20,000 nucleotides of DNA from an uncultured virus (IMG/VR IMGVR_UViG_3300046742_000152) (lineage: Duplodnaviria; Heunggongvirae; Uroviricota; Caudoviricetes). The stretch lies in IMG/VR virus record IMGVR_UViG_3300046742_000152, positions 53,872-73,871 of that record, one strand, 5' to 3'. Positions 1 to 20,000 of this stretch are shown one piece after another (within the stretch, counting starts at the first letter, position 1; every line of letters begins with the position of its first letter). The notes under the pieces were generated by a model that worked only from the letters and a program-made list of their open reading frames with translations, had not been told where the DNA came from and did no database searches. The translations under genes and the position numbers were made by a program.

Positions 1-311
1 ATCTACAAGTTTAGTTTATTTTTTTTTAAGTTATGACATAAACATCCAACTAACCATTTCAATTATTCGCAGTTTATGATATGGATAAACTTTTATCTGT
101 TTTGCAGATAGATGACCCCACAATCCTTTTATCTGCGTCAAAGGTTGTAAGGTAGCAGAATTAAGCTGCTAAAGCAAGCTGCTCGCTTTGAGGCGAGTAA
201 GCTTGAATACGTGACTTATTGCCATGTAAACTTTTGCATCTTTTTGAGGAGCCAGATGCACTCCTACTTGCAATATACTAATCCAACTTAAATCGAATCC
301 AGTACACGCCC
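1..311 (-). ncRNA. ssrA: tmRNA (transfer-messenger RNA); 3' tRNA-like end lies beyond the left window edge
   Basis: Minus strand starts GGGCGTGTACTGGATTCGA (tmRNA 5' acceptor and GGATTCGA motif). Pseudoknot 1 stems are AGGAG/CTCCT and TGCATCT/AGATGCA (about 235-265). The tag frame ends LALAA-TAA. PK2-like pairings are ACCTTACAA/TTGTGGGGT and GCAGATA/TATCTGC. Near the edge, CTAAACTTGTAGA resembles the conserved CTAAGCATGTAG segment, and its ACTTGT can pair with the 5' GCAAGT. Confidence 0.93.
161..223 (-). other. tmRNA tag reading frame, (A)GNKSRIQAYSPQSEQLALAA*
   Basis: GGC AAT AAG TCA CGT ATT CAA GCT TAC TCG CCT CAA AGC GAG CAG CTT GCT TTA GCA GCT TAA, just after PK1. The LAA terminus is the canonical ssrA degron. 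The resume codon is inferred from position. Confidence 0.85.
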
Positions 312-317
312 ATAAAA

Positions 318-329
318 TTTTAAAGAACA
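318..329 (-). promoter_or_regulatory. boxA-like element in the tmRNA leader
   Basis: TGTTCTTTAAAA matches the boxA consensus TGCTCTTTAACA at 10 of 12 positions and lies 6 nt upstream of the tmRNA 5' end. Confidence 0.45.
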
Positions 330-364
330 AGTTATATACTATATACCATAGTAATTGAATTAAT

Positions 365-398
365 TACACATAAATTAAATATTTGTGTATATCATATT
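365..398. promoter_or_regulatory. Divergent pair of GTGTA motifs (putative phage promoters)
   Basis: GTGTA occurs on the minus strand at 369-365 facing the tmRNA and on the plus strand at 385-389, 9 nt before ATG 399. The same motif precedes starts at 11166 and 7196. Confidence 0.5.
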
Positions 399-470
399 AT
401 GATACATCACGTTTCTGCACCACAAATATTAAGTTTGATAGCGATAGTAATCATTTTAAGTTGCTTATAA
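399..470 (+). CDS. Putative 23-aa hydrophobic peptide MIHHVSAPQILSLIAIVIILSCL
   Basis: ATG at 399, TAA at 468-470, preceded by GTGTA-N9. It has an uncharged hydrophobic C-terminal stretch and converges on clpC at a shared TTATAA. Confidence 0.45.
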   Translation: MIHHVSAPQILSLIAIVIILSCL

Positions 471-2921
471 TTTTGTGAAAATAAATTTATTATTTTTATA
501 ATCAAACTCAACAGAGTCATTATCGGATATTTTTTTTGACAAAATATTTTTACAAAGGACTGATTCTATATGTTGATTAAATAATCTTTCTATAGGTCTT
601 GCTCCCAAATTTAGTTCTTGCAACTTTAAAAGTAAAAAATCTAAAACGTTTTTTGAAATTTTAATTTTAATCTTTTTACCCTGTAATCTTTTGTTTAGCA
701 TTTTAATATAAATTGATATTATATCTTCATAGTGATCATTGGTAAAATTTGAAAAAATAATAATATCACTTATACGATTAACAAATTCAGGGGAGAAATG
801 TTTGCAAGCAAGTTTATGAATTTTTTCGTTGACAATATCTTGATCTATTTCAGCAGAAAGGAAGCCGACTGATTGAGAAGGTTTATCTAAGATGTCACTA
901 CCCAAGTTTCCAGTTAAAATAATTAAGCAATTTTGAAAATCAGCTGTTCTACCATAGTTATCAGAAAGTTTTCCTTCATCTAATATTGAAAGAAGAGATT
1001 TTAATACATCAGGATGAGCCTTTTCAATCTCATCAAAAAGAACTACGCTGTAAGGCTTTTTGCGAACTTGATCAACTAAGTTACTACCCTCTTCATAGCC
1101 GACGTAACCAGGTGATGACCCTGTAATTTTTGAAGAGCTGGCAGAATCTGAAAACTCTCCCATATCAATTCTAATAATTTTATCTTCTCCTCCAAAAATA
1201 AATTTAGACATTTTTTTTGCCATTAAAGTTTTACCAGTACCAGTTTTCCCCAACAAAAGAAAAACACCCGCTGGTTTGTTCGGGTTATTCAATCCGCAAG
1301 CGGCTCTCTGAATGGATTGACAAATTTTTTGAACAGCAGTATTTTGTCCTATAATTTCTTTTTTAAGATTACCTTCTAATTTTAGATACTTATCATCTGA
1401 AGTCGAAGAGATAATTGAAAGTGGGATTTTAACTTTTTGAGAAATAATTTCTTCTATATTATTCTTCGTGATATATATTTTTTTCTTAGCTATTGTCTTT
1501 TGCCACTCATCTAATATTTTTTGATATTTTTCAAAGAGATCATCAATGCATTCTCCTAAAACTTGCTTCCTATCTTTGTCGGAAGTTGATTCTTCTTGGT
1601 CAATTAAAGACTCCAAAGAAGATTCTAGATTTAAAATTTCTTGAGGGCGATTAAAATTTTTAACTTTTGCTTTTGCGGCAGCTTCATCTATAATGTCTAT
1701 AGCCTTGTCAGGTAAAAAACGATCATTGATATATCTAGAGCTAAGCTCTACCGCAGCTTCTAGAGCATTTCTTCTAAATTTAACTTGATGAAAAGATTCA
1801 TATTCTGGCGCTAAGCTTTGCAAAATATTAAAACAGTCTTTTTTTGAAGGTTCTGAAACTAAAACTGTTTGGAATCTCCTGGATAATGCCGAATCTTTTT
1901 CTATAGAGTTCTTGAATTCTTTTAACGTGGTAGCTCCAATGCATTTTAAATTTCCACGAGCTAGTAAAGGTTTTAAAATATTTGCGGCATCCATTCCCCC
2001 TTCGGAATTTCCAGCTCCCATTAAAGTATGAATTTCATCAATAAATAAAATATTATAATCAGAAGATTGAACTTGTTTTAAAATTTCTTTCAAACGTTCT
2101 TCGAACTGACCTCGATATTTAGTTCCTGCAATAACACTATTTAGATTTAACCCAAGAACTTGAGAGTTTAAAAGTATATCAGGCACTTGCTTCGATACTA
2201 TTCTTTGAGCCAAACCTTCTATTAAGGCTGTTTTTCCCACCCCCGCTTCGCCTAAAATGATTGGATTATTTTTTACACGGCGACATAAAATTTCAATTAC
2301 TTGGTCGATTTCTTCTTCTCGATTTACGACTTGATCAAATTTACCTTCACTGGCTAATGCGGAATAATTAATAGAAAACTGATCTAAAGAGCTTGGCTCA
2401 AGATCTTTTTTTGGAGAAGGATTTGATTTGCGATCCTTAGTTTTGTTTAAAAATTTCTTTAAATCTTTACGCTTTTCTTCGACGTCGCCTTCAAGAGACA
2501 ATTGAACAGCATCAAAAATAGAATTAGGTTCCAAATTAAAACTTAAAAATAGATTTTGAACGTTAGGGTTAGATCGTAAAGATAAAAAGATATGCTCAAC
2601 CCCAACGTAATCATGTCCATAAGTCATGGCTAATTTAGAAGACTCTCTTAATAAAATTTTAAAGCTTTTTGAATAAGAGATATCAACTCTTTGATCGTTG
2701 GGCAAAAAAGAAGCAGGGAACTCTAGGGTTTTATTTTTTAAATCTTGCATGGAAAACGCAGACTCTCCGCCCATAGAATAAAACAAACTATCTTGAACTT
2801 TAAAAATTCCATACACTAAATGTATTGGTTCAACTAAATTAATCCTAGAATCAACACACAAATTTTTGGCAATTTTAATTGCTTGTTGAACGCGAGGGGT
2901 AAAGTTTGGAAGTATATCCAT
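465..2921 (-). CDS. clpC: ATP-dependent Clp protease ATP-binding subunit, ClpC/ClpA type
   Basis: Clp N repeats (NFTPR...EPIHLVYG; YVGVEHIFLSL). NBD1 has GEAGVGKT, ILFIDEIH and the pore loop GTKYRGQFEER. A short coiled middle domain follows. NBD2 has GKTGTGKT, GYVGY and VVLFDEIEKAHPD. A ClpP-docking-type VGF loop (861-869) and GARP sensor are present. Confidence 0.92.
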   Translation of the reverse strand: MDILPNFTPRVQQAIKIAKNLCVDSRINLVEPIHLVYGIFKVQDSLFYSMGGESAFSMQDLKNKTLEFPASFLPNDQRVDISYSKSFKILLRESSKLAMTYGHDYVGVEHIFLSLRSNPNVQNLFLSFNLEPNSIFDAVQLSLEGDVEEKRKDLKKFLNKTKDRKSNPSPKKDLEPSSLDQFSINYSALASEGKFDQVVNREEEIDQVIEILCRRVKNNPIILGEAGVGKTALIEGLAQRIVSKQVPDILLNSQVLGLNLNSVIAGTKYRGQFEERLKEILKQVQSSDYNILFIDEIHTLMGAGNSEGGMDAANILKPLLARGNLKCIGATTLKEFKNSIEKDSALSRRFQTVLVSEPSKKDCFNILQSLAPEYESFHQVKFRRNALEAAVELSSRYINDRFLPDKAIDIIDEAAAKAKVKNFNRPQEILNLESSLESLIDQEESTSDKDRKQVLGECIDDLFEKYQKILDEWQKTIAKKKIYITKNNIEEIISQKVKIPLSIISSTSDDKYLKLEGNLKKEIIGQNTAVQKICQSIQRAACGLNNPNKPAGVFLLLGKTGTGKTLMAKKMSKFIFGGEDKIIRIDMGEFSDSASSSKITGSSPGYVGYEEGSNLVDQVRKKPYSVVLFDEIEKAHPDVLKSLLSILDEGKLSDNYGRTADFQNCLIILTGNLGSDILDKPSQSVGFLSAEIDQDIVNEKIHKLACKHFSPEFVNRISDIIIFSNFTNDHYEDIISIYIKMLNKRLQGKKIKIKISKNVLDFLLLKLQELNLGARPIERLFNQHIESVLCKNILSKKISDNDSVEFDYKNNKFIFTKL

Positions 2922-5461
2922 TATCTGATGTCTCCTAATTTCATGTAAATTTTTTCTTGCAAAGGTAAAATATTGTCAGCGAAAATAATGTCCGAAAACT
3001 TAGAACCAATTACACCTATTATATCATCTTTTTCTGGAAGTTTTTTTCCAGAATCTAAATATTCACTGTATTTAGCGCCTCTTGAATTATCCATGAACAT
3101 TACTGGGTATTTACCATATTCATCATGTAATATAAGTTTTACATATTTATTACCATTTCTGCTAGTGCCTTTATAATAATCAAAAACAATTCCAATAAAT
3201 TTCCCTCTGCAAGAATCATTATTATAAAAATCATTTGAATTATATATAATTTCAGAATCATTGAATACAGATTTTAAGTCACTACTATAACTATAACCCA
3301 AAAGCTTACTTTCAAAATACCAATTAGCAAATTTTTCATACTGCTTATTTTGTAAATAAATAGATTTATATTTTTCATATTTTGATTTAAAAGTATTAAA
3401 TCTAGACTCCTTCATTAAAGGCTTGCCATCTTTAGCAATTAAACCTTCTTTTGCGGCAGCGATAATATCTAGCAACATATAATTATATTTGGGAGCTAGG
3501 TCAATCGTTAATTTTTTTTCGCGATCAGTCAAAAGATTAAAGGACTGCGCTTCTAGAGCAAGCAGGGATCGACTGCAAGAATAACTAGGTAAGCAGCCAG
3601 CTTGAATCAAAGATGAAAGTATACCAATATTAAGACCAGACTCTTTTGCTTGAACAAAAGTTTTAAATTTATTAGGCTGTTTTTTAGATCGAAACTTACT
3701 CAAAGATTGCAAAGATTTTTCACTTACACCTTTGATGCTATTTAATCCAAATCTAATGTCCGAGTTTTCTTTAGAGAAATCCATTTCAGATCTCTCTAAA
3801 TCTGGAGGTAATAATTTTATATTAAAAAAGGATAATTCTTTGCTGATTTGACTAATTTCTTCTTGAGGAGCTGGTTCAAACTTTGTCATTTTTAGCAAAC
3901 TTAGAAAAAACTCTTGAGTATAATTGAATTTTAAAAATGTAGTCCATGCTGCTAGCGTAGAATAGGCTATAGAGTGACTCTTATTAAAAGAATAATTTGC
4001 GCTATCTTCAGCGACCTTCCATAATATTTCACCAACTTCAGGTGGCAGATTATTTAAAGAAACTTTTTCTTTAATTTTATCTTGCCATAAAGACATTTGA
4101 TCAACTTTTTTCTTTCCAACGATTCTCCTTAATTGTTCGGATTCGTCAAGGGAGAACCCAATCCTAACAGCCATTTTCATTAACTGCTCTTGGTATAAAG
4201 GTATGCCTCCTGTGTAGCTTAATTCTTCAGCAAAAAAATCATGAATAACATTAGAGTCATTTGTTTTTACGTATTCAGCATAAAGTTCTGTAAACTCCAA
4301 AGCCCCTGGACGAGCAATCGCTATAACCGCGCTAAGCTGCTCTAAACTTTTGGGTTTCACGGTTTTGCATACGCGAAAATTAGTATCAGCTTCAATTTGA
4401 AAAAGACCATGTGGAGATCTTAAGCTTTCTTGAAGAGGTAAGTAAATTGAAGGATCGTCTAAATTAACTTTTTTAATATCTACGTTAATATTATTACACA
4501 CATCGTAAATAACACTCAATGTTCTTAACCCAAGAATATCGAACTTTACCATGAGTTCAGAGACCCAATTCATGTCGTAACCAGTAATAATTGAGCCATC
4601 ATTGGTGGATTGAAGAGGGCAAATTTCAGAGATTTTAAAGAATGATATTGCAATGCCAGAAGGGTGGACTCCTGTATTTTTATATAAGCCTTCGAGTTTT
4701 CGAGCTATTTTAAAGCACTCAGGATTTTCTTTTGACCAAGATAAAAACCTTTCACTTTCTTCAGTAGCTTTTTCCAAAGAAAAAACTTTACCAAATTTCT
4801 TGGGTATTAGGTCACTCACAGCATTAACATCTTTTTCAGAAAACTCACTGACAATTTTTCCGCATTCTTTAATGCATAGCTTGCTGCTTAAACTGTTTAA
4901 GGTTAAAATTTTTGAAGTTCTTGAGGGGTTTTTCGCTTCAATGTAATCAATAACTTTTTGCCTATGCTCGTAAGCAATATCATTATCAACGTCAGCTAAT
5001 AAGCTTCCGTCAAGATATGTTATTCCATCTACTTCAATTTTTTTTGCTCGACTTTCTGAAACAAATCGTTCGAAAAATAGTTCATACTTTACGGGGTCAA
5101 TGCTGGTAACACCGATTAAAAATAAGACTAATGATCCTGCAGCTGACCCTCGACCAGGTCCGACGGGAATATTATTTTCATGACAAAAGTTAATAATATC
5201 CCAATTCAAAAGAATATAATCTGTGAAACCAAGTTTGTTTAAAATTTCGAGTTCTGAAGATAATCTGGCAGAATAATTTTTACCTAAACTATTTTCTTTT
5301 AATTTTTTATCACACAAATTCTTTAAAAAAGTAAAATTATCAACATCATCTTTTAAATTTAGGCGTTCGTAGTATTTTTTATCTATTTCGATTTGGGGTA
5401 GGCGAACTCCAGGGGGTACACAATTTTTATATTCAGTAAAATTATTAAAAAAATTTTTCAT
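2921..5461 (-). CDS. dnaE: DNA polymerase III alpha (DnaE) catalytic core lacking the PHP domain
   Basis: Motifs GPGRGSAAGS, LFFERF, DVDND (catalytic Asp pair), HPSG, KFDILGL, YQEQLM, FNKSHS and IRFGLNSIKGV, with a C-terminal OB fold. The likely start is ATG 5461 in a TAATG overlap; the ORF track start at 5479 is an alternative. Confidence 0.93.
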   Translation of the reverse strand: MKNFFNNFTEYKNCVPPGVRLPQIEIDKKYYERLNLKDDVDNFTFLKNLCDKKLKENSLGKNYSARLSSELEILNKLGFTDYILLNWDIINFCHENNIPVGPGRGSAAGSLVLFLIGVTSIDPVKYELFFERFVSESRAKKIEVDGITYLDGSLLADVDNDIAYEHRQKVIDYIEAKNPSRTSKILTLNSLSSKLCIKECGKIVSEFSEKDVNAVSDLIPKKFGKVFSLEKATEESERFLSWSKENPECFKIARKLEGLYKNTGVHPSGIAISFFKISEICPLQSTNDGSIITGYDMNWVSELMVKFDILGLRTLSVIYDVCNNINVDIKKVNLDDPSIYLPLQESLRSPHGLFQIEADTNFRVCKTVKPKSLEQLSAVIAIARPGALEFTELYAEYVKTNDSNVIHDFFAEELSYTGGIPLYQEQLMKMAVRIGFSLDESEQLRRIVGKKKVDQMSLWQDKIKEKVSLNNLPPEVGEILWKVAEDSANYSFNKSHSIAYSTLAAWTTFLKFNYTQEFFLSLLKMTKFEPAPQEEISQISKELSFFNIKLLPPDLERSEMDFSKENSDIRFGLNSIKGVSEKSLQSLSKFRSKKQPNKFKTFVQAKESGLNIGILSSLIQAGCLPSYSCSRSLLALEAQSFNLLTDREKKLTIDLAPKYNYMLLDIIAAAKEGLIAKDGKPLMKESRFNTFKSKYEKYKSIYLQNKQYEKFANWYFESKLLGYSYSSDLKSVFNDSEIIYNSNDFYNNDSCRGKFIGIVFDYYKGTSRNGNKYVKLILHDEYGKYPVMFMDNSRGAKYSEYLDSGKKLPEKDDIIGVIGSKFSDIIFADNILPLQEKIYMKLGDIR

Positions 5462-6099
5462 TATATGTTTGATTTCCAAATCATTGATTTAAATACTTTG
5501 AAGTTTTGCTCAATATCGTAAAGCGCATCATGAAGTTTGTTTTCGTCAAAATCTATTTTAAATTTCTCACAAAGAGATTTTAAATTAGTTTTTAAACCTC
5601 TCTTCTTTATTTTTTGAAGTTTAAATTGCCACAGCGTTAGATCAGTTTCATCATACTCAATGTCAAGAGCGTTAGCTTTAGCTATACAATTCGTATCTAT
5701 TAATCTATCTACATAAGAATAATCAGAGCGTTTTCCGCATAATAATCGATGAATGTTGTGAATGAAAATATCAAAACCTATAATGTTATGACCGACTATA
5801 TAATAGTCAGGATTATAAATATAACTTTCAAATAAATTTAAAACTTCCAAAGGGTCTGTAGCTCGTTTTTGATAAACAGACTCTTTGAATCCAGTTACTT
5901 GCTTTGCTCCATCAGAAATTTTTAAATCATTCCAGCGTAAATAAAAATCATATTTTTTTTCGATTTTATCGTGACTGCAAATTAAAAAAGCTAATTGCCA
6001 AGGTTTATTATCTAAGGATGCTAAATTTAAGCTGCAAGTTTCATAGTCAAAAACTATAAATTTCTTATTTTTTTTAAATCTTAATAAATTAGAGTTCAT
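5461..6099 (-). CDS. dnaQ: DEDDh 3'-5' exonuclease (DnaQ/epsilon-like proofreader)
   Basis: ExoI FDYET, ExoII GHNIIGFD, LIDT, and ExoIII HDALYD. ATG 6099 is preferred over TTG 6153, which lies deep inside the upstream gene. Confidence 0.88.
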   Translation of the reverse strand: MNSNLLRFKKNKKFIVFDYETCSLNLASLDNKPWQLAFLICSHDKIEKKYDFYLRWNDLKISDGAKQVTGFKESVYQKRATDPLEVLNLFESYIYNPDYYIVGHNIIGFDIFIHNIHRLLCGKRSDYSYVDRLIDTNCIAKANALDIEYDETDLTLWQFKLQKIKKRGLKTNLKSLCEKFKIDFDENKLHDALYDIEQNFKVFKSMIWKSNI

Positions 6100-6844
6100 T
6101 GTAATTTTCCTTCCAACTTTCAAAACAAAACTCACGACTTCCAAAGCCTTCAAGGTTAGGCTTAGATAGAGAGCTTTTTTTTAAGAAACCTCGATTGCAA
6201 ATGCATTTATAAGTCTGCAAGGCATCTGCATCTTCTCGATTTTTGTAGAAAATGCTTTTAGTTAATTCGGTTTTAAAACCATTATCTTTGCAAAATTTAT
6301 TAACAATTTTATTTAAAATAAGGTCAGTAGGTAAATTGTTATTCTCTAAAAAAAAGATAGGATCAGTAAAAGAAAAATTTGGCAAGCAGTTTGAGAACAA
6401 AAAACTATTTTGATATAAAAAAGAATCATAAAAAGGAATAGCTAGAATTAAATCATCATTATTCCAAAACTTTTTGAGACATTTAAAGGTTCCAACGCCA
6501 TCAAAATCGCAATGAATTGAGCTATATATCAAATTTAGTTTCTTGCAACCCTCATCATTTTTAGCTAAAACAATAACTTTATGAACAGAGGGAGACTCGG
6601 TTTCCGAATCACATTTAATCATAAGCCTTAACCCGAATACCAAATGAATATTTTCTTCTAAAGATATTTTTCTTGCCTGAAGAAAACCAGTTGGAGCATC
6701 CTCTATAAGAACGAACTGCTTTAAATCATTTTCTAATAAAATATCAAAAATCGAATCAGAGCCTGAAGAGTTAGGAGAGCCTGGAGGATTTAGGGTTAAA
6801 ATACTTTTGCCTATACTATAATGAGACTTAAATAAAGGTAACAT
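6089..6844 (-). CDS. Stand-alone PHP domain of DNA polymerase III alpha with degenerate metal ligands
   Basis: LFKSHYSIGKS resembles HxHSxYSLLD; HKVIVLAKNDEGCKKL resembles HLVLLAKNxEGYxNL; TKSIFYKNREDADA resembles TNDVHYxxxEDAxA. It supplies the domain missing from the downstream dnaE. Confidence 0.85.
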   Translation of the reverse strand: MLPLFKSHYSIGKSILTLNPPGSPNSSGSDSIFDILLENDLKQFVLIEDAPTGFLQARKISLEENIHLVFGLRLMIKCDSETESPSVHKVIVLAKNDEGCKKLNLIYSSIHCDFDGVGTFKCLKKFWNNDDLILAIPFYDSFLYQNSFLFSNCLPNFSFTDPIFFLENNNLPTDLILNKIVNKFCKDNGFKTELTKSIFYKNREDADALQTYKCICNRGFLKKSSLSKPNLEGFGSREFCFESWKENYNEL

Positions 6845-6855
6845 ATAATCTGTTT

Positions 6856-6884
6856 AGTTTACCAAAAAACCAATTAAAAGTCAA
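6856..6884 (-). promoter_or_regulatory. Sigma70-type promoter for the PHP-exonuclease-dnaE-clpC unit
   Basis: TTGACT (6884-6879), 17-nt spacer, TAAACT (6861-6856), ending 11 nt before ATG 6844. Confidence 0.75.
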
Positions 6885-6887
6885 GCT

Positions 6888-7196
6888 TTATCTAAGAGAT
6901 TTTAGAACTGAGATAATATATTCAATATTATCATAAGAAATTTTTTCAACATTAAGATTTGATCTTGATTGACCGATTAAAAACCCATCTTCATTTTCAA
7001 AATCTCGTATCAAGTATGATATGAAATCATGAGCCCCGTATTGCTTTAACCAATTCCAGTACATAGTTCTAGTTCCTTGCTTGCATTTTAATAAAACATC
7101 GTCAAAAATATACGTCTTTGCGTATAGAGTAACATCTCTAAAAGGATAAATTTGACTAGGCGGCTCACATAAATTAGATTCAATAATGAGTTTCAC
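6888..7196 (-). CDS. Hypothetical protein (about 102 aa)
   Basis: Open frame filling the gap, with no recognisable motif. Start placed at the in-frame GTG 7196, 10 nt after GTGTA (7211-7207); the ORF track start GTG 7211 is part of that motif. Confidence 0.7.
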   Translation of the reverse strand: MKLIIESNLCEPPSQIYPFRDVTLYAKTYIFDDVLLKCKQGTRTMYWNWLKQYGAHDFISYLIRDFENEDGFLIGQSRSNLNVEKISYDNIEYIISVLKSLR

Positions 7197-7214
7197 ATAG
7201 AATGTATACACAAA

Positions 7215-8279
7215 CTATAAATCAAAACTATCTTTTTGAGTATTAAATTTTGGACAACCTTCGTAATGCATTTTTTCTAAATATTCCCCCACACTGTCAT
7301 CTGGTGATAATTTATGCTCTTCACCTTCTTTGGCGGTTTTAATTATATTACCATCCGAATCTTTCAGGGCAAAAAAATCAAAAGGAAACTTATAATTACA
7401 ATGCCACATAGGTGTTCCATCTTTTTTAAGTTGACCTGGCTGTTTAGCAAATCCGCAAGATAGCGGACCAGAGAAACTCTTGTCTTCGGGGTATGGCTGG
7501 TCTGCAGCAAAATTAGAGCAAGCAGTGTTATAATTAAAGTTATCTAGATAAGATTGAATTTCTGTTAAGTGATACTCAAATCCATCAAGCTCATTAAGTG
7601 ACATGGGTTCCATTTTTAGTACACCCTCTCCGTCTAAACCTAATAAATCAGATTCTAAATCAAATTTTAAAAAAAGGAATTCTGTTTGAAGCTCTTCGCA
7701 GTTGGGGTACATTTTTTTAACTGCCAAACAATAAATTAAATTTTGTAAATTATTAGTAATTTCTTTTCCAACATAAACTTTTTTACTAGTTTTAAAATCC
7801 CTAATAACAGCTCTCTTACCTTTATCGTACAAAAATAACTTATCTATAAAACCATATATATAATAATGTTTGTCACCATCATCGATCTCGATGTCAAAAG
7901 TTTTTTCCGATAAAGCTTCAAAAGGTTTTTCGTTTGAATCTCCGTAAAAATCATGATTTAAGCCATTCACAATGAAAGCGTCGATCATATCTAAATCTTC
8001 CGCAGAATTAACTGGAGGATCTTGTAGTCGAGCTTGAGTCTCAACTAATTTTAATACTGCTTTTGAGCCCGAGATAGAATTTTGTTTTATAATATTATTA
8101 TAATGCTTTTTATGTCTATCTTTACCTAGGTATTCAAATATATTATGACACACACTACCTTTAGAAGCTCCTGAATTAGATGAATCTGGGATTTGATTGA
8201 TATATTTGCACCAATAAACCCACGAGCACTTTTCTACCGTGGAAATTCTACTCGCTGATAATCTAACTTTCTTACTCAT
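7215..8279 (-). CDS. PD-(D/E)XK nuclease, Cas4/AddB/RecB-like exonuclease
   Basis: LSASRI...KC, GSVCHNIFE, GFIDKL, IRDFKT and QNLIY (QxxxY). One N-terminal Cys and several C-terminal Cys (SCG, HCN, GCP) could bind an Fe-S cluster. Confidence 0.88.
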   Translation of the reverse strand: MSKKVRLSASRISTVEKCSWVYWCKYINQIPDSSNSGASKGSVCHNIFEYLGKDRHKKHYNNIIKQNSISGSKAVLKLVETQARLQDPPVNSAEDLDMIDAFIVNGLNHDFYGDSNEKPFEALSEKTFDIEIDDGDKHYYIYGFIDKLFLYDKGKRAVIRDFKTSKKVYVGKEITNNLQNLIYCLAVKKMYPNCEELQTEFLFLKFDLESDLLGLDGEGVLKMEPMSLNELDGFEYHLTEIQSYLDNFNYNTACSNFAADQPYPEDKSFSGPLSCGFAKQPGQLKKDGTPMWHCNYKFPFDFFALKDSDGNIIKTAKEGEEHKLSPDDSVGEYLEKMHYEGCPKFNTQKDSFDL

Positions 8280-9333
8280 ATTCAGACAAATATTTTATAT
8301 TATTAAATAAATTTTTCGATAAAATCTTATTAGAAAAAAGTTTTTTAGAATAGTTCAAAACTTGATTGCATATTTTTTTATGAGAAGCGTAATTAATTTC
8401 TTTTTTAATTAACCAATTATCAAAATCTGCAGCATTCATATCTCCAAAATCATTTTTAGTAGGTAAGCATATTCTTATTTTTTCAGCAGAGAAATAGCTT
8501 AAAAGCTTTAAAAATAATTTAATCGCAGACTCTTTTCCGATATTTCTAGATTTCTGATTGTCGTTGTTCAATGAGATGCATATGTTTTTAGGATTTAACC
8601 CCATGATAATAGAGCATAAATGAGGGGACAAAGAAGTTCCAAACGTCACCAAGCAATTTTTAAAACCTCGCTCGTATAGAGAAAGCATGTCGCCAACACT
8701 CTCCACTAAAATAATTTCTTTGGATTCTTGAATGCTATTTAAAATCGGAAAAGAATTAGTAAGGCGATCAAAATTATATAATGGATAAGCCCATGAACTT
8801 TTCTTTCCCATGTGCTTCCATTTTGGTCTATTGCTAGATTGCGACATGTCTCTACCAGCAACCCCATGAATTTTTTGAAATTTATTAAAAATAGGAAAAA
8901 CATATCTTTGGTACATTGCACCCGCAGTACACATTCCTGAATTAAAAAAATTTAAAGTTTCATCGCTGATACCTTTGTTGTTGTAGAATTTATAATGAGG
9001 AAGTAGATTCTCAAACTCTTTAGAATTAAAAGTAGTCTCAGATTTTAAATGCGAAGATATTTTATTATTTTCAATTCTATCACTGAGATTAGTATTGGAT
9101 AAAATTTCTTTAGCCGCAGAACTTCCAACAGTTTTCTCGATTAAAACTGAGAAAGGCATGTAAGAGTCACCCGTGACATAATCTTTCCAAACTCCACTAC
9201 CTTTAAAAATTTGAACAGCCTGAGGGTTGTCGCCACCTCGGTAAACAGCTGTTGATTGCCAGTATTCCCCGCGATCAAGAAGCGGATACTCTAAGTCTCT
9301 TAAAACACTTTCAATTTGTTGAGGATTGTTCAT
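8272..9333 (-). CDS. dnaG: DnaG-type DNA primase (TOPRIM)
   Basis: RYVFPIFN...GVAGRD, PKWKH, TOPRIM IILVESVGDMLSL, SLNND and KNDFGDM. It directly abuts dnaB. Confidence 0.88.
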   Translation of the reverse strand: MNNPQQIESVLRDLEYPLLDRGEYWQSTAVYRGGDNPQAVQIFKGSGVWKDYVTGDSYMPFSVLIEKTVGSSAAKEILSNTNLSDRIENNKISSHLKSETTFNSKEFENLLPHYKFYNNKGISDETLNFFNSGMCTAGAMYQRYVFPIFNKFQKIHGVAGRDMSQSSNRPKWKHMGKKSSWAYPLYNFDRLTNSFPILNSIQESKEIILVESVGDMLSLYERGFKNCLVTFGTSLSPHLCSIIMGLNPKNICISLNNDNQKSRNIGKESAIKLFLKLLSYFSAEKIRICLPTKNDFGDMNAADFDNWLIKKEINYASHKKICNQVLNYSKKLFSNKILSKNLFNNIKYLSEYE

Positions 9334-10872
9334 TTAAATTGGCAGCTCTCCATCTTGAGAATTTGGGGAAGTGTCTAAAGTATTAATAGTTTGACCTTGC
9401 TCAAGCAAGTCTACCAAATCACCACAATCTTTTATTTTAAAGTTATTAAAATCAAGGTTGATATAGTTTTTTTTCATTGACCCATCAGGCATTTCTACTA
9501 AATTTTGCAAACGAGCAGTATCAGAGCCATGATTTCTAGCTTTTTCAATTTTCATAATATGCCTACCGCAAAAAACTGGATCAGACTGTAATTCATCAAT
9601 AGTTTTATTGCGTAAGATCAGCATGTGAGAACAAAATTGTTTTATTCTGTGACTTAAAGATATTACGCTTTCGTCATCTACTACTGCATCTGAATTTCTG
9701 TTGCCAACTGTTCCAATTCTATTGGCTTGCACACTGGTCATTAAAGAAACCATAGGTCTTCCTTCAAAAACAAGATCTCTTTGAATTAATTTTTTGAATT
9801 TGTCTACCATTTCCCCTACAATTTGATACTCAGTTTTAAATTTACTAGTAGACTCAAAACTTGATTTAATATAATCAAAATTAATAATTAATTGGTTACC
9901 CCTGCCTATTTGAGAATAATAATATCTTTTTATATAAGAGATAATTTCATCCGTGCATTTTCCACCAACGTTATAATAATCATATATAATATCTCCATTA
10001 CTAATCTTAGTTAAGGCAGATTCTACGCGTGGTTTTAAATTTGAATCATCTGCCCAGTCGCCACTTTCAATTAAATAAAGAGGGACATTTGAATAAGAGG
10101 CTAACATTCTAAATGCAATTTCTTCTTCGCTCATTTCACCATTATCTAAATGCAGTACTGGAATCTTATGTTTTCCAGCTAAACACATGCAGTAATGCGT
10201 AGTGAATTGAGTTTTACCTACTCCAGAGCCCGCACAGACAATTGTTATGTGACCACCTTTATTTAATGATCCACATAATTTATTTAAACTAGGGTGTGGT
10301 CCTTCAGGACCAGTATCTTTAAAGATGGACCTGTCATTAGCTCGTTCATAAACTAAATCAGGTAAAATATTAAATAGATTTACAGCTTTTCCAGAGGAGT
10401 TTTCATATAATTCAATTTTTTCATTATAAATTGAATCACAAGTTTCAATAATTTCATCATAAGAAACAGTTGAATCTAGGGAAGACATAGACTTAGAGAT
10501 TTTCTCGCCAGTAACCTTTAGTTCTCTTCTAACGCTTAATAATTTTATAACTTCAGCTGCATTCTTGAAAATATCTTCAGACAGGTTTGAAGAAAGCAAA
10601 TCTATAGATTCAAGATAGTCGGGGATTTTAATATTGTCCTGAAAAGATATATTTAGGCAAGACAAATGGTGCGAAAGCAATGATATGTCTACGACTTTTT
10701 GTTCATCTAGTAGGGCTTTTATTTTTAAAAAAATTGTTTTATGAACTACAGAATCTTTACTATAAAAATCTTCAGCGCTTACGAAATGAGAAATTTCAGA
10801 AACAAATAAGTCGCTGTAACTTAACATTCCTGCTAAAAAAATTCTCTCCTGCTCGAAATCAAATAATTTCAT
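9334..10872 (-). CDS. dnaB: Replicative DNA helicase DnaB (SF4)
   Basis: N-terminal domain (EQERIFLAGML, EDFY...HKTIF), Walker A GSGVGKT, GEM, FDYIK, QANR and arginine finger KARN. Confidence 0.9.
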   Translation of the reverse strand: MKLFDFEQERIFLAGMLSYSDLFVSEISHFVSAEDFYSKDSVVHKTIFLKIKALLDEQKVVDISLLSHHLSCLNISFQDNIKIPDYLESIDLLSSNLSEDIFKNAAEVIKLLSVRRELKVTGEKISKSMSSLDSTVSYDEIIETCDSIYNEKIELYENSSGKAVNLFNILPDLVYERANDRSIFKDTGPEGPHPSLNKLCGSLNKGGHITIVCAGSGVGKTQFTTHYCMCLAGKHKIPVLHLDNGEMSEEEIAFRMLASYSNVPLYLIESGDWADDSNLKPRVESALTKISNGDIIYDYYNVGGKCTDEIISYIKRYYYSQIGRGNQLIINFDYIKSSFESTSKFKTEYQIVGEMVDKFKKLIQRDLVFEGRPMVSLMTSVQANRIGTVGNRNSDAVVDDESVISLSHRIKQFCSHMLILRNKTIDELQSDPVFCGRHIMKIEKARNHGSDTARLQNLVEMPDGSMKKNYINLDFNNFKIKDCGDLVDLLEQGQTINTLDTSPNSQDGELPI

Positions 10873-10881
10873 GAGTGAAAC

Positions 10882-10910
10882 ATAGTAACATAAAAAAGAT
10901 AGACTGTCAA
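10882..10910 (-). promoter_or_regulatory. Sigma70-type promoter for dnaB-dnaG-nuclease
   Basis: TTGACA (10910-10905), 17-nt spacer ending TGt, TACTAT (10887-10882), ending 9 nt before ATG 10872. Confidence 0.8.
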
Positions 10911-10914
10911 TAGT

Positions 10915-11166
10915 TTAATTATCTAAAAAATCTAAAGAGTTGCCTTCATTAATCTCAATTAAATAATCTTCTAAAGCTTTTCGAATCCCAAGCTCAACGA
11001 TTTCATTAGCAGATTTTTGATAAATGAAGGGCCTGCCGTCTTGACCAACGCAAGCTAATAAAAATCCCCTATTTGAATCAAAATTACCCGTTAAATCATA
11101 AAGTTCCTTTAAGAAACTTTCTGGGATAAAAAAATCTTCAAAATCTTTTTCGTTATTTTTTGACAC
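10915..11166 (-). CDS. Hypothetical acidic protein (83 aa)
   Basis: Open frame with GTG start, preceded by GTGTA-ATATATATT; no recognisable family. Confidence 0.75.
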   Translation of the reverse strand: MSKNNEKDFEDFFIPESFLKELYDLTGNFDSNRGFLLACVGQDGRPFIYQKSANEIVELGIRKALEDYLIEINEGNSLDFLDN

Positions 11167-11180
11167 AATATATATTACAC
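11167..11180 (-). promoter_or_regulatory. GTGTA-N9 putative phage promoter
   Basis: GTGTAATATATATT fills most of the 18-nt intergenic gap directly before GTG 11166. Confidence 0.55.
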
Positions 11181-11184
11181 TAAG

Positions 11185-11595
11185 TTATAAATCAATATCT
11201 AGTTTTTTGAAAAAATTAATTGATACTTTGTCTTCAGGAAACACTTCTACAAGTTTTAAGTTGTTTATTTTGCAAAATTCAAATTTTTGATTATCTCTGC
11301 TTAATTGATTTAAATAATTGTTTTTATATTGCCCATGAAAAAATGGCACATAACGAGTGTGCTGAGCTCCCTGAACTTCAATAGCTATTTTTTTATTAGC
11401 ATTATAAAGATCAATAGATAACTTTGTACCAGGGATGGGAAACTCTTCAAAAACTACGTGATTGCACCAATAAGGTTCTAGGAAACTTTTAACTTCAAAT
11501 TGAAACTTACTTCTGCTAGGCTTATCCCATTTAATTAAATGTTTTTTAAGATTAGAAATGCCTCTGGTTGCTCCAGATAAAGTTTTAAATTTCAC
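11185..11595 (-). CDS. Vsr/DUF559-like restriction-endonuclease-fold protein
   Basis: EEFPIPG, IDLY, IAIEVQGAQH and RDNQKFEFCKINNLKLVEV match the Vsr-like pattern. Confidence 0.8.
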   Translation of the reverse strand: MKFKTLSGATRGISNLKKHLIKWDKPSRSKFQFEVKSFLEPYWCNHVVFEEFPIPGTKLSIDLYNANKKIAIEVQGAQHTRYVPFFHGQYKNNYLNQLSRDNQKFEFCKINNLKLVEVFPEDKVSINFFKKLDIDL

Positions 11596-11598
11596 AAA

Positions 11599-13590
11599 TT
11601 AAGACCAAGAATAATTAATTCCACCTCCATGCCCAGAATCATAATAAACTAAAGGTTTATCGATATATACACAGTTTGTATGTTTTATAATGCGCTTCCA
11701 GTACTCGTAGTCATCTGCAGCTTTCATTGGTGTAAAATCTCCCACTGTTTCAAACATAGATTTCTCGATAACAACACTGCTACAGATTGCAGAATTATGT
11801 ATTCTAAAAAAACCTTCATCCCAAATTTTTGGAAAAGAATTTTCATGTAATGAAAAATCATAAGGTGTGTTAGCATATTTATTTTTTAAAGTTTCAAAGA
11901 AAACTTCTTTATTGTATAATTTATAAGACTGATCTGAGTCATAAACTCCAGAACCTCTAAGCCCATCAGTACAACTCATTTTGCAGTTTGAAGTTTCCAT
12001 TGCTTTGACTTGCTCAGATATTTTATCTGGCAACCAAATGTCATCATCATCGCAAAAAGCAAATAAGCTACCAGAGCCAGCTTTCATGCCAAAATTTCTT
12101 TGAAAACCTCCTGGAACAGGGTATCCTATTGCTTCTTTACTGCTTGGATCTAAGTGCATGATAATATCAACCCCGAACTTTTTCCAATCAAAAGAATAGT
12201 ATTGCTCGTCAGTCGATTTATCATTGATAACAATAATTTCTAAATTTTTATAAGTTTGAGATTTTATTGAATTAATGGTATTCATTAAATAATCAAACCT
12301 ATTATACGTAGAGACTATTGCTGAGACCAAAGGCTCTTCTTTAACTGAGATTTCAACTTGATTAAGTAAAGATTCTATTTGTTGTCTTAAAGGATGGTTG
12401 AAAGCTGAAAAATTGGTGCTGGGACATGGCAAGGGCCTAAAAATATTTTCTTGATACGGCAAGCCCGCTTGAAAAAATGCAGGTTTAGCTCCCCAAGAGC
12501 CTTCTTCAACATGTTTTCCGTTAATACCTAAGCCGACAAACTTATGACTTTGAGAATATTTTGATTGATAAACAACAAAACATTCTTCGTCATCATTAAT
12601 TGTTTCAATAGTAACATTTGAGTAACCCCCGAACATGTATCTAACTATTAAATGGTTTTGAGATTTTACTGGTAGTACAACAGACTCATACTTATCAATT
12701 AAAGCTTGTAGGCAGTCGCGAACTACAAAATGATCTCCAGGACCTAAATGAGGGACCACAAATATTTTAGAAGAATTTTCTAAATTAGGATTTTGAGATC
12801 GCAAATGAAAAGCAGATGTGCGAGCTCCCACAAAGTCTGCATACTTTGAAGGTGCATGAGGAGGGAATGGGACTGAATTTTTAAATTTACTCGACTGAGG
12901 GTTATTGTGATGATCTATGCAGCTGTCAATATATTTAGTTAAAATCACTTGGGATAAAAAACTTTGGTCATCACTATAATTAAAGTTGTAATTTTTAGCT
13001 TTTGCCCAATCATTGATTGATGAAGTCATGTTTATGTCAATTGGCAGTTTTAATCCACACATGCCCCCCATGATGGGAGACCAATGACCCGCATCATTAT
13101 CGTGCATACTATGCAAAATAAAATCAGATGCTAACCACTGATAGACAGCTGCTTGCTCTCTGAAATTCACCAAAGAATCTGTATCTCTAAATATAACATG
13201 CGAAATGGAAGGGTCGTCGCTGGCAAAATACCGCCAGTACATAGGAAAAATCTTTGAATCTAGTACAATTACTTCACATTTCCCCGCTTCAGCTAAGCTT
13301 TTTAATTCATTTAAATTAGGAATATCTTTAGAACAGTAGAATCTGCAAATCCAATCAGGATAAACTTCTTTTGCTACTTCAATGTTTTTAATTGCTCCTA
13401 AAGTATAAACATTTTTTTGTCCGTAAACAGAAAAACTAATAACTTTTTTATTGATAAGAGGCAATTTCTTTTCATAAAGAGTTTTAAAAAAAATATCATT
13501 AGCTGTAGCAACAGTGTTTTCTTGAGTATTTTTTTCAACTTCTTTGTTGCTGCCAATAAGAAAATCTATGAGGGATTTTTTATTCATCAT
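11599..13590 (-). CDS. Multi-domain glycosyltransferase (GT-A-like N domain, HLGxGD middle domain, C-terminal GT2)
   Basis: N domain: KKVISFSVYG, YPDWICRFY, MYWRY, FRDTDS (DxD), DDQSFL. Middle: HLGPGDH. C domain: PLVSAIVSTYNR, VINDKSTD, RNFG, AFCDDDDIW, DDYEYW. Confidence 0.8.
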   Translation of the reverse strand: MMNKKSLIDFLIGSNKEVEKNTQENTVATANDIFFKTLYEKKLPLINKKVISFSVYGQKNVYTLGAIKNIEVAKEVYPDWICRFYCSKDIPNLNELKSLAEAGKCEVIVLDSKIFPMYWRYFASDDPSISHVIFRDTDSLVNFREQAAVYQWLASDFILHSMHDNDAGHWSPIMGGMCGLKLPIDINMTSSINDWAKAKNYNFNYSDDQSFLSQVILTKYIDSCIDHHNNPQSSKFKNSVPFPPHAPSKYADFVGARTSAFHLRSQNPNLENSSKIFVVPHLGPGDHFVVRDCLQALIDKYESVVLPVKSQNHLIVRYMFGGYSNVTIETINDDEECFVVYQSKYSQSHKFVGLGINGKHVEEGSWGAKPAFFQAGLPYQENIFRPLPCPSTNFSAFNHPLRQQIESLLNQVEISVKEEPLVSAIVSTYNRFDYLMNTINSIKSQTYKNLEIIVINDKSTDEQYYSFDWKKFGVDIIMHLDPSSKEAIGYPVPGGFQRNFGMKAGSGSLFAFCDDDDIWLPDKISEQVKAMETSNCKMSCTDGLRGSGVYDSDQSYKLYNKEVFFETLKNKYANTPYDFSLHENSFPKIWDEGFFRIHNSAICSSVVIEKSMFETVGDFTPMKAADDYEYWKRIIKHTNCVYIDKPLVYYDSGHGGGINYSWS

Positions 13591-15056
13591 TTTCTAGACT
13601 TTGGTTTTTTCTCGTCAGAGAATATAATATTATCGCAGCTATCTTTCCCTGTAATGCATAACCAGTGAGGGTGATTGCCCTCTTCGAAATTAAACTCTGT
13701 TTCTTTTTTAGTTTCAGCATAAAGCACTCTCTTATTTAACCTTGGGGCAAAAATTCTAGGAGGTGTTTCTCTACCTTTTGCTAAGGTACAAGCCCAGAAG
13801 CTGAAGGATGAATTAGCTCTAAAAATTGTACGAGCAAAATAAATGCGTAGAAAATCAGGTAACCAGTCAAAAATTACTCCTTTTGTATAGCTAGTTCCCT
13901 CTGGGTATCGCCAACTGCTCCTCTGATCACTTGAAATTAACCCTTGAGTAATTGCATTACCAACTCCCCATTTGTTGGACCAATCGTCAGACGTCCACTG
14001 AATTTCTTTAGGATCAAATCCGTACTTTTCAAAACATTTTTCATAAGATTTTTTACTGATGGTTGAATAACCTCCATTAGAAGAGTAATTTACGTCTGAG
14101 ATGTCATCTCTTCGCAAATGCGCAATATCATAAGTGCCTTGAATGTCCTCTAGTCTTTTATAAACATCTAAATTTTTAACTTCATCATTAAACTCATAAA
14201 GTTTTAGCACATCAGCAAGTTTCATGTGTTTAAAAATCTCTGTATGATACGCTGAGACACTATCGATTGCAACTGCTTGATTGTATTTTGTATAAGTTTC
14301 TTGAGGGTTATCAGGACTAATATATTTTATATCATATTCAGAGCGAGCGCTGTAATCCAATGTAGCTTCCAATCGCTGTTCAAAATTATCAAATTCAGGC
14401 ATTGTTTGGTTTATGCGATTTCTAAGCTCATCATCTTCAATTATTTTATAATCTAAATTTTTAAACAAGTGATCGCCTTCCCAATTTGAGGGTAAAAATA
14501 ATTCTCCATTTAATTTTTTAGCGCGATTGTGCAAATAAGCATAGGTATGCATTCTATTGCCAAATCTTCCATTCCAGTGTATTAAGAATACATCATTAGT
14601 TTTCTTTTTTGGAATATTTAATTGTTTTCTCTCTGAAGATATAACTGATTTTTTGAATTCAGTAATGTGCAAAGACTTATTTTTAACCTCCGATATAAAT
14701 TCGTTGATGTGATCAATGTCATTTGTAATTTCAAATACTAAATCTATAATACGATCTAAAGATTTTTTAGGATTAAACTCGTTGTTTGTTGTTGACTGCA
14801 CAGATTCATTTTCTTTTGGCACGTCTTTTTCAGCAACAACTTCTTTACTTTCTTTTTGAATTTTTAAAGATTCTTCACTTTCCCCTGAGAGTAGTTTAAT
14901 TAATTCAGATCTTTTATCTTTTGTTGAATCAGATTTATCAGAAGTTTTTTTTGTAGATGAATCTTTTTGTTCTTCACCGCTTGTCAACATAGCAATAAGA
15001 TCGTTTTTATTTTTTTTATTTAAAGTTTCTTTTTTCTTTTTTGTTTTAGTTGTCAT
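13587..15056 (-). CDS. GT11-like (alpha-1,2-fucosyltransferase-like) glycosyltransferase with a charged N-terminal extension
   Basis: GRFGNRMHTYA resembles GxLGNQMFQYA; HLRRDD resembles HVRRGD; ANSSFSFWA resembles NSTFSWWA. The first roughly 150 aa are K/E/S-rich. Confidence 0.75.
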   Translation of the reverse strand: MTTKTKKKKETLNKKNKNDLIAMLTSGEEQKDSSTKKTSDKSDSTKDKRSELIKLLSGESEESLKIQKESKEVVAEKDVPKENESVQSTTNNEFNPKKSLDRIIDLVFEITNDIDHINEFISEVKNKSLHITEFKKSVISSERKQLNIPKKKTNDVFLIHWNGRFGNRMHTYAYLHNRAKKLNGELFLPSNWEGDHLFKNLDYKIIEDDELRNRINQTMPEFDNFEQRLEATLDYSARSEYDIKYISPDNPQETYTKYNQAVAIDSVSAYHTEIFKHMKLADVLKLYEFNDEVKNLDVYKRLEDIQGTYDIAHLRRDDISDVNYSSNGGYSTISKKSYEKCFEKYGFDPKEIQWTSDDWSNKWGVGNAITQGLISSDQRSSWRYPEGTSYTKGVIFDWLPDFLRIYFARTIFRANSSFSFWACTLAKGRETPPRIFAPRLNKRVLYAETKKETEFNFEEGNHPHWLCITGKDSCDNIIFSDEKKPKSRK

Positions 15057-15058
15057 AA

Positions 15059-16153
15059 TTATAAATTTAATATTTCTTCTGTTAACATATTATAAAGATA
15101 ATTTCTAATTTTTAAATCAGATTCTAGAAAATCTAATAGTTTTTGCTCGCCTTGAACTTTCTCTGGGAAGTCAAAACCTTCTTTTTTTAGATTGTTTAAA
15201 AGCTCTTCATCGACAGAAATCCAAGCTCCTTTTTGCTCTAAGAAACCCCAATTTTTTAAGAGGTCAATAATTTCTTTTTCTATCCAGATTGAATTTCCGT
15301 CGCTACGACCATATTTAATGGGGTATCGAACTTGAGCCCCTGTTTTTTCATTCACGCTTTTTCGAAAAACTATCTTGCAATAATGACCTATTGGGTCACC
15401 TTTATCCTCTATTCTGGTAGCTGAAGGGTTGGTAAACATTATATCAGTACTATAACGCTCCTGAAATTCACATATATAATTTGCATAATGCTTGATTGCA
15501 TTACCTCCAGCCTGTTTAACTTTAGGTCCTCCTCTAGAAGCATACGGATTTGTAGAAACTTCAACTCTCACTTGAGATGTTAAAATAAGCATATGCCCCA
15601 TTTTAGTTAATGGTAATATCACTTTCTTTAAAAATACAGAAGTAATTAGTGCTCCGCCAGCAACTTGCTCACTGTCCTCAAAAGCCTTATTGTAGTCAGC
15701 GAGTCTGCATAAAGCATCTACACTATCAATAATAAATAAATATTTTTTGTTATCAGAGTTATTAGAAATTAATTCTCTCAGTAATTCAAAAACTTTTTCA
15801 TAAACATTACAATCAAATTTAAAAAATTTGTCAGGAGACTGATCTATTCCGCATCGCTGCAAGAGTTCAGGGCTTAACCTACCCTCGCTTTTAACATAAA
15901 TAACCATACCATCTTTTTCAAAATGTTTTTGAAAATTTTTAGCAACAGTTAAAGCGCAACTTGTTTTTCCACCTTCGTTGACGCCAGTAAACCTATGCGC
16001 GCCAGAACAAAAACCTCCATTCAATGCAAGGTCAAGGTTTAGACTTCCTGTTGGAATTTTATAGTTTAATTCTTCATAATCATTATAATGATATTTCGCA
16101 TTATCTTTATCTTTTAAGAATTTTTGTATTTGTTCTGTTGTATTTTCTTTCAT
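15059..16153 (-). CDS. recA: RecA/UvsX-like recombinase
   Basis: IPTGSLNLDLAL.GG, Walker A GVNEGGKT, catalytic Glu in KSEG, Walker B IIDSVDAL, SQVR, GGNAIKHYA and KGAW. Confidence 0.9.
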   Translation of the reverse strand: MKENTTEQIQKFLKDKDNAKYHYNDYEELNYKIPTGSLNLDLALNGGFCSGAHRFTGVNEGGKTSCALTVAKNFQKHFEKDGMVIYVKSEGRLSPELLQRCGIDQSPDKFFKFDCNVYEKVFELLRELISNNSDNKKYLFIIDSVDALCRLADYNKAFEDSEQVAGGALITSVFLKKVILPLTKMGHMLILTSQVRVEVSTNPYASRGGPKVKQAGGNAIKHYANYICEFQERYSTDIMFTNPSATRIEDKGDPIGHYCKIVFRKSVNEKTGAQVRYPIKYGRSDGNSIWIEKEIIDLLKNWGFLEQKGAWISVDEELLNNLKKEGFDFPEKVQGEQKLLDFLESDLKIRNYLYNMLTEEILNL

Positions 16154-16154
16154 A

Positions 16155-16529
16155 TTATTTTTTTCTCAGGAAACTTCTTAAAGTTTTTTTATTGATAGAA
16201 TAGTTCGTTGATTCAAATATATCTTTTTTAAATTTATAAGATTGATATTTGGGAGGCGACCAGTGAAAAATTTTCCATTTTTTATATAAAATTTTAGACC
16301 AAAGACGATTTTTCTTATCCAAGAATAAAGCTAAAGAAGGTACTCTTCCGTTTTTGCAAGGAGCATCATGTAGATGTAGGGAAGACCAAAACTTTTCACT
16401 TGGGAATTTACGAAAGAGTTTTTTAAAAAGTACGGTTTCTTTCTTCCAAAAGTTGATAGCAGACTTTGCGCGATTATCTTCTGGACAAATAAGAATTTTA
16501 GATATGACATCTTTGTAATTAAAGTTCAA
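16155..16529 (-). CDS. Hypothetical basic protein (124 aa)
   Basis: Open frame with TTG start, between a sigma70-type promoter and recA; Lys/Trp/Phe-rich. Confidence 0.7.
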   Translation of the reverse strand: MNFNYKDVISKILICPEDNRAKSAINFWKKETVLFKKLFRKFPSEKFWSSLHLHDAPCKNGRVPSLALFLDKKNRLWSKILYKKWKIFHWSPPKYQSYKFKKDIFESTNYSINKKTLRSFLRKK

Positions 16530-16542
16530 AATATTTTACAAT

Positions 16543-16571
16543 ATTATAAACAATAATAAATTAAAAGTCAA
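16543..16571 (-). promoter_or_regulatory. Sigma70-type promoter for the hypothetical-recA-glycosyltransferase unit
   Basis: TTGACT (16571-16566), 17-nt spacer, TATAAT (16548-16543). Confidence 0.8.
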
Positions 16572-16590
16572 ATATTAAATTTAAAAAATA

Positions 16591-19500
16591 TTAACTGACA
16601 ATAACAGCGGTATGTCCATCTATAACTCCACAACTACCTGGAGATAGAAGCTCGTGAATTTTACACTTGCCGTTAAAACCTGTAAAATTATTTGCTATAT
16701 TATCAAGACTCACGGGCTGACTAGTTCCAGAACATGTTGATTGCTCCCCGCATGTATCTTGAAAATGTTGTATGTTATCTATTATTTCCTGATTACATTC
16801 GCACACCTGTTGAATTGTAGCGTTTCCAATGCTAGGATGAGCTTTCTGCTTTTCTTCATCACTCATAGATGCACAGCTATCGGAGGTGTTATATATATCA
16901 TATAAACTTGTTGTCGGATCAAAATTAACACAAGACATATTGAGTGCGCTACATACACCACTATTCACTAAATTTTGCATTCCCTCGTTTAGCTGACCCA
17001 AAGTTTGAGAAGTGCTTAAGAAAGGAGCGTTACGGTTATAAGTTAAGCTTGCCGACATCGTGACTTGGCACTTATCTTTTTCAAAATCAACTGGGACTTG
17101 AATGAAAGGAGTTGTCCTATCTGCGTTAGGGATACTTAAAATTATCGACCCTGGAAAGCCAACTGTTAAATTTGCTTGATGCACGACTGACCTTCCGTTT
17201 GAAATCTTTACAGTGTAATTAGGAATTGTTAATCTTTGTTCGCAGGGGTTATAGGTTCCTGCCACTGTAAGTTCTGAGAGTATGCTGCATATCCTGCCGC
17301 TTCCAGTCAAACTTGTAGAAAAAGAAACAGGCTGCTCAAACTCGTTATCTTGAGTTGATTGACAATTTTGACCAATAAATTTAATTGCATCTTTATCGCC
17401 ACTTTGAGCGCACAAAGTTATGCCTAAGTTATCTAACTGATCGCATATGCCATCAAAATCACAGTTCTTGATCTGATCTTCAGTGAGTTCAAGTTCATCT
17501 TGTTGTTCTCGAACCGTCCAAGAAACTATGCTCTCGTCGGATCCAGCATTGCAGCGCCCCCAGTTATTATCCTCTGGGGAAGTTCCAGGATTTGCAATGC
17601 AACCTTCAACTTCTTGTATTTGTGGAAATAAAGTTTCACTACTTTCTTGGCTCTCTCCGTAGGATCGACAGACGCCACTAGGAGGATTATGAAAAGGACT
17701 GTCGGGGTCACCAACTGCATCGCACCAAGTTTGTTGTTGACTAATGCTTCGACTGCAACATTCATCATCAGGGTTAAACGAAACGTCCTTTGTTAATACC
17801 TTGATAGACCCTGAACCAGATACACTAACAGATCCAGAGTTGGATAACTTTACGTTAAAGGTTGAATCGCAACCATCTCGCTTGCATATTTCAGTACTGT
17901 TTTTACAATTTAAACAAGTTGGGGTTGGTGTAGATTGTTTGCATTTTAGGTCGCTACAATTGTCAACAGCTTCTAGACCATCGACATCAAAGCTAGCTCC
18001 TGGTTGAGCGCCAGCTTGCTCGCAAGATGCATTACCTACTTCGGTACTACTATAGCATTTACCAGACCAAAAATAAACATCAGAAGGTGGTTCTGATCCA
18101 TCACAAACAAAAAAGTGTTCACAGCAATGATCGTTATACTCAGGATCTGCAGGAATTGGTAAGCGACCATCTCCAGACTGGCTGTTCCAAATACATTGTT
18201 TTCTTTCCCAGCATTTACAGCTTGGGGTTGGAGTGGGGGTTGGAGTTGGTCTGAGGCAGTCCAAATCGTCACAACTGTTCACTTTTACAGCATCGCCGTA
18301 ACTTCGACTAGTTAGACCATTTACGCATGGAAATTCTTCAACATCAGAAATGCAACTTAAATTTTCTTTTTCACCAACAGAAAAGACTTCCGAACGTGGA
18401 GGGGTGCTATCATCACAAACCACAACCATTTCAGTGCCTCCGCCAGAAACTTCACAATAAGTTTCTTTGTAACATTTGCAAGTAGGAGTGGGAGTAGGGG
18501 TAGGGGTAGGTTTTATGCAGGCTATAGCGTCACAATCGCTAACTGGGTGACAACCATTCAAGGCAAGTCCCAATTGCGAGGAGCAAAGACTATAATCTTC
18601 AACCGCTAATTCAGTGCATTGAAGTTCTTGTCCTTCACCACATTTTCTAAGACCTTCTACCTCAGGTTCGTAACTACAGACAAATCCGTACTTAGGGTCT
18701 TCTTCTCCACAGTCTAAACGGCTATAACAAACGCAAGTAGGAGTAGGTTCTGGAGTTGGTGTAGGATTACAATGGTTGCAATCCTCGATTGGCTCACAGT
18801 CTGACACATCAATATCTTTTTTGTCTGGACAATCAAAAATGTGATCTGCAAAATCACCGCACAGTTCTTCACCTGGACATCTAAATTTTTGCAAGGCGGA
18901 ACCTTGGAAGTCCCAATTAGCAAAGCCAGTTATTGCATTGTATAAAGTAAAACTGCCATCACAACCTTTAAAGCGATAACAATTGACAGTTGGTGTAGGG
19001 CTGGGAGTAGGAGTTGGTTTTTGGCATAGTTCATCTTCACAATCTTTGATAGTATCTTGACTGCAATTTTCTAAACTATGAAATCCTTCTCCGTCACATT
19101 CTATTGGATCAACTTCTTCAAAAAGAAAACAATGTTTATTTTGATTATGCCCGCATAATTTATAAACATCTGATAAATCGCCACCTTCATAATAACCGTA
19201 CTCAATATCTTTTTCATCGATGCAACTTGTTTTTGATAAACAATATACTGTTGGAGTTGGTGGTGGGGTTACAGTGGGTACATTATATGTTTCGCTAGGC
19301 GGAGGAGTTTCTGTGACAGGAGTTTCTGTGAATGATGAAGTTGGCGTTGGCGTTGACGTTCTAGTTCCAGTATACGAAGGTGTTTCAGTTGGAGAAGTTG
19401 TTGTAGTTGGAGATGGAGAGGGAGTCGGGCTAGTTGTTGGGGTTGGAGATGGAGTTTGTGTTCCAGTTTCCGAAGGTGTTTCAGTTGGAGATAAAGTTGG

Positions 19501-20000
19501 AGTTTCTGTTACAGTATACGAAGGTGTTTCAGTTGGAGTTAAAGTTGGAGTTTCTGTTACAGTATACGAAGGTGTTTCAGTTGGAGTTAAAGTTGGAGTT
19601 TCTGTTACAGTATACGAAGGTGTTTCAGTTGGAGAGAAAGTCGGGCTAGTTGTTGGAGATAAAGTTGGAGTTTCTGTTACAGTATACGAAGGTGTTTCAG
19701 TTGGAGATAAAGTTGGAGTTTCTGTTACAGTATACGAAGGTGTTTCAGTTGGAGATAAAGTTGGAGTTTCTGTTACAGTATACGAAGGTGTTACAGTATA
19801 CGAAGGTGTTTCAGTTGGAGTTAAAGTTGGAGTTTCTGTTACAGTATACGAAGGTGTTTCAGTTGGAGTAAGTGTTAGGGATGGAGAGAAAGTCGGGCTA
19901 GTTGTTGGAGTTAAAGTTGGAGTTTCTGTTACAGTATACGAAGGTGTTTCAGTTGGAGTAAGTGTTAGGGATGGAGAGAAAGTCGGGCTAGTTGTTGGAG
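16591..20000 (-). CDS. Large Thr/Pro-repeat, Cys-rich modular protein, 5'-partial (at least 1135 aa); probable virion or surface protein
   Basis: Reading codon by codon from 18894 to the window edge finds no in-frame stop, so TTG 18894 is internal. The visible part has a mucin-like repeat region, five Cys-rich modules separated by PTPTPT linkers, and a Cys-rich C-terminal region. Confidence 0.85.
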   Translation of the reverse strand, partial: PTTSPTFSPSLTLTPTETPSYTVTETPTLTPTTSPTFSPSLTLTPTETPSYTVTETPTLTPTETPSYTVTPSYTVTETPTLSPTETPSYTVTETPTLSPTETPSYTVTETPTLSPTTSPTFSPTETPSYTVTETPTLTPTETPSYTVTETPTLTPTETPSYTVTETPTLSPTETPSETGTQTPSPTPTTSPTPSPSPTTTTSPTETPSYTGTRTSTPTPTSSFTETPVTETPPPSETYNVPTVTPPPTPTVYCLSKTSCIDEKDIEYGYYEGGDLSDVYKLCGHNQNKHCFLFEEVDPIECDGEGFHSLENCSQDTIKDCEDELCQKPTPTPSPTPTVNCYRFKGCDGSFTLYNAITGFANWDFQGSALQKFRCPGEELCGDFADHIFDCPDKKDIDVSDCEPIEDCNHCNPTPTPEPTPTCVCYSRLDCGEEDPKYGFVCSYEPEVEGLRKCGEGQELQCTELAVEDYSLCSSQLGLALNGCHPVSDCDAIACIKPTPTPTPTPTCKCYKETYCEVSGGGTEMVVVCDDSTPPRSEVFSVGEKENLSCISDVEEFPCVNGLTSRSYGDAVKVNSCDDLDCLRPTPTPTPTPSCKCWERKQCIWNSQSGDGRLPIPADPEYNDHCCEHFFVCDGSEPPSDVYFWSGKCYSSTEVGNASCEQAGAQPGASFDVDGLEAVDNCSDLKCKQSTPTPTCLNCKNSTEICKRDGCDSTFNVKLSNSGSVSVSGSGSIKVLTKDVSFNPDDECCSRSISQQQTWCDAVGDPDSPFHNPPSGVCRSYGESQESSETLFPQIQEVEGCIANPGTSPEDNNWGRCNAGSDESIVSWTVREQQDELELTEDQIKNCDFDGICDQLDNLGITLCAQSGDKDAIKFIGQNCQSTQDNEFEQPVSFSTSLTGSGRICSILSELTVAGTYNPCEQRLTIPNYTVKISNGRSVVHQANLTVGFPGSIILSIPNADRTTPFIQVPVDFEKDKCQVTMSASLTYNRNAPFLSTSQTLGQLNEGMQNLVNSGVCSALNMSCVNFDPTTSLYDIYNTSDSCASMSDEEKQKAHPSIGNATIQQVCECNQEIIDNIQHFQDTCGEQSTCSGTSQPVSLDNIANNFTGFNGKCKIHELLSPGSCGVIDGHTAVIVS
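19470..20000 (-). repeat. Coding tandem repeat: 48-bp unit (PTETPSYTVTETPTL[S/T]) with in-frame variants, including a 90-bp higher-order unit
   Basis: TACAGTATACGAAGG recurs at about 19510, 19558, 19606, 19678, 19726, 19774, 19792, 19840 and 19930. The spacings (48, 48, 72, 48, 48, 18, 48, 90) are all multiples of 3. Confidence 0.92.

Follow-up and report, generated by a model that had tools for sequence, protein, structure and literature searches.

Neighbouring clpC and tmRNA genes of a large aquatic phage are probably independent core genes

In the stretch of phage DNA analysed here (20,000 nt, called the window), a gene for a ClpC-type unfoldase is directly followed by a tmRNA gene. Comparison with related phages suggests that the two are probably independent core genes that come together in only a few lineages, i.e. 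separate tools acting on the host machinery and not a matched pair. The sequences, the covariation of the RNA structure, the gene order, the discordance between trees, and the loss of motifs were observed directly, whereas the identity of the host, the activity of the promoter, the use of SmpB, ClpP, and ClpX, the derepression of ClpC, and its substrates are inferred.

The tmRNA gene, its tag and its upstream region

Within the window, the Rfam model RF00023 matches positions 311–1 of the minus strand with 58.4 bits, and the 3′ end is missing. On the extended contig of the genome that holds the window (G000), Rfam identifies a complete, one-piece tmRNA of 363 nt at C1 54182–53820, which spans model positions 1–374 with 128.5 bits (E = 8e-50; gathering threshold 47 bits). 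The window contains the 5′ 311 of the 363 nt (1..311, minus strand), and the gene ends 52 nt to the left of it, at C1 53820. The preliminary description had regarded the absence of a 3′ acceptor and T arm in that direction as an argument against its reading; both are present in the 52 nt beyond the edge, which comprise the T arm, an encoded CCA, and an acceptor stem with a G3-U pair (alanine-type).

The structure was also analysed by covariation in 15 family tmRNAs. PK1, PK2, the acceptor stem, the T stem, and the tag hairpin covary, with 96% of the cells paired. The acceptor and T stems (helices 1 and 8) are 100% paired in the 15 sequences; the values are 100% and 95% for PK1 (236..264, minus strand; helices 3 and 4) and 92% and 99% for PK2 (104..151, minus strand; helices 6 and 7). 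Double-sided changes occur at 25 of 51 pairs, and slid controls are only 44–49% paired. For PK3 and PK4 of the G000 tmRNA, there are candidate stems only. ARAGORN called no tmRNA in the window or in the G000 genome and missed other tmRNAs as well; the tmRNA calls rest on Rfam instead. At the clpC-family loci, nhmmer agrees with Rfam, and five loci that lacked a tmRNA according to nhmmer were also empty according to Rfam. As judged from its sequence, the G000 tmRNA looks functional, and the tmRNA with PK1, PK2, and a tag ending in LALAA that had been read from the window alone was confirmed by the Rfam score, the covariation, and the tag frame.

The tag reading frame consists of 20 codons and a stop codon (161..223, minus strand), and the peptide has a net charge of about +1 and the canonical hydrophobic end of ssrA-type tags. 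The resume codon was set by a conserved motif just upstream that is common to phage and host tmRNAs. From this position, 22 of 25 phage tmRNAs have an open tag frame, and for the remaining three a tag with the same end was given by ARAGORN or by a script. The tags of the family are long (20–41 residues) and varied in their bodies, and the hydrophobic end is retained. The host is likely a member of the marine Opitutales. Compared with bacterial trans-translation, the G000 tag ends like that of the likely host, but the tagger is phage-encoded and the tag body differs from the host's acidic tag of 17–18 residues.

The 153-nt spacer between the clpC stop codon and the tmRNA (312..464, minus strand) contains a promoter-like element and, at about 322–328, a motif that we take to be boxA-like. 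Of 26 family tmRNAs, 21 have such a motif in the 70 nt before the gene, compared with 0.6 in shuffled sequences, regardless of the identity of the upstream gene. A generic sigma-70 scan yielded 7 sites versus 4.7 expected, which is not above chance, and a generic scan for terminator-like sites between clpC and the tmRNA, a weak test in such AT-rich DNA, found none. The junction is not an assembly chimera, because it is spanned unbroken by a contig of 19,057 nt (84 differences in 4.5 kb) that stems from a public marine run not marked as a possible source.

The ClpC-type unfoldase and its coupling to dnaE

The unfoldase gene (465..2921, minus strand) encodes a two-ring AAA+ protein of 818 residues, which matches PHROG 4871 ("ATP-dependent protease") over its whole length (E = 1e-222). 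The best PDB matches are the ClpC proteins of B. subtilis and S. aureus. Like these (PDB 3j3s, 6em8, and 9rai), the G000 protein has an N-domain, D1, a short coiled-coil M-domain, and D2. The motors are intact, i.e. both AAA+ domains have intact Walker A/B motifs, pore loops with the pore tyrosines, and arginine fingers. The ClpP-docking loop in D2 is VGF (residues about 685–687), and this loop is kept in 61 of 63 phage ClpCs (IGF in 23, VGF in 18, MGF in 11, LGF in 9, other in 2).

The M-domain of ClpC is longer than that of ClpA and shorter than that of ClpB, and its tip (F436, R443, D444) serves the resting state of ClpC and the binding of MecA. In the model of the G000 protein, the M-domain helices comprise residues 427–445 and 449–479 and are colinear with ClpC. 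The tip motif is absent in all 63 phage ClpCs and present in the three candidate-host ClpCs; owing to its loss, the family proteins are predicted to be constitutively active, free of the M-domain brake. The N-domain is eroded, with a weak Clp_N match (21.8 bits), and of the residues of the two phospho-arginine pockets of ClpC, the E106-equivalent is kept and the E32-equivalent, in one pocket, is replaced. Unlike the B. subtilis and S. aureus proteins, the phage protein thus has neither the M-tip nor the E32-equivalent, and its gene is coupled to dnaE. It is ClpC-like and not a canonical regulated ClpC, and its motifs make it look functional.

The M-domain tip represses bacterial ClpC, and its mutation renders the protein constitutive and toxic (PMC5699869). 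Activated S. aureus ClpC is able to degrade GFP-SsrA through its pore (PMC5699869), and M-domain mutants that retain the N-domain barely degrade it by themselves (PMC5699869; PMC12583610). The G000 ClpC keeps its N-domain, which is a point for its independence of the tmRNA; the phage N-domain is divergent and perhaps does not keep tags out in the way that the S. aureus domain does, which is a point against it.

The start codon of clpC overlaps by 1 nt with the stop codon of a gene for a DnaE-type DNA polymerase (2921..5479, minus strand). This is the constant neighbour of clpC, which in 75 of 76 usable loci of this large-phage family lies immediately after dnaE and which closes the DNA-replication gene block of G000. 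The arrangement described earlier, a tmRNA about 150 nt past the stop codon of a VGF-loop ClpC on the same strand at the end of the replication cluster, holds, with a gap of 153 nt.

Linkage and history of the two genes in relatives

Both clpC and a tmRNA are present in all ten near-complete relatives (at least 90% complete). Conservation of their adjacency, which had been suggested as a check, is mostly not found: the tmRNA directly follows clpC in none of the ten, in 1 of 24 tmRNA-bearing records, and in 2 of 62 ClpC clusters. The distances in the 24 records are 1.3–1.4 kb in six, 4.7–5.7 kb in two, and 11–116 kb in 15, two of which have the tmRNA on the strand opposite to clpC. The 62 pooled clusters comprise, besides the two direct cases, eight at 1.3–1.4 kb (a single clade), six with the tmRNA elsewhere in the locus, and 46 with none in the locus. 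In 10 of 62 clusters, a tmRNA follows clpC within 1.4 kb, far more than the roughly 1% expected by random placement (rough arithmetic for 140–210 kb), although these ten belong to no more than about three lineages. There were at least two origins of direct adjacency, one in G000 and its closest relative G001 (gap of 137 nt) and one in L412 (58 nt). For the subclade with 54–59% identical ClpCs, in the collection of which the loci L404 and L244 were added, adjacency was read from four members only (direct, direct, 2.7 kb, and 4.7 kb). One ClpC clade has a tmRNA in 0 of 7 records of one set and 0 of 3 of another that belong or likely belong to it, these being just 12–78% complete.

In an unrelated phage group with an N-domain-less ClpC, Rfam finds a tmRNA 2–3 kb beyond clpC in 6 of 10 loci, and an ARAGORN/nhmmer count of 0 of 48 such loci with a tmRNA within 3 kb is invalid. 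The repeated proximity in two phage groups and the co-occurrence in the ten near-complete relatives are observations that speak against independence. INPHARED contained no close relative; the best values were 33% for DnaE and about 38–43% for ClpC, and the tmRNA match was just 33 nt.

The ClpC and DnaE trees both group G000, G001, and G003 with a support of 1.0. With the tmRNA data, the AU test rejects this clade (p = 0.0013) and also the pair of G000 and G001 (p = 0.0077). G020 was left out of the ClpC/tmRNA tree comparison because its clpC is frameshifted, and the host tmRNAs G063 and G065 were left out of the AU test. Mantel tests (n = 24) gave −0.05 for tmRNA and ClpC (p = 0.71) and 0.34 for tmRNA and DnaE (p = 0.005); the value for ClpC and DnaE is itself only 0.245, so that this test is weak and the main weight lies on the tree topology and the AU result. 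On these sequence data, the histories of the tmRNA and ClpC differ, and there is no co-inheritance.

The tags were compared between phages by eye. G001 has a ClpC that is 80% identical to that of G000, yet an unrelated acidic tag of 34 residues; the flanks and the tRNA-like ends of the two tmRNAs align, whereas the tag-coding part differs. Tags nearly identical to that of G000 occur in G023, G034, and G036, in which the ClpCs are 38–43% identical and 11–19 kb distant. The three tmRNAs that adjoin clpC encode tags of 20 residues (about +1, neutral), 34 residues (about −9, acidic), and 31 residues (about +10, basic). The proposal that the genome brings a tagger together with a matching unfoldase is not borne out, given the rarity of adjacency, the rejection by the AU test, and the unrelated tag beside so similar a ClpC in G001.

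Possible roles and significance

SmpB was found in 0 of 40 records of the phage family, and ClpP is rare (4 of 40). Five candidate-host genomes, all incomplete, encode ClpX in four, ClpP in five, and SmpB in three cases. As the phages have no SmpB and seldom ClpP and the likely hosts encode both, it can soundly be inferred that the phage borrows both, as had been suggested. The tmRNA likely has a promoter of its own and receives its alanine from the host, after which it would, together with host SmpB, free stalled ribosomes. Its tag is likely read mostly by host ClpXP, like the host's own tag; in the bacteria studied, tmRNA tags are cleared predominantly by ClpXP (PMC8138137). ClpC is likely co-translated with DnaE, in view of the 1-nt overlap; docking on host ClpP and freedom from the M-domain brake are predicted for it. 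It would most likely unfold or destroy phage or host proteins at the replication stage, and these substrates would be selected through the eroded N-domain or by some adaptor rather than through the tag of the tmRNA.

It is somewhat unlikely that the two genes instead form one loose proteostasis kit, in which a derepressed ClpC would take any unstructured C-terminal tail, including phage tags, and add capacity when host ClpXP is saturated. Such a kit would need neither sequence matching nor a fixed order, and it is compatible with the presence of both genes in ten of ten near-complete relatives, the loss of the M-tip (63 of 63) with the ClpP loop kept (61 of 63), the varied tags of 20–41 residues with their retained hydrophobic end, the use of GFP-SsrA via the pore by activated S. 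aureus ClpC (PMC5699869), and the recurrent proximity in two phage groups. However, the N-domain is retained, and in S. aureus this domain blocks the use of GFP-SsrA by M-domain mutants; furthermore, it is dnaE that invariably adjoins clpC, and one ClpC clade has no tmRNA in its seven plus three records, though these are 12–78% complete. A more far-reaching reading is unlikely, i.e. that this large aquatic phage family runs its own trans-translation arm, in which a swappable long-tag tmRNA would mark chains that are stalled or come from the host, and a naturally brakeless ClpC, synthesized along with the DNA polymerase, would seize host ClpP to destroy them and redirect host proteolysis without an adaptor.

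That ClpC reads the tag of the adjoining tmRNA, in a co-evolved and co-transcribed tag-and-degrade unit, is very unlikely. The direct arrangement occurs in 2 of 62 clusters, a shared history is rejected by the AU test, the tags of the three direct cases range from about −9 over about +1 to about +10, the tag-coding parts of G000 and G001 differ between aligning flanks, and the tmRNA is preceded by conserved signals of its own. These points outweigh the common strand, the 153-nt gap free of terminator-like sites (a weak criterion in AT-rich DNA), and the position shared by the closest relative (137 nt) and again by L412 (58 nt). It is extremely unlikely that the tmRNA is mainly a decoy that soaks up SmpB, or a landing site for gene cassettes, with tagging being incidental. 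The genes after the tmRNA do vary, in G019 and G020 the tmRNA is closely followed by a short repeat of its 3′ end, and titration of SmpB has been suggested for a phage molecule consisting of the tRNA-like domain only (PMC4131195). However, the tag frame, PK1, PK2, and the tag hairpin are conserved with compensatory changes, the frame is open in 22 of 25 phage tmRNAs with a same-ending tag in the other three, and, contrary to a landing site, the tmRNA 3′ end is repeated nowhere else in G000.

Complete ssrA genes are likewise present in other large phages, i.e. the mycobacteriophage Bxz1 group, Bacillus phage G, huge phages, and the OM43 phage Melnitz (PMC4131195; PMC7162821; PMC9004378). A tmRNA has been reported in 402 of 18,146 phage genomes, and tagging of host proteins for degradation has already been proposed for phage tmRNAs (PMC9004378). 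Unlike the published tmRNA phages, the family described here is uncultured, likely infects marine Opitutales, has SmpB in 0 of 40 records, and has tags of 20–41 residues that are swapped between relatives. Phage-borne Clp ATPases have also been catalogued (PHROG 4871 and the Clp genes of bS21 phages; PMC9723584), and our literature search found no experimental study of a phage-borne Clp ATPase of this sort. SPO1 Gp53 (PMC6873191) likewise represents phage steering of ClpC-ClpP proteolysis during infection; SPO1 supplies an adaptor for host ClpC, whereas the G000 family supplies the entire unfoldase.

Published examples thus exist of both phage tmRNAs and phage Clp ATPases, and with clpC and the tmRNA as probably independent tools, this is one more phage family with both, the neighbourhood of which is no matched module. 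The natural tag swap between G000 and G001, with their 80% identical ClpCs, offers a ready control for whether the phage unfoldase reads the phage tag. If active without an adaptor, the phage ClpC would provide phages with a natural means of taking over host ClpP.

The clpC-tmRNA junction

The window forms the right-hand end of a viral record of 73.9 kb, which is about 55% complete. Its minus-strand replication block encodes a RecA-like protein, a DnaB helicase, a primase, a PD-(D/E)XK nuclease, an exonuclease, DnaE, and then the Clp ATPase (clpC, 2921-465, minus strand, 818 aa); the dnaE stop and clpC start codons share one base. Rfam places the tmRNA on the minus strand from position 311 leftward past the window edge, 153 nt after the clpC stop, with a tag frame of 20 codons at 223-161 (minus strand). 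On the extended contig the gene is whole (363 nt, 128.5 bits), with the acceptor stem and T arm lying left of the window, the G3-U pair, and CCA. A single contig of 19 kb, taken from a public marine run that had not been flagged as a possible source, covers the junction. The tmRNA directly after clpC, as seen in the preliminary description, is confirmed. Pairing reaches 96% over the acceptor stem, T stem, PK1, PK2, and tag hairpin of 15 family tmRNAs, and 25 of the 51 pairs carry both-sided changes.

A conserved upstream motif, which we take to be boxA-like, precedes 21 of 26 family tmRNAs (0.6 in shuffles). GTGTA-type motifs precede 17 (shuffles 5.9), and TTGACA-like motifs 15 (shuffles 4.3), the latter being absent from the window. 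These motifs are present regardless of the gene preceding the tmRNA, and they fit a predicted self-contained transcription unit.

At window positions 5461-6844, the N-terminal PHP part is missing from DnaE, and just upstream are an exonuclease gene and an unannotated 251-aa ORF. The ORF has no family match and is presumably PHP-like. Positions 16591-20000 contain a Cys-rich ORF of great length that has Pro-Thr repeats and is open at the window end.

Gene order in relatives and the likely host

Of 571 relatives from a DnaE scan of IMG/VR, we retained the best 80, which are 58-85% identical and lie on contigs of up to 214 kb; INPHARED contained no cultured relative. In 75 of these 80 loci, many of them near-duplicates and four ending before clpC is visible, clpC starts -28 to +26 nt from the dnaE stop. 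The 75 include a frameshifted clpC (L049), and L038 has no clpC within the 1.1 kb after dnaE. The content downstream of clpC is highly variable. In four relatives (L267, L276, L288, L290), dnaE is followed by a one-ring Clp ATPase of about 500 aa, which in each case ends in an IGF motif.

Whole-record searches found a tmRNA in 24 of 40 records, including all ten that are at least 90% complete. The clpC-tmRNA distance is 137 nt in one record, 1.3-1.4 kb in six (with one gene of about 430 aa in between, where called), 4.7-5.7 kb in two, and 11-116 kb in 15, two of which have the tmRNA on the opposite strand. None of the ten near-complete records shows direct adjacency. Pooled scans yielded 116 dnaE-adjacent full-length clpC loci, i.e. 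67 clusters at 90% identity, 62 of them usable with at least 2.2 kb downstream. The tmRNA is direct in two clusters, at 1.3-1.4 kb in eight that form one clade (support 1.0), at 2.7-5.7 kb in four, about 11 kb upstream in two, and absent from the locus in 46. Conserved clpC-ssrA adjacency was therefore not borne out. The 1.3-1.4 kb insert was seen at L007, L010, L011, L012, L014, L016, L028, and L050.

SmpB was found in none of the 40 records and a ClpP-like peptidase in four (L116-L119, in G010, G011, G028, and G029); in G011 its gene is part of the DnaE locus, a few kb upstream of clpC. Five candidate-host genomes, all incomplete, encode ClpP (five), ClpX (four), SmpB (three), and their own ClpC (three). 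Borrowing of SmpB and ClpP from the host is thus a sound proposal.

A DUF1501 gene (contig C1 of the window's phage, 52532-53812, minus strand; L002 8533-9813) lies 7 nt past the tmRNA CCA. Because its best bacterial matches are Opitutia/Opitutales (66-73% identity), we infer a marine Opitutales host; runs containing the phage DNA are mostly seawater. One 93% match is on a 211-kb phage-like contig binned as Cellvibrionales. The tmRNA-DUF1501 pair recurs in four of the 27 further tmRNA loci, each time 18-22 kb from clpC; this 211-kb relative (about 20 kb) and three separate records have it. The contig (L120; G041 contig C4, JAYQMT010000004.1, 210,818 bp) is a family phage apparently filed in a Cellvibrionales MAG, which is why that MAG shows two tmRNAs.

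Candidate-host tags are acidic, 17-18 residues long, and share the ending of the window's tag. The phage tmRNA is 52-56% identical to candidate-host tmRNAs versus 59-87% within the family, and on these identities we regard it as an old phage gene.

Inheritance of tmRNA, ClpC, and tag

In Mantel tests on 24 genomes, tmRNA distances were uncorrelated with those of ClpC (-0.05, p 0.71) and correlated with those of DnaE (0.34, p 0.005); the test is weak because ClpC and DnaE themselves reach only 0.245. Topology speaks more clearly for separate inheritance. ClpC and DnaE trees alike join the window with its closest relative G001, then with G003, at support 1.0. The tmRNA alignment rejects both groups, which were named from the protein trees (AU p 0.0077 for window+G001, 0.0013 with G003).

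G001 and the window have 80% identical ClpCs and similar spacers and tRNA-like ends, but different tag-coding interiors: the tag has 34 residues (charge about -9) in G001 and 20 (about +1) in the window. In L412, the other direct case, it has 31 (about +10). G023, G034, and G036 have tags near-identical to that of the window, with ClpCs 38-43% identical and 11-19 kb away. The AU rejection and the tag swap at an 80%-identical ClpC count against a matched pair.

The PK3 region (columns 310-345 of the family tmRNA alignment) has a hairpin-like insert of 20-35 nt that is present or absent independently of tag type; it concerns G001, G002, G003, G007, G021, L012, and L021. In G019 and G020, a short sequence repeating the tmRNA 3′ end directly follows the gene, possibly a scar of cassette insertion.

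A putatively brakeless ClpC and the competing readings

The window's ClpC is closest in sequence and fold to B. subtilis and S. aureus ClpC and also matches PHROG 4871. Its catalytic and pore motifs are all intact, and 61 of 63 phage ClpCs retain the ClpP loop. None of the 63 has the M-domain tip, which in S. aureus carries F436, R443, and D444; three of three candidate-host ClpCs have it. According to PMC5699869 and PMC12583610, S. aureus M-domain mutants act on casein without an adaptor and are toxic together with ClpP, and they degrade hardly any GFP-SsrA unless they lack the N-domain as well. By analogy, loss of the tip predicts a derepressed phage ClpC; the window's protein retains an eroded N-domain and is no obvious ssrA-tag reader. 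Ordinary tags are removed predominantly by ClpXP (PMC8138137).

We consider it probable that tmRNA and ClpC are two separately inherited core genes with separate roles. The tmRNA would free ribosomes using host SmpB, tagged chains would go to host ClpXP, and ClpC, produced with the replisome, would work with host ClpP on other substrates. Three findings count against independent genes: ten of 62 clusters have a tmRNA within 1.4 kb of clpC, many more than random placement would give; direct adjacency has at least two origins; and an unrelated phage group with N-domain-less ClpC has a tmRNA 2-3 kb downstream in six of ten loci tested. (At two loci of such phages, L292 and L299, a GOLLD RNA adjoins the tmRNA.) It seems rather unlikely that the two form a loose partnership, with the brakeless ClpC accepting tagged chains as well and no need for sequence matching. 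We judge a matched tag-and-degrade module improbable, and a tmRNA acting as decoy or landing site very improbable.

Phage tmRNAs have been published (PMC4131195, PMC7162821, PMC9004378), as have the idea that they tag host proteins for degradation (PMC9004378), Clp genes in large phages (PMC9723584), and phage control of host ClpCP (PMC6873191). In listings of largely open-access literature, we found no paper on a phage clpC-ssrA link or a brakeless phage ClpC; supplementary gene tables of the huge-phage paper may list such pairs. The features are real and of ordinary kinds, and the module claim is not supported. Two of them merit experiments: the loss of the ClpC brake throughout the family and the natural swap of tags.
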